The notes beneath the pieces are model-generated. The model was given only the letters and a program-made list of their open reading frames with translations. It ran no database searches and was not told the DNA's origin. A program made the position numbers and the translations under genes. A stretch of 64,000 nucleotides of DNA, taken from positions 72,511 through 136,510 of the forward strand of contig CAWJGT010000020.1 in assembly GCA_963842525.1 (NCBI GenBank), read 5' to 3'. Shown here piece by piece: positions 1 through 64,000 of the stretch. Within the stretch, counting starts at the first letter, position 1; each line of letters begins with the position of its first letter. This DNA comes from an uncultured Holophagales bacterium (lineage in GTDB: Bacteria > Acidobacteriota > Thermoanaerobaculia > Multivoradales > UBA5704).

Positions 1-250
1 GACGTACGAGCTCGAGTACGGCAACGACACCCTGGAGATGCACCGCGATGCCATCCAGCCGGGGGAGCACGTGCTGGTCGTCGACGACCTGGTGGCGACC
101 GGCGGCACGGCGCTCGCCACGGCGCGCATGGTCGAGAAGCTCGGCGGCAAGGTCGCAGGCTTCGGTTTCATCGTCGAGCTGACGTTCCTCGACGGGCGCA
201 AAAAGCTGGAGGCGGCAGGATACGAGGTCGCTTCGCTGATTCAGTATTGA
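1..250 (+). CDS. apt: adenine phosphoribosyltransferase (5' truncated by window edge)
   Basis: YELEYG motif and PRPP-binding [13 protein letters not shown] motif. Confidence 0.95.
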
Positions 251-292
251 CGATGCAAAGCGGACGAGGGAAGGCGCCGGAGGCGGTTGGGT

Positions 293-298
293 TATAAT
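293..298 (+). promoter_or_regulatory. putative -10 box of the tRNA promoter
   Basis: TATAAT 13 nt upstream of the tRNA 5' end in a GC-rich context. Confidence 0.5.
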
Positions 299-311
299 CC
301 CGGCCGCCTGT

Positions 312-388
312 GCGGCTATAGCTCAGGTGGACAGAGCAGGAGTTTCCTAAACTCTTGGTCGGGGGTTCGAGTCCTCCTAGCCGCACCA
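312..388 (+). tRNA. tRNA-Arg(CCT)
   Basis: Acceptor stem GCGGCTA/TAGCCGC, D arm TAGCTCAGGTGG, anticodon loop TT-CCT-AA in stem GGAGT/ACTCT, T loop GGTTCGAGTCC, encoded 3' CCA. Confidence 0.95.
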
Positions 389-443
389 ATCCTGACGCTT
401 CGGCCCTGTTCCAAGACAGGACAACTTTTCGGGAGTCTGTTTG

Positions 444-1229
444 ATGAGCCAACGTCTGACCCGCAAGGAGATCAAGCGCGACGAATTCACGTCCGTCATG
501 GGACGGGGTGTCGAGTATGCCGAGACCCACATCCGGACGATGATGCTCGCGATCGGCGCTGTCGTTGCCGCCGTCTTGATCAGTTTCGTGATCTACCTCC
601 TCCTCGGCATGCGTTCCGAGAAGGCCAACGAGGCCCTGGCGCGCGCGATCAAGGTCTATAACGCGCCGGTCGAAGCCACCGGTGCAAAGCCGGACGATCC
701 GAAGTCCCCGAGCTTCGCCGACGAAGCGGCCCGGACGGCACGCGCCAAGGCGCTGTTCGAGGCGGTCCGCGACGACTATGGCATGAGCGACGCGGCCGAT
801 GTGGCAGGCCTCTACCTCGCCCAGGTCGCGGTGTCCGAAGGCAATCTCGACCAGGCGCGCAAGCTGTGGACCGACTTCGTGGACGACCACGGCGACAGCC
901 TCCTCGCCGGCGAGGCGCGGATCAACCTGATCCACCTCGACCGCCAACAGGGCAAGGGGCAGGACCTGGCCCAGCGTCTCAAGACGATGCTGGAGGAGCA
1001 GGAGCCGCCGCTGCCCAAGGACGTGCTCTTGAACGAGCTGGGCCAGACCCTCGAGCAGCTCGGCCGCCGGGAGGAGGCCGCCCAGGCGTACCGCCAGATC
1101 GTCGACGACTACCCGCAGTCCCGCTACCGCGGCGAGGCGCAGCAGAAGCTCTCCGCTCTCGATCCCACGCGGGCCGGGGGCGGCGCCGGCACCCCCATGC
1201 AGGCGATCCCCGGCTTCCCGGGCTCCTGA
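444..1229 (+). CDS. YfgM-like membrane-anchored tetratricopeptide repeat protein
   Basis: N-terminal RKEIKRDEF motif, one TM helix, helical TPR-like repeats ending in YRQIVDDYPQS. Confidence 0.75.
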   Translation: MSQRLTRKEIKRDEFTSVMGRGVEYAETHIRTMMLAIGAVVAAVLISFVIYLLLGMRSEKANEALARAIKVYNAPVEATGAKPDDPKSPSFADEAARTARAKALFEAVRDDYGMSDAADVAGLYLAQVAVSEGNLDQARKLWTDFVDDHGDSLLAGEARINLIHLDRQQGKGQDLAQRLKTMLEEQEPPLPKDVLLNELGQTLEQLGRREEAAQAYRQIVDDYPQSRYRGEAQQKLSALDPTRAGGGAGTPMQAIPGFPGS

Positions 1230-1246
1230 CCGCGGCAAGCGGCAAG

Positions 1247-2533
<1,287 letters not shown>

Positions 2534-2570
2534 ACGCCGCACTCCTCCGACCCCCGCTACGGCACATTTT

Positions 2571-2945
2571 TCAGCCCCTTCCCAGCAGGTGCTCCGCGAA
2601 TGCCCGGTCGCTGGGCGCCAGGTCGTAGGTGGGTAGCTCCTCGGGGAGGACCCAGGCGAGGGCCGAGTGCTCCAGGGCGATCGGCTCGCCGGCGATCTCG
2701 ACGGGGTGGAATTCGACGATGAAGGCCGAGCCGGGGTCCGGCACGGAGAGGAGCAGCTCGCCCATCGCGGTCATCTCGACCCCCAGCTCCTCGGCCAGCT
2801 CGCGACGGGCGGCGTCGAACATCGATTCGCCGGGCAGGAGCTTGCCGCCGGGAAACTCCCAGAGGCCCGCATGCCGCTTGCCCGGCGGGCGCCGGCAGAG
2901 GAGCAGGCGTCCGTTCCTTTCGATCACGGCGGCAACGACCTTCAT
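2571..2945 (-). CDS. MutT/NudG-like NUDIX hydrolase
   Basis: WEFPGGK...GES...AARRELAEELG Nudix box. Confidence 0.9.
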   Translation of the reverse strand: MKVVAAVIERNGRLLLCRRPPGKRHAGLWEFPGGKLLPGESMFDAARRELAEELGVEMTAMGELLLSVPDPGSAFIVEFHPVEIAGEPIALEHSALAWVLPEELPTYDLAPSDRAFAEHLLGRG

Positions 2946-3031
2946 GACATCCTCAAGAATCTTGGCATCCCTCTCGCAAGCACTCTATCGTTCGCCGTAC
3001 ACCGAGAGGAGCTTGCCGGAGAGGACACGCA

Positions 3032-7101
<4,070 letters not shown>

Positions 7102-7105
<4 letters not shown>

Positions 7106-9034
7106 ACGACATGCGCAACCTGAAGCTCTCTGCCGCGGTGTGTCTCGCCGCCATCCTCGCCGGACCCCCCGCCCAGGCCGGCCAGACCCAGGCCGGTCAG
7201 ACCGCCGAGGCGGCCGATCTCAAGAGGCTCAGCATCGAGGAGCTGATGCAGATCGACGTCACCTCGGTCTCCCGGCGCGCCGAGCCTTTCTCCCGGGTCG
7301 CCGCGGCCATCTCGGTGATCACCGGCGAGGAGCATCCGTCGCTCGGGCGCCAACAGCCTCCCTGAAGCCTTGCGCCTGACCAACACCCTGCAAGTCGCCC
7401 GCAGCACCCAGGGGAGCTGGGGGATCAGCGCCCGCGGTTTCAACGCCACCACCGCCGACAAGCTGCTCGTCCTGATCGACGGCCGCAGCGTCTATACGCC
7501 GCTGTTCTCCGGCGTCTTCTGGGACGTGCAGGACGTGCTCCTGGAGGACATCGAAAGGATCGAGGTCATCCGCGGCCCCGGGGCGACTCTGTGGGGTGCG
7601 AACGCGGTCAACGGCGTCATCAACATCATCACCAAACGGGCCGAGGACACCCAGGGAGGGCTGGCGGTCGCCGGCGGCGGCACGGAGGAAAAGGTGTTCG
7701 GCGCGGCCCGCTACGGCGGCACGGTGGGCGACCGTGGCCATTTCCGGGTCTACGGCAAGCACTCCGAGCGCGATGCGCTCGTCTTCGTCACCGGCGAGGA
7801 TGCCCGCGATCCGATGCATCTAAGCCAGGGCGGCTTCCGCACCGACTGGCGGACCTCGGAGGCCGATTCCTTCACCGTGCAGGGAGACGCCTACACCGGC
7901 AAACTCGGCGCGGCAATCCGGGACGACACCGATCTCGACGGCGGCAACCTGCTCGGCCGCTGGAGCCGCCGCTTCTCCGAGCAGTCCGCTCTGGAGGTAC
8001 AGGTCTACTGGGACCGCACGCACCGCCGCATCCCGGGCCTGTTCGAGGAGCACCGCGACACCGTGGACCTCGACGTGCAGCAGACCCTCCGCCCGCGCGA
8101 ACGGCACGAGGTGATCTGGGGGCTCGGCGTGCGCCGCACGCGCGACCGGGTGGGCAACAGCCCGTCCCTCGCCTTCCTGCCGGCGCGCCGGGAGCAGGAC
8201 CTCTTCAGCCTCTTCGCCCAGGACGAGATTGCCCTGCAAGGTGACCGGCTGTACCTGACCCTCGGGACCAAGCTGGAGCACAACGACTCCACCGGCCTGG
8301 AGGTCCAGCCCAACGTCCGCCTCGCCTGGACGCCGAACGAGCGGCGCACGGTGTGGGGCGCGGTGTCGCGGGCCGTGCGTACCCCGACGCGCCTCGACGA
8401 GGACCTCGTGACCTTCGCGGCCGGCCGGCCGGTCCTCACGGGAAGCCGTGATTTCGAGTCCGAGAAGCTGCTCGCCTATGAGCTCGGCTACCGGTCGCAC
8501 ATCAACCCGGAAGTCTCGCTCGACGTGGCGGCCTTCTACAACTTCTACGACGACCTGCGCAGCCAGGAGCCCCAGGTGGGCGGTCCGATCGTCCTGGCCA
8601 ACAAGCTGAGCGCCGAGGCCTGGGGCGTCGAGGTTCGAGCGAACTTCCAGCCGCTCCCCTGGTGGCGCTCGTACTTGGGCTACGTCTGGTTCGACAAGGA
8701 CCTCCACTTCGATCCGGACAGCCGGGACCCGACCGGGGGCGCGGGGGAGGGCAACGATCCCGCGAACCGGGCGATGGTGCGGACGAGCTTCAACCTGCGC
8801 GGCGGCGTCCAGCTCGACGGATTGCTGCGCTGGGTGGACCGCCTGCCGTCTCCGCCTGTGCCGTCCTACCTGGCCCTGGACCTGCGCGTGGGCTGGCGTC
8901 CCGTGCGTTCGCTGGAGCTCTCTCTGGTGGGCCAGAGCCTGCTGGAGGACAGCCATGCGGAGTTCGGCCCGGCCACCCCCCAGCGCGAAGAGGTCGAGCG
9001 CAGCGTCTACGGGAAGCTGACATGGTCGTTCTGA
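7102..9034 (+). CDS. TonB-dependent receptor (one apparent frameshift near 7333)
   Basis: Signal peptide and LSIEELMQIDVTSVSR in one frame, continuing as plug (LVLIDGRS, IERIEVIRGPGATLWGANAVNGVINIIT) and barrel ending in F in another. Confidence 0.88.
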
Positions 9035-9573
9035 GGGCGCGAGCCCTGGCGCTGCTCGCCGCGCTGCTGTACTTCTCGGGAAGGGCGGCGGCGCAGCCGG
9101 GCGTGTATCAGGAGTACGACGTCAAGGCGGCCTTCCTCTACAATTTTGCGAAGTTCGTCGAGTGGCCGCCCGACGCTCTCGGAAGCCCCGAGGAGCCGAT
9201 GGAGATCTGCGTCTTCGGGGACGATCCGTTCGGCGAGAGCCTGGACGCCGTCGTCCGTGGTGAAACCCTGAACGGCCGCCGGCTCGTCGTCCGCCGGACG
9301 CGCAGCCTCGCGGACCTGCGCGACTGCCAGGCCGTCTTCCTCCCGGGCGCGGAGAGAAGCCGGCTCGCCGAGGCCCTCGCCACCCTGCGGGGCGCCAGCG
9401 TCCTTACGGTCGGGGAGGTGGACGGGTTCCTTTCCCAGGGGGGAATGATCCGTTTCGTCCTCGACCAGGGCCGGGTCCGCTTCGAGATCAACCAGGAAGC
9501 TGCGGAGCGCGGCGGGCTCAAGCTGAGCTCGAAGCTGCTGCGTCTGGCCCGCGCGGTCTACCCCGAACGCTAG
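9022..9573 (+). CDS. YfiR/HmsC family periplasmic regulator (DUF4154)
   Basis: EYDVKAAFLYNFAKFVEWP and FEIN...LKLSSKLLRLA signatures. Confidence 0.9.
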   Translation: MVVLRARALALLAALLYFSGRAAAQPGVYQEYDVKAAFLYNFAKFVEWPPDALGSPEEPMEICVFGDDPFGESLDAVVRGETLNGRRLVVRRTRSLADLRDCQAVFLPGAERSRLAEALATLRGASVLTVGEVDGFLSQGGMIRFVLDQGRVRFEINQEAAERGGLKLSSKLLRLARAVYPER

Positions 9574-9583
9574 GAGCGCCCTC

Positions 9584-11107
9584 TTGCCCGACCTCCTGCT
9601 GCGCAACATCCCGATCCGCCGGAAGATCGTCCTGATCATCATGCTGGCGACCGGCGGCGCCCTTCTGCTGGCGGGTGTGGCGCTGATCGCCTCGGAGCTG
9701 CGGCGCTTCCGCCGCGAGATGGAGGACGACCTGAAGACGATGGCGGAGATCATCGCGCACAACAGCACCGCCGCCCTGAGCTTCAGCGATCCGGCGGCGG
9801 CGGCGGAGACCCTGGCGGTCCTGCGCAAGAAGCCTTCGATCAAGAGCGCGGCCGTCTATGGCCAGGACGGTTACCTGTTCGCCACCTATCGTCGCGACCA
9901 GGGGGGCCGCGAGCCCCCGGCCCGCGCGGGCGCGGACCGCGTGGCCCGCGGCGAGAGCGCGGTCACCCTGTTCCAGCCGATTCTTTTGGAGGGGCGGAGA
10001 ATCGGCACCGTCTACCTGGAGAGTGACCTGAGCGAGCTGTATGGCCGGGCCCGCGAGCAGACCCTGACGGTGACGGCGGTCTTCGTGGTCTCGGGGCTCG
10101 CGGCCCTGGTGTTCTCCTCCGGCCTCCAGCGCGTGATCTCGAAACCGATCCTGGAGCTGGCCGGGACCGCCCGCGCCGTCTCCGAGCGCAAGGACTTCTC
10201 GATCCGTGCGCACCGGCAGAGTGGCGACGAGCTGGGCCGGCTGGTCGACGCCTTCAACGAGATGCTGGAGCAGATCCAGGCGCGCGATTCGGAGCTGCTG
10301 CAAGCCAAGGAAGGGCTCGAGCGGCGGGTCGAGGAGCGCACCGTCGCCCTGCGTCACGAGCTCGCCGACCGGCTGCGGGCCGAGCGGGAGCTGGAGGAGA
10401 AGAACGCCGCGCTGGAACGGAGCAACCAGGACCTCGACGACTTCTCCTACATCGCCTCGCACGACCTCAAGGAGCCCCTGCGCGGGATCCACAACTTCTC
10501 CGCCTTCCTGCTGGAGGACTACGCCGACAAGCTCGACGACGAGGGGCGCTCGCGCCTCGAGACCCTGACCCGCCTCAGCCGGCGCATGGAGGATTTGATC
10601 GACTCGCTCCTCCACTTCTCCCGCCTGGGGCGGGCCGACCTGGCGATCGACGAGGTGGACCTGAACGGCGTGGCAGCCGAGGTGGTCGACGCGCTCGGCA
10701 TCAACCTGCAGGAGAGCCGGGCCGAGGTCCGGATACCCCGGCCGCTGCCTACCGTGCGCTGCGACCGCGTGCGGGTGCGGGAGCTGTACCACAACCTGGT
10801 CGTCAACGCGATGAAGTACAACGACAAGCCGGAGAAGTGGATCGAGATCGGTTACAGTGACGACGGTGCCGGCAGTCCGCCGACCTTCTATGTCCGCGAC
10901 AACGGCATCGGCATCCAGGAGAAGCACTTCGACTCGATCTTCCGTATCTTCAAAAGGCTGCACGGCCGGGACAAGTTCGGCGGCGGCACCGGCGCGGGCC
11001 TGACGATCGTCAAGAAGATCGTCGAGCGGCACAACGGCCGCATCTGGGTCGACTCGGCCTGGGGCGAAGGCACGACGATCCATTTCACCCTGGACAAGGA
11101 GGCCTGA
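9584..11107 (+). CDS. membrane sensor histidine kinase (CHASE8-like sensor, HAMP)
   Basis: Two TM helices, DELGRLVDAFNEML HAMP, ASHDLKEPLR H-box, GTGAGLTI G2 box. Confidence 0.9.
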   Translation: MPDLLLRNIPIRRKIVLIIMLATGGALLLAGVALIASELRRFRREMEDDLKTMAEIIAHNSTAALSFSDPAAAAETLAVLRKKPSIKSAAVYGQDGYLFATYRRDQGGREPPARAGADRVARGESAVTLFQPILLEGRRIGTVYLESDLSELYGRAREQTLTVTAVFVVSGLAALVFSSGLQRVISKPILELAGTARAVSERKDFSIRAHRQSGDELGRLVDAFNEMLEQIQARDSELLQAKEGLERRVEERTVALRHELADRLRAERELEEKNAALERSNQDLDDFSYIASHDLKEPLRGIHNFSAFLLEDYADKLDDEGRSRLETLTRLSRRMEDLIDSLLHFSRLGRADLAIDEVDLNGVAAEVVDALGINLQESRAEVRIPRPLPTVRCDRVRVRELYHNLVVNAMKYNDKPEKWIEIGYSDDGAGSPPTFYVRDNGIGIQEKHFDSIFRIFKRLHGRDKFGGGTGAGLTIVKKIVERHNGRIWVDSAWGEGTTIHFTLDKEA

Positions 11108-11554
11108 GTGCGTACGCCGAATCAACCGATCCTGCTCGTCGAGGACAGCCCGGAAGACTTCGAGGCCACGGTGCGGGCCTTCAAGAAGTCGGGGTTGAAG
11201 AACCCCATCGTCCGTTGCGAGGACGGCGACGGAGCCCTCGACTACCTCTACCGGCGCGGCCCCTGGGCCGACCCGGAGGAGTCGCCCCGCCCGGGGGTGA
11301 TCCTGCTCGACCTGAACCTCCCCGGCACGGACGGGCGCGAAGTCCTGACCGAGATCAAGAAGCACGACCAGCTCCGCCACATCCCGGTCATCGTCCTGAC
11401 CACCTCCAACGACCAGCGGGATGTGGAAGCCTGCTATCAGGCAGGCGCCAACAGCTACATTCAGAAGCCGGTGGACATGGACGGCTTCCTCAAGGCCATC
11501 GAGCGGCTCAACGGCTACTGGTTCGAGGTCGTGGTCCTGCCCCGAGGGGACTGA
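11108..11554 (+). CDS. Rcp1-like single-domain response regulator
   Basis: ILLVED, LLDLNLP, LTTS, GANSYIQKP. Confidence 0.92.
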   Translation: MRTPNQPILLVEDSPEDFEATVRAFKKSGLKNPIVRCEDGDGALDYLYRRGPWADPEESPRPGVILLDLNLPGTDGREVLTEIKKHDQLRHIPVIVLTTSNDQRDVEACYQAGANSYIQKPVDMDGFLKAIERLNGYWFEVVVLPRGD

Positions 11555-11571
11555 TGGGACCGAGGGGACCG

Positions 11572-13340
<1,769 letters not shown>

Positions 13341-13341
<1 letters not shown>

Positions 13342-13420
13342 AAGACCACAAGGACGGCAAGGACCACAAGGACGCCCTTTTCATTGTCGTCCTTTGGGTC
13401 TTGCTGTCCTTTTCGTCCTT
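13341..13420. repeat. 9-bp-periodic inverted repeat (AAGGACnnC units), possible terminator or REP-like element
   Basis: aaagaccacaaggacggcaaggaccacaaggacg followed by complementary cgtcctttgggtcttgctgtccttttcgtcctt. Confidence 0.55.
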
Positions 13421-13457
13421 GAGCGGGGCCACCCCGGCGGCGGGGTATATTGCCCCC

Positions 13458-14432
13458 ATGCCCGCCTCACCCCCTGCCCCCATCCTTGCCATCGTCGGCG
13501 CCACGGCCACTGGCAAGAGCGCCCTGGGGATGTTCCTGGCCGAGGAGCTCGGCGGCGAGATCGTCAGCGCCGACGCGCTCCAGGCCTACCGGGGGTTCGA
13601 CATCGGCACGGCCAAACCGGGGCCGGAGGAGCGGGCGCGGGTCCCGCACCACCTGATCGACATCCTGGAGCCGCACGAGCGCTACTCGGCCGGAGAGTTC
13701 GCGCGGCGGGCCCGCGCAGCCATCGCCGGCATCCAGGCCCGCGGCCGGCTGCCGCTCGTGGTGGGGGGGAGCGGCCTCTACCTGCGCGCCCTCTTCGCGG
13801 GGATCAGCCCGACCCCGCCGGGCGATTCAGCGGTGCGGCAAAGGCTCCACGAGCGCCTGGCGGAGGAGGGGCTGGAGGCGCTGACCCGCGAGCTGGAAAG
13901 GGTCGATCCGGCCACCGCGGAGCGGCTCGCGACGGGAGACACCCAGCGCGTCCTGCGCGCTCTGGAGGTGGCCGAAGTGAGCGGAGAGCCGCTCTCCGCC
14001 TGGATTTCGCGCCAACCCTTTGGGATTCAGCGGATTGCGGCAGACCATGTCGGATTGACGCTTCCGCGGAGCATCCTATACGATCGAATCGCGAGCCGCG
14101 TGGCTCGGATGATGGACGCAGGCTGGCTTGGCGAGGTCGCCCGGCTGCGGAGCCGGGGCCTCGATCCCGGCCTTCCTGCGTTCCAGGCCATTGGGTACAG
14201 GCAGCTAGCCCGTTATGTGAAGGAGGAAGAGGAATGGTCCCTCGATCGAGCCATCGCCGAGACGATTCGAGCGACCTGCCGCTTCGCCAAACGACAGGAG
14301 ACCTGGTTTCGGAAGGAATCCGATATCTCCTCTATTGCCTGGTTCTCGGCCCAGGATATGAACCATCTTTTTCCTAGGGTACTAGAACATGTCAAATCCA
14401 GGGGTCTCGGGAGGTGGAGGGCGTATGGCTAA
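13458..14432 (+). CDS. miaA: tRNA dimethylallyltransferase
   Basis: GATATGKS P-loop, SADALQAY...DIGTAKP, VGGSGLY, AKRQETWFR; directly upstream of hfq. Confidence 0.95.
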   Translation: MPASPPAPILAIVGATATGKSALGMFLAEELGGEIVSADALQAYRGFDIGTAKPGPEERARVPHHLIDILEPHERYSAGEFARRARAAIAGIQARGRLPLVVGGSGLYLRALFAGISPTPPGDSAVRQRLHERLAEEGLEALTRELERVDPATAERLATGDTQRVLRALEVAEVSGEPLSAWISRQPFGIQRIAADHVGLTLPRSILYDRIASRVARMMDAGWLGEVARLRSRGLDPGLPAFQAIGYRQLARYVKEEEEWSLDRAIAETIRATCRFAKRQETWFRKESDISSIAWFSAQDMNHLFPRVLEHVKSRGLGRWRAYG

Positions 14433-14643
14433 GCACAACATCAACATTCAAGACGGCTATCTGTTCCAGAGCCTGAAGGAGGGGCAGACGATGTACCTGG
14501 AGCTGGTGACCGGGAAACCGCTCCTGGGGCGTCTGAAGCGCTTCGATCGCTTCGCCGTGGTGATCGAGAGCGAAGGGAAAGAGATCCTGATCTACAAGCA
14601 TGCGATCGCGACCATTGCCGCAGCGCCTCATCCTGCGGCGTAG
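14425..14643 (+). CDS. hfq: RNA chaperone Hfq
   Basis: NIQD...FDRF...LIYKHAI Sm motifs; canonical miaA-hfq synteny. Confidence 0.93.
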   Translation: MAKHNINIQDGYLFQSLKEGQTMYLELVTGKPLLGRLKRFDRFAVVIESEGKEILIYKHAIATIAAAPHPAA

Positions 14644-15982
14644 CGCGACAGCCGCCGTCCTCCTGGCCCTTCTGGAGGTCTGGCTCGGGGCCTGTATACC
14701 CCGGCCCGCGTCGGCACCGCCCACCCGACAGCCCGAAAAGCCGCCGGAGCTGGCGCTTGCGCGCCAGGAGAGGGCCTATCTCCTCGACCCCCTGGAGGGC
14801 TATCCCCAGGAGGTCGATCCGGTCCGCCGCGAGCGCCTCGAGCGGGCCACCCGCGCCTTGCTCACGGGCGACCTCGAGGCCGTCCGGGAGACCGCGGCCG
14901 AGCTCCTGGACGTGGACCCCGGCTTTGCCCCGGCCCACGTCCTGGCGGCGCAGGCCGACTTCGCCGAGGGCCGCCATCGCGGAGTAGTGAGCCGTCTGCT
15001 GCCGGTCGGCGACCAGACGCCGGGCTATGTCGCGAGCCAGCTCCTTTTCGGCCGCGCGGCCGAAAAGGAGGGGGACCTCCCCCTCGCCTATGCCGCCTAT
15101 CGCGCCATCGCCACCCGCAACCAGCTCGCCTTCCAACGGCTGGGCGAGCTCCACCCGCGTACCATCGAGATCCTCGCCAACCGGCTGAACGAGGCGCTGC
15201 GTACCGGGCACACCGAGGAGGCGGACAAGCACCTCGCCCTGCTGCGGAGCTGGGGGCCCTCGGAGACCGCGACCCTGGAGGGCGCGCGTGCCGTGGCCGT
15301 GGCGCGCGCCGACCCGAAAGCCGAGCTGGCGGCCGTCAAGGAGCTCTCGCGCCGCAAGCCGGGCGACCGGCCGCTGCTGGAACGGCGGGCGGACCTCGAG
15401 CTGACGGTGGGCGACCCCGGCGCCGGGCTGGAGATCATCCAGGGCCTCGCGGCACAGCACCCCAGGGACCCGGCGCTGGCCGAAAAGCTGGACGCCGCCA
15501 AATTCCTCTGGCGCCTCTCGCTGCTGCCGAAGGCGGTCCAGGAGGTGGCGGCGAAGCCCGCGCTCAACCGGGCGGGCTTCGCCGTGCTGCTCTACTGGCT
15601 GGTGCCGAGCGTGCGCTACGCGCGCCCGAACGCCGGCCGGATCGCGACCGACGTGCTCGACCATCCGCAACAGGAGGAGATCGTCCGGGTGCTCAACCTC
15701 GGGCTGATGGACGTGGACTCGACCCTGCACCGCTTCTCCCCCTCGGCAACGATCCGCCGGGGCACCGCGCTGCGCAGCCTCGTCCGCCTGCTCTCCGGCT
15801 CCGGGCAGGCCATCCCCTGCCTGGGCGGGGCCAGGCCCTCGTCGCAAAGCGGTGTCTGTACGACTGCTGCGGCCTGCGGTCTGGTCCCGCAGGGAGAGGA
15901 CTGCGACACCGGGACGGCCCTGTCGGGCTTCGAGGCGGTGGAGCTCATCCGGCGCACACAGAAGCTCCTGGGCGGCTCGTGA
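14600..15982 (+). CDS. TPR-containing putative lipoprotein with C-terminal SLH-like region
   Basis: Hydrophobic N-terminus with LGAC lipobox, helical repeats, TDV..HP...GLMD...HRFSP..TIRRG; exact start uncertain. Confidence 0.6.
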   Translation: MRSRPLPQRLILRRSATAAVLLALLEVWLGACIPRPASAPPTRQPEKPPELALARQERAYLLDPLEGYPQEVDPVRRERLERATRALLTGDLEAVRETAAELLDVDPGFAPAHVLAAQADFAEGRHRGVVSRLLPVGDQTPGYVASQLLFGRAAEKEGDLPLAYAAYRAIATRNQLAFQRLGELHPRTIEILANRLNEALRTGHTEEADKHLALLRSWGPSETATLEGARAVAVARADPKAELAAVKELSRRKPGDRPLLERRADLELTVGDPGAGLEIIQGLAAQHPRDPALAEKLDAAKFLWRLSLLPKAVQEVAAKPALNRAGFAVLLYWLVPSVRYARPNAGRIATDVLDHPQQEEIVRVLNLGLMDVDSTLHRFSPSATIRRGTALRSLVRLLSGSGQAIPCLGGARPSSQSGVCTTAAACGLVPQGEDCDTGTALSGFEAVELIRRTQKLLGGS

Positions 15983-16533
15983 CCTTCACCATCCCGAACC
16001 TCCTCTCGCTGCTGCGCATGGGGCTGGTGCCCCTGTTCATCATCGCCGTCCTCGACGGCGAGCTGCGCAAGGCCTTCCTGGTCTTCCTGGTGGCCGGGAT
16101 CACCGACGCGCTGGACGGCTTCATCGCCCGCTTCGCCAACCAGCAGTCGCTGCTCGGCGCCTACCTCGACCCGATCGCCGACAAGATGCTGCTGACCTCG
16201 GCCTATGTGACCCTGGCGATCCCGAGCCTGAACCACGGCGCGCCCATCCCGATCTGGATCACGGTCCTGGTGATCGCCCGCGACGTGCTGATCCTGGTGA
16301 TGGCGCTGGTCTTCTACCTGGCGGCCGGAGTGCGGAAGTTCCCGCCCTCGATCCTGAGCAAGATCACGACGGCGGTCCAGGTGATCGCGGTCGTGCTGGT
16401 CCTGACCTCGGCCTTCTGGCCCGGCCTTGAGCCGGTGGCCACCTGGCTCCTCTTCCTGGTGGCCCTGCTCACCGTCGCCTCGGGCCTCGCCTACGTCGTC
16501 CGCGCCCCCAGGCTGCTCGCAGGAAACGCCTAG
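15979..16533 (+). CDS. CDP-alcohol phosphatidyltransferase (PgsA-like)
   Basis: TIPNLLSLLR and TDALDGFIAR...GAYLDPIADK motif. Confidence 0.93.
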   Translation: MTFTIPNLLSLLRMGLVPLFIIAVLDGELRKAFLVFLVAGITDALDGFIARFANQQSLLGAYLDPIADKMLLTSAYVTLAIPSLNHGAPIPIWITVLVIARDVLILVMALVFYLAAGVRKFPPSILSKITTAVQVIAVVLVLTSAFWPGLEPVATWLLFLVALLTVASGLAYVVRAPRLLAGNA

Positions 16534-16590
16534 CGGCTCAGCAGCGGGTCGTGCCGAAGGCGCGGAGCGGGTGCAGCATAGAATCTCCGC

Positions 16591-16850
16591 ATGCCCTGCT
16601 CCGGCTGCCGCCTCGTTCTTGCCATCCTCCTCGTCGTCTCGATTCTTCTGCCGCAGACACCTTCCGTCGCGGCCGGTGGAGAGGCCTCGCTCCTCCTGAC
16701 CGGCGCACGGGTGTGGACGGGCGATCCGGCGCGGCCCTGGGCCGAGGCCGTTGCGGTCGGCGGCGAGCGGATCCTCGCGGTCGGCACTGGGGCGGAGGTG
16801 GCTGCCTACCGCGGGCCGGCCACCCGGGTGATCGACCTTCAAGGCCGCTT
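16591..16850 (+). pseudogene. N-terminal remnant of a YtcJ-like amidohydrolase
   Basis: Signal peptide plus LLLTGARVWTGD...AEAVAV...ILAVG...TRVIDLQGR, then similarity ends where the convergent vapC remnant begins. Confidence 0.75.
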
Positions 16851-17143
16851 CGGCGGCTTGTTTAGATGTGGCTCGAGGATCTCTGCCACGATCTGAGTGA
16901 CCGCAGCGTAGTGAGGATCGGTTGTCAGCAAGACCGAGCCACACTGCATGGCGCCTGCGGCGATCCAGATATCATTTCGTCGGAATTGGAGAGCCAACTC
17001 GACGCAAGGAGTCGGAGAATGAATGCGTAGCGCTCCGCCGTCTCCTCGTCCGACTGCGAGGCTTCCCGGATTCGATGCCGAATTTGCGGATGGCCCCTTT
17101 TGAAGGCGGAGTAGGCGGAGGTGTCGAGGAAGATCCCGCTCAC
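16839..17143 (-). pseudogene. degraded VapC/PIN toxin
   Basis: IFLDTSAYS N-terminus, central helices missing, NDIWIAA...LLTTDPHY in a different frame. Confidence 0.8.
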
Positions 17144-17394
17144 TCCCAGAGCTCCGGATCGACCCTGCGCTGCTCGGCCAGAGCGCCCTCGAAGGCCGCC
17201 GCTTCCTCATCAGACCAGGTGCCCGCGAGGTGATCGAGGTCGTGGTGAAGCTCGCGGCTAACGGCCCGCTGTCCCGTGGCTTCCTCCAACATGCGGATGA
17301 CCGTCCTGTTGAGACTGAGGCCGTATGTACCCGCGCGCCTGCGGATAGTGTCCTGGAGCTTCGGGGGGATGTTGCGCAGAGTGATGGCTGTCAT
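17140..17394 (-). CDS. FitA-like ribbon-helix-helix antitoxin
   Basis: MTAITLRNIP...RRRA...GLSLN...; stop overlaps the vapC start (GTGA). Confidence 0.8.
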   Translation of the reverse strand: MTAITLRNIPPKLQDTIRRRAGTYGLSLNRTVIRMLEEATGQRAVSRELHHDLDHLAGTWSDEEAAAFEGALAEQRRVDPELWE

Positions 17395-17526
17395 CACAGG
17401 GCTCCTTCCGGTTTCAGGCGGCTGCATCACTCCGTGCAGCATGATGCATCATACCATGGCGTCCTGGTGAATCATGAGGCCGGGGGGGTGAGCTTCGGTC
17501 TCGTCTTCTGATAACATGCCCCTTGG

Positions 17527-21030
<3,504 letters not shown>

Positions 21031-21134
21031 ACCGTCGTGCAGGAGGAGGATCGAAGGCTCGTCTGGTCCTTGCCTTGTACCGGCGATGCGCAATAGAATT
21101 CTCATCTAGGAACGACTCCGAAAGGGAGCACGCC

Positions 21135-21899
21135 ATGAGCCAGCCAGCCGTCGCGGCACTCGCGCCTCTACCCTTCGAGCTCGTCTACAGCGACGGGGAA
21201 CCCTTGGAATCCGAGTGGCATGTTCACCAGTTGCCCCTCCTCTGGGAGGTGATCCGCCAGGCCATGGTGGAACAGGGACGAACCGACTTCTACATCGGCA
21301 CCAACATGTTCGTCTACTACTCCCTGGAGCAGGCGCGCGAGGTGGCGCGCGAGGTGGAGGAGAACCTGGAGCCCCGAGCCTTCCGCGGCCCGGACGTATT
21401 CTGGGCGGGCGGCGTTTCCGGGCACATGCGCAAGCTCTGGGCGGCATGGGAGGAAGGCGGGCGCTTGCCCGATGTGATCATCGAGCTGCTGTCGCCGTCC
21501 ACCGCGAGGAAAGACCGCACCGAGAAGAAGGATCTCTACGCCCGGGTCTTCCGGACGAAGGAGTACTTCATGGCGGACCCGGAGGCCCGGAAGCTGGAAG
21601 GGTTCGATCTGGCGGGCCGGGCCTATCGGGCGAAGATGCCTGCTGGGCAGGGATGGCTCTGGTGTGAGCAACTCGGGGCCTTCCTCGGATTCTGGCACGG
21701 TGTCTGGATGGGCGGCGAGGCCGACTGGGTCCGGCTGTTTCGTCCCGACGGCAGCCTGCTGCCGACAGAGGCCGAAGAGGAGCGGCAGAAGGCCGAAGCG
21801 GAGCGGCAGCGGGCCGATTCGGCGGATCAGCGTGCCGAGGCGGCGGAGGCAGAGCTCGCACGCCTGCGCGTTCTTCGAGCAGAGCGCGGCCGGGGATGA
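21135..21899 (+). CDS. Uma2 family PD-(D/E)XK endonuclease
   Basis: YSDGEPLES, FRGPDVF, PDVIIELLSPST, C-terminal AEAERQRA coiled coil. Confidence 0.9.
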   Translation: MSQPAVAALAPLPFELVYSDGEPLESEWHVHQLPLLWEVIRQAMVEQGRTDFYIGTNMFVYYSLEQAREVAREVEENLEPRAFRGPDVFWAGGVSGHMRKLWAAWEEGGRLPDVIIELLSPSTARKDRTEKKDLYARVFRTKEYFMADPEARKLEGFDLAGRAYRAKMPAGQGWLWCEQLGAFLGFWHGVWMGGEADWVRLFRPDGSLLPTEAEEERQKAEAERQRADSADQRAEAAEAELARLRVLRAERGRG

Positions 21900-21994
21900 T
21901 CTAGCTCAATCCCATGTTTGCGATCGTAGAGGCGAGTCGACGTCCTCCACCGCATGAGGCAGCGGCTCGAGAGGCACCTGAAAGGGCGGAACTG

Positions 21995-22436
21995 TGTCTT
22001 TATGCCAAAAGCCGTGGCGCTGGCTCTCCGCCACCTGTCTTTGCCGCTCTGCCATGAACGCAGGGCCAGAGGCTTTAGCCGTAGCTTCACTGCCATAGAT
22101 CTTTGGGCCAAAGACCATGGCGGAGAGCCAGAGGTTTTAGTCACAGCTTCACTGCCACGTGTCTTTGCGCCAAAGACCGTGGCGCTGGCTCTCCGCCACC
22201 TGTCTTTGCCGCTCTGCCATGAACGCAGGGCCAGAGGCTTTAGCCGTAGCTTCACTGCCATAGATCTTTGGGCCAAAGACCATGGCGGAGAGCCAGAGGC
22301 TTTAGTCACAGCTTCAATGCCACGTGTCTTTGCGCCAAAGACCGTGGCGCTGGCTCTCCGCCACCTGTCTTTGCCGCTCCGCCATGAACGCAGCGGCAGA
22401 GGCTTTAGCCGCAGCTTCACTGCCACATTTCTTTGC
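21995..22436. repeat. tandem repeat, 165-bp period, about 2.7 copies, with ~62-bp internal subrepeat and hairpins
   Basis: ccgtggcgctggctctccgccacc recurs at 22012, 22177, 22342; internal hairpin gccacgtgtctttgcgccaaagaccgtggc. Confidence 0.92.
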
Positions 22437-22800
22437 ATGAAAGGATAGCGAGCTCCAGGATGGACGTTGCGGGCCGCGAGGATCTTGCCGTCGTCCGCTG
22501 CCGCTGCCGGTTCTCCCTCTCCCGGTCGGTGGGGGGCAATAGGAGAGAGAGCCAGGGGGCGTGCATGAGGTCCACCGCGGATCAACCAAGGGTCTCCTGG
22601 CAGTCGACCGGTCCGTTCTCTCACTTGCCGCAGTCAGAGCGGGCGACCCAAATGGCGGTGTTTCGGGGATGTGGAGCGTCGGGTGCAGGGCGGGACGGTA
22701 CTTCAAGGGCGGGATCATCGCGGTCTTCTTCCGAGAGAAGCACGAGCGTCCGCTTCCGCCGAGAATCCTCTGGCACCTCAAAGGCCGGAAAGTCACCCCC

Positions 22801-22913
22801 TGGGACCGCGGGCGTCCCGCCCGCACAGGCTCCCAGCGACCGTTGTGTTGCCGGAAAGCCTGTGGCGGCCCCAAAGCCCGTGGAGGGCGGGCGAGACGCC
22901 CCGCGATCCCAGG
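22801..22913. repeat. REP-like inverted doublet (family B)
   Basis: tgggaccgcgggcgtcccgcccgc ... gggcgggcgagacgccccgcgatccca; related pair at 25538-25703. Confidence 0.65.
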
Positions 22914-23038
22914 GAAAAACAAGCTAGCTCATGCGCCCGGGGTGCCTTTCTGCTCCAGGAGCGCCTCCAGGTTCTGCAACGAGTGCCAGGCGATTCTCTG
23001 GCGATTCTCTGGATCTGTGGGGCCGACCGGGCAACCGG

Positions 23039-23100
23039 CCGGGTCTACCCGATTCTCCGGCGGCGTATTGCAGTGAAGTACGCCGCCGCGGTAAACCCGG
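23039..23100. terminator. long imperfect hairpin downstream of the TIR gene
   Basis: ccgggt...cggcggcgta/tacgccgccg...acccgg immediately after the stop at 23102; no clear U-tract. Confidence 0.35.
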
Positions 23101-23101
23101 A

Positions 23102-24679
23102 TTAGCGATAATTCTGATAGGATGGGAGTCTCGTCCAACGCGCCAGTCTGAGCTTGGGCAGGATCTGGGTCAACAGCTCCTCGATCTCGCGGGGCGGCTT
23201 CTCAAGCTGATTGGGATCTCTCGCCTTCACCCGGTCTCGATGGCGCTCGAGTTCGACCGCAGTCGCGAGAGCCGCATCCACCGCCTCCCTTTCCTCTTCG
23301 GGAACAAGGTCGGACAGCTCCTGGATCAACGCCTTGAACTGGTAAGAGCGGAGGGCTGGATAGAGGTCGGAGGGTTTGACGTCCGGGAACCAGAGCACGT
23401 TTTGGTATGTCGTCGGCGTCTGCCACCCGATCTGCTGGTTTTCATCGAGGGCACGCTCGAACGTCGCCAGGCGTGACGCGATCTCGCGATCGAGCGACTG
23501 GATCCTCGCGGTGTCGCCAGCGGCTTCGGCCGCTGGCGACCGCGCGACCGGCGTACTCTCTCCTCGCGAGAGCCGCGCCGCCCCGGTACCCTCTCTTTCC
23601 TCGCTCGTCGGGGAAGGTATCGCGCCGCTCGTTGCCCTGTCCTCCAGACCTTCGTCGCTCTCCTGCACGGGGGCGCTCGTGAGTTCGCGCATTCCTTCTG
23701 CTCGATTCGAGGCGCCTCTTCCGCGCCAGGTCGGCGCGGTCACAAGCAGCAGAGTCAAGAGCGCCAAGACGATCCCCATCGCAAGTAGAGCCTGCCGAAT
23801 CCGCCGCGGTCGTTCCCTTTCATGTCTCTCCTCGTCAGGCCTGGAGACGCTCCCCAGGACCTGCAAGAGCCGCACGAATTCCGGATAGGACCGGCTCCCG
23901 CTCCAGCCGCTCAGGTCGATGCTCGGGGCGCCACCGAATTCCGGTGGCAAGGCTACAGGCTCCACCTTGACACCAACCAGCTTCCTCCGCCCTAATGCCC
24001 ACTCAGCCTCGGCCCTGACCCAGTCGGACGCCAGTCCCCGGGGAGACCACAGGATCAGGACAGCTCCGGAAGATTCGAGGGCACGCTGGATTGAACTCTC
24101 GAACGATTCACCGACTGGGATCGAAAAGTCCCACCAGACCGGCAAGCCGCTCCTCTCGAGCGCTTGGACGAGAGCTTCCGCCCTGGCTCGGTCGTCGCGG
24201 GCATATCCCAGGAAGATGGGGTCTGCCGACGGCTTTGTCTCGAGGGGGATCAGGTCCGACTCGGCAGGTCTCTCCTGCAGGGGCTCTGTTCCCAGGTGCC
24301 GCCGTAGAGCGTCGAGGAGCCGCTGCAACTCGCCGTGATCCGTACTCGCGCCGGCCCATGTGGACAGATCGGCGTACTGGACCAGCCTGAAGGAGATCGG
24401 GACATGGGCGGGGCGGATCATGGCCGGAAAGAGCTTCCGGTGCTCCATCCCGAAGTCCGCTTCTGTCCTGACCCAGCGAGACTCGACGGAGTACGGCGAC
24501 CAGAGGGCCGTGATCGCCCTGGCGGCCGGGAGCTTCTCGTCGAGTACCTCGTCCCAGCTCTTGCCGATGGGAATAGCTCGATCCCAGAAGACCTCCCATC
24601 CCTCCCGACTGAAGACCTCAACGAGTCTTTCGGCCGTCGCCCGATCTTCGTTCGCGTAGCTCAAGAAAATATCTGGCAT
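23102..24679 (-). CDS. tandem TIR (TIR_2) domain membrane protein
   Basis: DIFLSYANED...WDRAI...WSPYSVESRWVRTEA and IFLGYARDD...WWDFSI...WS...SDWVRAEA, then a TM helix and an unknown C-terminal domain. Confidence 0.88.
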   Translation of the reverse strand: MPDIFLSYANEDRATAERLVEVFSREGWEVFWDRAIPIGKSWDEVLDEKLPAARAITALWSPYSVESRWVRTEADFGMEHRKLFPAMIRPAHVPISFRLVQYADLSTWAGASTDHGELQRLLDALRRHLGTEPLQERPAESDLIPLETKPSADPIFLGYARDDRARAEALVQALERSGLPVWWDFSIPVGESFESSIQRALESSGAVLILWSPRGLASDWVRAEAEWALGRRKLVGVKVEPVALPPEFGGAPSIDLSGWSGSRSYPEFVRLLQVLGSVSRPDEERHERERPRRIRQALLAMGIVLALLTLLLVTAPTWRGRGASNRAEGMRELTSAPVQESDEGLEDRATSGAIPSPTSEEREGTGAARLSRGESTPVARSPAAEAAGDTARIQSLDREIASRLATFERALDENQQIGWQTPTTYQNVLWFPDVKPSDLYPALRSYQFKALIQELSDLVPEEEREAVDAALATAVELERHRDRVKARDPNQLEKPPREIEELLTQILPKLRLARWTRLPSYQNYR

Positions 24680-24839
24680 ACGGGTTGCCGTTCGCGTATC
24701 TACCGGGCGCTGGCCACGCCCGGCGCGCCTGCTTTCCCGCGACATCCTCCCCTGTGGAGGTACAACCGCGGCAGTCGCCTGCCCCGAACGTCACTTGAGG
24801 AGAATCGTACACCCTCTCGACCATCAACCCTGCTACTTA

Positions 24840-25797
24840 GGGCTCGTCACGAAATAAGTGTCGCAGTTTCGGTCTTCCAAAGAAGCTCGCCAGCGATCCA
24901 GGAAGGTTCTCACCGCAGAGCCCGGTCTATCGTGTCATGCTGAACGGGAGTGTAGGATCTAGGGCGGGAAGCCGGCAGTCCTGCTGGTCCCGCGGACTGG
25001 TTCGACTCCCCGCGGTGGATGGAGCTGCTGCCGCGGTGGGCGTTGCCGCCGCCGCGGCAGCGGTTCGACTTCCCGCGGTGGCTGTAGCTGGTCCCGCGGT
25101 GGGCGTTGCCGCCGCCGCGGCAGCGGTTCGACTTCCCGCGGTGGCTGTAGCTGGTCCCGCGGCGGGCGTTGTCGCCGCCGCGGCAGCGGTTCGACTTCCC
25201 GCGGTGGCTGTAGCTGGTCCCGCGGTGGGCGTTGCCGCCGCCGCGGCAGCGGTTCGACTTCCCGCGGTGGCTGTAGCTGGTCCCGCGGCGGGCGTTGTCG
25301 CCGCCGCGGCAGCGGTTCGACTTCCCGCGGTGGCTGTAGCTGGTCCCGCGGTGGGCGTTGTCGCCGCCGCGGCAGCGGTTCGACTCCCCGCGGTGGCTGT
25401 AGCTGGTCCCGCGGCGGGCGTTGTCGCCGCCGCGGCAGCGGTTCGACTCCCTGCGGTGGCTGTAGCTGGTCCCGCGGTGGGCGTTGTCGCCGCCGCGGCA
25501 GCGGTTCGACTCGCGCAAGGGCCGAGCCATCGCCCACTGGGAGCGCCGGCGTCCCGCCGGCCCACAGTCCCCGCGGCTACGGCGACCGGCGATGGGCCTC
25601 CGCAGCCAGCCCGAACCCCCACCTCGCTTCCCGCCGTTCTTCCCAGAAGGCCGGGCTTTCGGCCCGCTGTCTTGATGATGCCGGCGAGACGCTGGCGCTC
25701 CTAGCGTCGCGCCGTACCTTTGGTGCAGTCGTCAGACGGCGTTGACTTCCCGGGGCGAGAGAGCCCGCAGATGAGACACTTATTTCGTGACGAGCCC
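24840..25797. mobile_element. non-autonomous MITE-like element, 958 bp
   Basis: Perfect 23-bp TIRs GGGCTCGTCACGAAATAAGTGTC (24840-24862; inverted at 25775-25797), TTA on both sides, no transposase inside. Confidence 0.8.
24999..25512. repeat. 63-bp tandem array, 8 full copies plus a partial copy (3 x 21-bp substructure with CCGCGG)
   Basis: ggttcgact recurs every 63 bp from 24999 to 25503. Confidence 0.96.
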
Positions 25798-25800
25798 TTA

Positions 25801-25902
25801 GTGCTCGGCACGAAACAAGTGTCTCAGACGCCAGTTTTTAGCGCTTTGTGGGGGTCTCGATCGAGAAATTCGGACATGAGACAGTTATTTTGTGCCGCGC
25901 AC
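25801..25902. mobile_element. 102-bp MITE related to the adjacent element
   Basis: 26-bp imperfect TIRs (22/26) gtgctcggcacgaaacaagtgtctca / tgagacagttattttgtgccgcgcac, TTA on both sides. Confidence 0.7.
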
Positions 25903-26061
25903 TTAGCTATAGCTAGAAGCTTCCTTCGGGCCAACTCCTCTTCGATCCGATCGGCGTGCCTCAGAGATAGGTGCCTGTGGATGCTCGGAGCCTGCGGCCA
26001 GCCTGTACTTACTCACCTGGACCTCTGAGTGAGCCCTTTGCAGGAGCTACAATCCCCGCCC

Positions 26062-28749
26062 ATGGAGCTCCTCACCACCCACATCAACGCCGACTTCGAC
26101 GCCGTTGCGGCGATGGTTGCGGCGTCGCGGCTCCATCCGGAGGCGGGCCTGTTCTTTCCGGGGTCGCGCGAGGAGTCGGTGCGCAGGATGCTGGAGAGCG
26201 GCTTGTTCGAGCTGCCGGAGCTGCAAGCGCAAGGACGTCGATCCCGGCGTCCTGACGCGCGTCATCCTCTGCGATGTCCGGCAGCGCGACCGGATCGGCG
26301 TGGTGGCGGATTGGCTTGCGGAGAATCCGGGGATCGAGGTCTGGGCCTACGACCATCATCCGGATTCGGATGAGGACATCCCCTTCCGCGGCGGCATTGT
26401 GGACCCGGAGGCGGGGTCGACGTCGACTCTGCTGGTGGAGGAGATGCGGCGCCGCGACATCTCCTGTACGAGCACCGAGGCGAGCCTGCTGCTGATGGGG
26501 CTCTACGAGGACACGGGCTCGCTCACCCATGCGACCACGGGTCCGCGCGACTTCATGGCCGCTCTCTGGCTTCTGGAGCACGGCGGCGACCTCGCCGCGG
26601 TCCGCCGCTTCGCGGCCCGCCCGCTCGATGCGCAGCACATCGACGTCCTCCACCGCATGATCCAGCGGCTGGAGGTCCACCGGCTCCGCGGCCACCGGGT
26701 CGGCCTGGTGGAGTTGGACCTGGGCGGCTACGTCGAAGAGCTGGCGCCGCTCGTCTCCCGCTGCCTGGAGACGTTCGAGCTGCCGCTGCTCTTCGCCCTG
26801 TTCGGCGAGGGGGAGGAGAACGATCGCGTGACCCTGATCGCCCGCGGCGAGCTTGAAGGGTTCGATCTCGGGCAGGCCCTGGCCGGCTTCGCGGAAGGGG
26901 GCGGAGGCCATGCCACGGCCGCCGCCGCGCGCCTGCGCGGACGGACCACGTTGGAGGTCCGCGAAGAGCTTCTCGAATATCTACGTCGCACTTTGCCCCC
27001 CGCAGCCCGTGCCCGCGACCTCATGATCTCGCCGTTCTTCGAGCTTCCCGCGGGGACCGCGGTCGATGACGCCAAAGGCCGCCTCAATACATGGCGGGTC
27101 AACGCTTCTCCTGTGATCGAGCCCACCGGACAGGCCATCGGGACCGTCACGCGGCAGCTCCTCGACGCTTCGATCCAGCATGGGCTGGGACAGCGGCCGG
27201 TCGAGACCGTGATGTCCCGCGACCTGGTGTGGGTCGACCCGGCCGCGCCGGCCGAGGAGGTGGGGGAGAGGATGCTCGCGCGCCATCCCCGGTTCGTGCT
27301 GGTCGGCGATCCCGCGTCGGGCCGTCCGATCGGGCTCGATCACCCGCATGCAGCTCCTGCGGCATCTGCACGGCCGCATGGCGACCTTCGAGGAGCGCCT
27401 CGACCGCCGGGCCGAGCAGCAGCGGGAAAAGCGGATGCGGGTCGCGGATCTCCTGGAGCAACGCCTGCCGCGAGCTCTTGAAGCGGCGGATCGAGCGGAT
27501 CGCCGCAGTCTCGCGCGAGACCGGCAGCCCCGTCTACCTGGTGGGTGGGCTGGTGCGCGACCTGCTGCTCGAGCGGGAGAACCGGGACCTCGACCTGGTG
27601 GTGGAGGGGGACGGCCTCGGCTTCGCCGCCCGGCTGGCCGAAGCCCTGGGGGGACGGGTGCGGGAGCACCAGGCCTTCCTCACCGCCGTGGTCGTCGACG
27701 CCGAGGGGTTCCATATCGACGTGGCCACGGCGCGCAGCGAGTTCTATCGCGCTCCGGCCGCGCTGCCGGAGGTGCAGATGTCGGCCCTCCGCCAGGACCT
27801 CTTCCGGCGCGACTTCACGATCAACACCCTGGCGATCCGGCTGGGGCCCGAGCCGGTCCCCGAGCTGATCGACTACTTCGGCGGCAGGAACGATCTCAAG
27901 GAGAAGACCCTGCGGGTGCTGCACAGCCTGTCCTTCATCGACGACCCCACGCGCGTCCTGCGTGCCGTGCGGCTGGAGCTGCGGCTGGGCTTCCGCATCT
28001 CGGCGGAGACCCTCCGTCTGATCGAGGTGGCGCTCGCCGAAGGGGTCTTCGATCACCTTTCGGGCGGCCGGCTCCGCGAGGAGCTGCAGCTCCTGCTCGA
28101 CGATCCGGCGCTCGCCTTGCGCGGGATCGAACGGCTGGGCGAGCTCGGCGTCCTGCGCGTCGTCCACCCGCGGCTCGAGATCGGCGACGCTGTCCGCGAA
28201 CGGCTGCGCGTCCGCGCGGGCGGCCTACGACTGGTACCAGCTCGAAGGGCTCGACCGATCCCCCGGTCGTCTCCTGGCGCCTGCTCCTGATGGCGCTGAC
28301 GCGCGACTTCGAGAGCGCGGACCTCGAACGGGTGGCCGATCGACTCCTGCTGGCAGGAGAGGACCGCCGGCTCCTGACGACCTTCCCACAGCGCCTGGCC
28401 CGGGCGCACGCGGTCCTCGGCGCTGGGGAGACTTCGGAAACCGTTCCGCCTCACCGCGCCGCCGAGGTGCTGGAGCCGCTGCGCGGCGAGGAGCTGCCTG
28501 CTCCTGATGGCCGAGGGAGACGAGGCGGTCCGCGCCTGGGTGCGCCGCGACCTGACCGAGCTGCGCCGGCTGGAGCTGCGCATCCGCGGCGCCGACCTGA
28601 TCGCCGCGGGCGTCGCGCCGGGACCGCGGATCGGCCGCGCCCTGGAGGCGACCCGGCGGGCCCGCCTCGACGGCCTCCTCGACGGACCCGAGGAGAGGCA
28701 GGCCGAGCTGGACTATGCTCTCTCCGTGGCAACGGAGACGACGGCGTGA
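26062..28749 (+). CDS. DHH-CBS-domain tRNA nucleotidyltransferase (A-adding/CCA type), several apparent frameshifts
   Basis: THINADFDA, YDHHP, GGGGHATAA, CBS pair, YLVGGLVRD...DLDLVVEG, DLFRRDFTIN, SFIDDPTR spread over frames (shifts near 26225, 27335, 27470, 28210, 28500). Confidence 0.88.
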
Positions 28750-29387
28750 AGACCCTCCTCGTGATGACCCTGGTTGTCCTGACGTCCCCGGCTCTGGGTG
28801 CGCCGGCCGACCCCCGCTCCCTGGAGGTTCTGCGGTACGACTGCGCCAGCGAGCTCGGACGGCGGGAGGTGACCCTGTTCGGCAACGGCACCATCCGCCT
28901 GCGCGAGGGTCCGCTGGGCAAGGAGCTGATGGGGCTGGCGGAGCTCAACCCGGACGAGCGGGAGGGCGCGGTGAACCGGCTGAAGGCCGAGGACCTGTCC
29001 GAGGCGAAGCAGCTGCCGAAAGGCCTCGAAGGGGCCTGGATCGAGAAGTGTATGCTGGCTCTCCAGCTTCCCGGCCAGCCGATTCAGGTGTTCCACTTCG
29101 GGCGCTATGACACCCTGCCGCTCGGGATCTCGCGGGTGGTCCAGGTCGCGCAGGACCTGGCCGCAAAGGTGCCGGCTCTTAAAGGGGACGAGGAGCTTCC
29201 GCACGACTACGAGCCGAAGGAGTGGGACGTGCTGAAGCGGGTCGACGGCTACCCCTACCGGGTCGTCGGCTTCACCTGGGACGGCCAGGGGATCGAGATG
29301 CTGGGGCTGGAGCAGCCGATCACGCTCTTCGTGCGCAAGGACCAGCTCCGCAACGAGTTCGTGGCCGTGCTGTCGAGAGGCCGGTGA
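28746..29387 (+). CDS. hypothetical secreted protein
   Basis: GTG start overlapping the previous stop, signal peptide, operonic spacing with rsmD. Confidence 0.65.
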   Translation: MKTLLVMTLVVLTSPALGAPADPRSLEVLRYDCASELGRREVTLFGNGTIRLREGPLGKELMGLAELNPDEREGAVNRLKAEDLSEAKQLPKGLEGAWIEKCMLALQLPGQPIQVFHFGRYDTLPLGISRVVQVAQDLAAKVPALKGDEELPHDYEPKEWDVLKRVDGYPYRVVGFTWDGQGIEMLGLEQPITLFVRKDQLRNEFVAVLSRGR

Positions 29388-29941
29388 AGCCGGGGGTCCG
29401 GGTCACCGGGGGGGCGCACCGCGGGCGCGGCCTCGCCGTGCCTCCAGGGGCGCGGCCGACCGAGGGGAGGGTCCGCGAGGCGCTCTTCTCGATCTGGGGC
29501 GACCGCCTGGAAGGTGCGCGGGTCCTCGACCTCTTCGCCGGCAGCGGCATCGTCGGCCTGGAGGCCCTGAGCCGGGGCGCGCTCTCGGCCCTCTGCGTCG
29601 ACGAGAGCCTGCGGGCGGTCCAGATGATGGAGCGCAACGCCGGGCTCCTCCAGGAGAAGGCCGCCGAAATCCGCCGCCTCACCCTGCCCGCCGGCCTGGC
29701 GCGTCTGGTCGCGGAAGGCGCCGGCCCGTTCGACCTCGTCTACATCGACCCCCCCTATAATTTCAATCTATATGACGAGCTGCTCGCCGCCCTGGCGCCA
29801 CTCCTGACGAAGCACGCCGAGGTGGTCGTCGAGCACTCCTCGCGGCGGGACATGCCGATCCAGGCAGGACCGCTGGTCCGGGTGGATGCGCGACGGTATG
29901 GGGAAGGCTCGCTGAGCTTCTATCGCTGGGAGCCAAGGTAG
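29384..29941 (+). CDS. rsmD: 16S rRNA m2G966 methyltransferase
   Basis: RPT..RVREALF, LDLFAGSG, DPPY, RYG motifs. Confidence 0.93.
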   Translation: MKPGVRVTGGAHRGRGLAVPPGARPTEGRVREALFSIWGDRLEGARVLDLFAGSGIVGLEALSRGALSALCVDESLRAVQMMERNAGLLQEKAAEIRRLTLPAGLARLVAEGAGPFDLVYIDPPYNFNLYDELLAALAPLLTKHAEVVVEHSSRRDMPIQAGPLVRVDARRYGEGSLSFYRWEPR

Positions 29942-29958
29942 GGGAGAATGGGGGGGCG

Positions 29959-31674
29959 ATGACACCTGAACGGCTCCGGCAGCTCCTTGGCGGCGAGTCC
30001 CTCGAAGTCGAGTACAAAAGCGAGCGGAGAGGGCCATTCAACGACCGGGATCTGGTCGAGGCAGTGGTCTGCCTGGCCAATCGGCCGGGAACTGGAACCG
30101 GCTACCTCCTCCTCGGAGTGGAGGACGATCGCCAGGTGACCGGCGCCAGACCCCGGCACGAAAGCGGTCGGCGGACCGATCCTCTTCTCGTACAGACATT
30201 GATCGCTCACCGGACCAGCCCCTCCCTCATCTGCCGAGCCGAGGTGGTGCCGGTTGAAGAGCGCGAGGTTCTGGTCATTGAGGTACCGGTCTCAGCAGTG
30301 CCGGTCTGCACCACTGACGGAACCTATACGAGGCGAAGGCTCGATCGGCAGGGGCGGCCGGAATGTGTCGCCTTCTCTTATCACGACATGCAGACGCAGC
30401 GGGCCGACCGGGGTCTCCTCGACTACTCTGCCCAGGTTGTCCCCGAAGCGCGGTGGGAAGATCTCGATCCCCTGGAATTCGAGCGGTTTCGCCGTAACAT
30501 CCGGGAGAGCGTAGGGGTCGGAGATCGCGCCCTCGATGAGTTGCCGGACTTGGAACTCGCCAAAGCTCTGGGGGCTGTGGAGGCGAACCATGAAGTCCGA
30601 GCGATTCGGATCCTGGGTCTGTTGCTCTTCGGCACCCCTGAGGCGCTCGGCAAGTGGATCCGCCCCTATGAGGTTGCCTTTCAGGTGCTTTCCCCTCAGG
30701 TCGAGGTCAACGACTTCTTCCACTGGCCGTTGCTGCGGGTGATCGACGAAGTCCTCACCCGCTTTCGTGCCCGCAACCGGGAGGATGAGATCTTCGCCGG
30801 ATTCCAGCGAATCGGAGTTCCCAGCTACTCGGAAATCGCTTTCCGCGAGGCCGTGGCCAACGCCCTCATTCATCGAGATTACACACGCCTCGGCGCAGTC
30901 CACATTCAATGGTGGCCGGATCGGATCGAAATCTCAAACCCCGGAGGGTTTCCTGAAGGCGTCCGGCTCGACAACCTGCTCGACACTACACCGCGGCCCC
31001 GGAACCCGCTCCTGGCAGACGCTTTCAAGCGAGCCGGAATCGTGGAGCGGACGGCCCGCGGCATTGACACGATCTTCTATGAGCAGCTTCGGAATGGACG
31101 GCCGGAGCCTGATTATGGGAGGACTTCCTCGACGAATGTCGTCCTCGTCCTCCCCGGAGGCGCCGCGGATCTGGCTTTCGTCCGCCGGGTCGTGGAGCGA
31201 GGCCTCGCCGGTGAGCGGCTGGGCCTGCCTTCGCTCCAAGCGTTCTGGCAGGAATGGCAAGGAGCCAAAGCTCAATCCTCGCCCGAGCGCCTCTTGGAGC
31301 CCACCGGTGAGGATGGGCTGATCATCATCTCCATTGGAGGCGAATCCATTCGGCCGACTGTCGAGGCATCCCTTGAAGAGTTGGGTCTTCATCCAGCCCT
31401 CGTTCTCGTCGACTTCCACTCCACCGAATACGTGGCGCCGGAAAGGAGGGGATGGGAGGCGGAAGCACGGCAGATCCGGAATCTCGTCAAGAGCTTCGTT
31501 GAAGACCCCCGCGTCTCGCGCCTCCACCTCTTCTATCGCGGGCCCGTGGTCCTGGCCCCTTTGCTCGGGGCCTTGATTGCACCCGTCAAGCCTCTGATCG
31601 TCTATTATTACCAGGACGGCGGCTACCGGCCGGCGTACACCTTGAACAGGAGGTTCCTCATCTCCAGAGATTGA
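29959..31674 (+). CDS. AlbA_2 (Schlafen-like) + HATPase_c_4 (RecG C-terminal-like) protein with C-terminal SAVED-like module
   Basis: GESLEVEYKS...CLAN...GYLLLGVED; REAVANALIHRDY, ISNPGG, PRNPLLA; tail LHLFYRGPVVLAPLLG...VYYYQ..GYRP. Confidence 0.8.
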   Translation: MTPERLRQLLGGESLEVEYKSERRGPFNDRDLVEAVVCLANRPGTGTGYLLLGVEDDRQVTGARPRHESGRRTDPLLVQTLIAHRTSPSLICRAEVVPVEEREVLVIEVPVSAVPVCTTDGTYTRRRLDRQGRPECVAFSYHDMQTQRADRGLLDYSAQVVPEARWEDLDPLEFERFRRNIRESVGVGDRALDELPDLELAKALGAVEANHEVRAIRILGLLLFGTPEALGKWIRPYEVAFQVLSPQVEVNDFFHWPLLRVIDEVLTRFRARNREDEIFAGFQRIGVPSYSEIAFREAVANALIHRDYTRLGAVHIQWWPDRIEISNPGGFPEGVRLDNLLDTTPRPRNPLLADAFKRAGIVERTARGIDTIFYEQLRNGRPEPDYGRTSSTNVVLVLPGGAADLAFVRRVVERGLAGERLGLPSLQAFWQEWQGAKAQSSPERLLEPTGEDGLIIISIGGESIRPTVEASLEELGLHPALVLVDFHSTEYVAPERRGWEAEARQIRNLVKSFVEDPRVSRLHLFYRGPVVLAPLLGALIAPVKPLIVYYYQDGGYRPAYTLNRRFLISRD

Positions 31675-31691
31675 AGAGGTCAGGGATGGCT

Positions 31692-31979
31692 TGACACAAG
31701 GCCCTCCGTCGCGCGAGCGGCGGATGCAAATCGGGTGAATTGCCGGAAAGCCCGGGGACGGGTCACCGGCAGCCAAGGCCGGCATGGAGGATCGCGATCC
31801 GAGGGGCTGGCAAGGTTCAGAGACTAGGACCCGAGCGAAAGCGGTAATGGTCCCACGAGCGCCCGACGCCTCCCTCGGGAGGCGATGAGATAGTCCGTTC
31901 TACCGACATGATCCGGTGTTTCTTGAAACGGTAGAAGCCGGGGATAAAGAGCCTCGGCGGTAACAAACCCTGGCTAAAG
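31692..31979 (+). ncRNA. group I intron-like ribozyme without evident host gene
   Basis: P element AATTGCCGGAAA, Q ACCGGCAGC, R GTTCAGAGACTA (31815-31826), S GAGATAGTCC (31887-31896); P3 TCGGGTG/CGCCCGA; P1, P2, P8, P9 helices visible; 3' end uncertain (G31972 or G31979). Confidence 0.85.
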
Positions 31980-32048
31980 TTCCCAGGACCTCTTCAGCGG
32001 CAGCTCATTTTTTCGCCTGACCGGATAGAATCCCCCTCGCCAACGGTC

Positions 32049-33248
32049 ATGCGTCCCATCTCCCAACGCCGGCGCGCCGGCACGCCCTTCGGCTGCCTGA
32101 TCCTGTTCTTCGGGATCTTCCTCGCCTTCGGCTCGGTGTTCCTGTACTTCTTTTTCCTGCGGCCGGTCGGAGGCCTGCTGGCAGCCCGCTCCTGGACAGA
32201 GGTGTCCTGCGTGGTGCTGGAGAGCCGGGTGGCCGAGAGCTCCGACTCGGACGGGACCACCTACAAGCCGGACATCCTGTACTCCTACTCGGTCGGCGGC
32301 ATCGTCCATCAGTCCCGGCGCTACGACATGATGGAGGCCTATTCGAGCGGCTATGACGGCAAGGCCGAGATCGTGGCCCGCTACCCTCCCGGCAGGCAGA
32401 CCTCCTGCTGGGTCGATCCCGCCAACCCGAACGAGGCGGTGCTCTCGCGAGGCTTCTCGGCGGCCTATCTGGTCGGGCTCTTCCCGCTGATCTTCGTGGC
32501 TGTCGGTGCCTTCGGGCTCATCTGGGCGGTGCGCCAGAAGAACAAGACGCGCACAGCGGCGGCGCGGACGGGTGGCCCTGGCGACATCGCCTCTCCTTTC
32601 GGAGTCCAGATCCCCACCGAAGCCGCGGGTCCACTGGAGCTGCGGCCCAAGATGACGCGCCTCGGCAAGCTGCTCGGCCTTCTTTTCGCCAGCGTCTTCT
32701 GGAACGGGATCGTCTCGGTCTTCGTCTGGCAGGCCGTACAGCTCTGGCGGCAAGGACAACCGGACGGCTGCATGACCACGTTCCTGATCCCCTTCGTCCT
32801 GATCGGCCTGCTCCTGATCTTCGGCGTGTTCCAACAGCTCCTGGTGCTGTTCAATCCCCGTCTGAAGATCACGCTCAGCCGGGGTGTGCTCGCGCCGGGA
32901 GAGCCCGTCCACCTCCAATGGACGCTCTCGGGACGGGCTGCCGGTGTCCACCGCCTGCAGATCGTGTTGGAAGGGAAGGAAGAGGCCACCTACCGCCGCG
33001 GCACCGACACCTGCACCGACCGCGAGACCTTCGCCTTGGTCACGGTCGTCGATACGACCGAGCCCTTCACGATCCCGGCCGGCTCGGCGCCTCTCGAAGC
33101 GCCCGCCGGGACCATGCCCTCGTTCGCAGCCGAGCACAACAAGATCATCTGGACGCTGAAAGCTGTCTGTGAGATCCCCGGCTGGCCCGATTCCGAGGAC
33201 GAGTACGAGATCCTGGTGGCCCCCGGGAGCTATGGAGGCTGGTCGTGA
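32049..33248 (+). CDS. DUF3592-like membrane protein
   Basis: TM helix, SW.EV..VVLES...TYKPDILYSY...YPPG....WVDPANP, further TMs and a beta-rich C-terminus. Confidence 0.75.
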   Translation: MRPISQRRRAGTPFGCLILFFGIFLAFGSVFLYFFFLRPVGGLLAARSWTEVSCVVLESRVAESSDSDGTTYKPDILYSYSVGGIVHQSRRYDMMEAYSSGYDGKAEIVARYPPGRQTSCWVDPANPNEAVLSRGFSAAYLVGLFPLIFVAVGAFGLIWAVRQKNKTRTAAARTGGPGDIASPFGVQIPTEAAGPLELRPKMTRLGKLLGLLFASVFWNGIVSVFVWQAVQLWRQGQPDGCMTTFLIPFVLIGLLLIFGVFQQLLVLFNPRLKITLSRGVLAPGEPVHLQWTLSGRAAGVHRLQIVLEGKEEATYRRGTDTCTDRETFALVTVVDTTEPFTIPAGSAPLEAPAGTMPSFAAEHNKIIWTLKAVCEIPGWPDSEDEYEILVAPGSYGGWS

Positions 33249-33637
33249 GCTGGATCCAGGTCGAGACCGCCGACGGTGTGACCTCCTTCCTGCCGGGCGC
33301 TACGGTCGAGGGTAAGACCTTCTGGCGCCTCGATCCGCCGCCCGAGAGCGTCGAGCTGCGGCTTTTCTGGTACACGGAAGGGAAGGGAGACCAGGACGTA
33401 GGGATCGTCGAGGCCATCCCCTTCGCCGACCCGGCCCGGGAGGACCGGCGTTCCTTCCAGCTCCGCCTGCCCGAAGGGCCTTTCAGCTTTTCCGGCAAGC
33501 TGATCTCGCTCACGTGGGCGATCGAGGTCGTGGCCCAGCCCGGCGAACGGATGGGGCGCCTCGAGATCACCGTCTCGCCGACCGGTCAGGAGATCCGGCT
33601 CGCGCCTGGAGGAGGGTCCCATCCGGGCCCGGGATAA
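33245..33637 (+). CDS. hypothetical beta-sandwich protein
   Basis: GTGA overlap; ELRLFWYTEGKG...PFSFSGKLISLTW resembles the C-terminal domain of the upstream gene. Confidence 0.7.
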   Translation: MSWIQVETADGVTSFLPGATVEGKTFWRLDPPPESVELRLFWYTEGKGDQDVGIVEAIPFADPAREDRRSFQLRLPEGPFSFSGKLISLTWAIEVVAQPGERMGRLEITVSPTGQEIRLAPGGGSHPGPG

Positions 33638-34199
33638 CCCCTTCACGGTCCAGCGGGTCCTGGCTGTCCGCTACCGGCCCTCCGGCACCACCTGGGAGGA
33701 GCTGCTCGCGAGGCTGGCCGCGTTGCGCTACCGGGCCGCGATCGTCGGCCCGCACGGCCGTGGCAAGACGACGCTCCTCGAAGACCTGGCTCCCCGCCTC
33801 GCCGCGCTGGGGCTGGCGATCCGGACGATCACCCTGAACGAGGCGCATCCGCGGCTGGACGGCCGGGACCGCGAGCTGCTCCGGCGCCTCGGCCCACGCG
33901 ACTGCCTCCTCCTGGACGGGGCGGAACGGCTGGGCCGGCTCGCCTGGCTGCGCCTGCGCCGGCAGACCCGGACCGCCGGAGGCCTCGTGATCACCGCCCA
34001 CACCCCGGGCCTCCTGCCGGCTCTGATCACCTGCGAGACCACGCCCCATCTGCTCGACGGAATCGTCCGCGACCTCCTCGGGCCGGAGGCGGACGGCCTG
34101 CGACCCACGGCGGAGGAGCTGTTCGCCCGGCACCGGGGCAACCTGCGCGATGCTTTACGGCAGCTCTACGACGTCTACGCGGAAGGGAGGAGAGATTGA
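33621..34199 (+). CDS. small P-loop NTPase
   Basis: GPHGRGKTT Walker A, LLLDGAE Walker B; frame extends 5' to an ATC at 33621 behind a GGAGG. Confidence 0.7.
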   Translation: MRARDNPFTVQRVLAVRYRPSGTTWEELLARLAALRYRAAIVGPHGRGKTTLLEDLAPRLAALGLAIRTITLNEAHPRLDGRDRELLRRLGPRDCLLLDGAERLGRLAWLRLRRQTRTAGGLVITAHTPGLLPALITCETTPHLLDGIVRDLLGPEADGLRPTAEELFARHRGNLRDALRQLYDVYAEGRRD

Positions 34200-34672
34200 A
34201 ACGTCCCATGCTTCCACTGGCCCTGCTCCTGTTGACCGGCTGTGTCGCCGTTCGCGAGGCTCCGGAAACCCCGCACCCGGCCCGCCGGGTCATCTCGACG
34301 GACCGTGCTCCGGCGGCCATCGCGGCCTACTCGCAGGCCATCCAGGTGGGGGATACCCTCTGGCTGGCCGGCCAGATCGGCCTCGATCCGGCCACCCGCG
34401 AGATCGTCCCAGGAGGCCTGGAGGCGGAGACCCGCCGCGCCCTGGACAACTGCAGGGCCGTGCTGGAGGCGGCCGGCTTCTCGCTGCGGGACGTGGTGCA
34501 GGTCCAGGTCTTCCTGGCGGACATCAGCGACTACACAAAGCTCAACGAGGTCTATACCGGCTACTTTCCCAAGGACCCGCCGGCTCGCGCCGTCGTGGCG
34601 GTCGCGGCCCTGCCGCGAGGTGCGCGGGTGGAGATCGTCATGACCGCGGTCCGCCACGGAGGCGAGGATTGA
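34196..34672 (+). CDS. Rid (RidA/YjgF) family protein with lipoprotein signal
   Basis: APAAIAAYSQA, AGQIGLDP, PARAVVAVAALPRGARVEI; N-terminal LLLTGC. Confidence 0.9.
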   Translation: MKRPMLPLALLLLTGCVAVREAPETPHPARRVISTDRAPAAIAAYSQAIQVGDTLWLAGQIGLDPATREIVPGGLEAETRRALDNCRAVLEAAGFSLRDVVQVQVFLADISDYTKLNEVYTGYFPKDPPARAVVAVAALPRGARVEIVMTAVRHGGED

Positions 34673-34732
34673 CCCGCTGCCTCGGTCAGCGATAAGGTCT
34701 CCCCCAGATTCCAAAAAGAGAGGAAACGGGCC

Positions 34733-35917
34733 ATGCCTGATTCGGTGACCGTGAGGAGCAGTCAGTCGTGGTTTTCCCGCATCGGCGGGTCGATCAAGAG
34801 CGTCCTGGTCGGCCTGCTGCTGTTCGTCGCCTCCTTCCCGATCCTGTTCTGGAACGAGGGCCGGGCCGTGCGCACCGCCAAGAGCCTGGAGGAGGGCGCC
34901 GGAGCGGTGGTCAGCGTGCCGGCGGACGCGGTCAATGCGGCGAACGCCGGGAAGCTGGTGCATATGAGCGGCGCCGTAGCAACGGACGCGCCCCTGGTCG
35001 ACCCGGACTTCGGCGTCCAGGCGTCCGCGGTCAAGCTGATCCGGGACGTCGAGATGTACCAGTGGAAGGAAAACGAGAAGTCCGAGACCAAGAAGAAGCT
35101 CGGCGGCGGGGAAGAGACGGTGACGACCTACACGTACGAGAAGGCCTGGTCGTCCGACACCATCGACTCGGCGAGCTTCCAGGAAACCTCCGGGCACGAG
35201 AATCCGGGGAGCTTCCCGGTCCAGGCCAACACGGTGGTGGCCGATCCGGTCCGGCTCGGCGCCTTCCAGCTCTCGCCCGAGCAGATCGACAAGCTCACGG
35301 ATGCGCAAGACCTGCCGGTCAACGATGCCATGGGCGAGGCGATCCCCGAGCCGATGCGGGAGCAGGTCCAGGTGAGCGGCGGGGTCTTCTACATGGGCGA
35401 GAACCCGTCCTCGCCACAGATCGGCGACGCGCGGATCCGCTTCCGCGTCGTCCGGCCGTCGACGGCGAGCGTGGTGGGCGTCCAGACCGGGAGCACCTTC
35501 GCGCCCTTCCAGGCCGAGGCAGGAGATGCGGTCCTCCTGGTGGAGGAGGGTACCCACGGCGCGGCCGAGATGTTCCAGTCGGCCCAGGACGCCAACAAGG
35601 TGATGACCTGGATCCTCCGCGCGCTCGGCTGGTTCCTGATGTTCATCGGCCTGACGATGGTCTTCCGGCCGATCTCGGTCTTCGCCGACGTGGTCCCCCT
35701 GTTCGGCACGATGCTGGGCGCCGGTCTGGGGATCTTCTCCTTCCTGATCTCCGCGGCCCTCTCGATCCTGACGATCGCCGTCAGTTGGCTTTTCGTCCGG
35801 CCGCTCCTGGGGATCACATTGCTGGTGGTGGCCGTCGCCGCCATTGTCTGGCTGGTGCGGCTCGGCAAGAAGAAGAAAAAGGCGCGGATGGGGGCGCCGG
35901 TAGTGCAGACGGCGTAG
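34733..35917 (+). CDS. TMEM43 family membrane protein
   Basis: LFWNEGRAV, KLIRDVEMYQWKE, C-terminal TM bundle TWILR..GW. Confidence 0.88.
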   Translation: MPDSVTVRSSQSWFSRIGGSIKSVLVGLLLFVASFPILFWNEGRAVRTAKSLEEGAGAVVSVPADAVNAANAGKLVHMSGAVATDAPLVDPDFGVQASAVKLIRDVEMYQWKENEKSETKKKLGGGEETVTTYTYEKAWSSDTIDSASFQETSGHENPGSFPVQANTVVADPVRLGAFQLSPEQIDKLTDAQDLPVNDAMGEAIPEPMREQVQVSGGVFYMGENPSSPQIGDARIRFRVVRPSTASVVGVQTGSTFAPFQAEAGDAVLLVEEGTHGAAEMFQSAQDANKVMTWILRALGWFLMFIGLTMVFRPISVFADVVPLFGTMLGAGLGIFSFLISAALSILTIAVSWLFVRPLLGITLLVVAVAAIVWLVRLGKKKKKARMGAPVVQTA

Positions 35918-35919
35918 GG

Positions 35920-35978
35920 CCCTCACCCCCCTGACCCCCCTCTCCCATCCGCCCTCCCGGCCCCCGGGAGAGGGGGGA
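35920..35978. repeat. REP-like palindromic element (family A, CCCTCACCCC...CCCTCTCCC)
   Basis: Inverted partner at 36426-36485; further copies at 44639-44692, 44731-44790 and 63133-63190. Confidence 0.8.
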
Positions 35979-36007
35979 AGAATAGAATTGAGAGGAGGCT
36001 TTTCGGA

Positions 36008-36425
36008 ATGGCATTCCGTGGCTCTTTGGAGCGGAGGGACTCCTTACGGCGGGAGGACTTCACCCACGCGAAACGCAAATCGCGGGAGCTGCGCAGAGAG
36101 CCGACCGAGTCCGAAGCGGCGCTCTGGGAGTTGCTGAGGAACCGGAGCCTCGTTGGAATGAAGTTCCGGCGGCAGGTGCCGGTTGACCGCTACATCGTCG
36201 ATTTCTACTGTCACGACCGAAGGCTTGTCGTAGAGGCTCGACGGGGACATCCATGCCTTACCCGAGCAGGAGATGCATGACGCAAGTCGTGACACCCACC
36301 TGCGCTCCCTCGGTTTGAGAATTCTCCGCATCCCCAACGCTGTGATCTTCAAAGATCCCGATGCAGTCTTGAGGGCAATTCGCGAGGCGGCAAACCGTCC
36401 CGTGGCCATCCCGAAGAGCAGGTAA
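36008..36425 (+). CDS. DUF559 (Vsr-like) endonuclease, apparent frameshift near 36238
   Basis: LRREPTESEAALW.LLR...KFRRQ.P..YIVDFYC...LVVE, continuing DG.IH...RD.HL...G.RILR in another frame. Confidence 0.85.
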
Positions 36426-36485
36426 CCCTTCCCCCTCTCCCGGGGGAAGGGAGGGCGGATGGGAGAGGGGGCCAGGGGGTGAGGG
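36426..36485. repeat. REP-like element (family A), inverted relative to the 35920 copy
   Basis: ccccctctcccgggggaagggagggcggatgggagagggggccagggggtgaggg. Confidence 0.8.
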
Positions 36486-36512
36486 GCTCCCGAAGGCTAC
36501 AATGCCCCTGTC

Positions 36513-39131
36513 ATGGCTGAAGTCGTCATCCCCTCCAACGTAGTCGCCACCGTGCTGGCTCCCGAGACCCGTCTTGGCCGCCCGTCCCTCGCCGCATACA
36601 TCCCGCCGGGGGGGACGTCCGATCCGGACGAGATCCTCTCGCGGTTCCTGGAGTGGGTATCCGCGATCGGGCTCGAGCTCTATCCGGCGCAGGAAGAGGC
36701 CCTGCTCGAGATCATGGCGGGCCGGCACGTCATCTTGAACACCCCGACCGGGTCGGGCAAGTCGCTGGTCGCCCTCGGCCTCCACTTCAAGGCCATGTGC
36801 GAAGGCAAGACCTCCTACTACACCAGCCCCATCAAGGCCCTGGCGAGCGAGAAGTTCTTCTCCCTGTGCGATGAGCTCGGCGCGGTCAACGTCGGCATGC
36901 TGACCGGCGACGCCAGTATCAACCCCGACGCCAAGGTGCTCTGCTGCACGGCCGAGGTGCTCGCCAACATGGCGCTGCGCGAGGGGGAAGGGCTCGACGC
37001 CCCCTACGTGGTGATGGACGAGTTCCACTACTACTCGGACCGCGAACGCGGCTGGGCCTGGCAGGTCCCTCTCCTGCTGCTGCCGCGGACCCGCTTCCTC
37101 CTCATGTCCGCCACCCTCGGCGATGTGAGCGCCATCGCGGAGCACGTCCAGGAACGGACCGGCGTCGAGGTGGCCGTCGTCAGCTCCGAGCATCGCCCCG
37201 TCCCTCTCGACTTTGAATACCGGGAGACGCCGCTCCACGAGACCGTGGAAGTCCTGCTCAAAGAGGGCAAGGCGCCGATCTACATCGTGAATTTCACCCA
37301 GCGGGAGTGCGCCGAGCTCGCCCAGGCCTTGACCAGCATGCAGATCACCACCCGCGAGGAGCGCGAGCGCATCCGCGACGCGATCGGCAATTACCGGCTC
37401 GACACCCCGTACGGCAAGGAGTTCCGCCGCTTCCTCTCCTTCGGCGTTGGGGTCCACCATGCGGGCCTCTTGCCCAAATACCGCCTGCTCGTGGAGCAGC
37501 TCTCGCAGCACGCGCTCCTCAAGATCATCTGCGGCACCGACACCCTGGGCGTGGGGGTCAACATCCCGATCCGTACCGTGCTCTTCACCAAGCTCGCCAA
37601 GTACGACGGCAACAAGACCTCACTCCTGTCGGTCCGCGACTTCAAGCAGATCGCCGGCCGCGCCGGCCGCAAGGGGTTCGACGACAAGGGCAGCGTGGTC
37701 TCCCAGGCGCCCGAGCACATCATCGAGAAGCGCAAGAGCGAGAGCAGCGGCAAGAAAGGCAAGGTCTTCAAGGGGCCGGCCAAGGGGGAGGTCTCGTGGA
37801 CCCAGGAGACCTTCGAGAAGCTCATCCAGCGCCCGCCGGAGACGCTCAAATCCCGGTTCCATATCACCCACGGCATGGTGCTCAACCTCCTGCAGCACGA
37901 TGCCGAGCAGGACGACCCGAACCTCCGCAACTTCGACTCCCTCCGGGAGCTGATCCGCCGCAGCCATGAGGACGAGGGAAGCAAGAAGCGCCTCCTGACC
38001 CAGGCCGCGGTCCTGGTCCGCTCCCTGTACCGCTCCGGCATCATCCGTATGAAGCGGGATTCGGTGACCGACTACCTGTGGGCCGTGATCGCCGAAGACC
38101 TCCAGTGGGATTTCTCGCTGTTCCACGCCCTGTCGCTCTATCTCGTCGAGACCGTCGGCCGGCTGGAGCCCGAGTCGCCGGACTATTCGTTCAACCTGAT
38201 CTCGCTGGCCGAGTCGATCCTGGAGAACCCGGACATCATCCTCCGCCGCCAGGAGGACAAGCTGAAGCAGGCGCTCCTCGCCCAGCTCAAGACGGACCAC
38301 GTCCCCTATGAGGAGCGGATGGAGAAGCTGGAGACAGTGAGCTATCCCAAGCCGCTCTCCGATTTCCTCTACGGCACCTTCAACATGTTCCGCGGCCACC
38401 ACCCCTGGGTAGGAGGCGAGGACATCCGCCCGAAGTCGATCGGCCGCGAGATGTGGGAGGGCTATCTGAGCTTCGCGGACTACGTGAAGCACTACGGCCT
38501 CCAGAGGAGCGAAGGGGTGCTGCTGCGTTACCTCTCGCAGCTCTATCGGACGCTCGACCTGAACGTCCCCGAGGCGGTCAAGAACGAGGCGGTGCTCGAC
38601 GCGCTCGGCTTCCTGCGCACCGTGCTGGAGCACACCGACACGAGCCTGCTGGAGGAGTGGGAGAGCCTGATCCACCCCGAGCTGGTCCTGCAGCGGGGCG
38701 AGCAGCGGAAGGTGGCGACCGAGGCGCTGTGGATCGAAGAGCTGGTCCACGACCCGAAAGCCTTTGCCGCCCGGGTGCGCGCCGAGATGCATCTCCTGGT
38801 AAGGGCCCTGGCAAGCCGGGACTGGGAAGAGGCCGCCGCCTCGATCCGCCAGGACCCGGACGATCCCGAGACCGTCTGGGACGCCGAGCGTTTCGAGGCC
38901 GCACTGGAGCCCTTCTTCGCCGAATACAGCGAGCTCGTCTTCACCGCCGAGGCCCGCCGCCATCAGTGGACCCAGGTCCGTCCCACGGGAACGCCCCGCG
39001 TCTGGGAGGTGAGCCACACCCTCGTCGACCCCCAGGGAGACAACCTCTGGGCCCTCCTCGGCACCATCGACCTCAGCCGTCCCGACGAGATCGACGGGCC
39101 CCTCCTGCGGCTGCAGAGGATCGGGCCGTGA
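36513..39131 (+). CDS. Ski2/HelY-like DExH helicase (DUF3516 type)
   Basis: PTGSGKS, PIKAL, MDEFHYY, MSAT, GVHHAG, QIAGRAGRKG. Confidence 0.92.
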   Translation: MAEVVIPSNVVATVLAPETRLGRPSLAAYIPPGGTSDPDEILSRFLEWVSAIGLELYPAQEEALLEIMAGRHVILNTPTGSGKSLVALGLHFKAMCEGKTSYYTSPIKALASEKFFSLCDELGAVNVGMLTGDASINPDAKVLCCTAEVLANMALREGEGLDAPYVVMDEFHYYSDRERGWAWQVPLLLLPRTRFLLMSATLGDVSAIAEHVQERTGVEVAVVSSEHRPVPLDFEYRETPLHETVEVLLKEGKAPIYIVNFTQRECAELAQALTSMQITTREERERIRDAIGNYRLDTPYGKEFRRFLSFGVGVHHAGLLPKYRLLVEQLSQHALLKIICGTDTLGVGVNIPIRTVLFTKLAKYDGNKTSLLSVRDFKQIAGRAGRKGFDDKGSVVSQAPEHIIEKRKSESSGKKGKVFKGPAKGEVSWTQETFEKLIQRPPETLKSRFHITHGMVLNLLQHDAEQDDPNLRNFDSLRELIRRSHEDEGSKKRLLTQAAVLVRSLYRSGIIRMKRDSVTDYLWAVIAEDLQWDFSLFHALSLYLVETVGRLEPESPDYSFNLISLAESILENPDIILRRQEDKLKQALLAQLKTDHVPYEERMEKLETVSYPKPLSDFLYGTFNMFRGHHPWVGGEDIRPKSIGREMWEGYLSFADYVKHYGLQRSEGVLLRYLSQLYRTLDLNVPEAVKNEAVLDALGFLRTVLEHTDTSLLEEWESLIHPELVLQRGEQRKVATEALWIEELVHDPKAFAARVRAEMHLLVRALASRDWEEAAASIRQDPDDPETVWDAERFEAALEPFFAEYSELVFTAEARRHQWTQVRPTGTPRVWEVSHTLVDPQGDNLWALLGTIDLSRPDEIDGPLLRLQRIGP

Positions 39132-39189
39132 GCAGGCCTCAGAAACCTGAGGCGCTGCAAAAGCGTAGTGTCAGCAGGGAGGATTCTCG

Positions 39190-39387
39190 ATGGGCAAAGT
39201 CCTCGTCTGGCTGATCCTGCTCGTCATCTGCTGGCCTCTGGCCCTGCTGGTGCTTGTCCTCTATCCGTTCGTCTGGCTCCTCTCTCTGCCGTTCCGGCTG
39301 GTGGGCATCACCCTGGACGCGGTATTCGAGCTTCTCAAGGCCATCCTGTACCTGCCGGCCCGGGTCCTGAGCCCGCGGCGGGCCTGA
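39190..39387 (+). CDS. small hydrophobic membrane protein
   Basis: GGAGG RBS, 65-aa hydrophobic ORF. Confidence 0.7.
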   Translation: MGKVLVWLILLVICWPLALLVLVLYPFVWLLSLPFRLVGITLDAVFELLKAILYLPARVLSPRRA

Positions 39388-39424
39388 GGCCTGGTCGCCG
39401 GGGCTCGTGGTACCATCCCTGCGT

Positions 39425-39983
39425 ATGGCGGTCGCCTCCCAGCTTCTGACCGCAGAGGATCTTCTTCGGATGCCTCGTGACGGCTGGCGTTACGAGCTGC
39501 GTGGAGGGGGAGCTTCGACGCATGCCGCCTCCGGGCTTCCAGCACGGCACAACGGCAGGAGAGATCAGCGGACGGCTCTTTCAGCACGTCCAGGCGAACA
39601 ACCTTGGCGTGGTTCCGGCCGCAGAAACCGGCTACAAGCTCCAATCGAATCCGGACACCGTTCGCGCACCCGACGTCTCCTTCGTCTCCCGGGAACGGCT
39701 CTCGGCGCTTTCCTTTGATGAGGAGGGGTACTTTCCCGGCGCCCCGGACTTCCTTGTCGAGGTCGTGTCCCCATCGGACAGCTTCGCCGAGGTGCAAGAG
39801 AAGGTATACCTCTGGTTGGCCGCCGGCGCCAAGCTCGTCGTCGCGATCCTTCCGCGTCAGCGAGCCTGCTTCGTCTACCGGCCTGGACAGGCGGTTCTCC
39901 GCCTCGGGTCAGCGGACACTCTCGACGCATCCGATGCAGTGCCCGGCTGGACCCTGAGCCTCGCAGAGATCCTCAAACACTGA
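39425..39983 (+). CDS. Uma2 family endonuclease, apparent frameshift near 39500
   Basis: LLTAEDLLRMP..GWRYEL then EGEL...H...PDTVRAPDVSF...APDFLVEVVSPSD. Confidence 0.88.
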
Positions 39984-40182
39984 GGGCGCGCCGGCTCAAC
40001 GGACCGCGTCTCGGTTCGACGGGATTCCCGCACCTACCAGGTAAGAGAAGCCCTTCTATCCTGCTCCGTTTCTTGCAAGCTTTTAGCGGGCCCTACGAGC
40101 TGGCCCTGACGTCCTGGGGCCGGCCTCTTCGACGGCGGGACTGTTTCCCGCTGCTCCGTCCTGGTTCAAGGAGAAGCTCGGT

Positions 40183-43122
40183 ATGTCCAATTTCACCCTG
40201 CCCCGTCGGCTGCCCTGGGCGGCCGTCGTGGCAACTTCTCTGCTGCTTTGGCCCACGGCTTCGTCTGCGGCCGGCGCTCCGGCCGGCGAGGACGCCTCTG
40301 CACCGGCGTCCGTGCCGTCCGACGTGCAGCCAGCGCCCTCTCCGGAAGAGATCCAGAGAGAATTCGCGCGCCTGAAACAAGAGAACAAAAAGAAGGATGA
40401 GGAACAGAAGGAAGCCTATCTCCGCTCCATGCCGTACCCAGGCGGGCAGCTCGACGAGAGCGATGTGGTCCGGATGCACTCCGCCCGCCTGTGGTATCTG
40501 TTGACCTACCCGACGGGCGTCATGCCGTCCACGCCCTGGACCAAGGCGAAGAAGCACGTCAAGGGCAAGGTGAAGGATGCGGAGCCCTGGCCGGGCGAGC
40601 CGCTCCGATCGATCTTCGACTCCGCGGCGGATGAGGAGATCGCGGGAGTGTCCGGCAAGGCGGTCATCCCGCCCGGCACCAACACCTGGGTCCTGTACGG
40701 GCCCAAGCCACTCGACTCCGTCGGCACCACGAACAACGCCTATCGCTATGGCATCGTCACCGGCCGCGTCAGCGCGGGCGGCCTAGCCGTCGACCCCAGC
40801 AATCCGAGCACCGCATATGCCGCATTCTCCGCGGGCGGTCTGTGGAAGACCACGAACCTGGGCGCGGCCACGGTGACCTGGACGCCACTCTGGGAGGACA
40901 AGGACTTCGTCACCCAGTCGGCCGGCGCCATCGAGATCGATCCGAACAACAGCAACGTCGTCTACGTCGGCACAGGAGATTGGGACGCTAACGATCAGTT
41001 CGGCGAAGGGATCATGAAGACGGCCGACGGCGGCGCGACCTGGGCCCACCTGGGCGCCGACGTCTTCACTCCTTATTCGCCGACCCATCCGGCGGGCGGC
41101 AACCGCTGGTCCAACCAGAACATCCGGACCATCGAGGTCGACCCGAAGAATTCGAACAGGATCCTGGCCGGCACCCGCTTCGACCTCTACATCTCCCATG
41201 ACGCAGGCGCGACGTGGCAGATCTGCGGCTTTGGCAACGGTTACACCAATCCGGCGGCGAGCAATCCGACGGCCAATGCTGTCAACCGCATCAGCAGCAT
41301 CTACCTCGACGGTCGCGGCGCGACCACCGTCGCCTATGTGGCAGTCGGCTACTATGCGAACAACGGCAACGGCAACAACGGCGTCTACCGGTTCAACATG
41401 CCGGCGAGCGGCTGCCCGGTATGGCCGTCGGGCTTCACTCTCCTGTCGGGCGGGTTCCCTGCCAGCACCGGCAACGGAGTCAACCAGGCTGCCGGTGGCA
41501 GCATCACCGGCCGCATCGAGCTGGCGGCGGGGTTCGGCACTGATGGCCTCCTGACCCTCTATGCCCAGGTCGCCAAGGCCACGGACCAGACGGCAGAGGG
41601 GACCTACGTGCTGCGGCCGGACGGCGGGTCCACGACCTGGACCAAGCTGACGGGCAGCACGACCTATCCGACCTGCGCCGGCGGCTCGAGCGGCACGGGA
41701 CAGGATTGGTACGACCTGTTCATCGCGGTCGATCCTGCCAATGACAAGACCCTCTACATCGGGCACATCGACGCGTTCAAGTCGACGGTGAACGCCACCT
41801 ACACCTCGATCACGGCGTCCAACTTGACGAATGTCTACACGACCTCGTGTCCGTCCTACGGCAAGGTCCATCCGGACCAGCACGCCCTCGCCTTCGTGCC
41901 GGGCACGAGCGGCTCGACGTTCCTCCTCGGCAACGACGGCGGCGTCTACTACAACAACAACCGCGGCGACGTGAACGCCTGGAAACAGCTCAACGACACG
42001 ATCAACACGACCCAGTTCTACGCCGGCCAGATCGGCAAGGACTTCGCCGGAGGCGGGGCCCAGTGGTGGCTCGGCGGCATGCAGGACAACGGCAACGGGA
42101 GTTGGGACAGCACGAAGCCGACGCTCCTCTCCACCGGCCGCTCGGTCGGCGGCGACGGGTTCTTCTCCGCCTTCGATGTGCTCGCGGGCACCGAGACCGC
42201 CGGCTGGTGGTTCACGGAGTACACCTACGGCTCCATGTACTGCTCGCGCAACAGCGGCGCCGACGGCCCGTTCTCCTCGGCCTGCGGCCCGAACCAGACC
42301 GGGACGGCGGACTGGAGCGCCCCGTTCCTGATGGACACGCTGCACTGCACGAGCAGCGTCTGCCGCAACATGATCTTCGGCGAGGACTACGTCCATGCGG
42401 CAGGCGCCTTCGGCGTGCAGAAGCCGACCTGGAAGCGGGTCTCCCCCCGGCTGACGCGCGGCGGCTCGGTCGATTCCATCATCACGCTCAACCTGGCTCC
42501 CAACAACCCTCGGGCCGCGGCCGCGGGCACCAGCGACGGCAAGCTCTGGTGGTCGGACAACATCCACACGGGTACGAATTGCACGCAGGCGGCGGCCAAC
42601 ACCTCGTCGTTCTCGTGCTCTCCGAACATGAGCGCCACCTGGCGTGACGTGGACTCGACCAACGCCGTGCTGCCGAACCGGGCGATCCAGGGCGTCGCCT
42701 TCGATCCGACCGATCACACCCGGATCTACGGCGCCGTGGGCGGCTTCAACATCAACACCCCGACCACACCGGGCCATTTGTTCGAGCTCAAGTGGAACGG
42801 CTCGGCCTGGACCCGGGCCAACAAGACGGGCAACCTGCCGGACGTGCCGGCCGCGTCGGTGGCGGTCAACCCGCTCAACCGCAAGCAGGTCTTCGTGGGC
42901 ACTTTCTTCGGCTTCTACTACACGGACGACATCGACGCGGCCACCCCGGTCTGGGCGCGCTATCAGTGGGGTCTGCCCAACACCGTCATCCAGTACCTGA
43001 CGGTCGATCGCGGCCCGGCCGCGAGCCCGTTCCTGGGCACCACGCTCATGGCCTTCACTTATGGCCGCGGCGTCTATGCCATCAAGCTCCCCACGGGAGG
43101 CGCCAGCTTTCCGGCGCACTGA
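40183..43122 (+). CDS. secreted beta-propeller (BNR/Asp-box, GH74/sortilin-like) protein
   Basis: Signal peptide, GRV....VDP, GGLWKTT, YVGTG, VHPDQHAL, GNDGG, TYGRGVY repeats. Confidence 0.8.
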   Translation: MSNFTLPRRLPWAAVVATSLLLWPTASSAAGAPAGEDASAPASVPSDVQPAPSPEEIQREFARLKQENKKKDEEQKEAYLRSMPYPGGQLDESDVVRMHSARLWYLLTYPTGVMPSTPWTKAKKHVKGKVKDAEPWPGEPLRSIFDSAADEEIAGVSGKAVIPPGTNTWVLYGPKPLDSVGTTNNAYRYGIVTGRVSAGGLAVDPSNPSTAYAAFSAGGLWKTTNLGAATVTWTPLWEDKDFVTQSAGAIEIDPNNSNVVYVGTGDWDANDQFGEGIMKTADGGATWAHLGADVFTPYSPTHPAGGNRWSNQNIRTIEVDPKNSNRILAGTRFDLYISHDAGATWQICGFGNGYTNPAASNPTANAVNRISSIYLDGRGATTVAYVAVGYYANNGNGNNGVYRFNMPASGCPVWPSGFTLLSGGFPASTGNGVNQAAGGSITGRIELAAGFGTDGLLTLYAQVAKATDQTAEGTYVLRPDGGSTTWTKLTGSTTYPTCAGGSSGTGQDWYDLFIAVDPANDKTLYIGHIDAFKSTVNATYTSITASNLTNVYTTSCPSYGKVHPDQHALAFVPGTSGSTFLLGNDGGVYYNNNRGDVNAWKQLNDTINTTQFYAGQIGKDFAGGGAQWWLGGMQDNGNGSWDSTKPTLLSTGRSVGGDGFFSAFDVLAGTETAGWWFTEYTYGSMYCSRNSGADGPFSSACGPNQTGTADWSAPFLMDTLHCTSSVCRNMIFGEDYVHAAGAFGVQKPTWKRVSPRLTRGGSVDSIITLNLAPNNPRAAAAGTSDGKLWWSDNIHTGTNCTQAAANTSSFSCSPNMSATWRDVDSTNAVLPNRAIQGVAFDPTDHTRIYGAVGGFNINTPTTPGHLFELKWNGSAWTRANKTGNLPDVPAASVAVNPLNRKQVFVGTFFGFYYTDDIDAATPVWARYQWGLPNTVIQYLTVDRGPAASPFLGTTLMAFTYGRGVYAIKLPTGGASFPAH

Positions 43123-43134
43123 AGGAAGAGGGAG

Positions 43135-44799
43135 TCAGGGGGTGAGGGCCACGACGGTCACTCGCCCCCTGCCCTGGTCGCTCGGATCGAAGAGGAGCAC
43201 CTCGGGCCGGCCGTCGCCGTCCAGGTCCTCCGTGCGGGGGCCGGCGAGTTGGGAGCCCGGCCCCAAGACGCGGGTCCCCACCCCGCCGGTGCCGAGCGAG
43301 ACCTCCACCGCCATCTCGCTGATGCCTGGGATCTGGACGATCTGGCGGGGCCGGCGGTCCAGGATCTCCTTGCGCGGATCCGGCGTCCCGGCGAAGACGA
43401 CGAGCTGGCCCCCCTTGGCGGCCACGAGGTCGGGGAGCCCGTCGCCCGTGACGTCCTGTCCGAAGCTCCAGGCCTTGGCCTCCAGCTCGTTGAGGAACGT
43501 CTTCCGGCTGGACGTCTCGAAGCGGCCGTTCCCGCGGCCGAACCAGGCTTCGACCACCATGTCTCCGCCGAGCATCCCCTCCGGCTGCAGCAGGACCAGG
43601 TCGTCGTGCCCGTCCCGGTCGAGGTCGAGGACGACCGGCTGGGCCGGCTGCCAGCGGTGGCTGACGGTCTGGACCGCGAGCACCGGACCGGTCCCGGAGC
43701 GGCTGCGGTCGGCGCCGAGGAGGAAGACGCGGAGCTTCCCCTTTTCGAACAGGCTTCCCCCTTCCGCAGTGGTGACGAGCAGGGCCGGACGTCCGTCGAG
43801 CGCGACGTAGCGGTAGCTGTCGACCGACTCGGGGGCGGGGAGGCGCGACCAGCTCTCGGTCCGCTGCGTGGCACCCCCGGGCCCGGGCTCGAGCAGCAGG
43901 GTCCGCAGCCGGATGTTGCCCTGCGCATCCGGGCCGGCGGCCCAGACCGGAGGACCGTCCCGGCGGGGGATGGTGGTCACCGCAGGGGTCGAGAGCCAGA
44001 GGCCCGTCGCCTCCCGGCCGGCCTTCACCGGCAGCTCGAGATCCGGGCCGGCAACGAGCCGGCCCGAGCCGTCGGCCGTCCAGGCCCGGAAGCGTCCTAC
44101 CACGGTGGCTTCGAAGCTTGCTTTCGTGCCTGCGTTGGTACCGGTACTCCATCTCAGGTCGAGCCCTGGCTCGGCGAGGAGGAGGAGCGGCGCGGTTGGG
44201 CTGTCCGGGATGCCGACGCTGTGGATCTTCCCCGGCTCTCCGACCAGCACCTCCTCGCTGCCGTCGCCGTCCAGATCGACCGCTGCAAGGGCGTTCGCCG
44301 CGGCAGGCAAGCCCTCGCGCAGGAGCCACGGCGGACCGCTCTTCGCGGGATCGACGAGATACAGCGAACGTGGGCCTTCGGGCGTGTCGCTGTCCTCGGG
44401 GCCCTGGGGAGAAGGCGGCGCCGTCAGGGCTACGATCCGGCGCCGGCCGTCGGCGCCCTTGGGGAGAGCGACCGCGATCAGGTTCCCGGGCAGCACGGCG
44501 TCGACCCGCCGCCCGCCGGTGACCGGAGTGACCGTCACGCCCACGGCGGGCGGTGGAGGCGGAGGCTTCTCCTTCTCGGCGGCCACGACGATCGCCGGGA
44601 GAAAAAAGAGGACGAGGAGAATCGCGAGCCGGAGTGGTCCCTCACCCCCAGCCCCTCTCCCATCCTCACTCCCAGCCCCCCGGGAGAGGGGAGCCGTAAC
44701 TCCTTCCAGCCTTAGCGTCTCTCCTGCCTTTTCCCCCCTCTCCCGGGGGAAGGGAGTGAGGATGGGAGAGGGGGGCCAGGGGGGTGAGGGCCTTCTCAC
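43135..44799 (-). CDS. secreted FG-GAP/VCBS repeat protein (REP doublet inside its 5' end)
   Basis: Multiple DLDGDG..DL/EV repeats; GTG start overlaps the upstream stop; hydrophobic signal follows the REP-encoded segment. Confidence 0.75.
   Translation of the reverse strand: MRRPSPPWPPSPILTPFPRERGEKAGETLRLEGVTAPLSRGAGSEDGRGAGGEGPLRLAILLVLFFLPAIVVAAEKEKPPPPPPAVGVTVTPVTGGRRVDAVLPGNLIAVALPKGADGRRRIVALTAPPSPQGPEDSDTPEGPRSLYLVDPAKSGPPWLLREGLPAAANALAAVDLDGDGSEEVLVGEPGKIHSVGIPDSPTAPLLLLAEPGLDLRWSTGTNAGTKASFEATVVGRFRAWTADGSGRLVAGPDLELPVKAGREATGLWLSTPAVTTIPRRDGPPVWAAGPDAQGNIRLRTLLLEPGPGGATQRTESWSRLPAPESVDSYRYVALDGRPALLVTTAEGGSLFEKGKLRVFLLGADRSRSGTGPVLAVQTVSHRWQPAQPVVLDLDRDGHDDLVLLQPEGMLGGDMVVEAWFGRGNGRFETSSRKTFLNELEAKAWSFGQDVTGDGLPDLVAAKGGQLVVFAGTPDPRKEILDRRPRQIVQIPGISEMAVEVSLGTGGVGTRVLGPGSQLAGPRTEDLDGDGRPEVLLFDPSDQGRGRVTVVALTP
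44639..44790. repeat. inverted REP doublet (family A)
   Basis: ccctcacccccagcccctctcccatcctcactccc ... gggagtgaggatgggagaggggggccaggggggtgaggg. Confidence 0.8.
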
Positions 44800-46457
44800 G
44801 ATCCACCCTCGCTCAAATAAAGATCAAGGCGGACCGGATGCGTGGTGCCTCGATCGTCGCCTCGCTTGGGCGCCTGCGGCTGGATGACCAGGAGGTCGGC
44901 GAGGCGGTCGCCGTCGAAGTCGCGGACCTGGACGAGGCCGAGGTCGCGCGGCGCCTCTTCGAGCTGGACGGCGAGGTCGGGCTGCGCGGCGTAGGAACAG
45001 TCCGGGTGCCCGCGATGGATGGTCACGGCCTTGCCCCTTCCCATCTGCACGAATTCGGGCCGGCCGTCGCCGTCGAAGTCGCCCGCGAATTGCGAGACGT
45101 GGCCGATCTTCAGGTTGTTCAGGTTCAGGTTGAATCTCCCCGAGAGGTCGAGCCCCCGCACCGGGCGGAAGGCGCCGCCGGTCTGGCACAAGACGTGGAA
45201 GTCGAGGTCGATCCCCAGGCGGCGCACGGTGACGATCTTGGCGACCTGGAACACGGAGAAGTCGAGGGTCATGGCCACCAGGTCCATGCGGCCGTCGCCG
45301 TTCAGGTCCTGGAAGCCGCCCGGCAGCCGGATCTCTCCTTCGTCGTTGCCTCCCCCCATAGCGTAGCCCTCGGCTTCGAATTGCTGGTAGGGGCGGGGCT
45401 CCATGGAGAGGTCCGGCCGGGCGCGGTGGAGCTGATAGAGGAACACGGGCCGCTTGGCGTGCTTCATCTCCTTGCGGAAGCCGGCGTTTTCGCCCGGCCC
45501 CTTGTCCTCCTGGGTCACGTATTCGGCCTTGCCGTCGCCGTCCAGGTCGCCGAACCAGACCGGCTCGGGCTCCGTGGAGTCGGTCTCGCCGGTCTTCCGA
45601 GTCTGCACGGTTTCGCCCAGAGGAGCGATCGGCTCGGCGAAGCGGCCGCCGCCCAGGTTGCGCAGCACGCGGAACCCCGGAAGGCCTCCCTGCGAGGGCC
45701 GCAACAGCAGGTCGGGCAGGCCGTTGCCGTCGAGGTCGGCCACCTCGGGCAGCGGATAGTGCCGTAGGAGGGGGCTGGAGCCAGGAGGTTGGAGGCCGTC
45801 GACGGGGAAGCGGACCCGCGAGGCCGGAGACGTCCGGAGCCCCTCCGGGCCACTGAGGTAGACCGAGGCGCCCTCGGGCGTGGGGAGCAGGAGGTCCGCC
45901 CTGCCGTCGCCGTCGAGGTCGCGGACCAGGCCAAGACCGGAGAGGAAAACGCCGGTCCCGGTCAGCACGGACCGTTCTGCGAGGACCGGCTCCCAGGCCA
46001 GCTCGGAGCCTCCAGCCCGCATCCGCAGGACCGACAGCCCCGCATCGGTGAGGGCGACGATCGGCAGGCCCGGAGGCCCGGCTTCGATCGAAAGCACCGA
46101 TGGATCGAGAGCGAGCGCAACGCCCTGCAGCTCGAATCCGCCGGGGCGCCCCCGGAAGACCCGCAGCTCCCGCCGGTCGATCAGCGACGGGACGACCGTG
46201 AGGACCTCGACCAGCCCCTCGACGTCGTCCATCTTGGTCGACTCTTCGATGCTGATCTGGTCCCACCGTGTCACGGCGGTCACCACCGTGAGGTCGATCC
46301 GGCCGTCGCCGTCGACATCCGCCGGTACGACCGAGGCCGGCGCGCCGGGAAGCTCCAGGACCTGGTAGCGGAGAGCGAGCTTCTCGCGCCGGGCGAGGGT
46401 GGGGGAGGAGAGAAGGCTGAGCAGGAGGAGGACGAGGAGCGAGCGCGAGCGGAACAT
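44796..46457 (-). CDS. secreted FG-GAP/VCBS repeat protein
   Basis: Signal peptide MFRSRSLLVLLLL, about 7 DxDGDG/DxNGDG repeats. Confidence 0.85.
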   Translation of the reverse strand: MFRSRSLLVLLLLSLLSSPTLARREKLALRYQVLELPGAPASVVPADVDGDGRIDLTVVTAVTRWDQISIEESTKMDDVEGLVEVLTVVPSLIDRRELRVFRGRPGGFELQGVALALDPSVLSIEAGPPGLPIVALTDAGLSVLRMRAGGSELAWEPVLAERSVLTGTGVFLSGLGLVRDLDGDGRADLLLPTPEGASVYLSGPEGLRTSPASRVRFPVDGLQPPGSSPLLRHYPLPEVADLDGNGLPDLLLRPSQGGLPGFRVLRNLGGGRFAEPIAPLGETVQTRKTGETDSTEPEPVWFGDLDGDGKAEYVTQEDKGPGENAGFRKEMKHAKRPVFLYQLHRARPDLSMEPRPYQQFEAEGYAMGGGNDEGEIRLPGGFQDLNGDGRMDLVAMTLDFSVFQVAKIVTVRRLGIDLDFHVLCQTGGAFRPVRGLDLSGRFNLNLNNLKIGHVSQFAGDFDGDGRPEFVQMGRGKAVTIHRGHPDCSYAAQPDLAVQLEEAPRDLGLVQVRDFDGDRLADLLVIQPQAPKRGDDRGTTHPVRLDLYLSEGGS

Positions 46458-46504
46458 GCTTCTACAGAGACGTGGGAGCGCTCGGAATGTTACCTCGTCC
46501 CTCG

Positions 46505-46760
46505 GAGGGACCACCGTCCGCGTCTCCGGCGCCGCGAAGCGCGTCACGCGGACCGCGGGTCCTGTGACTGGACTCGCCAATGTGCGTCCGGCTTCGCAAA
46601 GCCGGTGACAGGCACCACGGTCCGCGTGACCGGCCTCATGGTCTGTGTGGCAGGGACCACGGTGCCTGTGACATGGACCGGAAGATGGGGCCGCGCCTTT
46701 CGAGGCCGGTGACCGAGACCACGGTCCGTGTGACAGGGACCGCGAAGCGGGACGCGCGAC
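46505..46760. repeat. degenerate ~21/42-bp-periodic repeat tract
   Basis: g(g/a)(c/g)accacggt(c/g)c..gtgac recurs near 46611, 46653, 46715; one frame reads as heptads (VTGTVVP, VTRTVVP, VTGFAKP). Confidence 0.6.
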
Positions 46761-46866
46761 GCTTGGCTCGCCACCGGGCGCTTCCGAGCCCGGCGGCCTC
46801 GATGTTGCCGGAGCAGACCGGACTGACGGTCCCGGACGCTGGAGCGGCGGGTCCGGGCGAATCTCT

Positions 46867-47241
46867 TCAGTACGGTTTGCAAGCCAGCGGCCCGAGCAGA
46901 GGCGAGAAGTGCTTCAGATTCGTCGTAAAGAGAGGGAGTTGGAGACGATGAGCACAAGCAGCGATCAGGCAATCCATCACATCCACATTGTGGCTCAACC
47001 GAAACGCGAGAGATTGACGGATAGCCCAGTCGAAATCCCCGGACTGAGGATCAATCCGTTGGAAGCGGTTCAGGAGCTTGACAGCCCTCCGTTGTTCCTG
47101 CCGATTCACTGCGCCATCCAGGGTCTCGAGCCAAACCATGGGTGTAATGCCGAGCCGGGGCTCTTGCTCGATCCAGGAGAGAGAAGGCGGATACCCGCGG
47201 AGGAGATCGACGAGGACCACCGTATCGAGCAGACCGGTCAC
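46867..47241 (-). CDS. PIN-domain (VapC) toxin
   Basis: LLDTVVLVD...E...MDCLIAA...LFTTNLKHF...KPY. Confidence 0.9.
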   Translation of the reverse strand: MTGLLDTVVLVDLLRGYPPSLSWIEQEPRLGITPMVWLETLDGAVNRQEQRRAVKLLNRFQRIDPQSGDFDWAIRQSLAFRLSHNVDVMDCLIAACAHRLQLPLFTTNLKHFSPLLGPLACKPY

Positions 47242-47522
47242 CACGAACGCCGCTCGCGCCGCCGTCGCCGTTGCTCTTCGACCCATTCGGCGGCATCAGT
47301 GATTCCCTTGTCCTTCCAACCGCCGGTGAGCCCTGCTGCAACGATCTCGGCTCCGGTCATAGGCACGACCTTCAAGGCCTCATCGAGCTCTTCGGGGGTC
47401 CAGGCCGGCTCAAGGGGGATTTCGATCGTGACGCGGGCCTCTCCAGGAGGAAGACCCGGAGGCAGCTCAACCTCCAACTCGCCCTTTTCGGTGATACGGC
47501 CGTTCAACTGGATCATCGCCAT
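47238..47522 (-). CDS. putative cognate antitoxin
   Basis: Small acidic ORF overlapping the toxin start, ending GGWKD..ITDAAEWVEEQRR. Confidence 0.7.
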   Translation of the reverse strand: MAMIQLNGRITEKGELEVELPPGLPPGEARVTIEIPLEPAWTPEELDEALKVVPMTGAEIVAAGLTGGWKDKGITDAAEWVEEQRRRRRERRSW

Positions 47523-47568
47523 TTCGCTCCCCGGGTATTCTACTCCGAGAATTGCTCGCGGTACACCT

Positions 47569-48520
47569 CTATATTCCCTCTCTCCCGGGGTGAGGCCGGA
47601 GCCGCGCCAGCACCTCGTCCGCCCCATTCTCGCGCATCCTGGCCACGCAGGCCGTGGCGACCTCGGCAGGGTCGCGGCCGGTCGCCTCGGCCTGGGCGAC
47701 ATGGCGGCCGTCCGGTGTGGCCAGGAGTGCAGTCAGGCGAAGGCCGCCGTCGTCAGAACGGGCCCAGGCGGCGAGGGGGAGGGTGCAGTCCCCTCCGAAG
47801 GCGGCGACCACGCGGCGCTCGGCGTCGGCGGCGCGGGCGGTTGGCTCGTGATCGAGGGCGCGGCAGAGCGCTTCGGCGGGGGTGCCCTGGCGCGTCTGTA
47901 GAGCGAGCGTGCCCTGGCAGGGAGCGGGGACCAGGACATCCGGGGGGATCGGATGGAGCGGCAGGTCCTGGAGCCCGAGGCGGGCGAGGCCCGCGCCGGC
48001 CAGGATCACGCCGGCGGCGCCGGTCTCCCGCCACTTGCGGAGGCGCGTGTCCACGTTGCCGCGGATCGGCTCGATGTGCAGGTCCGGCCGCCGCATCAGG
48101 ATCTGCGCGCGCCGGCGCAGGGCACCGGTGAGCAGCACGGCCCCGGCAGGCAGCTCGTCCAGGTCCCCGGCGACCTCGCTCACCAGGACGTCCCGCGGAT
48201 CCGCCCGCTCGGGATGCGCGGCCACCACCAGGCCCTCCGGCAGGCGGACGGGCAGATCCTTCATCGAGTGCACGGCGAGGTCGAGCGAGCCGTCGAGCAG
48301 GCCGCGCTCCAGCTCCTGGGTGAAGAGCCCCTTGCCGCCCACCTTGGCGAGGTCGCCGGTCACCACGTCGCCGGTCGTGATCGACCGGCACCAGCTCGAC
48401 GGTCAGGCCGGGGTGCAGGGCTTCGAGGGCGCGGGCGACCATCCCGGACTGCGCCAGGGCCAGCGCGCTCCCGCGGGTGCCGAGGCGGAGCCGGCGGGCC
48501 TCAAGCGTTGTCGTCGTCAT
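47569..48520 (-). CDS. hemC: hydroxymethylbilane synthase, apparent frameshift near 48383
   Basis: LGTRGSALALAQ, GGKGLFT.ELE, AVHSMKD, IRGNVDTRL, GGDCTLP. Confidence 0.93.
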
Positions 48521-49781
48521 CCAGGTGGAACAGCTCGCGCACGAAGTCCAGCCGGGAGAGGTCCTGCTGCGCCCCGTCGCGGGCCCGCAGCCGTGTGCTC
48601 GGATGGTGAAGGATCTTGCGCACCAGCGACCGGGTGAGGCGGTCGAGCTCTTCGTGCATCTCGGGCGGGAAGCGGGGGAGCGCCTCCTCGAGCTCGTGGC
48701 GGCGGATGCGCTCGGCCTGCTTCTGGAGGCTCGCCACTACCGGCTCGGCCTCCAGGCCGCTGTACCAGGAGCGGAGATGATCGAGCTCCTGCTCCACGAT
48801 CTCCTCGACGCGGGGGACCTCCTCCTTGCGCCGCTTGAGGTTGCGCTGGATCAGGAAGTCCAGCGAATCGACCGTATGGAGGAAGAGGTTGCCGAGCTTG
48901 GCCGCGGAGGGCTCGACGTTGCGCGGTACGCCCAGGTCGACCACCAGCAGCGGCCGGGTGGGGCGGTTCCGCATGGTCTCCTTGAGCTGCTTGCGGGTGA
49001 GCACCGGCTCGTCCGCGGCGGTCGAGACCACCACCACGTCCGCCTCGCGCACCGCGGACATCCGGTCCTCGAAGGCGATCAGCTCGGCCTGCGGGATCTC
49101 CTCCTTGAGCTGCAAGGCCCGCTCGCGGCTGCGGTTGGCCACCTCCAGCCGGCGCGCGCCGCGCTCCACCAGGGGGCGGGCCACCGAGCGGGCGATCTCG
49201 CCGGCGCCGATCAGCAGAATGCGGCTCGCCTCCAATCCGCTGAAGATGTTGCGCGCCAGCTCGACCACCGCGTAGCCGAGCGAGACCGCGCCGGCTGAAA
49301 TCTCGGTTTCCTGGCGGGAGCGGGCCCCGGCCGCGAGGGCGCTACGCAGCAGGCGCTTGAGCACCGGGCCGCTCGCCCCGACCGTTTCTGCGAGCTGGGC
49401 CTGCTGGCGGACCTGGCCGAGGATCTCCGGCTCGCCGAGCACCATGGATTCGAGGCCGCTGGCCACCCCGAGCAGGTGGCGGGCCGCCTCGCCGTTGCGC
49501 TTGACGTAGAGCCTCCCCGGCTTTTCCAGCTCCGGAGCCTTCCGCAGGAAGACCAGCTCGAGGGCGGCCCGGTAGGCCTCGTCTTCTTCCCGCGGCTGGA
49601 GATAGACCTCCGTCCGGTTGCAGGTCGAGAGGATGTACGCCTCGGCGATCCCGGACCGGGCCAGCAGGTGAACCAGGACGTGCTCCGCCTCCTCGCCGTT
49701 GCAGGACACCCGCTCGCGCAGCTCGATCGGCGAGCACCTGAAATCGGTGCCTACGAGCAGCAGGGGAGGATCCGGATGCAT
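48501..49781 (-). CDS. hemA: glutamyl-tRNA reductase
   Basis: LSTCNRTE, GLESMVLGEPEILGQV, IGAGE, DLGVPRN. Confidence 0.97.
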   Translation of the reverse strand: MHPDPPLLLVGTDFRCSPIELRERVSCNGEEAEHVLVHLLARSGIAEAYILSTCNRTEVYLQPREEDEAYRAALELVFLRKAPELEKPGRLYVKRNGEAARHLLGVASGLESMVLGEPEILGQVRQQAQLAETVGASGPVLKRLLRSALAAGARSRQETEISAGAVSLGYAVVELARNIFSGLEASRILLIGAGEIARSVARPLVERGARRLEVANRSRERALQLKEEIPQAELIAFEDRMSAVREADVVVVSTAADEPVLTRKQLKETMRNRPTRPLLVVDLGVPRNVEPSAAKLGNLFLHTVDSLDFLIQRNLKRRKEEVPRVEEIVEQELDHLRSWYSGLEAEPVVASLQKQAERIRRHELEEALPRFPPEMHEELDRLTRSLVRKILHHPSTRLRARDGAQQDLSRLDFVRELFHLDDDDNA

Positions 49782-49790
49782 GACGGCCGC

Positions 49791-50615
49791 CTACAGGAAG
49801 ACATGGAAGTCCGAGAAGAAGAAGTTGACCGCCATCAGCGAGAAGAGGATGGCCGCGAAGCCGGCCAGGCTGGCGACCGCGGTCTGCCGCCCCTGCCAGC
49901 GCTGGAACCGGCGCAGCAGGAGGGCCAGGGCGTAGAGCGCCCAGGTGGCGAGCGTGACCAGGATCTTGGGGTCGCGCAGCCAGCCCTCGTGGAAGAGCCG
50001 CTGCGCCCAGAAGCCACCGGTGATCACCGCGCCGGTCAGGCTGACGAAACCCACGAACAGCGCGCCGAGCATCATCCGCTCCAGCACCTCGAGGGGTGGC
50101 AGCTTGCCGTAGAAGGTCGAGAAGCGGCCGGCCTTCAGGTCTCGATAGAGCTGCAGGAACAGGAACGCGTAGGCCGCTCCCACCACGAAGCCGGTGTAGC
50201 CGAGCAGGGCGAGCGAGACATGGACCGCGAAGAACGGGTCGTGGAAGATGGCCCGGTCCGGCGGGTTCGGTCCGTTGAGCACGGAGGCCAGGAGCTGGAA
50301 GAAGAAGACCAGTGCCACCATCCAGAAACCGGTCGAGCGCGCGCGGCCGTGCCACTCCACGAAGACGTAGACCACCGCCACCGCGAAGGCGACGATCGAC
50401 AGCGCCTGGGACACCGTCGCGGCCGGGAACTGCCCGTGATGGACACCGAGGGCCACCAGATAGACCAGGTGCAGCAGCACCGTGCCGCGCAGGGCCGGCG
50501 TAGCGGCCCGGTTCGCCACCGGGTGCGCGCTGAAGAAGAGGACGCCGTAGGCGATCGTCGCGCCCAGATAGAGGAGCGGGAGCAGAAGGGTCGCGAGGTC
50601 CAGGAACGTGCTCAT
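49791..50615 (-). CDS. ccsA: CcsA/HemX-type cytochrome c assembly membrane protein
   Basis: About 8 TM helices, HV...LLGY, G.FWA....W.DPK, C-terminal H; upstream of hemA. Confidence 0.8.
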
Positions 50616-50719
50616 GTCGCGTGACAGATCAGGAGAATGCTAGCACTCCTGGGGGTCGGTTGCCCGTCTGCGCATCCTCTGCTACTGTCCCCCGGCTTGG
50701 GGAGACGGAGCACCGCGCC

Positions 50720-52052
<1,333 letters not shown>

Positions 52053-52131
52053 ACGGTCGCTGACGCGGCCGGCGTGCCCCGTGGTATTTTTGCCCGGCCA
52101 TCCCAGGCAGAGCCGGAGAGGATCGACGACC

Positions 52132-53418
<1,287 letters not shown>

Positions 53419-53422
53419 AAAT

Positions 53423-53447
53423 GTAGGGGCGGGGCTTGTCCCCGCCC
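53423..53447. repeat. GTAG-type REP-like hairpin
   Basis: gtaggggcggggcttgtccccgccc just after the icd stop. Confidence 0.6.
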
Positions 53448-53575
53448 GGCCTCTGTCCCTTCCTTTCCCTCCCGCGCACCAGACCTTTTAGAAGTCGTTC
53501 TGAAGGTCTTCGTTCCCCGCGAGCTTACTCGCAGGCCGGCAGGGAGCCGGGCTGCTTCTGTGCGGAGGTAGAATC

Positions 53576-54757
53576 ATGTTCCAGCGGAGGATGACGTTCG
53601 GTCTCGCGTTGGCCGGCACCGCGCTCGCCTTGGTCGGGGCGGTGGCTCCGGCCAGGGCGCAAGGGAGGATCAAGGTCGGGGACGAGCTGCCGTACAAGGT
53701 CGCGTCCCCCGCGGCCTATCCGACCGGCGCCGCCCATCGCCCGGTCGTCTGGTCCGAGACGGTCGTCTCGCCCGGGGCGACGTTCCTGCGGCTCCACTTC
53801 AACAAGTTCAACCTTCCGGACGGCGATTACCTCACCATCTCCAGCCCGGACGGGGAGGAGTTCTGGACCTACACCGGCAAAGGGCCGCGCGGCACGGGCG
53901 CATTCTGGGCGTTCAGCGTCGAAGGGGACACGGCGGTCCTGGAGCTGCACACCGGCAATCGCCTCGACCGGGCGCGCGCCCGCCGCTTCGGTCTCGCGGT
54001 CGACCGCATCGCCCACGGCACGGCGCCGCTCTATGAAGAGCAGGGCCCGCCGGCCAAGATCATCTGCGGCACGGACGGCCGGCGGGACGCGGCCTGCTAC
54101 ACCAGCATCAACACGCGGCCGGTGGCGCGGCTGTCGTTCCAGAGCGGCGGCTCCAGCTTCGTCTGCACCGGCTGGCTGGTGGCCGGCTCGAACAGCAGCA
54201 CGATGCTGACCAACAACCACTGCGTCGCCAACCAGACCGAGGTCAGCACCGTCCAGGCGCGGTTCAACTACCAGCGCACCACCTGCGGCGGCACGACCAC
54301 GGCGAGCTTCACGACCTATGCGGGCGGCACCTTCCTGCGGACCAGCTCGAGCCTCGACTACACGCTCCTGACCCTCCAAGGCAATCCGGAGGCAACCTGG
54401 GGCGAGTACACCGCCACCTCGAAGCTTCCGACGGCGGGCCTGCTCATCAACTTCCCGCAGCATCCGGGCGGCGGCTTGAAGCGGGTCGGCTTCTGGAAGG
54501 ACTCGGCCCAGACCCTGCGGTGCGACACCGCTTCGGTGGGCGGCAGCTATGGGTATACCTCGGGCAGCCAGATGGCGTATTCCTGCGACAGCGAGGGCGG
54601 CTCGTCCGGCTCGCCGATCATGGACGCGGGAACGGGCCGGATCATCGGCCTGCACCATCTCGGCGGTGTGGGGGGCGCGACCTGCCTGAACGCCGCGACC
54701 ATGATGAGGAACGTCTGCCCCAACGCCGGCGCGCTCCTGAGCTGCGCCACCAACTGA
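53576..54757 (+). CDS. secreted trypsin-like (lysyl endopeptidase-type) serine protease with N-terminal CUB-like domain
   Basis: Signal peptide, CTGWL, TNNHC, LDY, QHPGG, GGSSGSP. Confidence 0.9.
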   Translation: MFQRRMTFGLALAGTALALVGAVAPARAQGRIKVGDELPYKVASPAAYPTGAAHRPVVWSETVVSPGATFLRLHFNKFNLPDGDYLTISSPDGEEFWTYTGKGPRGTGAFWAFSVEGDTAVLELHTGNRLDRARARRFGLAVDRIAHGTAPLYEEQGPPAKIICGTDGRRDAACYTSINTRPVARLSFQSGGSSFVCTGWLVAGSNSSTMLTNNHCVANQTEVSTVQARFNYQRTTCGGTTTASFTTYAGGTFLRTSSSLDYTLLTLQGNPEATWGEYTATSKLPTAGLLINFPQHPGGGLKRVGFWKDSAQTLRCDTASVGGSYGYTSGSQMAYSCDSEGGSSGSPIMDAGTGRIIGLHHLGGVGGATCLNAATMMRNVCPNAGALLSCATN

Positions 54758-54922
54758 CCAACTGCGATTCCATCATCTGGCAGCCCCTGGCCTCCGCGCT
54801 TCCGGAGACCAGGGGGTGCCATGCTTCCCGTTTCTTGCTCCCGCCCTGTATTCAAGGTACAATCGTAGAATAGCAAGAACAGATATATCAGAGATATATT
54901 GCCAATTCCAAAGGAGAAGGTC

Positions 54923-56392
54923 ATGCCCTCATTAGGAGACTGGCTGGTGACTCGCGGGTGCACGAAGACTGCCGCAATGGTGACCAGGGGCAGTCAGGTC
55001 GTACGGAAGAATTTCCAGTGGAACCCGAACGTCCCGCTGGAGGGCGGGGCACGACACCGCCCGACGTTCAAGGAGCGGTACGGTCTCGATCTCGACGAGC
55101 GCCGGGGCACCCTCCCAGTGGAACCCGCGGACATCAGCGAGCTCGAGAGCTTTCTCGCCAGGCGGCCCGACGTATTCGGCCTTCCAGCCGGCCACAAGCT
55201 GACCGAGCAGGACAGGACGGACCTCTTCCACGTCCTCGGGCCGCTGAACAATCTGGCGATCAAGGACCTGGTGCTCCCCGAGATAAGGAAGGAACACACC
55301 ACGCCCACACCCACGCCGAGACCCACACCTACACCGACACCGAGACCCACACCTACACCGACACCGAGACCCACACCTACACCGACACCGAGACCCACAC
55401 CTACACCAACACCGAGACCCACACCTACACCAACACCAATACCAACACCACCAACCCCGCCCAGGCCTTCCCTGGGAGACTGGCTGGCCAGCCAGAGGTG
55501 CACCAAGACTGCCGCCCTCGTGAGCGTGAACGGGCGCCTCGTGCGAAGGGATTTCCAGTGGAACCCGAGGATCCCGCTCGAGGGCGGAGCGCGATTCCAC
55601 GAGAGCTTCAAGGGCCGTTATGGCGTCGCCATGGCCGACCGCCGGAGCTCGCTCGAGCAGGAAACCATTGTGGAGGCCTTCAACGCCTTCGAGGCATTTC
55701 TTGCGCAGAGACCTGACGCCTTTGACCTTCCCGCGGGCCACAGGATGACCGAGCAGGACAAGACAGACCTCTTTTACGTCCTTGGGCCGCGGAACAATCT
55801 GGCGATCCGGGAGCTGGTGCTTCCTTTGATCGCAAATCCCCCTGCGCCCACACCGACACCCAGGCCAACACCCACACCGACGCCTACGCCCAGGCCGACG
55901 CCCACACCAACGCCCATACCGACACCTACACCAACGCCCACACCCACGCCGCCCACACCCACGCCGCCGACACCCACGCCGCCGACACCCACGCCGCCGA
56001 CACCCACGCCCACCAGGCCTTCCTTTGGAGACTGGCTGGCCCGCCAGGGATGCACCAGGACGGCCGCCTTGGTAGGCCCCAACCTCGTACGGAGGGAGTT
56101 TCAGTGGAACCCGAACGTCCCGCTTGAGAGTGCGCGATTCCTGGAGACCTTCAAAGCCCGCTATGGTGTCGCCATGGCCGACCGCCGGAGCTCGCTCGAG
56201 CAGGAAACCATCGTCGAGGCCTTCAACCAGATCGAAGCCTTCCTCGCCCAAGCTGGAAATCCCAGGATCTTCGACCTGCCGGATGGCCATCGCATTACCG
56301 AGCAGGACAAGACCGACCTCTTTTATGTCCTGGGACCCTTGAGGAATCTGGCGATCCGGGAGCTGGTGCTCCCCAGGATTCCCCGGGGTTGA
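54923..56392 (+). CDS. protein with three copies of an unrecognised ~125-aa domain joined by Pro-Thr linkers
   Basis: AAGGAG RBS; PS(L/F)GDWL...CT(K/R)TAA...FQWNP..PLE...FK.RYG...TEQD(R/K)TDLF.VLGP..NLAI three times. Confidence 0.8.
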
Positions 56393-56413
56393 TTGATGGA
56401 GTGGGGAGGGGAT

Positions 56414-56461
56414 TGGTGGGCCGTCAGAGACTCGAACTCTGGACCCGCGGATTAAAAGTCC
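56414..56461 (-). other. 3' half of tRNA-Lys(TTT), interpreted as an att site
   Basis: Minus strand GGA-CTTTTAA-TCCGCGGGTCCAGAGTTCGAGTCTCTGACGGCCCACCA; no D arm or 5' acceptor strand upstream. Confidence 0.85.
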
Positions 56462-57080
56462 CATGCGGGGCAACACGAGCCAACGTCAGCCAACAGGATA
56501 AACCATTGTACACCAGAGGTTTAGGGCAACATACCCGAGCCTCTGGCGTGGTGCTCTGTAGGCGAAAGTTGAGCGGCACTGTCCCCCAACTGTCCCCCGA
56601 TTGTCCCCGAAACGAAGGGTCGCGAAGGCGAGAACGACCCGTTTCGTTCCGCTCCCTGAGTTCCACCATTCGCGAGAGAGATGATCCGAAGGGAGGGGAG
56701 GGGGGTGGGGGCCGCAGGATCCGGCCGGCGCAAAGCCGCGTGCGGCTCTGCCGGAGCCGCGCGCAGAGCCGCACGCAAGTCCGGACGCAGCCCCGCCGAG
56801 CCCGTGGGAGGCCCCGGGGACCTCTCCGAGCAGGTCGGCAGGCCGTCCGCCGCCTCTCAGGATTGAAGCTGTGAGCGGAAGCTGAGGCGTTCCCCCACCC
56901 AACGGCTGTGGAATCTGACCGGGCATGGAAAGCTCCGGGCCGCCGCGGCAGCGTCCCCGCCGCCCACCTGCGTCCCCGGAGTTCCCGCGAAGGCGCACCC
57001 CCACCAGAGCGTTGACACAAATGCCACCGCCCCGCGCGCCAGGCAGCCTGGCGGGGACGGCGGCCCGCGGCCGACTACCC

Positions 57081-57359
57081 CTACCAGTGGAGCAAGAACA
57101 CGGGCGCCATCGCTGCTAGTGCGGCGCCGACTTGCAGCGCTAGGACGGGCACAGCCTGCCTTGGTGACCGCGGCAGCCATTTCATCGCGAAGAACAACAC
57201 GATAGGCACCTGGGCAGCCATGAGGAGCTGCCAAATGTGGGCGGCTGCACCCTCATCTGCCTGGGGGGCGGTTCCGTGCAAGGCGACGAACATCAGCACG
57301 GTGGCGAGGGCACCGAGGGACATGGTCACAGGAAGGAAAGCGCTCGGGTGCTTCAGCAA
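57081..57359 (-). CDS. small three-TM membrane protein
   Basis: AGGAG RBS and TTG start; hydrophobic, with DEGAAAHIWQLLM motif. Confidence 0.65.
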   Translation of the reverse strand: MLKHPSAFLPVTMSLGALATVLMFVALHGTAPQADEGAAAHIWQLLMAAQVPIVLFFAMKWLPRSPRQAVPVLALQVGAALAAMAPVFLLHW

Positions 57360-57679
57360 GGTTGACTCCTTTCGATCGGGGCGGCATCCGAAACTATTGT
57401 AAAGCACTTTGCGCCAAAAAGCAGCTCAGAGAATCGCGGCTCCTCTCTGGGCCAGCAGGGGCGCGGGGACGGCGGCGCCAATCGACCACCCCCGCGAGGT
57501 CGATCCTGCCGCGGCGACGGCAACGTCCCCGCCGCCCACCCGCGTCCCCGGAGGCTCCGTCGAAGGCGCGCCCCCACCTAAGCGTTGACACACGCCACCA
57601 CCCCGCGCGCCAGGCAGCCAGGGCGGGGATGGCAGCCCACTCGACCATCCGCGCGAGCTCCATCCGCGGGCGGGGACGC

Positions 57680-58555
57680 CGGCCGCCTCTTGAAAGGCCG
57701 GGTGGCCGCGCCGGAGCCTGCGGCCGTGAAAAGCCGTCCTCCGGTCCTCCGGGCGCGCCCACCCAATCCCCGGCCGCCCACCCATTTTGATTTCCCCCGC
57801 GCGCGGGATCGGCACAGTGCACGTGACCACCAGCCCGGCCGCCCACTCACGAGCACAGTGCGCGACCCGCTCCACCCGCGCGAGTTCCAACCCAGGCGGT
57901 GATGGCGGCCGTCTTTTGAAAAGGCCGGGTGGCCGCGCCGGAGCCTGCGGCCGTGAAAAGCCGTCCTCCGGTCCTCCGGGCGCGCCCACCCAATCCCCGG
58001 CCGCCCACCCATTTTGATTTCCCCCGCGCGCGGGATCGGCACAGTGCACGTGACCACCACCCAGGCCGACCACTCACGTGCACAGTGCGCGACCCGCTCC
58101 ACCCGCGCGAGTTCCATCGGCGGGCGGTGACGGCGGCCGTCTTTTGAAAAGGCCGGGTGGCCGCGCCGGAGCCTGCGGCCGTGAACAGCCGTCCTCCGGT
58201 CCTCCGGCGCGCCCACCCAATCCCCGTCCGCCCACCCCATTTTGATTTCCCCCGCGCGCGGGATCGGCACAGTGCACGTGACCACCAGCCGGCCGCCCAC
58301 TCACGAGCACAGTGCGCGACCCGCTCCACCCGCGCGAGTTCCAACCCAGGAGGGGACGGCGGCCGTCTTTTGAAAAGGCCGGGTGGCCGCGCCGGAGCCT
58401 GCGGCCGTGAACAGCCGTCCTCCGGTCCTCCGGCGCCCACCCAATCCCCGGCCGCCCACCCATTTTGATTTCCCCCGCGCGCGGGATCGGCACAGTGCAC
58501 GTGACCACCACCCAGGCCGACCACTCACGTGCACAGTGCGCGACCCGCTCCACCC
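57680..58555. repeat. about 4 tandem copies of a ~227-bp non-coding unit
   Basis: ggccgggtggccgcgccggagcc at 57696, 57923, 58151, 58377; degenerate partial copies at 58696 and 59194. Confidence 0.95.
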
Positions 58556-59358
58556 ACCAGGCAAGGTCCGGCAGATTGGCTCCGCTGGCCGCTGAAGCCA
58601 TGCCTTCGAAGACCGCTGCGCCAACCTGCCGGGCTTATTCGATCACCCCGCCCCACCCATCCACCTCCGGTCCCTCAAGGGGCCTCGTCCCACAAGGCCG
58701 GGTGGCCGCGCCGAAGCCTGCGGCCGTGAAAAGCCGTCCTTCGGTCCTCCGGCGCGCCCACCCAATCTCCCGGCCGCCCGCCCATTTCGATTTCCCCCCT
58801 CCCTCGCAGCTTGACTCCGCTAGCGCTCCGCAACCTGCTCCCACCCGCTCGAGCTCCATCTGCAGGTGGCGGCGGGCAACGTGTCTCCATGCGGAGCTTC
58901 CCGTGAAGGCGCGCCCCCACAAAAGCGCTGGCGCAAAACCCACCACCCCGCGCGCCGGGCAGCCGCCGCGGCATGGCAGCGTCCCGCCACCCGCGCGTGG
59001 TCCATCCAGCCGTGGCGTTGGCAACCTCCCGCCACCCACCCGCGTCCCCGGAGCTGCCGCGAAGGCGCGCCCCCACAAGACGCTGGCGCAAAGCCCGCCG
59101 CCCCGCGCGCCGGGCACCGCCGCGAAGACGGCAGCGTCCCGCCGTCCTCTCTCCGGTGTATTTTTCGTGGTGATTGCAGCCGTGTTTCAACAAGGCCGGG
59201 CGGCCGCCCCGGAGCCTGAGGCCGTGGAAAGCCAGCCGTTCGATCCTCCGGCGCGCCCACCCAATCCCCGTCCGCCCACCCCGTTTTGATTTCCCCCACC
59301 CTCCGGCCCGGGAGCTGCCCGCCCCTGGCTCCGGCGGGGGCGGCTCCCCCTCCCACAC

Positions 59359-59457
59359 GGGCGTTCGTCCGATAAGAACTGCATTATCGGGACGAACGCC
59401 CTGCGCCACTCCCCGCCTACGGGCTGCGCCTTAACATAATGAAGCACTATGTTAACC
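59359..59457. promoter_or_regulatory. two palindromic dif/Xer-like sites
   Basis: gggcgttcgtccgataa-gaactgca-ttatcgggacgaacgccc and ccttaacataa-tgaagca-ctatgttaacc. Confidence 0.5.
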
Positions 59458-59946
59458 AGGGGCGGGCACCTACCCGGGCCTCCCCCCGCAACAAGGTCCG
59501 CCAGATTGGCTCCTCGGGCCCATGGAGCCATGCCTTCGAAGCGCTCCGCCAAACTGCCGGGTTTATTTTGACCACCCCGCCCCACCCGATCCCCCTCCGG
59601 CCCCTGCAAGGGGCCTCGGCCCCCACCCCCCGTCAGCCCCCGTCCAAACCACCTTCCTGCGGTTGCCTTTCTGCGCCGGTTAGAACCAGCTTTTCGGTTC
59701 CCCAAAATCGCGGAAAACCCAATCCCGGCGGGCCTTTTCCCCTGTGGAAAAAACGGAACTGGTTTCGTTTTCGGAGCTGTGGCGGGAGGAGAGGAGGCCT
59801 GGAAGACGGATGACCGCGGCCAAACCCAAGCCAGACAGGCACTTCCGCGACGCCGCCAGGCCGGAAACAGCGGTGCCCAGAACCACGTTTTTGGGCACTC
59901 GGGCCGGAGGGACCGGGATCTCCCGGTCCCTCCTCGAAGCGGCGCT

Positions 59947-60126
59947 TCAGCAGATGGGAACCTGCGTGCAGAAGGAGCCATCTGGGCAGGGGCCCTCACT
60001 CGACCAGCAGGGCCTGCAGTCGCTAGCGCAATAGCCATGATAGACGGGGGGCCAAGCTTGGGCTCTGGGCGCGGTGCTAAGGATTGAGATCATCAAGAGC
60101 AAGAGCGAGATGGCGAGTTTTCTCAT
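59947..60126 (-). CDS. small secreted 6-Cys peptide
   Basis: AGGAG RBS, MRKLAISLLLLMISILSTAPRAQA signal, mature WPPVYHGYCASDCRPCWSSEGPCPDGSFCTQVPIC. Confidence 0.75.
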   Translation of the reverse strand: MRKLAISLLLLMISILSTAPRAQAWPPVYHGYCASDCRPCWSSEGPCPDGSFCTQVPIC

Positions 60127-60249
60127 CGAGTTTCTCCTGGACGTGGCGAAGAGGCCATGCTGATGCCTTGCGCCTGTTTGTGCTCCCGGTCCTCCGGCAG
60201 CCTTGGGGACCGGCGAAACATTCACTAAGACGCATGTTAGCAGATATGG

Positions 60250-61191
60250 TTAGATAGAGCGAAGTTCCTTCAGAACCATCTCCATCGCCGGCCGCAACGA
60301 ACTCGTGGCCTTGCGCCGCCGCTGTTCGAGAGGACTCCGCCGTACCAACACCGCCCCCAGCCGATCCACATTCACATGCAGATACCGCTCCGTCGTCGCA
60401 ATCGACCGATGCCGCATCAAGAGCTGCACCTGCCGGATATCCACCCCCGCATCCAGCAGGTGGGTCGCTAGACTGTGCCGTAGCACATGAGGCGAAATCC
60501 GCCGCCCACCCGCCTCGATCCCCACCTCTGCGAACCGGCGAAGCAAGATCTTCCGCACTGCCCCCCGCGTCAGCGCCCGTCCCCAGAGAAAACGCCCCGC
60601 TGGCCGCGCCGCCAGCCACACCGCGAGCATCCGAGACACCGGCCGATCCAGCGGCAACCGCACATCCGTGCCAGCCCCCTTCCCGCGTCGCACGAGCACA
60701 CTGAACGCCTGCGTAGCCTCCTGCCAGACCACCCCCTCCGCCTCCAGCGGCCCGATCTCCGACGCCCGCAGCCCCGCCACGTAGGCCACGCCCAGCAGCA
60801 CCCGGTCGCGCATCTGTAGCGGATCGCGCGGCAGCGTCCCCGGCCGATCACCCCAGAGCAGCCGCGACACCTCGCCGACCGTGAGCACCTTGATTTCCCG
60901 CCGGTAGGGCCGAGGCCCCGACAGCGACGCCCAGGGGTTCACGTCGAGGATGCCGTGAGCCAGGCACCACTCGCCCAGCGAGCGGATCGCCACCACCACA
61001 CCCTGCCGCACCGACTCCCCGCGCCCGGCCAGATGCAGCCGCCGCAGATGCTTCTCGACGTCCTCCCGGCCGAGCTGCACGAGAGGCTTCCCGGAGTCCG
61101 CCAGCAGCCGCTCGACGAGCCGCCGATACCTGGCAGCCGTCCCTTCCGTACGCCCTCGGACGCTCACCAGGAACGCCGTCCATTCCTCCAC
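60250..61191 (-). CDS. XerC/D-like tyrosine recombinase
   Basis: AGLRASE, RRGKG, HVLRHSLATHLL, LMRH, TERY catalytic R-K-H-R-H-Y set. Confidence 0.93.
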   Translation of the reverse strand: MEEWTAFLVSVRGRTEGTAARYRRLVERLLADSGKPLVQLGREDVEKHLRRLHLAGRGESVRQGVVVAIRSLGEWCLAHGILDVNPWASLSGPRPYRREIKVLTVGEVSRLLWGDRPGTLPRDPLQMRDRVLLGVAYVAGLRASEIGPLEAEGVVWQEATQAFSVLVRRGKGAGTDVRLPLDRPVSRMLAVWLAARPAGRFLWGRALTRGAVRKILLRRFAEVGIEAGGRRISPHVLRHSLATHLLDAGVDIRQVQLLMRHRSIATTERYLHVNVDRLGAVLVRRSPLEQRRRKATSSLRPAMEMVLKELRSI

Positions 61192-61342
61192 AAGGACCAG
61201 ATTATCTGGTCCTTGGAGCGCCTCTTTTTTGCGCAGTATCTAACTGGAAATCCTCGACTTAGCAGGGACACGACGAGCTGGGCCGATTTGGGGTCTTGCG
61301 CTCATGTCCTCAAGCTGCCCACGAACGAGGAGCGCTGTCAAG

Positions 61343-61999
61343 ATGCCGAAGCGGACACAGCAGGGGAGCAAAGGCAAGGGCGGCCGGCCCAAGGGCAAGC
61401 CTCTGTCCGCGAAAGAGCGCGCCCAGCGCCGAGCCGCCGCGGTCAAGACCGGCCAGTACGCGACCACCGCCCTCGGCCAGGCGCTCCCTCCCTGCAAACC
61501 CTCAGTCTGTCCGAACGGCGGCACTGGCACCTGCGACGTTAAGCGTGCCGTCGAGTCGCGCGGCGCCGGCCTTTCGGCCTGCCTCGTCTCCCTCGGCCAT
61601 CACGATGTGATGGAGAAGTACCTCGCCGCCATCCAGGCCGGTGACCTCAACGGCCTGGCCGAGCTCGCCGCGACTTCGATGGCAGGCCAGCTCGCGCTTG
61701 CCCATGGCGAGCTCGCCGTCCTGATGCAGGAAGGCCTCGTCGTCCAAGTCCCTGTCGTCGGCCGCAATGCCGAAGGCGAGCTCGAGATCGTCGCCGAGCG
61801 CCCCGTCGAGAACCCTCGGGCGGCAAACACTTTCCAGCTCCTGCGGCAGCTCGGCCACACGGCCACCGACCAGGCGATCACACCCAAGGCGAGCGGGGAG
61901 CGCGAAAGAGACCACGGACTCGGCCTGGCGGGAAGGGCCGCCTGGGTGAGCCAGATGCGGAGAGGTCTGGCGGGGGAGGGGGAGGACTCCGATGCATAG
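61343..61999 (+). CDS. hypothetical protein, positional terminase small subunit candidate
   Basis: GAGGAG RBS; basic N-terminus (KGGRPKG...AVKTG.YA), Cys cluster, ENPR motif; overlaps the terminase-like gene. Confidence 0.55.
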   Translation: MPKRTQQGSKGKGGRPKGKPLSAKERAQRRAAAVKTGQYATTALGQALPPCKPSVCPNGGTGTCDVKRAVESRGAGLSACLVSLGHHDVMEKYLAAIQAGDLNGLAELAATSMAGQLALAHGELAVLMQEGLVVQVPVVGRNAEGELEIVAERPVENPRAANTFQLLRQLGHTATDQAITPKASGERERDHGLGLAGRAAWVSQMRRGLAGEGEDSDA

Positions 62000-63991
62000 C
62001 ATCGAGCTGCTCCATCCCGCGCTGCCCGAGCTGATCGACGCGCTCCTGCGCCGGAAGCGCTGGTCCTGGCAGGCGCTCGAACGAGGCGACCTCAAGCTCG
62101 GCGACGAGGTCCTCGATGTCGATCGGCTCCAGTGGTGGCTGATCAATGCCGACCCCGTCCTCTGGGTGGAAACGAATCTGGTCAACAAGCCGGAAGACGG
62201 CGGCGGGCTCTGGAGCCTTTTCCCTTACCAGCGCCCGTCCATGCGTTTCCGCGGCCACGTTGTCCATCAGGACGGCGCCGAGGTGGGGAAGAGCCGCGAG
62301 ATTGTCGGCCTGCTCCTCTGGGGTTGTCTCGCGGCAGAGCGGGGAAGCGTTCTCGTCGGGTCCGCCCTCGATGGCGATCTCGACGAGATCTGGGAAGAGG
62401 TCGAGTGGCAGCTCACTGCCAATCCCTTCCTCAATGACTCGCTGCGCACCCGCACCACGAAGCCCTATCGCCGCCTGACCTGGCGCAACGGCCTGCGAGT
62501 CCTCTTCCGTCCCGCCGGCCACGACGGCCGCGCCTACCGTGGCATCCATGTGCGCGGCTGGCTTCTGCACGACGAAGCGGCGAAGGTCGTCAATCCCAGG
62601 AGCTGGGCCGAGTTCTGGCGGGCCGCCAAGCCCGGCTGCGAGATCCGCATCTATTCCGTGCCCACCGGGGACCGCCTCTGCACCTTCCAGCGGATCGCCG
62701 ACAACGCGGTCCCCGCGGAATCGGTCGTCCCCGCCGACACGCCCAGGCTGGTCATCGAGCAGCTCCTCCGTCCCACCTCTGCGACGACCCCGGAAGGCAG
62801 TCGCGCGCCCTGGCTCGCGACCTCGGAGGCCGGATCTGGGTCCGCTTCCACTGGCCGAAAACCATCATGCCCGCCCCCTTCTGGAGCGAAGACCGCCGCC
62901 AGGAATTCATCGCTTTCTACGGCGGACCGGACGAGCCCGGCTACGTCCACAACGTGCTCGGCCTACCCGGCGATCCCGAGTACTCACTTTTTCCCGAGCG
63001 CCTCCTCAAGCCCGCGCTGACCTGGATCCCGGACTATCTCTCGATCTCTCTGAGATGGGACGCCCGCGCCGGCCAGCTCGACGCTCTCTCCCGCCGCCTC
63101 AATCCCGCCTATCCCTGGGGCGAAGAAAATCCTCCTCCCCTCTCCCGGCGGGGGAGAGGAAGGGAGATGGGAGAGGGGCCGGGGGTGAGGATCGCGGCGC
63201 CGACGACCTCCGCGACGAGGATCTCGAGGGGGAAGCCACCCTGCAGCCCTACCTCTCCGTCCTTCAGGACACCCTCGACGTCTCCGCCTGGGACACCTGG
63301 GACGCCGACCCAACGCCGGAAAGCCATAGAGGACCTGGCCCACTTCTTCCTCCGTCCCATCCCCGGCGACCTCACCGCCGGAGTCGATGTCGGGTCAGCC
63401 ACGGTCACCGAGATCCTCTTCGAACGCCGCAACGGCTTGGCCGACACCGTTGTCCTCCGCCTCCACCTCACCGGCTGGAACTGGTACGCCCAGCGAGACT
63501 TCATCCTCGCCCTCGACGCCATCCTCTGCCCGGCCGGCGGCTGGGGCATCGACGCCACCGGAGTCGGCCGCGTCCTGGTCGATCTCCTCGCCCCCGAGCT
63601 GGGCGACCGTCTCTCCGGCTACGTCTTCAATCGCGCCACCCCCGCCCTCGATCCCACCACCGGGGAAGCCCAGCTCGATCCGGCCACCGGCCGCGAGATC
63701 CTCATCTCCTACAAGGAGCTGGGCACCCAATTGATCGAGCGCCGTCTCCACGGCCGAGGCCTCGAGCTGCCTTTCGACCCCGAAGTCCGCCACCTCCTCG
63801 CAAACCACACCTATTCGCAGTCCGGCGAAGCCCGCCGCTTCTCCAAGGTCAACGACCATCTCGTCGATGCCCTGCGAGTCGCCGAGCTGCGCAAGCTCAC
63901 CGCCGATTGGGGAGCCTTCACCCCGCCCCTGATCTACGCCACTCCCACCGCAAACCCGATCGATTCCCTCGACATCCTGAGGAGGATGTGA
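61992..63991 (+). CDS. divergent terminase large subunit-like protein (apparent frameshifts near 62820 and possibly 63150-63310)
   Basis: LFPYQ adenine-binding motif, AEVGKS Walker A, LLHDEAA Walker B, RNase H-like AGVDVG, GIDATGVG, NDHLVDALR. Confidence 0.75.
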
Positions 63992-64000
63992 CCATGAAAC

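Follow-up and report, generated by a model that had tools for sequence, protein, structure and literature searches.

The stretch of DNA analyzed here (the window) comprises 64,000 nucleotides from an uncultured Holophagales bacterium and carries a gene for an AlbA_2/Schlafen-HATPase_c_4-SAVED protein, the 3' UTR of which contains what is almost certainly a real group I ribozyme. Judged from its sequence, the ribozyme has a complete set of catalytic elements and sits in the loop of a hairpin that occupies 31671-31997 (Table 1). The N-terminal part of the protein matches AlbA_2 (50.1 bits, Pfam), and the C terminus matches SAVED models from Pfam (PF18145; 27.8 against a cut-off of 26.2) and NCBIfam (NF033611; 40.7 bits against a cut-off of 33), as well as the SAVED and pAgo-associated models of PADLOC. 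Only the C-terminal half of the SAVED profile is matched, over a stretch of about 125 residues that corresponds to one CARF-like unit. Comparison with the PDB gives the Cap4 SAVED entry 6vm6 at residues 347-461 (E 3.9e-5) and entry 3lmm (E 5e-19), and the family profile also matches CbCash, 9ylu (E 2.6e-5). An E..VEWK motif, a candidate for the catalytic acidic/lysine motif of Schlafen-type nucleases, appears in the family consensus.

The full ribozyme extends from 31688 to 31979. The Rfam model RF00028 (Intron_gpI) matches 31652-31915 with 55.9 bits against a gathering score of 50 (E 1.7e-11), bearing out the preliminary description of a complete group I core, and each element listed there was recovered within 1 nt of where it had been placed. 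The Rfam alignment puts P1 within the end of the coding sequence; the homologs instead favor the P1 given in Table 1. The minimum free energy (MFE) fold recovers the enclosing clamp, P1, P2, P3-P6, P8, P9, and P9.1, with a z-score of -3.2 that none of 100 shuffles equaled. The U.G wobble expected at the 5' splice site is confirmed and is kept in 20 of 20 homologs, as well as in L080-L082. At the other end, a conserved G closes a ...GCUAA(A)G motif exactly where homology to the relatives ends (at 31977-31984 of the window) and is the candidate omega-G from sequence comparison. The candidate 3' splice site has two options in loci L006 and L007 and is ambiguous in L029 and L039. The GCU of this motif is retained in 23 of 23 homologs, as GGCU or CGCU, and in the window this second copy of the tetramer could act as a 5'-exon mimic by pairing with the internal guide. 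A P10 helix was rejected: read by eye, at most two to three unconserved pairs connect the 3' exon starts to the guide.

Table 1. Features of the SAVED gene and the ribozyme in its 3' UTR (positions in the window; protein domains in residues).
Feature	Position	Strand	Details
Upstream gene	29959..31674	+	571 aa; stop codon TGA at 31672-31674
Domains of the encoded protein	AlbA_2/Schlafen 13-127; HATPase_c_4 313-392; SAVED-like C-terminal unit ~445-565
Outer clamp, 5' arm	31671..31681	+	Overlaps stop codon; 11-bp uninterrupted helix with 31987-31997
Inner clamp, GGGA	31683..31686	+	Pairs with TCCC at 31981..31984
P1 hairpin	31688..31703	+	31688-31692 with 31699-31703; U31691.G31700 wobble
5'-exon tetramer GGCU in P1		+	Final 4 nt of the 5' "exon"; 5' splice site directly 3' of U31691
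Ribozyme proper	31692..31979	+	288 nt: P2, P3-P8 core with P3/P7 pseudoknot, P7.1, P9, P9.1, 3' tail
Internal guide AGGCC	31699-31703	+	GGCU/GGCC almost invariant among homologs
P2	31705-12 with 31717-24	+	GCGA closing loop
P3	31731-36 with 31861-66	+	
P4	31741-46 with 31766-71	+	
P5 and P6/P6a			Likewise found in the window ribozyme
P7	31820-26 (5' strand) with 31891-96	+	Bulged A31821
Guanosine-binding pair	G31822 with C31895	+	In P7, beside bulged A31821
P7.1	31827-31 with 31849-53	+	
P8	31867-73 with 31878-84	+	
P9	31898-905 with 31929-36	+	
P9.1 (further hairpin)	31937-43 with 31952-58	+	
Second copy of GGCU	31972..31975	+	4 nt 5' of the proposed omega-G
3' tail end		+	GGCU (31972-75)-AAAG motif; proposed omega-G is G31979
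Outer clamp, 3' arm	31987..31997	+	In the MFE fold

Across 20 homologs, 96.4% of the cells in 13 helices are paired, and 27 of 74 pairs show compensatory changes on both sides, compared with 3-7 in slid controls (0 of 500 shuffles). This covariation backs the P3-P8 core with its P3/P7 pseudoknot; P7 itself is invariant (6/6 pairs in 20 sequences) and therefore gives no covariation evidence of its own. The ribozyme-first homologs were collected with a 34-nt exact pattern and carry that ascertainment bias. Three relatives found protein-first score 59.8-65.5 bits against RF00028. Several conserved peripheral motifs, among them the P9.1 loop and UAACA, are shared with the unrelated group I ribozymes at locus L074; they provide no argument for a protein-binding role.

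That the sequences flanking the ribozyme pair with each other had been proposed from the window alone, where they form an 11-bp helix, and comparison among loci extends the proposal. Each locus has its own complementary arms, 6-16 bp long, with a sequence that differs in every lineage. Cognate flank duplexes have a mean energy of -26.9 kcal/mol versus -19.4 for permuted ones (sd 0.96; 0 of 20,000 permutations as low), and 19 of 20 loci have at least five flank-flank pairs in the MFE fold. These comparisons mark the enclosing stem as a real, selected feature that covaries across loci. The flanks amount to a hairpin alone, in agreement with the idea that splicing would leave only a hairpin behind. 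The claim that no tRNA, rRNA, or coding host is interrupted also stands: no tRNA was found at the locus and no Rfam family on the flanks, the one other Rfam family in the whole window being a distant tRNA. Nor does the element contain any ORF of homing-endonuclease character, as the preliminary description had noted.

The element shares the architecture of bacterial tRNA introns, being small, free of any ORF, set in a hairpin loop, and devoid of P10, and one genome of the order carries an ordinary tRNA-Leu intron (L003). The flanks could on this basis be the decayed remnant of a host gene, for example a tRNA with the clamp as its anticodon stem. The 12-45 nt between stop codon and GGCU are too short for a tRNA 5' half, however, the arms are lineage-specific in sequence yet still complementary, and the flanks gave no tRNA call or Rfam match, making such an origin extremely improbable. 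The resemblance to bacterial tRNA group I introns of the cyanobacterial tRNA-Leu(UAA) type is still close, as these are also ORF-less ribozymes of ~230-300 nt in a hairpin loop, with a stem that joins the splice sites, a weak or absent P10, and a U.G pair at the 5' splice site. Here, in contrast, the host is a lineage-specific 6-16 bp hairpin in the 3' UTR of a SAVED-linked mRNA, and the window ribozyme has an additional, invariant P7.1 and the 3' GCU-AA(A)G tail.

The ribozyme had also been described as free-standing, a term that does not fit its distribution, as across phyla it is inherited jointly with the upstream gene's SAVED-like C-terminal domain. Ribozyme and domain occur together in Acidobacteriota, Myxococcota, Actinoplanes, and one "Proteobacteria" MAG. 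Among 18 loci found ribozyme-first, 17 have an ORF homologous to the C terminus of the window protein, ending 12-45 nt before GGCU, and no other neighbor gene is conserved. A protein-first search of 300 genomes from the order found the ribozyme with the SAVED part at seven of seven loci and with the N part alone at none of 22, both counts being among the matches listed (150 of 357). Genome G165 contributed just a weak match to the N part, on which none of these conclusions depends. The closest homologs of the N part (64-66% over residues 1-417) have wHTH C termini and, again among the matches listed, no ribozyme. In 351 genomes of a myxobacterial class, all three new strong protein matches are followed by a ribozyme and clamp that the DNA pattern had missed earlier. 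The Actinoplanes locus encodes a 210-residue protein with HTH_3 and SAVED-like domains, followed by the ribozyme. Part of the link to the SAVED portion could simply reflect that this portion lies next to the ribozyme, at the gene's 3' end.

Ribozyme and protein also diverge together (Mantel r 0.89, a value that 0 of 10,000 permutations reached). Protein C termini with 29-96% identity are accompanied by ribozymes with 72-98% identity, an indication of purifying selection on the RNA, which interrupts nothing. We consider it very probable that the SAVED gene and the ribozyme constitute a selected module.

The same loci bear on whether the ribozyme is instead a selfish, ORF-less intron that entered a 3'-UTR hairpin of an ancestral SAVED gene and has hitch-hiked without function ever since. 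Bacterial and phage group I introns are mobile elements (PMC3984707); GGCU is repeated at both ends; and the distribution is patchy, as one of 251 Actinoplanes-family genomes has the ribozyme (G683, which was the query; 0 of the 250 others), and so do two of 401 genomes in a phylum sample. Intact copies exist where the gene is gone (L028) or reduced to a remnant of 74 codons (L037), and decayed fragments lie at L013 and L014. The two gene-less copies show no excess of unique substitutions (two in L028 and one in L037, within a range of 0-4), and their intactness means that persistence of the ribozyme may not depend on the protein. Yet an intron that interrupts nothing would be under no selection to keep splicing, and here the core is invariant, with the 27 compensatory pairs distributed over four phyla and alongside proteins of down to 29% identity. 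There is one ribozyme copy in the window genome (G000) and in each of five other host genomes, with no spread to other sites, and the element has neither endonuclease nor transposase. Phage, viral-contig, and plasmid collections yielded no match to the ribozyme, the ribozyme and protein trees agree, and, among the matches listed, the ribozyme follows every strong SAVED-subfamily member recovered by the protein-first route. A selfish origin without function is improbable in this light, and the earlier suggestion of an ORF-less mobile intron that targets hairpins conflicts with the single copy, the near-constant gene context, the lack of any match in the phage and plasmid collections, and a ribozyme divergence that tracks that of the protein. 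IStrons, which combine a group I ribozyme with an IS200/605 transposon (PMC4227781), offer a parallel in that ribozyme and protein gene form a stable partnership outside the intron-endonuclease pairing; their transposase lies inside the element and they occur in many copies per genome, whereas here the SAVED gene lies upstream and the copy is single.

The ribozyme may alternatively function as a cis-acting 3'-UTR device in which cleavage, splicing, or circularization sets the fate of the SAVED mRNA and the excised RNA is a by-product. The spliced mRNA would keep a protective hairpin; if cleavage were not followed by ligation, the 3' structure would be lost and 3' exonucleases would gain access to the message. 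Melting of the 5' arm by ribosomes that terminate at the stop codon could couple the choice to translation. In keeping with such a device, the ribozyme always begins a short distance past the stop codon, where it would be co-transcribed, and it is kept with genes of differing N-terminal domains. Several loci have terminator-like hairpins 3' of the 3' arm. The overlap of stem and stop codon, which the preliminary description had emphasized, was confirmed in part: in the window and in about eight of 18 loci the 5' arm overlaps with or directly adjoins the stop codon, whereas in 10 of 18 a gap of 10-25 nt separates the stop from the arm downstream of it. Several further observations argue against cis control. 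The loop of the ligated hairpin ranges from 4 to ~17 nt with no conserved size, and no sequence beyond GGCU is conserved; a plain stem-loop would stabilize the mRNA without a 290-nt catalytic RNA; and at L028 and L037 the ribozyme is intact with no gene to regulate. We regard this explanation as rather unlikely.

A precedent for cis control exists in Clostridioides difficile, where a group I ribozyme in an mRNA 5' leader forms an allosteric unit with a c-di-GMP-II riboswitch; the aptamer gates the ribozyme, and the choice of splice site builds a ribosome-binding site. There too, a group I ribozyme in a non-coding region of an mRNA is maintained for its service to a gene, not as a neutral intron. 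The window ribozyme differs from it in lying in a 3' UTR, in having no aptamer detected with Rfam, and in having no downstream gene in common among loci. This last difference also removes the proposed leader switch for a downstream gene, as the downstream genes differ between loci. To our knowledge, this is the one regulatory exception to the view of bacterial group I ribozymes as selfish introns that reside in tRNA, rRNA, and protein genes. The GIR1 lariat-capping ribozymes of eukaryotic rDNA twin-ribozyme introns (PMC4167309), which provide the 5' end of an mRNA with a 3-nt lariat, also use a group I-derived fold to process an mRNA end rather than to splice gene exons; GIR1 has lost splicing, while the window RNA retains every splicing element, with G31979 as its candidate omega-G.

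RNA from relatives is represented in seven metatranscriptomes, in which 5-6% of sampled words (shares 0.05-0.06) matched, all from relatives' ribozyme cores. These matches derive from relatives and not from the organism of the window, and are uninformative on expression of the window locus or on habitat. Record 3 of run X2 (304 nt, depth 8) is permuted: it corresponds to 31891-31967, then 12 letters, then 31699-31915, and its two ends overlap to form a closed cycle of ~274 nt. Record 2 of the same run is likewise permuted. In the permuted contig, the 3' GGCU runs directly into the P1 loop, and the GCU-(A)AAG tail is absent. The cycle is probably a circular RNA of a relative, read from assembled contigs of one metatranscriptome run, and lends some support to the circular product that had been envisaged. 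It may also reflect head-to-tail tandem copies, library DNA, or template switching by reverse transcriptase at GGCU. Tandem group I arrays do exist in DNA, as at L074, and a scan of JGI metagenome contigs for permuted junctions found none of this ribozyme family, the sole match being that unrelated array.

Circles made by ribozymes and accumulating in cells have been described before, both as full-length circular group I intron RNAs (PMC6274462) and from permuted group II introns (PMC8637638). The classical circle is closed at omega-G; the junction in the relative's contig falls at the GGCU common to both ends, and its 5' side lacks a G.

Considered together, these findings suggest that the ribozyme is a functional component of the SAVED gene and not a stray intron. 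On balance, we lean toward an obligate self-excising RNA that acts as partner or regulator of the SAVED gene. According to this model, the SAVED-like C-terminal unit and the ribozyme would be a two-part module, inherited and horizontally moved as a unit. The ribozyme would be co-transcribed with the gene, and the covarying flank stem would bring the two splice sites together, much as the anticodon stem does for tRNA introns or as P10 does elsewhere. Guanosine would attack 3' of GGCU (after U31691), and the RNA would be excised at the G of ...GCUAA(A)G, putatively G31979, leaving the mRNA with a plain hairpin cap. The excised RNA of ~285 nt would then accumulate, probably as a circle closed at the GGCU common to both ends, and this RNA rather than the ligated hairpin would be the selected product. 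It would work with the SAVED-like sensor encoded on the same transcript, as a bound partner or a regulator. Self-excision in vivo is likely. That the RNA acts together with the protein is a realistic prospect, though short of an even chance, and control of the mRNA purely in cis is somewhat unlikely.

Throughout the existence of the neighboring SAVED-domain gene, a complete ribozyme that interrupts nothing has been kept by strong purifying selection, and it crosses phylum boundaries with that gene. This implies a cellular use of group I catalysis, be it for a defined and possibly circular RNA or for control of an mRNA end. The ribozyme is also a candidate non-cyclase partner for an orphan SAVED sensor. 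Should the RNA circle prove real, the element would be a compact natural self-circularizing cassette.

The domain architecture of the protein recalls Cash- and Cap4-type effectors, in which a Schlafen or nuclease domain is fused to a CARF/SAVED-like sensor (PMC13462974); both join a Schlafen/AlbA_2 domain to a Rossmann-like nucleotide sensor. Those effectors are activated by cyclic oligonucleotides from a nearby Cas10 or CD-NTase, whereas here the ribozyme is the only conserved neighbor. In the manner of CBASS and type III CRISPR loci, we looked for a cyclase next to the effector and found none. The cyclase search used three models in all (SMODS and Cas10): SMODS had no match in four of five host genomes (G000, G261, G277, and G272), and Cas10 models gave nothing above cut-off in three of five (the window genome G000, G261, and G272).

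One could suppose that in a CBASS- or type III-like signaling pair the place of the cyclase is taken by the ribozyme, with its own RNA product as the signal for the SAVED-like domain encoded on the same transcript. Such a signal could be the GGCU-closed circle or a short A-rich oligonucleotide freed when the circle forms. The idea is quite improbable; if true, RNA catalysis would be generating a signal in immunity or regulation, and this would be the first case of a group I ribozyme that acts in trans in the cell. In its most specific form, the transesterification would release or cyclize a short oligonucleotide, for example the A-rich tail from GGCU to omega-G, as the SAVED ligand, and the ribozyme would stand in for the missing CD-NTase or Cas10 cyclase. 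The alignment of the SAVED-like unit with Cap4 SAVED, the cyclase search results, and the conserved GCU-(A)AAG tail that is missing from the permuted contig are all compatible with this. Against it, the spacer between the 3' GCU and the terminal G varies by locus (AA, AAA, CGA, or AAAAA), the protein has just half a SAVED domain, and we know of no group I reaction that yields a 3-6-nt circle. Supply of a ligand by the ribozyme is thus very improbable.

Systems such as retrons, DRT9, and type III toxin-antitoxin loci similarly pair one protein gene with an adjacent structured RNA as a unit; none of these RNAs is known to be a group I ribozyme, and any defense role at the present locus would be putative. 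In the literature searched, we found no group I ribozyme linked to SAVED/CARF genes or placed in a 3'-UTR hairpin, though supplements may list such cases; no paper there combines the SAVED domain with a group I intron, and two 2026 preprints on non-coding-RNA mining mention neither. No defense island was seen in the window context or around the Actinoplanes locus. The upstream neighbor of the window gene is rsmD, and the neighbors in Actinoplanes are chemotaxis receptors.

All of the ribozyme helices lie inside the 374-nt gap that separates the stop codon of the SAVED-type gene (31672-31674) from the next ORF (32049). The match to RF00028, the Rfam group I model, and a single tRNA are the only Rfam families in the 64-kb window, and no other group I match occurs in the 9.95-Mb genome. 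Every helix named in the preliminary description is present, no more than 1 nt from its assigned position. Rfam's own alignment puts P1 within the end of the CDS; the relatives favor the P1 proposed earlier (GGCU/U...AGGCC, with U31691.G31700). The minimum free energy (MFE) fold of 31660-32010 recovers the outer stem, P1, P2, P3-P6, P8, P9, and one further hairpin at -151 kcal/mol (z -3.2; 0 of 100 shuffles equally good). The covariance-model score, the P3-P8 core, the guanosine-binding site in P7, and the U.G in P1 all gave positive results in tests for a group I ribozyme, and there is a candidate terminal omega-G. ARAGORN calls no tRNA at the locus. The ribozyme does not interrupt a host gene, and the tests for a mobile group I intron were negative.

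Features of the module and its surroundings in the window
Feature	Position	Strand	Remarks
tRNA	312-385		Rfam match
RsmD-like 16S rRNA methyltransferase	29222-29941		Upstream of the module; 142 bits
Upstream gene	29959-31674	+	AlbA_2/Schlafen, HATPase_c_4, C-terminal SAVED-like unit
RF00028 match	31652-31915		55.9 bits (gathering score 50, E 1.7e-11)
DUF3592 and TMEM43-family genes	34733-35917		Downstream of the module

At the DNA level, a search of 300 same-order genomes returned full-length matches of 80-87% identity in eight genomes of three families, plus two fragments and some weak matches of very short length. Searching contigs from one genome per species with an exact 34-nt core pattern gave 20 records (the 8 known loci, 11 new ones, and 1 fragment) from Acidobacteriota, Haliangium, Polyangium, two Actinoplanes, and a 'Proteobacteria' MAG. 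When a hand-written group I structure was scored on an alignment of 20 distinct ribozymes, 96.4% of cells were paired, and both-sided changes appeared in 27 of 74 pairs versus 3-7 with slid partners (0 of 500 shuffles). P7, including its bulged A and G-C pair, is invariant in this alignment, and all 20 ribozymes have the 5'-splice-site U.G. Homology to the window begins at ≈31688 in distant relatives and ends at 31977-31984 in every relative, which fits a 3' splice site after G31979, within the conserved ...GCUAA(A)G. Because of this structural support and these boundaries, the RNA is, on comparative sequence grounds, a complete group I ribozyme of 280-340 nt. At two loci, L006 and L007, the 3'-terminal motif is doubled (...GGCUAAG, 8-9 nt, then UGGCUAAAG), giving two candidate 3' splice sites, with the 3' arm of the clamp after the second. 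Decayed fragments of the family occur at L013 and L014 (=L033), both without a SAVED gene; one consists of the 3' 120 nt and the other of ≈100 nt of the P7-P8 region, and one of the two comes from the genus to which the window's genome belongs.

At every locus the ribozyme is flanked by a locus-specific pair of complementary arms, which form a helix of 11 bp in the window, 14 bp in L008 and L035, 12 bp in L081, and 16 bp in L082. Cognate 5'/3' flank duplexes average -26.9 kcal/mol, versus -19.4 (sd 0.96) for permuted flanks, and the cognate mean was reached in 0 of 20,000 permutations. When folded with 36-nt flanks, 19 of 20 loci have at least five flank-flank pairs in the MFE structure. The stop-codon overlap of the 5' arm that had been described is seen in the window and at ≈8 of 18 loci; elsewhere the stop lies 10-25 nt further upstream. 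Since the arms lie 0-10 nt from the splice sites on both sides in most loci, splicing would leave a hairpin with a loop of 4 to ≈17 nt, of which GGCU is the only part kept. No conserved P10 was found among the loci, and the clamp stem presumably does the job of P10, a role that falls to the anticodon stem in tRNA introns. In Rfam's alignment of 31656-31686, the last CDS codons (the RRFL motif region) pair with the 5' arm and linker, and similar partial complementarity is seen in L008; such pairing could be a competitor of the clamp before the 3' arm has been made or ribosomes have passed. Perfect GC-rich hairpins found 10-40 nt past the 3' arm in L023, L029, L039, and L009 likely terminate transcription of the module. 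In the window there is instead a T-run (32011-32016) with no obvious stem.

Starting from the ribozyme, the ORF ending 12-45 nt before GGCU encodes a homolog of the window protein in 17 of the 18 loci examined, and no other neighboring gene is common to them. In the exception, L028, ribozyme and clamp are intact and follow an unrelated gene at a distance of 45 nt, and in L037 the gene is reduced to its last 74 codons. Both ribozymes are intact, with no excess of odd substitutions, and count against strict dependence of the ribozyme on the protein. Starting from the protein in the 300 same-order genomes, the HATPase_c_4 part matches at least 132 genomes. Among the matches listed (150 of 357), the SAVED part was found at seven loci plus the window's own; the ribozyme is present at all seven and at none of the 22 fetched loci that match the N-terminal part alone, and the closest N-terminal homologs have winged-helix ends and no ribozyme. 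The partner gene in the two Actinoplanes encodes a 210-residue HTH_3 + SAVED-like protein. Because these proteins come with the ribozyme and the winged-helix homologs do not, the constant pair is the SAVED-like unit and the ribozyme. A profile of this unit finds a single copy in each of five non-acidobacterial hosts, no match among 250 further Actinoplanes-family genomes, one weak match in 400 genomes sampled across the phylum, and three new strong matches plus one weak in 351 genomes of a myxobacterial class. Immediately downstream of each strong match lies a group I ribozyme (59.8-65.5 bits) that has P1, the clamp, and the GCU-AAAG tail and had been missed by the 34-nt pattern; the weak matches L073 and L083 have no ribozyme downstream. 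Pairwise identities of the ribozyme (72-98%) and the protein C terminus (29-96%) are correlated (Mantel r 0.89; 0 of 10,000 permutations as high). Phage, viral-contig, and plasmid collections gave no match to the module. From its linkage, copy number, and co-divergence, we therefore regard it as rare, patchy, and single copy, inherited or transferred as a unit.

The SAVED-like unit scores 27.8 with Pfam (cut-off 26.2) and 40.7 with NCBIfam (cut-off 33), aligns to residues 347-461 of Cap4 (6vm6), and has SAVED domains without exception as its Atlas neighbors. Residues 1-417 of the window protein (29959-31209) are 64-66% identical to AlbA_2-HATPase_c_4-wHTH proteins in two same-family genomes (L043/L044), and the closest matches to its SAVED-like end are in another genus (41-45% over residues 288-571). 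This suggests a chimera in which a wHTH tail was replaced by a SAVED + ribozyme cassette. The Schlafen part resembles Cash, a nuclease that is activated by cA4 and cuts the T-loops and anticodon loops of tRNAs (PMC13462974); the window protein is a putative nuclease. No defense island was seen around the module in the window, where the neighbors are of housekeeping type.

Seven metatranscriptome runs from seven studies contain 5-6% of the sampled words. In the four compared with the window, coverage is confined to 31688-31980, and the matches are relatives' ribozymes with 85-95% likeness. A 304-nt contig from run X2 (depth 8) reads 31891-31967, then 12 letters ending ...GGCU and a short loop, then 31699-31915. 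The contig begins and ends with an identical stretch of ≈30 letters, so it forms a closed cycle of ≈274 nt in the 31-mer graph; a second X2 contig is permuted in the same sense. GGCU occurs in every family member before the 5' splice site and again 3-6 nt before omega-G, the proposed terminal G31979. Because the L081 genome encodes a P1 reading GGCU then A, the junction is best placed at the shared GGCU. The cycle is consistent with an RNA circle that spans the first intron base through the 3' GGCU, unlike the classical group I circle, which closes at omega-G. In one possible route, the 3' GGCU would mimic the 5' exon by pairing with the internal guide, guanosine attack would free it, and it would then reverse the first splicing step at the 5' end of the intron. 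The cycle may instead derive from tandem DNA copies, library DNA, or template switching at the repeat. No permuted junctions of this family turned up when metagenome contigs were scanned by pattern. In a second run, X5, a contig extends past 31980 into unrelated sequence, so a relative's precursor or DNA is present there.

Three facts must be explained jointly: purifying selection on a ribozyme that interrupts nothing, coupling to one sensor-domain subfamily, and flanks conserved only as a stem. The selection is strong and the coupling strict, whatever the fusion partner. A neutral hitch-hiking intron is expected to decay, and a mobile one to occur in more copies and contexts. Because the three facts disagree with both expectations, we consider the ribozyme a functional part of the gene. 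It would be co-transcribed with the SAVED gene and excise itself with the help of the clamp, yielding an mRNA that ends in a hairpin and an excised RNA that is probably circular. A credible if tentative proposal is that the excised RNA works with the SAVED-like domain, either bound to it as a partner or serving as a regulator or antitoxin-like RNA; the last-made protein domain and the RNA adjoin on the transcript. That the ribozyme acts purely in cis on the fate of the mRNA is somewhat less likely. No SMODS or Cas10 cyclase scored above cut-off in the window's genome and two other hosts, which leaves the sensor without a known ligand source in these three genomes; a bolder and improbable idea is that the ribozyme itself supplies the signal.

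In build, the nearest systems are tRNA introns; in logic, they are lariat-capping ribozymes, single-gene-plus-RNA defense modules and, reportedly, the C. difficile allosteric ribozyme. Full-text literature searches yielded no group I ribozyme tied to SAVED/CARF genes and none hosted in a 3'-UTR hairpin, and two preprints searched by term mention neither. Other group I elements were also met. In a same-order genome (L003, ≈1440-1760, minus strand), an ordinary tRNA-Leu(UAA) gene is split by a group I intron that scores 41.9 bits with RF00028, below the gathering score, and goes uncalled by ARAGORN in default mode. An AT-rich 3.6-kb metagenome contig (L074, 1-3629) carries seven same-strand RF00028 matches tens of bases apart, five above the gathering score (50.9-91.5 bits), and three ORFs inside or between ribozymes, two with weak HNH-like matches. 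With no tRNA call or rRNA match, it resembles an array in which mini-exons separate group I ribozymes. Its P1 hairpins directly follow the preceding unit's 3' tail, and its ribozymes have the P9.1 loop and the UAACA motif in common with the window ribozyme family.

Follow-up and report, generated by a model that had tools for sequence, protein, structure and literature searches.

Bacterial Schlafens are described as tRNases that respond to phage and are fused to a variety of sensors (PMC13056530, partial text). Cash (Schlafen-Csx15; CbCash) is a ~33-kDa two-domain protein encoded inside a type III CRISPR locus; cA4 is its activator, and it assembles into filaments and cuts tRNA (PMC13462974, Nat Commun 2026; partial text). 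Csx15 is a single-lobe relative of SAVED that acts in cis or in trans, and its reported N-terminal fusion partners are Schlafen, HTH and transmembrane helices (preprint 10.64898/2026.10.26.761840, partial text). Csx15 ring nucleases are also the subject of preprint 10.64898/2026.01.21.700848 (partial text). SAVED effectors, in contrast, contain two fused CARF-like lobes that form a pseudo-dimer in one chain. The AlbA_2-HATPase_c_4-wHTH family (solved example 3lmm) comprises proteins of ~565 aa, about as long as the one described here; many of them carry the name 'ATP-dependent DNA helicase RecG' or 'putative DNA binding domain-containing protein'. In the titles and abstract openings listed, nothing relevant was found that pairs AlbA_2 with HATPase_c_4.

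The window, i.e. the whole stretch of DNA analysed here, comprises 64,000 nt from an uncultured Holophagales bacterium (GCA_963842525.1, contig CAWJGT010000020.1, positions 72,511-136,510). It contains a gene for a 571 aa protein that combines a Schlafen-type domain, catalytic signature included, with a HATPase_c_4 region and, in the position of the wHTH, a single SAVED lobe. Behind the gene lies a group I ribozyme (Table 1).

Domain layout and the single SAVED lobe

Table 1. Features of the locus in window positions.
Feature	Position	Strand	Basis
Full gene: AlbA_2/Schlafen, HATPase_c_4 and single SAVED lobe	29959..31674	+	571-aa ORF, profile searches
AlbA_2/Schlafen domain, residues 13-127	29995..30339	+	Pfam SLFN_AlbA_2 5e-13; Ex4ExK signature E13, E18, K20
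HATPase_c_4 (GHKL-like) region, residues 313-392	30895..31134	+	Pfam 4e-19
Junction of body and sensor cassette, residues ~425-448	31231..31302	+	End of protein similarity, start of DNA similarity
Single SAVED lobe, Csx15-like sensor, residues ~449-564	31303..31650	+	PADLOC, Pfam, NCBIfam, AF2 model
Closing helix, 5' strand, stop codon to P1	31675..31687	+	Pairs with 31981-31993
Group I ribozyme, P1 (GGCU/U...AAGGCC, 31688-31703) to tail motif GGCUAAAG (31972-31979)	31688..31979	+	RF00028, comparative structure
Closing helix, 3' strand	31981..31993	+	Flank duplex

The N-terminal domain matches Pfam SLFN_AlbA_2 (PF04326) with 50.1 bits (cut-off 25.3). Its motif GESLEVEYKS provides E13, E16, E18 and K20, and E13-x4-E18-x-K20 fits the Ex4(D/E)xK signature as defined in preprint 10.64898/2026.10.26.761840 (partial text). 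In an alignment of the protein with nine relatives, E18 and K20 are invariant and E13 is conserved to at least 90%. A sequence-profile search of solved chains detected no similarity of this domain to Cash or mammalian SLFN chains. The HATPase_c_4 region (PF13749) scores 68.8 bits (cut-off 26), and residues 30-405 align with PDB 3lmm_A at 5e-19. The full-length model predicted from the same 10 sequences (mean pLDDT 59.2, pTM 0.33) is confident for residues 1-140 only; pLDDT is 31-50 across residues 300-399, in the HATPase_c_4 region. Pfam finds no HTH family in the 571 aa: the C-terminal wHTH of the relatives is missing.

The sensor matches only the end of SAVED profiles. Pfam SAVED (PF18145) covers residues 494-561 with its positions 118-189 of 190 (2.5e-6, 27.8 bits, cut-off 26.2), and the C-terminal 141 aa by itself reaches 31.4 bits. 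NCBIfam SAVED (NF033611) scores 40.7 bits (cut-off 33) at positions 194-260 of 261, and PADLOC SAVED4--SAVED_TM matches residues 449-564 with positions 163-272 of 278 (4.3e-11). An AF2 model of the lobe has a pLDDT of 87.4. Its 13 best structural matches among 48161 chains are all SAVED, with Z of 9.0-12.2 compared to 6.5-8.0 for CARF chains; rmsd is 2.3-3.3 A over 106-117 residues for most of them. The SAVED effectors compared, Cap4 (6vm6), Cap5 (8ysq/7rwk), CalpL (7qda), Lon-SAVED (9eyi), TIR-SAVED (7qqk), SAVED-CHAT (8tl0) and viral SAVED (9r8s), share with it both the fold and the core motif HLFxxGP...A..LG. In solved SAVED chains, the counterpart of the lobe (~120 aa) is lobe 2, against which Foldseek yields 1e-5. 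Full SAVED proteins match the sensor module twice, once per lobe, so the module corresponds to one lobe. This means, profile coverage is partial and the two fused lobes that characterize SAVED are absent, whereas the definition of Csx15 as a single-lobe relative applies. Since each chain has a single lobe, a ligand pocket would need two subunits.

The lobe is thus the unit termed Csx15-like in recent work. No model or chain named Csx15 was among its profile and structure matches, although the libraries searched may hold none. In database proteins, the sensor module is also found in N-terminal Schlafen, HTH and transmembrane-helix fusions, the same kinds as reported for Csx15, and in a ParA fusion. 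Fusions containing HATPase_c_4 or ParA are unnamed in the main texts on Csx15, and the available part of preprint 10.64898/2026.10.26.761840 contains the word 'ATPase' 0 times.

Like Cash, the protein combines a Schlafen domain bearing Ex4(D/E)xK with a following single, Rossmann-like lobe of the SAVED/Csx15 type and has a link to type III CRISPR. It differs in its 571 aa, with ~300 extra residues including HATPase_c_4 between nuclease and sensor, in a lobe that scores as SAVED and in its location outside a type III CRISPR locus. A database protein of 306 aa with the Cash layout (P0211) matches the lobe at E 6.9e-4. The Cash structures (9YLV and others) were not among the matches in a structure library that ends on 2026-04-08.

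A sequence-only reading of this DNA had proposed AlbA_2 and HATPase_c_4 joined to a SAVED-like sensor in place of the wHTH. The Pfam, NCBIfam and PADLOC matches agree with this layout, with the retention of GESLEVEYKS and with the claim that the module equals the C-terminal half of SAVED. The break in family similarity suggested near LGLPSLQ was recovered as well: the alignment with the nine relatives ends at ~425-430. Modelling of the module as a wHTH or an unrelated fold had been named as the outcome that would speak against it; neither was obtained. The chimeric origin from two distant lineages and the conserved group I ribozyme described below go beyond that account.

Origin of the gene and the ribozyme behind it

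Sequence comparison indicates that the protein is a chimera, with a body from the wHTH clade and a sensor that came, together with the 3' ribozyme, from a sensor-bearing lineage of the Acidobacteriota. The body (residues 1-425) is 64.7-72.1% identical to 118 wHTH-bearing proteins. The sensor is 64-70% identical to the Acidobacteriota lineage, whose bodies reach only ~25-38% identity; in the other sensor-bearing proteins, bodies are mostly 23-41% and modules 32-70% identical. DNA similarity to locus L016 is confined to 31303-31980, i.e. sensor and ribozyme. Among the 120 best body matches, only one other protein (P0002) has the sensor in place of the wHTH. In the tree, the protein (P0001) and P0002 branch basal to, and not within, 28 sampled wHTH proteins, so that an ancestral sensor is formally conceivable.

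The gene is single-copy and compositionally foreign. Its GC3 is 0.724 compared to 0.847-0.927 in eight flanking genes (RsmD 0.886, poly(A)-polymerase-family gene 0.899, DUF3592 0.870), which agrees with the earlier remark on its more A/T-ending codons; two other window genes, DHH-CBS and TIR-TIR, have 0.804 and 0.750. The genome encodes no close paralogue (best other body match 32% over 187 aa) and no second module. The gene is surrounded by housekeeping genes both here and in L016. A synteny comparison revealed no neighbours shared between the window and L016-L019.

The ribozyme begins 14 nt past the stop codon inside a 3'-UTR hairpin. Rfam RF00028 matches 31652-31915 with its model positions 1-253 (55.9 bits, gathering score 50), and this is the sole match in the genome. 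The group I core is complete, with the P1 U.G wobble and P2 to P9.1, and 27 of 69 pairs show compensatory changes in the comparative structure. No homing endonuclease gene and no riboswitch is attached. In 15 related loci, RF00028 scores 53.3-78.9 bits; the wobble is present in 16/16 sequences, and each of the 16 testable loci keeps the order gene-then-ribozyme, even where sensor identity falls to ~33%. Duplexes of cognate flanks have a mean of -22.9 kcal/mol compared to -13.7 for non-cognate pairs. Ribozyme and sensor diverge in parallel (Spearman 0.79). In metagenomes, 42 loci with this core were found. A SAVED-type gene lies directly upstream in 22 of the 34 testable ones, and a sensor gene is missing upstream in 10.

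Bacterial group I introns (RF00028; PMC3984707, partial text) likewise possess a full core, and those in tRNAs also sit in the loop of a hairpin made by their flanks. Here, in contrast, the ribozyme resides in the 3' UTR past a protein gene and not in a tRNA, an rRNA or a reading frame, and it is inherited with one protein domain. Other placements were considered. P1 as positioned by Rfam lies over the last codons, and splicing would convert the C-terminus ...ISRD into ...MCFLKR; these splice sites were rejected because the relatives end like the unspliced form and 16/16 share the U.G P1 hairpin past the stop codon. A tRNA host was not found, and a large second exon was discarded, as at most 15 codons are open after 31915 in any frame. 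Annotated phages yielded no blastn match to the ribozyme, and none of the sequencing runs contained more than 0.09 of the sampled words of this locus. Among the contigs of relatives compared with the locus, two are circularly permuted.

Among the titles and abstract openings listed, no report was found that ties a group I intron to a SAVED domain, type III CRISPR or CBASS, and no relevant one on a group I ribozyme with cyclic oligoadenylate. Lee et al. are said to have described in 2010 a c-di-GMP-controlled group I ribozyme of Clostridioides difficile.

Type III CRISPR genes in the carrier genomes

The sequence-only reading had noted that the window lacks cyclase and cas genes, and indeed none is present among the twelve ORFs at 23.1-39.1 kb. 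Its designation of the gene as an orphan did not hold. Contig C14 of the same genome carries a type III CRISPR module with Cas10, RAMP/Csm3/Cas5/Csm2 genes, CHAT-SAVED and TIR-SAVED, adjoined by three CRISPR arrays of 17, 29 and 14 repeats. Cas10 was identified by PADLOC (2.3e-32) and Pfam Cas10 palm2 (4.9e-8) and displays a GGGDE motif (cyclase GGDE). The genome search proposed earlier for Cas10 or a CD-NTase was thus positive for the former, with Cas10-like matches on contigs C14 and C12 only. It was negative for the latter: SMODS has 0 matches in this genome (96.4% completeness), and no CD-NTase was found adjacent to the gene. The cyclase expected for a CBASS effector is therefore absent here, while SMODS occurs in 5 of the 16 other carrier genomes. 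The genome also encodes GGDEF-EAL proteins.

Carriers of the sensor module nearly always have type III genes elsewhere in the genome. RAMP genes were found in 15 of the 16 other carriers. In a sample of 300 genomes from the phylum, 47 have them (48 of 301 if this genome is counted), although this comparison is no clean test, since the carriers are large (4.2-11.7 Mb, genome size uncorrected), interrelated and of unstated completeness, and two are Polyangiaceae from outside the sampled phylum. Cas10 palm2 is present in 13 of the 16; three carriers have no palm2 match, and one carrier, G001, matches neither RAMP nor Cas10. The co-occurrence with Cas10 and RAMP genes known from type III accessory effectors is thus observed. 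The gene adjoins cas genes in 0/17 genomes, and in all 15 carriers that have type III genes, these are located on other contigs or >1 Mb away.

Proposed role and significance

Taken together, the Schlafen-type domain, the half-sized sensor for immune alarm molecules and the ribozyme, which follows the gene in every relative examined, suggest that the gene probably encodes an effector of immunity, accompanied by an RNA that was not expected there. Our best reading, to which we assign an even chance, is a defence effector whose partner in trans is the type III CRISPR-Cas module on the other contig. It would be a Schlafen RNase gated by cyclic oligoadenylate and related to, but larger than, Cash (2026). 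Cas10 would synthesize cyclic oligoadenylate once the CRISPR complex meets its target RNA. Two lobes of two subunits may then pair into a cyclic-oligoadenylate pocket, and ligand binding would drive oligomerization and switch on the Schlafen RNase. Cleavage of tRNA or another RNA could stop growth and thereby block the phage. The exchange of the wHTH for the sensor would have rewired a Schlafen-GHKL protein from a DNA-linked to a cyclic-nucleotide input, and the ribozyme in the 3'-UTR hairpin would have been inherited with the sensor and is probably self-processed. The signal might not be cA4: the remaining SAVED effectors encoded here are of the SAVED-CHAT and TIR-SAVED families, which, according to PDB titles, were solved with cA3 or as cA3-activated filaments, so the lobe could read a different molecule. 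The location away from cas genes in all 17 genomes counts against this reading of the gene, as do G001, the three carriers with no palm2 match and the lack of profile similarity between its AlbA_2 domain and Cash or mammalian SLFN chains. The literature read contains no AlbA_2-HATPase_c_4 member with shown nuclease activity; the effector output is a prediction.

Three other roles have been weighed. The lobe might quench the signal as a Csx15-like ring nuclease or a sponge for cyclic oligoadenylates, with another or a regulatory role for the Schlafen-GHKL body. Its best structural match is indeed a viral SAVED ring nuclease (9r8s, Z 12.2; profile E 9e-20), Lon-SAVED, also a ring nuclease, ranks second by profile (7.3e-14), and stand-alone Csx15 proteins are ring nucleases acting in trans (10.64898/2026.10.26.761840, partial text); the gene here is likewise encoded in trans. 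However, the Schlafen catalytic signature is retained, which points to an effector output, the sole characterized Schlafen-Csx15 fusion uses its lobe as an activating sensor (PMC13462974, partial text), and no mapping of the HaCsx15 ring-nuclease residues H8 and R125 onto the lobe was obtained. We consider such a quencher improbable. A stress or housekeeping regulator that reads a non-CRISPR nucleotide (c-di-GMP, c-di-AMP or another) would fit the housekeeping neighbourhoods here and in L016, the constant distance from cas genes, the GGDEF-EAL proteins and the carrier devoid of type III matches; the type III link would then stem from the sampling of large, related genomes. This appears unlikely in view of the wide gap in RAMP frequency between carriers and sampled genomes and the foreign codon usage of the gene. 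In addition, by profile the lobe is closest to SAVED proteins associated with type III systems, and the CRISPR-Lon and CARF models of PADLOC match it, too.

Alternatively, the sensor may only gate a Schlafen-GHKL body that, like the wHTH-bearing relatives, acts with or on DNA, following the logic of MORC or Tiamat. Schlafen-ATPase-DNA-binding proteins are linked to, and found near, BREX, restriction-modification and type I CRISPR systems (PMC13462974, partial text), and GHL ATPases such as Tiamat are DNases, some with Schlafen-like domains that lack catalytic residues (10.64898/2026.09.30.754977, partial text). Here, by contrast, the Ex4ExK residues are present, the DNA-binding wHTH is gone, and the Tiamat models of PADLOC gave no match at E up to 1. 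A DNA output therefore seems hardly probable.

A separate question concerns the ribozyme. The single SAVED lobe and the ribozyme might constitute one inherited, exchangeable 3' cassette whose self-processing helps to control cyclic-nucleotide-sensing immune proteins, an idea that we put forward tentatively and regard as possible but somewhat doubtful. Processing could mean splicing out of the 3'-UTR hairpin or release as a ~280-nt circle. It could set the 3' end and the lifetime of a toxic effector mRNA or, alternatively, give rise to a stable, structured RNA that works together with the protein. That the ribozyme is instead a selfish group I intron, trapped in the hairpin and passively inherited without any effector role, comes close to an even prospect. 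Group I introns are mobile elements of bacteria and phages (PMC3984707, partial text), the same core occurs in ordinary introns that split phage ORFs (L037, L044, L067, L076, L077), and the metagenome loci devoid of an upstream sensor gene also agree with it. Its maintenance in every testable locus and its co-divergence with the sensor argue in the other direction. Furthermore, the core is intact though no reading frame needs restoring, a homing endonuclease gene is lacking, and the ribozyme was transferred to a new body along with the sensor. If the cassette proposal is true, it would provide the first case in which cyclic-oligonucleotide immunity has recruited a catalytic intron, and the cassette would represent a route that shuffles sensors among Schlafen-GHKL, ParA, HTH and PD-(D/E)xK bodies.

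Schlafen-sensor fusions were first characterized in 2026; the present protein extends them by a larger, ATPase-containing form encoded off the CRISPR locus. It offers a clear natural case of input rewiring, in which a DNA-binding domain was exchanged for a cyclic-nucleotide sensor from a distant lineage. Surveys restricted to cas neighbourhoods miss such effectors, since the gene lies outside them in 17 of 17 genomes. SAVED-type sensor genes that differ in architecture have the conserved ribozyme behind them; if functional, it would tie self-splicing RNA to bacterial immune signalling.

Domain architecture and the single SAVED lobe

The N-terminal body of the protein (residues ~1-425) carries the AlbA_2/Schlafen and HATPase_c_4 domains proposed in the sequence-only reading (see table). 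Within GESLEVEYKS, E13-x4-E18-x-K20 corresponds to the Schlafen signature, spelled Ex4(D/E)xK in a recent preprint (10.64898/2026.10.26.761840). The proposed break near LGLPSLQ was also recovered: In an alignment with nine relatives, family similarity ends at residues ~425-430. The gene is indeed richer in A/T-ending codons than its surroundings (GC3 0.724 vs. 0.847-0.927 in eight flanking genes).

Features of the Schlafen-sensor locus and of the type III module on contig C14 of the same genome
Feature	Location	Strand	Remarks
Schlafen-sensor ORF	29959..31674	+	571 residues encoded
SLFN_AlbA_2	residues 13-127		Pfam, E 5e-13
HATPase_c_4	residues 313-392		Pfam, 4e-19
P1 hairpin GGCU|U...AAGGCC	31688-31703		conserved; U.G wobble in 16/16 sequences
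Tail motif GGCUAAAG	31972-31979		reached through covarying P9 and P9.1
CHAT-SAVED gene, ECF-type sigma factor, TPR-CHAT gene	contig C14		
Cas10	contig C14		PADLOC 2.3e-32; Pfam palm2 4.9e-8; GGGDE motif present
Several Csm3/RAMP genes, Cas5 (Csx10-type), Csm2	contig C14		
TIR-SAVED gene	contig C14		PADLOC 1.9e-107

The C-terminal module barely exceeds the Pfam gathering score for SAVED (27.8 vs. 26.2 bits) and matches only profile positions 118-189 of 190. The NCBIfam SAVED model scores 40.7 (cut-off 33) with a match confined to its last quarter, and SAVED4--SAVED_TM is the top PADLOC sensor model (residues 449-564, 4.3e-11). A profile of 28 module sequences matches both lobes of the viral SAVED protein 9r8s (9e-20) and of Lon-SAVED 9eyi (7.3e-14), followed by Cap4, Cap5, CalpL, SAVED-CHAT and TIR-SAVED. 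Full SAVED proteins align to the module twice, one match per lobe. From the 28-sequence alignment, AlphaFold2 modelled the module confidently as an alpha/beta domain (mean pLDDT 87.4, pTM 0.80). In a comparison of this model with 48161 solved chains, SAVED domains took all of the first 13 ranks (Z 9.0-12.2), most of them aligning 106-117 residues onto the second lobe (rmsd 2.3-3.3 Å). CARF domains ranked behind (Z 6.5-8.0), and Foldseek was concordant (Cap4, 1e-5). The module is thus one lobe of SAVED, the C-terminal half suspected at the outset, and, since the top structural matches are SAVED, neither a wHTH nor an unrelated fold. Such a single lobe has been named Csx15-like, and SAVED was argued to stem from its duplication (preprint 10.64898/2026.10.26.761840). 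The lobe studied here resembles Csx15 through the single-lobe fold.

At E up to 0.001, searching the last 141 residues against all 1.84 billion cluster representatives returned 92 clusters, 48 of them at 1e-10 or better. The 80 clusters scanned with Pfam (12 short ones were left out) comprise 20 full-length HATPase_c_4 proteins of 533-568 aa, 19 with an AlbA_2 match, and 14 HATPase_c_4 fragments truncated at the N-terminus. The module is fused to a ParA/MinD-like ATPase in five cases and to an XRE-type HTH in two; P0211 (306 aa) is the sole protein composed of AlbA_2 and module only. Many of the scanned clusters are short proteins of 157-208 aa.

Other genes in the window deserve mention. The gene at 23102-24745 (-), ~5 kb upstream of the Schlafen-sensor gene, codes for 547 aa with a pair of TIR_2 domains (7.9e-43) and, as read from the sequence, a hydrophobic stretch behind them. 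Its GC3 of 0.75 is below that of its neighbours, so it may be a second acquired defence-type gene. Tandem repeats at 24910-25530 (C20 97556-98000; 8 copies of a 22-mer, 50-100 nt spacing) are open in several frames, and many other contigs of the genome have small arrays of similar 22-mers. A 90-aa ORF at 36008-36280 (+) matches only positions 3-59 of 109 of DUF559 (3.1e-21) and is apparently a truncated copy.

A group I ribozyme behind the sensor gene

An Rfam scan of the window returned one tRNA and a full-length RF00028 group I ribozyme at 31652-31915 (55.9 bits, gathering score 50, E 1.7e-11). No tRNA gene lies at the ribozyme site, and no second RF00028 match was found elsewhere in the genome. 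The Rfam ends were revised, as the comparative alignment sets other boundaries. P1 begins 14 nt past the stop codon in the window and 15-47 nt past the last sense codon in the related loci. Of the 69 pairs predicted by RNAalifold, 27 show compensatory double changes. Among the 16 related loci, 15 have RF00028 just behind the module gene (53.3-78.9 bits); the sequence of the 16th, L026, stops at the gene end, so it was left out of the count. Including the window and the ParA-type locus L022, the ribozyme follows the sensor gene in all 16 testable loci. Ribozyme identity between loci tracks sensor identity (Spearman 0.79, 120 non-independent pairs), and the window's ribozyme, like its sensor, is nearest to the copies in loci L016-L019 (0.88-0.89). 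The ribozyme is part of the sensor cassette. Its flanks pair with each other (mean of cognate duplexes -22.9 kcal/mol vs. -13.7, sd 6.1, for 240 non-cognate pairs); in 9 of 16 loci no other partner pairs as strongly as the cognate one, and elsewhere 1-3 close relatives equal it. By this pairing, the 3' UTR forms a hairpin with the ribozyme in its loop (window 31652-31993). In L018 (9240-9265) and L019 (1309-1335), the tail motif is doubled, GGCTAAGA being followed ~15 nt on by GGCTAAAG; this is a small duplication at the cassette's 3' boundary.

In a reciprocal test, the ribozyme-core pattern retrieved 42 metagenome loci, 8 of which, with upstream sequence of 266 nt or less, were set aside. 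In 19 of the 34 testable loci, a module ORF (HMM from the module alignment, E up to 0.001) ends 139-210 nt before the core pattern. L038 has a frameshifted module remnant, judged by eye, and L054 (6.4e-5) and L057 (2.2e-5) have a terminal SAVED match under the Pfam cut-off behind AAA-ATPase_like and PDDEXK_9. The ends of L040 and L063 contain motifs which we take to be CARF-type; L063 has a weak Pfam CARF_Card1 match (0.0028), L040 none. An AlbA_2-HATPase_c_4 body precedes the sensor in 9 metagenome loci. Other arrangements are HATPase_c_4 before a complete SAVED of two lobes (L043), a complete SAVED behind an unknown N-terminal part (L046), an XRE-HTH before the sensor (L074) and a 181-aa lobe alone (L060). 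Upstream of the core in ten of the 34 lie other genes, among them ORFs apparently interrupted by the intron, or nothing that could be recognised.

Public sequencing runs contained at most 0.09 of the sampled words of the locus in any run. Contigs from four metatranscriptomes are confined to 31688-31980 and do not reach into the coding region before it; being 80-95% alike, they derive from relatives. Two contigs of run X9 are circularly permuted, the ribozyme 3' part preceding the 5' part, and in run X21 a loose contig end runs from the tail GGCU into P1 loop and guide sequence. Either a circular RNA of ~280 nt or tandem copies would agree with this; contigs can neither separate the two nor place the junction, and the RNA library may contain DNA.

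Chimeric origin and type III CRISPR genes

Among the best 120 of 4643 matches, P0002 alone covers 99% of the protein; the rest cover 73-84% and mostly carry domains of wHTH families. The body (residues 1-425) shares 64.7-72.1% identity (median 67.5%) with 118 wHTH-type proteins. In other AlbA_2-HATPase_c_4 module proteins, body identity is mostly 26-41%, often over partial alignments, and module identity 32-66%; the genome-derived L016-L019 match the module at 64-70% and the body at 26-38%. In a tree of 62 bodies, the window's protein and P0002 group with 28 sampled wHTH proteins (SH-aLRT 100), separated from all 32 sensor-lineage bodies by a branch of 2.45 plus 0.29 changes per column. Among 50 modules placed in a tree, that of the window falls within the sensor lineage, alongside P0123, P0125, L021 and L016-L019 (support 85; path to L016 0.81); P0002 has no resolved placement, and ParA-fused modules are dispersed among the others. 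DNA-level likeness to L016 extends from 31303 to 31980 only, and the genome contains no close paralogue of body or sensor. We read this as a chimera, in which the sensor cassette would have been transferred onto a wHTH-type body. Alternatively, an ancestral sensor could have been retained. Both the window's protein and P0002 are basal to, not nested in, their wHTH group; the far lower divergence of the module compared with the bodies nevertheless makes retention the less likely option. Transfer of the cassette is therefore preferred.

The genome (9.95 Mb, 34 contigs, 96.4% complete) yielded no SMODS and no Cmr2 match. The search for a CD-NTase or Cas10 gene, proposed earlier, found Cas10 on C14, in a module at ~142.9-168.0 kb (L014, L015) with all genes in one direction. 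A simple repeat scan located three arrays (17, 29 and 14 repeats) immediately behind it and a related array of 8 repeats on C22. The label 'orphan' thus holds for the window but not for the genome, where C14 bears Cas10, RAMPs, CHAT-SAVED, TIR-SAVED and arrays. The C14 sigma factor, sandwiched between two CHAT proteases, recalls protease-controlled signalling cascades. Apart from this module, C12:82677-82946 (-) (L013), inside a 516-aa frame, weakly matches the first 99 Csm1 model positions (3.3e-6), and C3:1741544-1745363 is another CRISPR-like array, of 39 repeats whose sequence differs.

Scanning one genome per species gave 17 module loci, nearly all from Acidobacteriota plus two from Polyangiaceae; 16 were kept after exclusion of L032 (39-residue partial match). 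RAMP matches occur in 15 of the 16 carriers, Cas10 palm2 in 13 and SMODS in 5, in no case near the module gene but on other contigs or about 1.5 Mb off. An even sample of the phylum, one unpublished genome (G065) included, has RAMPs in 47 of 300 genomes (48 of 301 with the window's genome). As the carriers are large, interrelated and in two cases from outside the sampled phylum, this association should be taken as a strong hint rather than as a formal test. In carrier G002, a second, weak module match (C9:18022-18396 (+), 5.1e-4, 503-aa frame) lies right behind RAMP and Cas10 genes (C9:10429-16563), so that this genome has one sensor gene in the cas locus and another in trans.

Known systems and possible role of the ribozyme

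Cash (CRISPR-associated Schlafen; Schlafen + Csx15, 33.4 kDa) is cA4-activated, forms filaments and cleaves tRNA, and Schlafen-ATPase-DNA-binding proteins occur near BREX, restriction-modification and type I CRISPR systems (PMC13462974). Csx15 proteins act as ring nucleases and can be fused at the N-terminus to Schlafen, Csx1, EAD, HTH or transmembrane helices (preprint 10.64898/2026.10.26.761840), and bacterial Schlafens are tRNases activated by phage (PMC13056530). The main text of the latter does not mention SAVED, CARF, ATPase or intron, and a HATPase_c_4-containing Schlafen-sensor fusion is not named in the main texts on Cash, Csx15 and bacterial Schlafens. Unlike Cash, the window's protein contains an ATPase domain and is encoded in trans. 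It is the product of a domain swap. By its predicted function, it is a larger ATPase-containing Cash-like effector. For RNase activity gated by cyclic oligoadenylate, we see an even chance.

In the literature, our search turned up no relevant link of group I introns to SAVED, CBASS, type III CRISPR or cyclic oligoadenylate. In two viral contigs, L076 (9470-10030) and L077, the ribozyme core is an ordinary intron in a phage ORF (...ESLENTLKVN before the intron) that apparently holds two group I cores ~300 nt apart; annotated phage records gave no match to the ribozyme. That the ribozyme behind the sensor gene is a trapped selfish intron is a reading to which we give slightly less than an even chance; such phage introns speak for it and its place behind the sensor gene in every testable locus against it. 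Somewhat less likely, the conserved 3'-UTR ribozyme could instead be a working part of the system. In either case, this ribozyme is a more surprising result than the effector variant.
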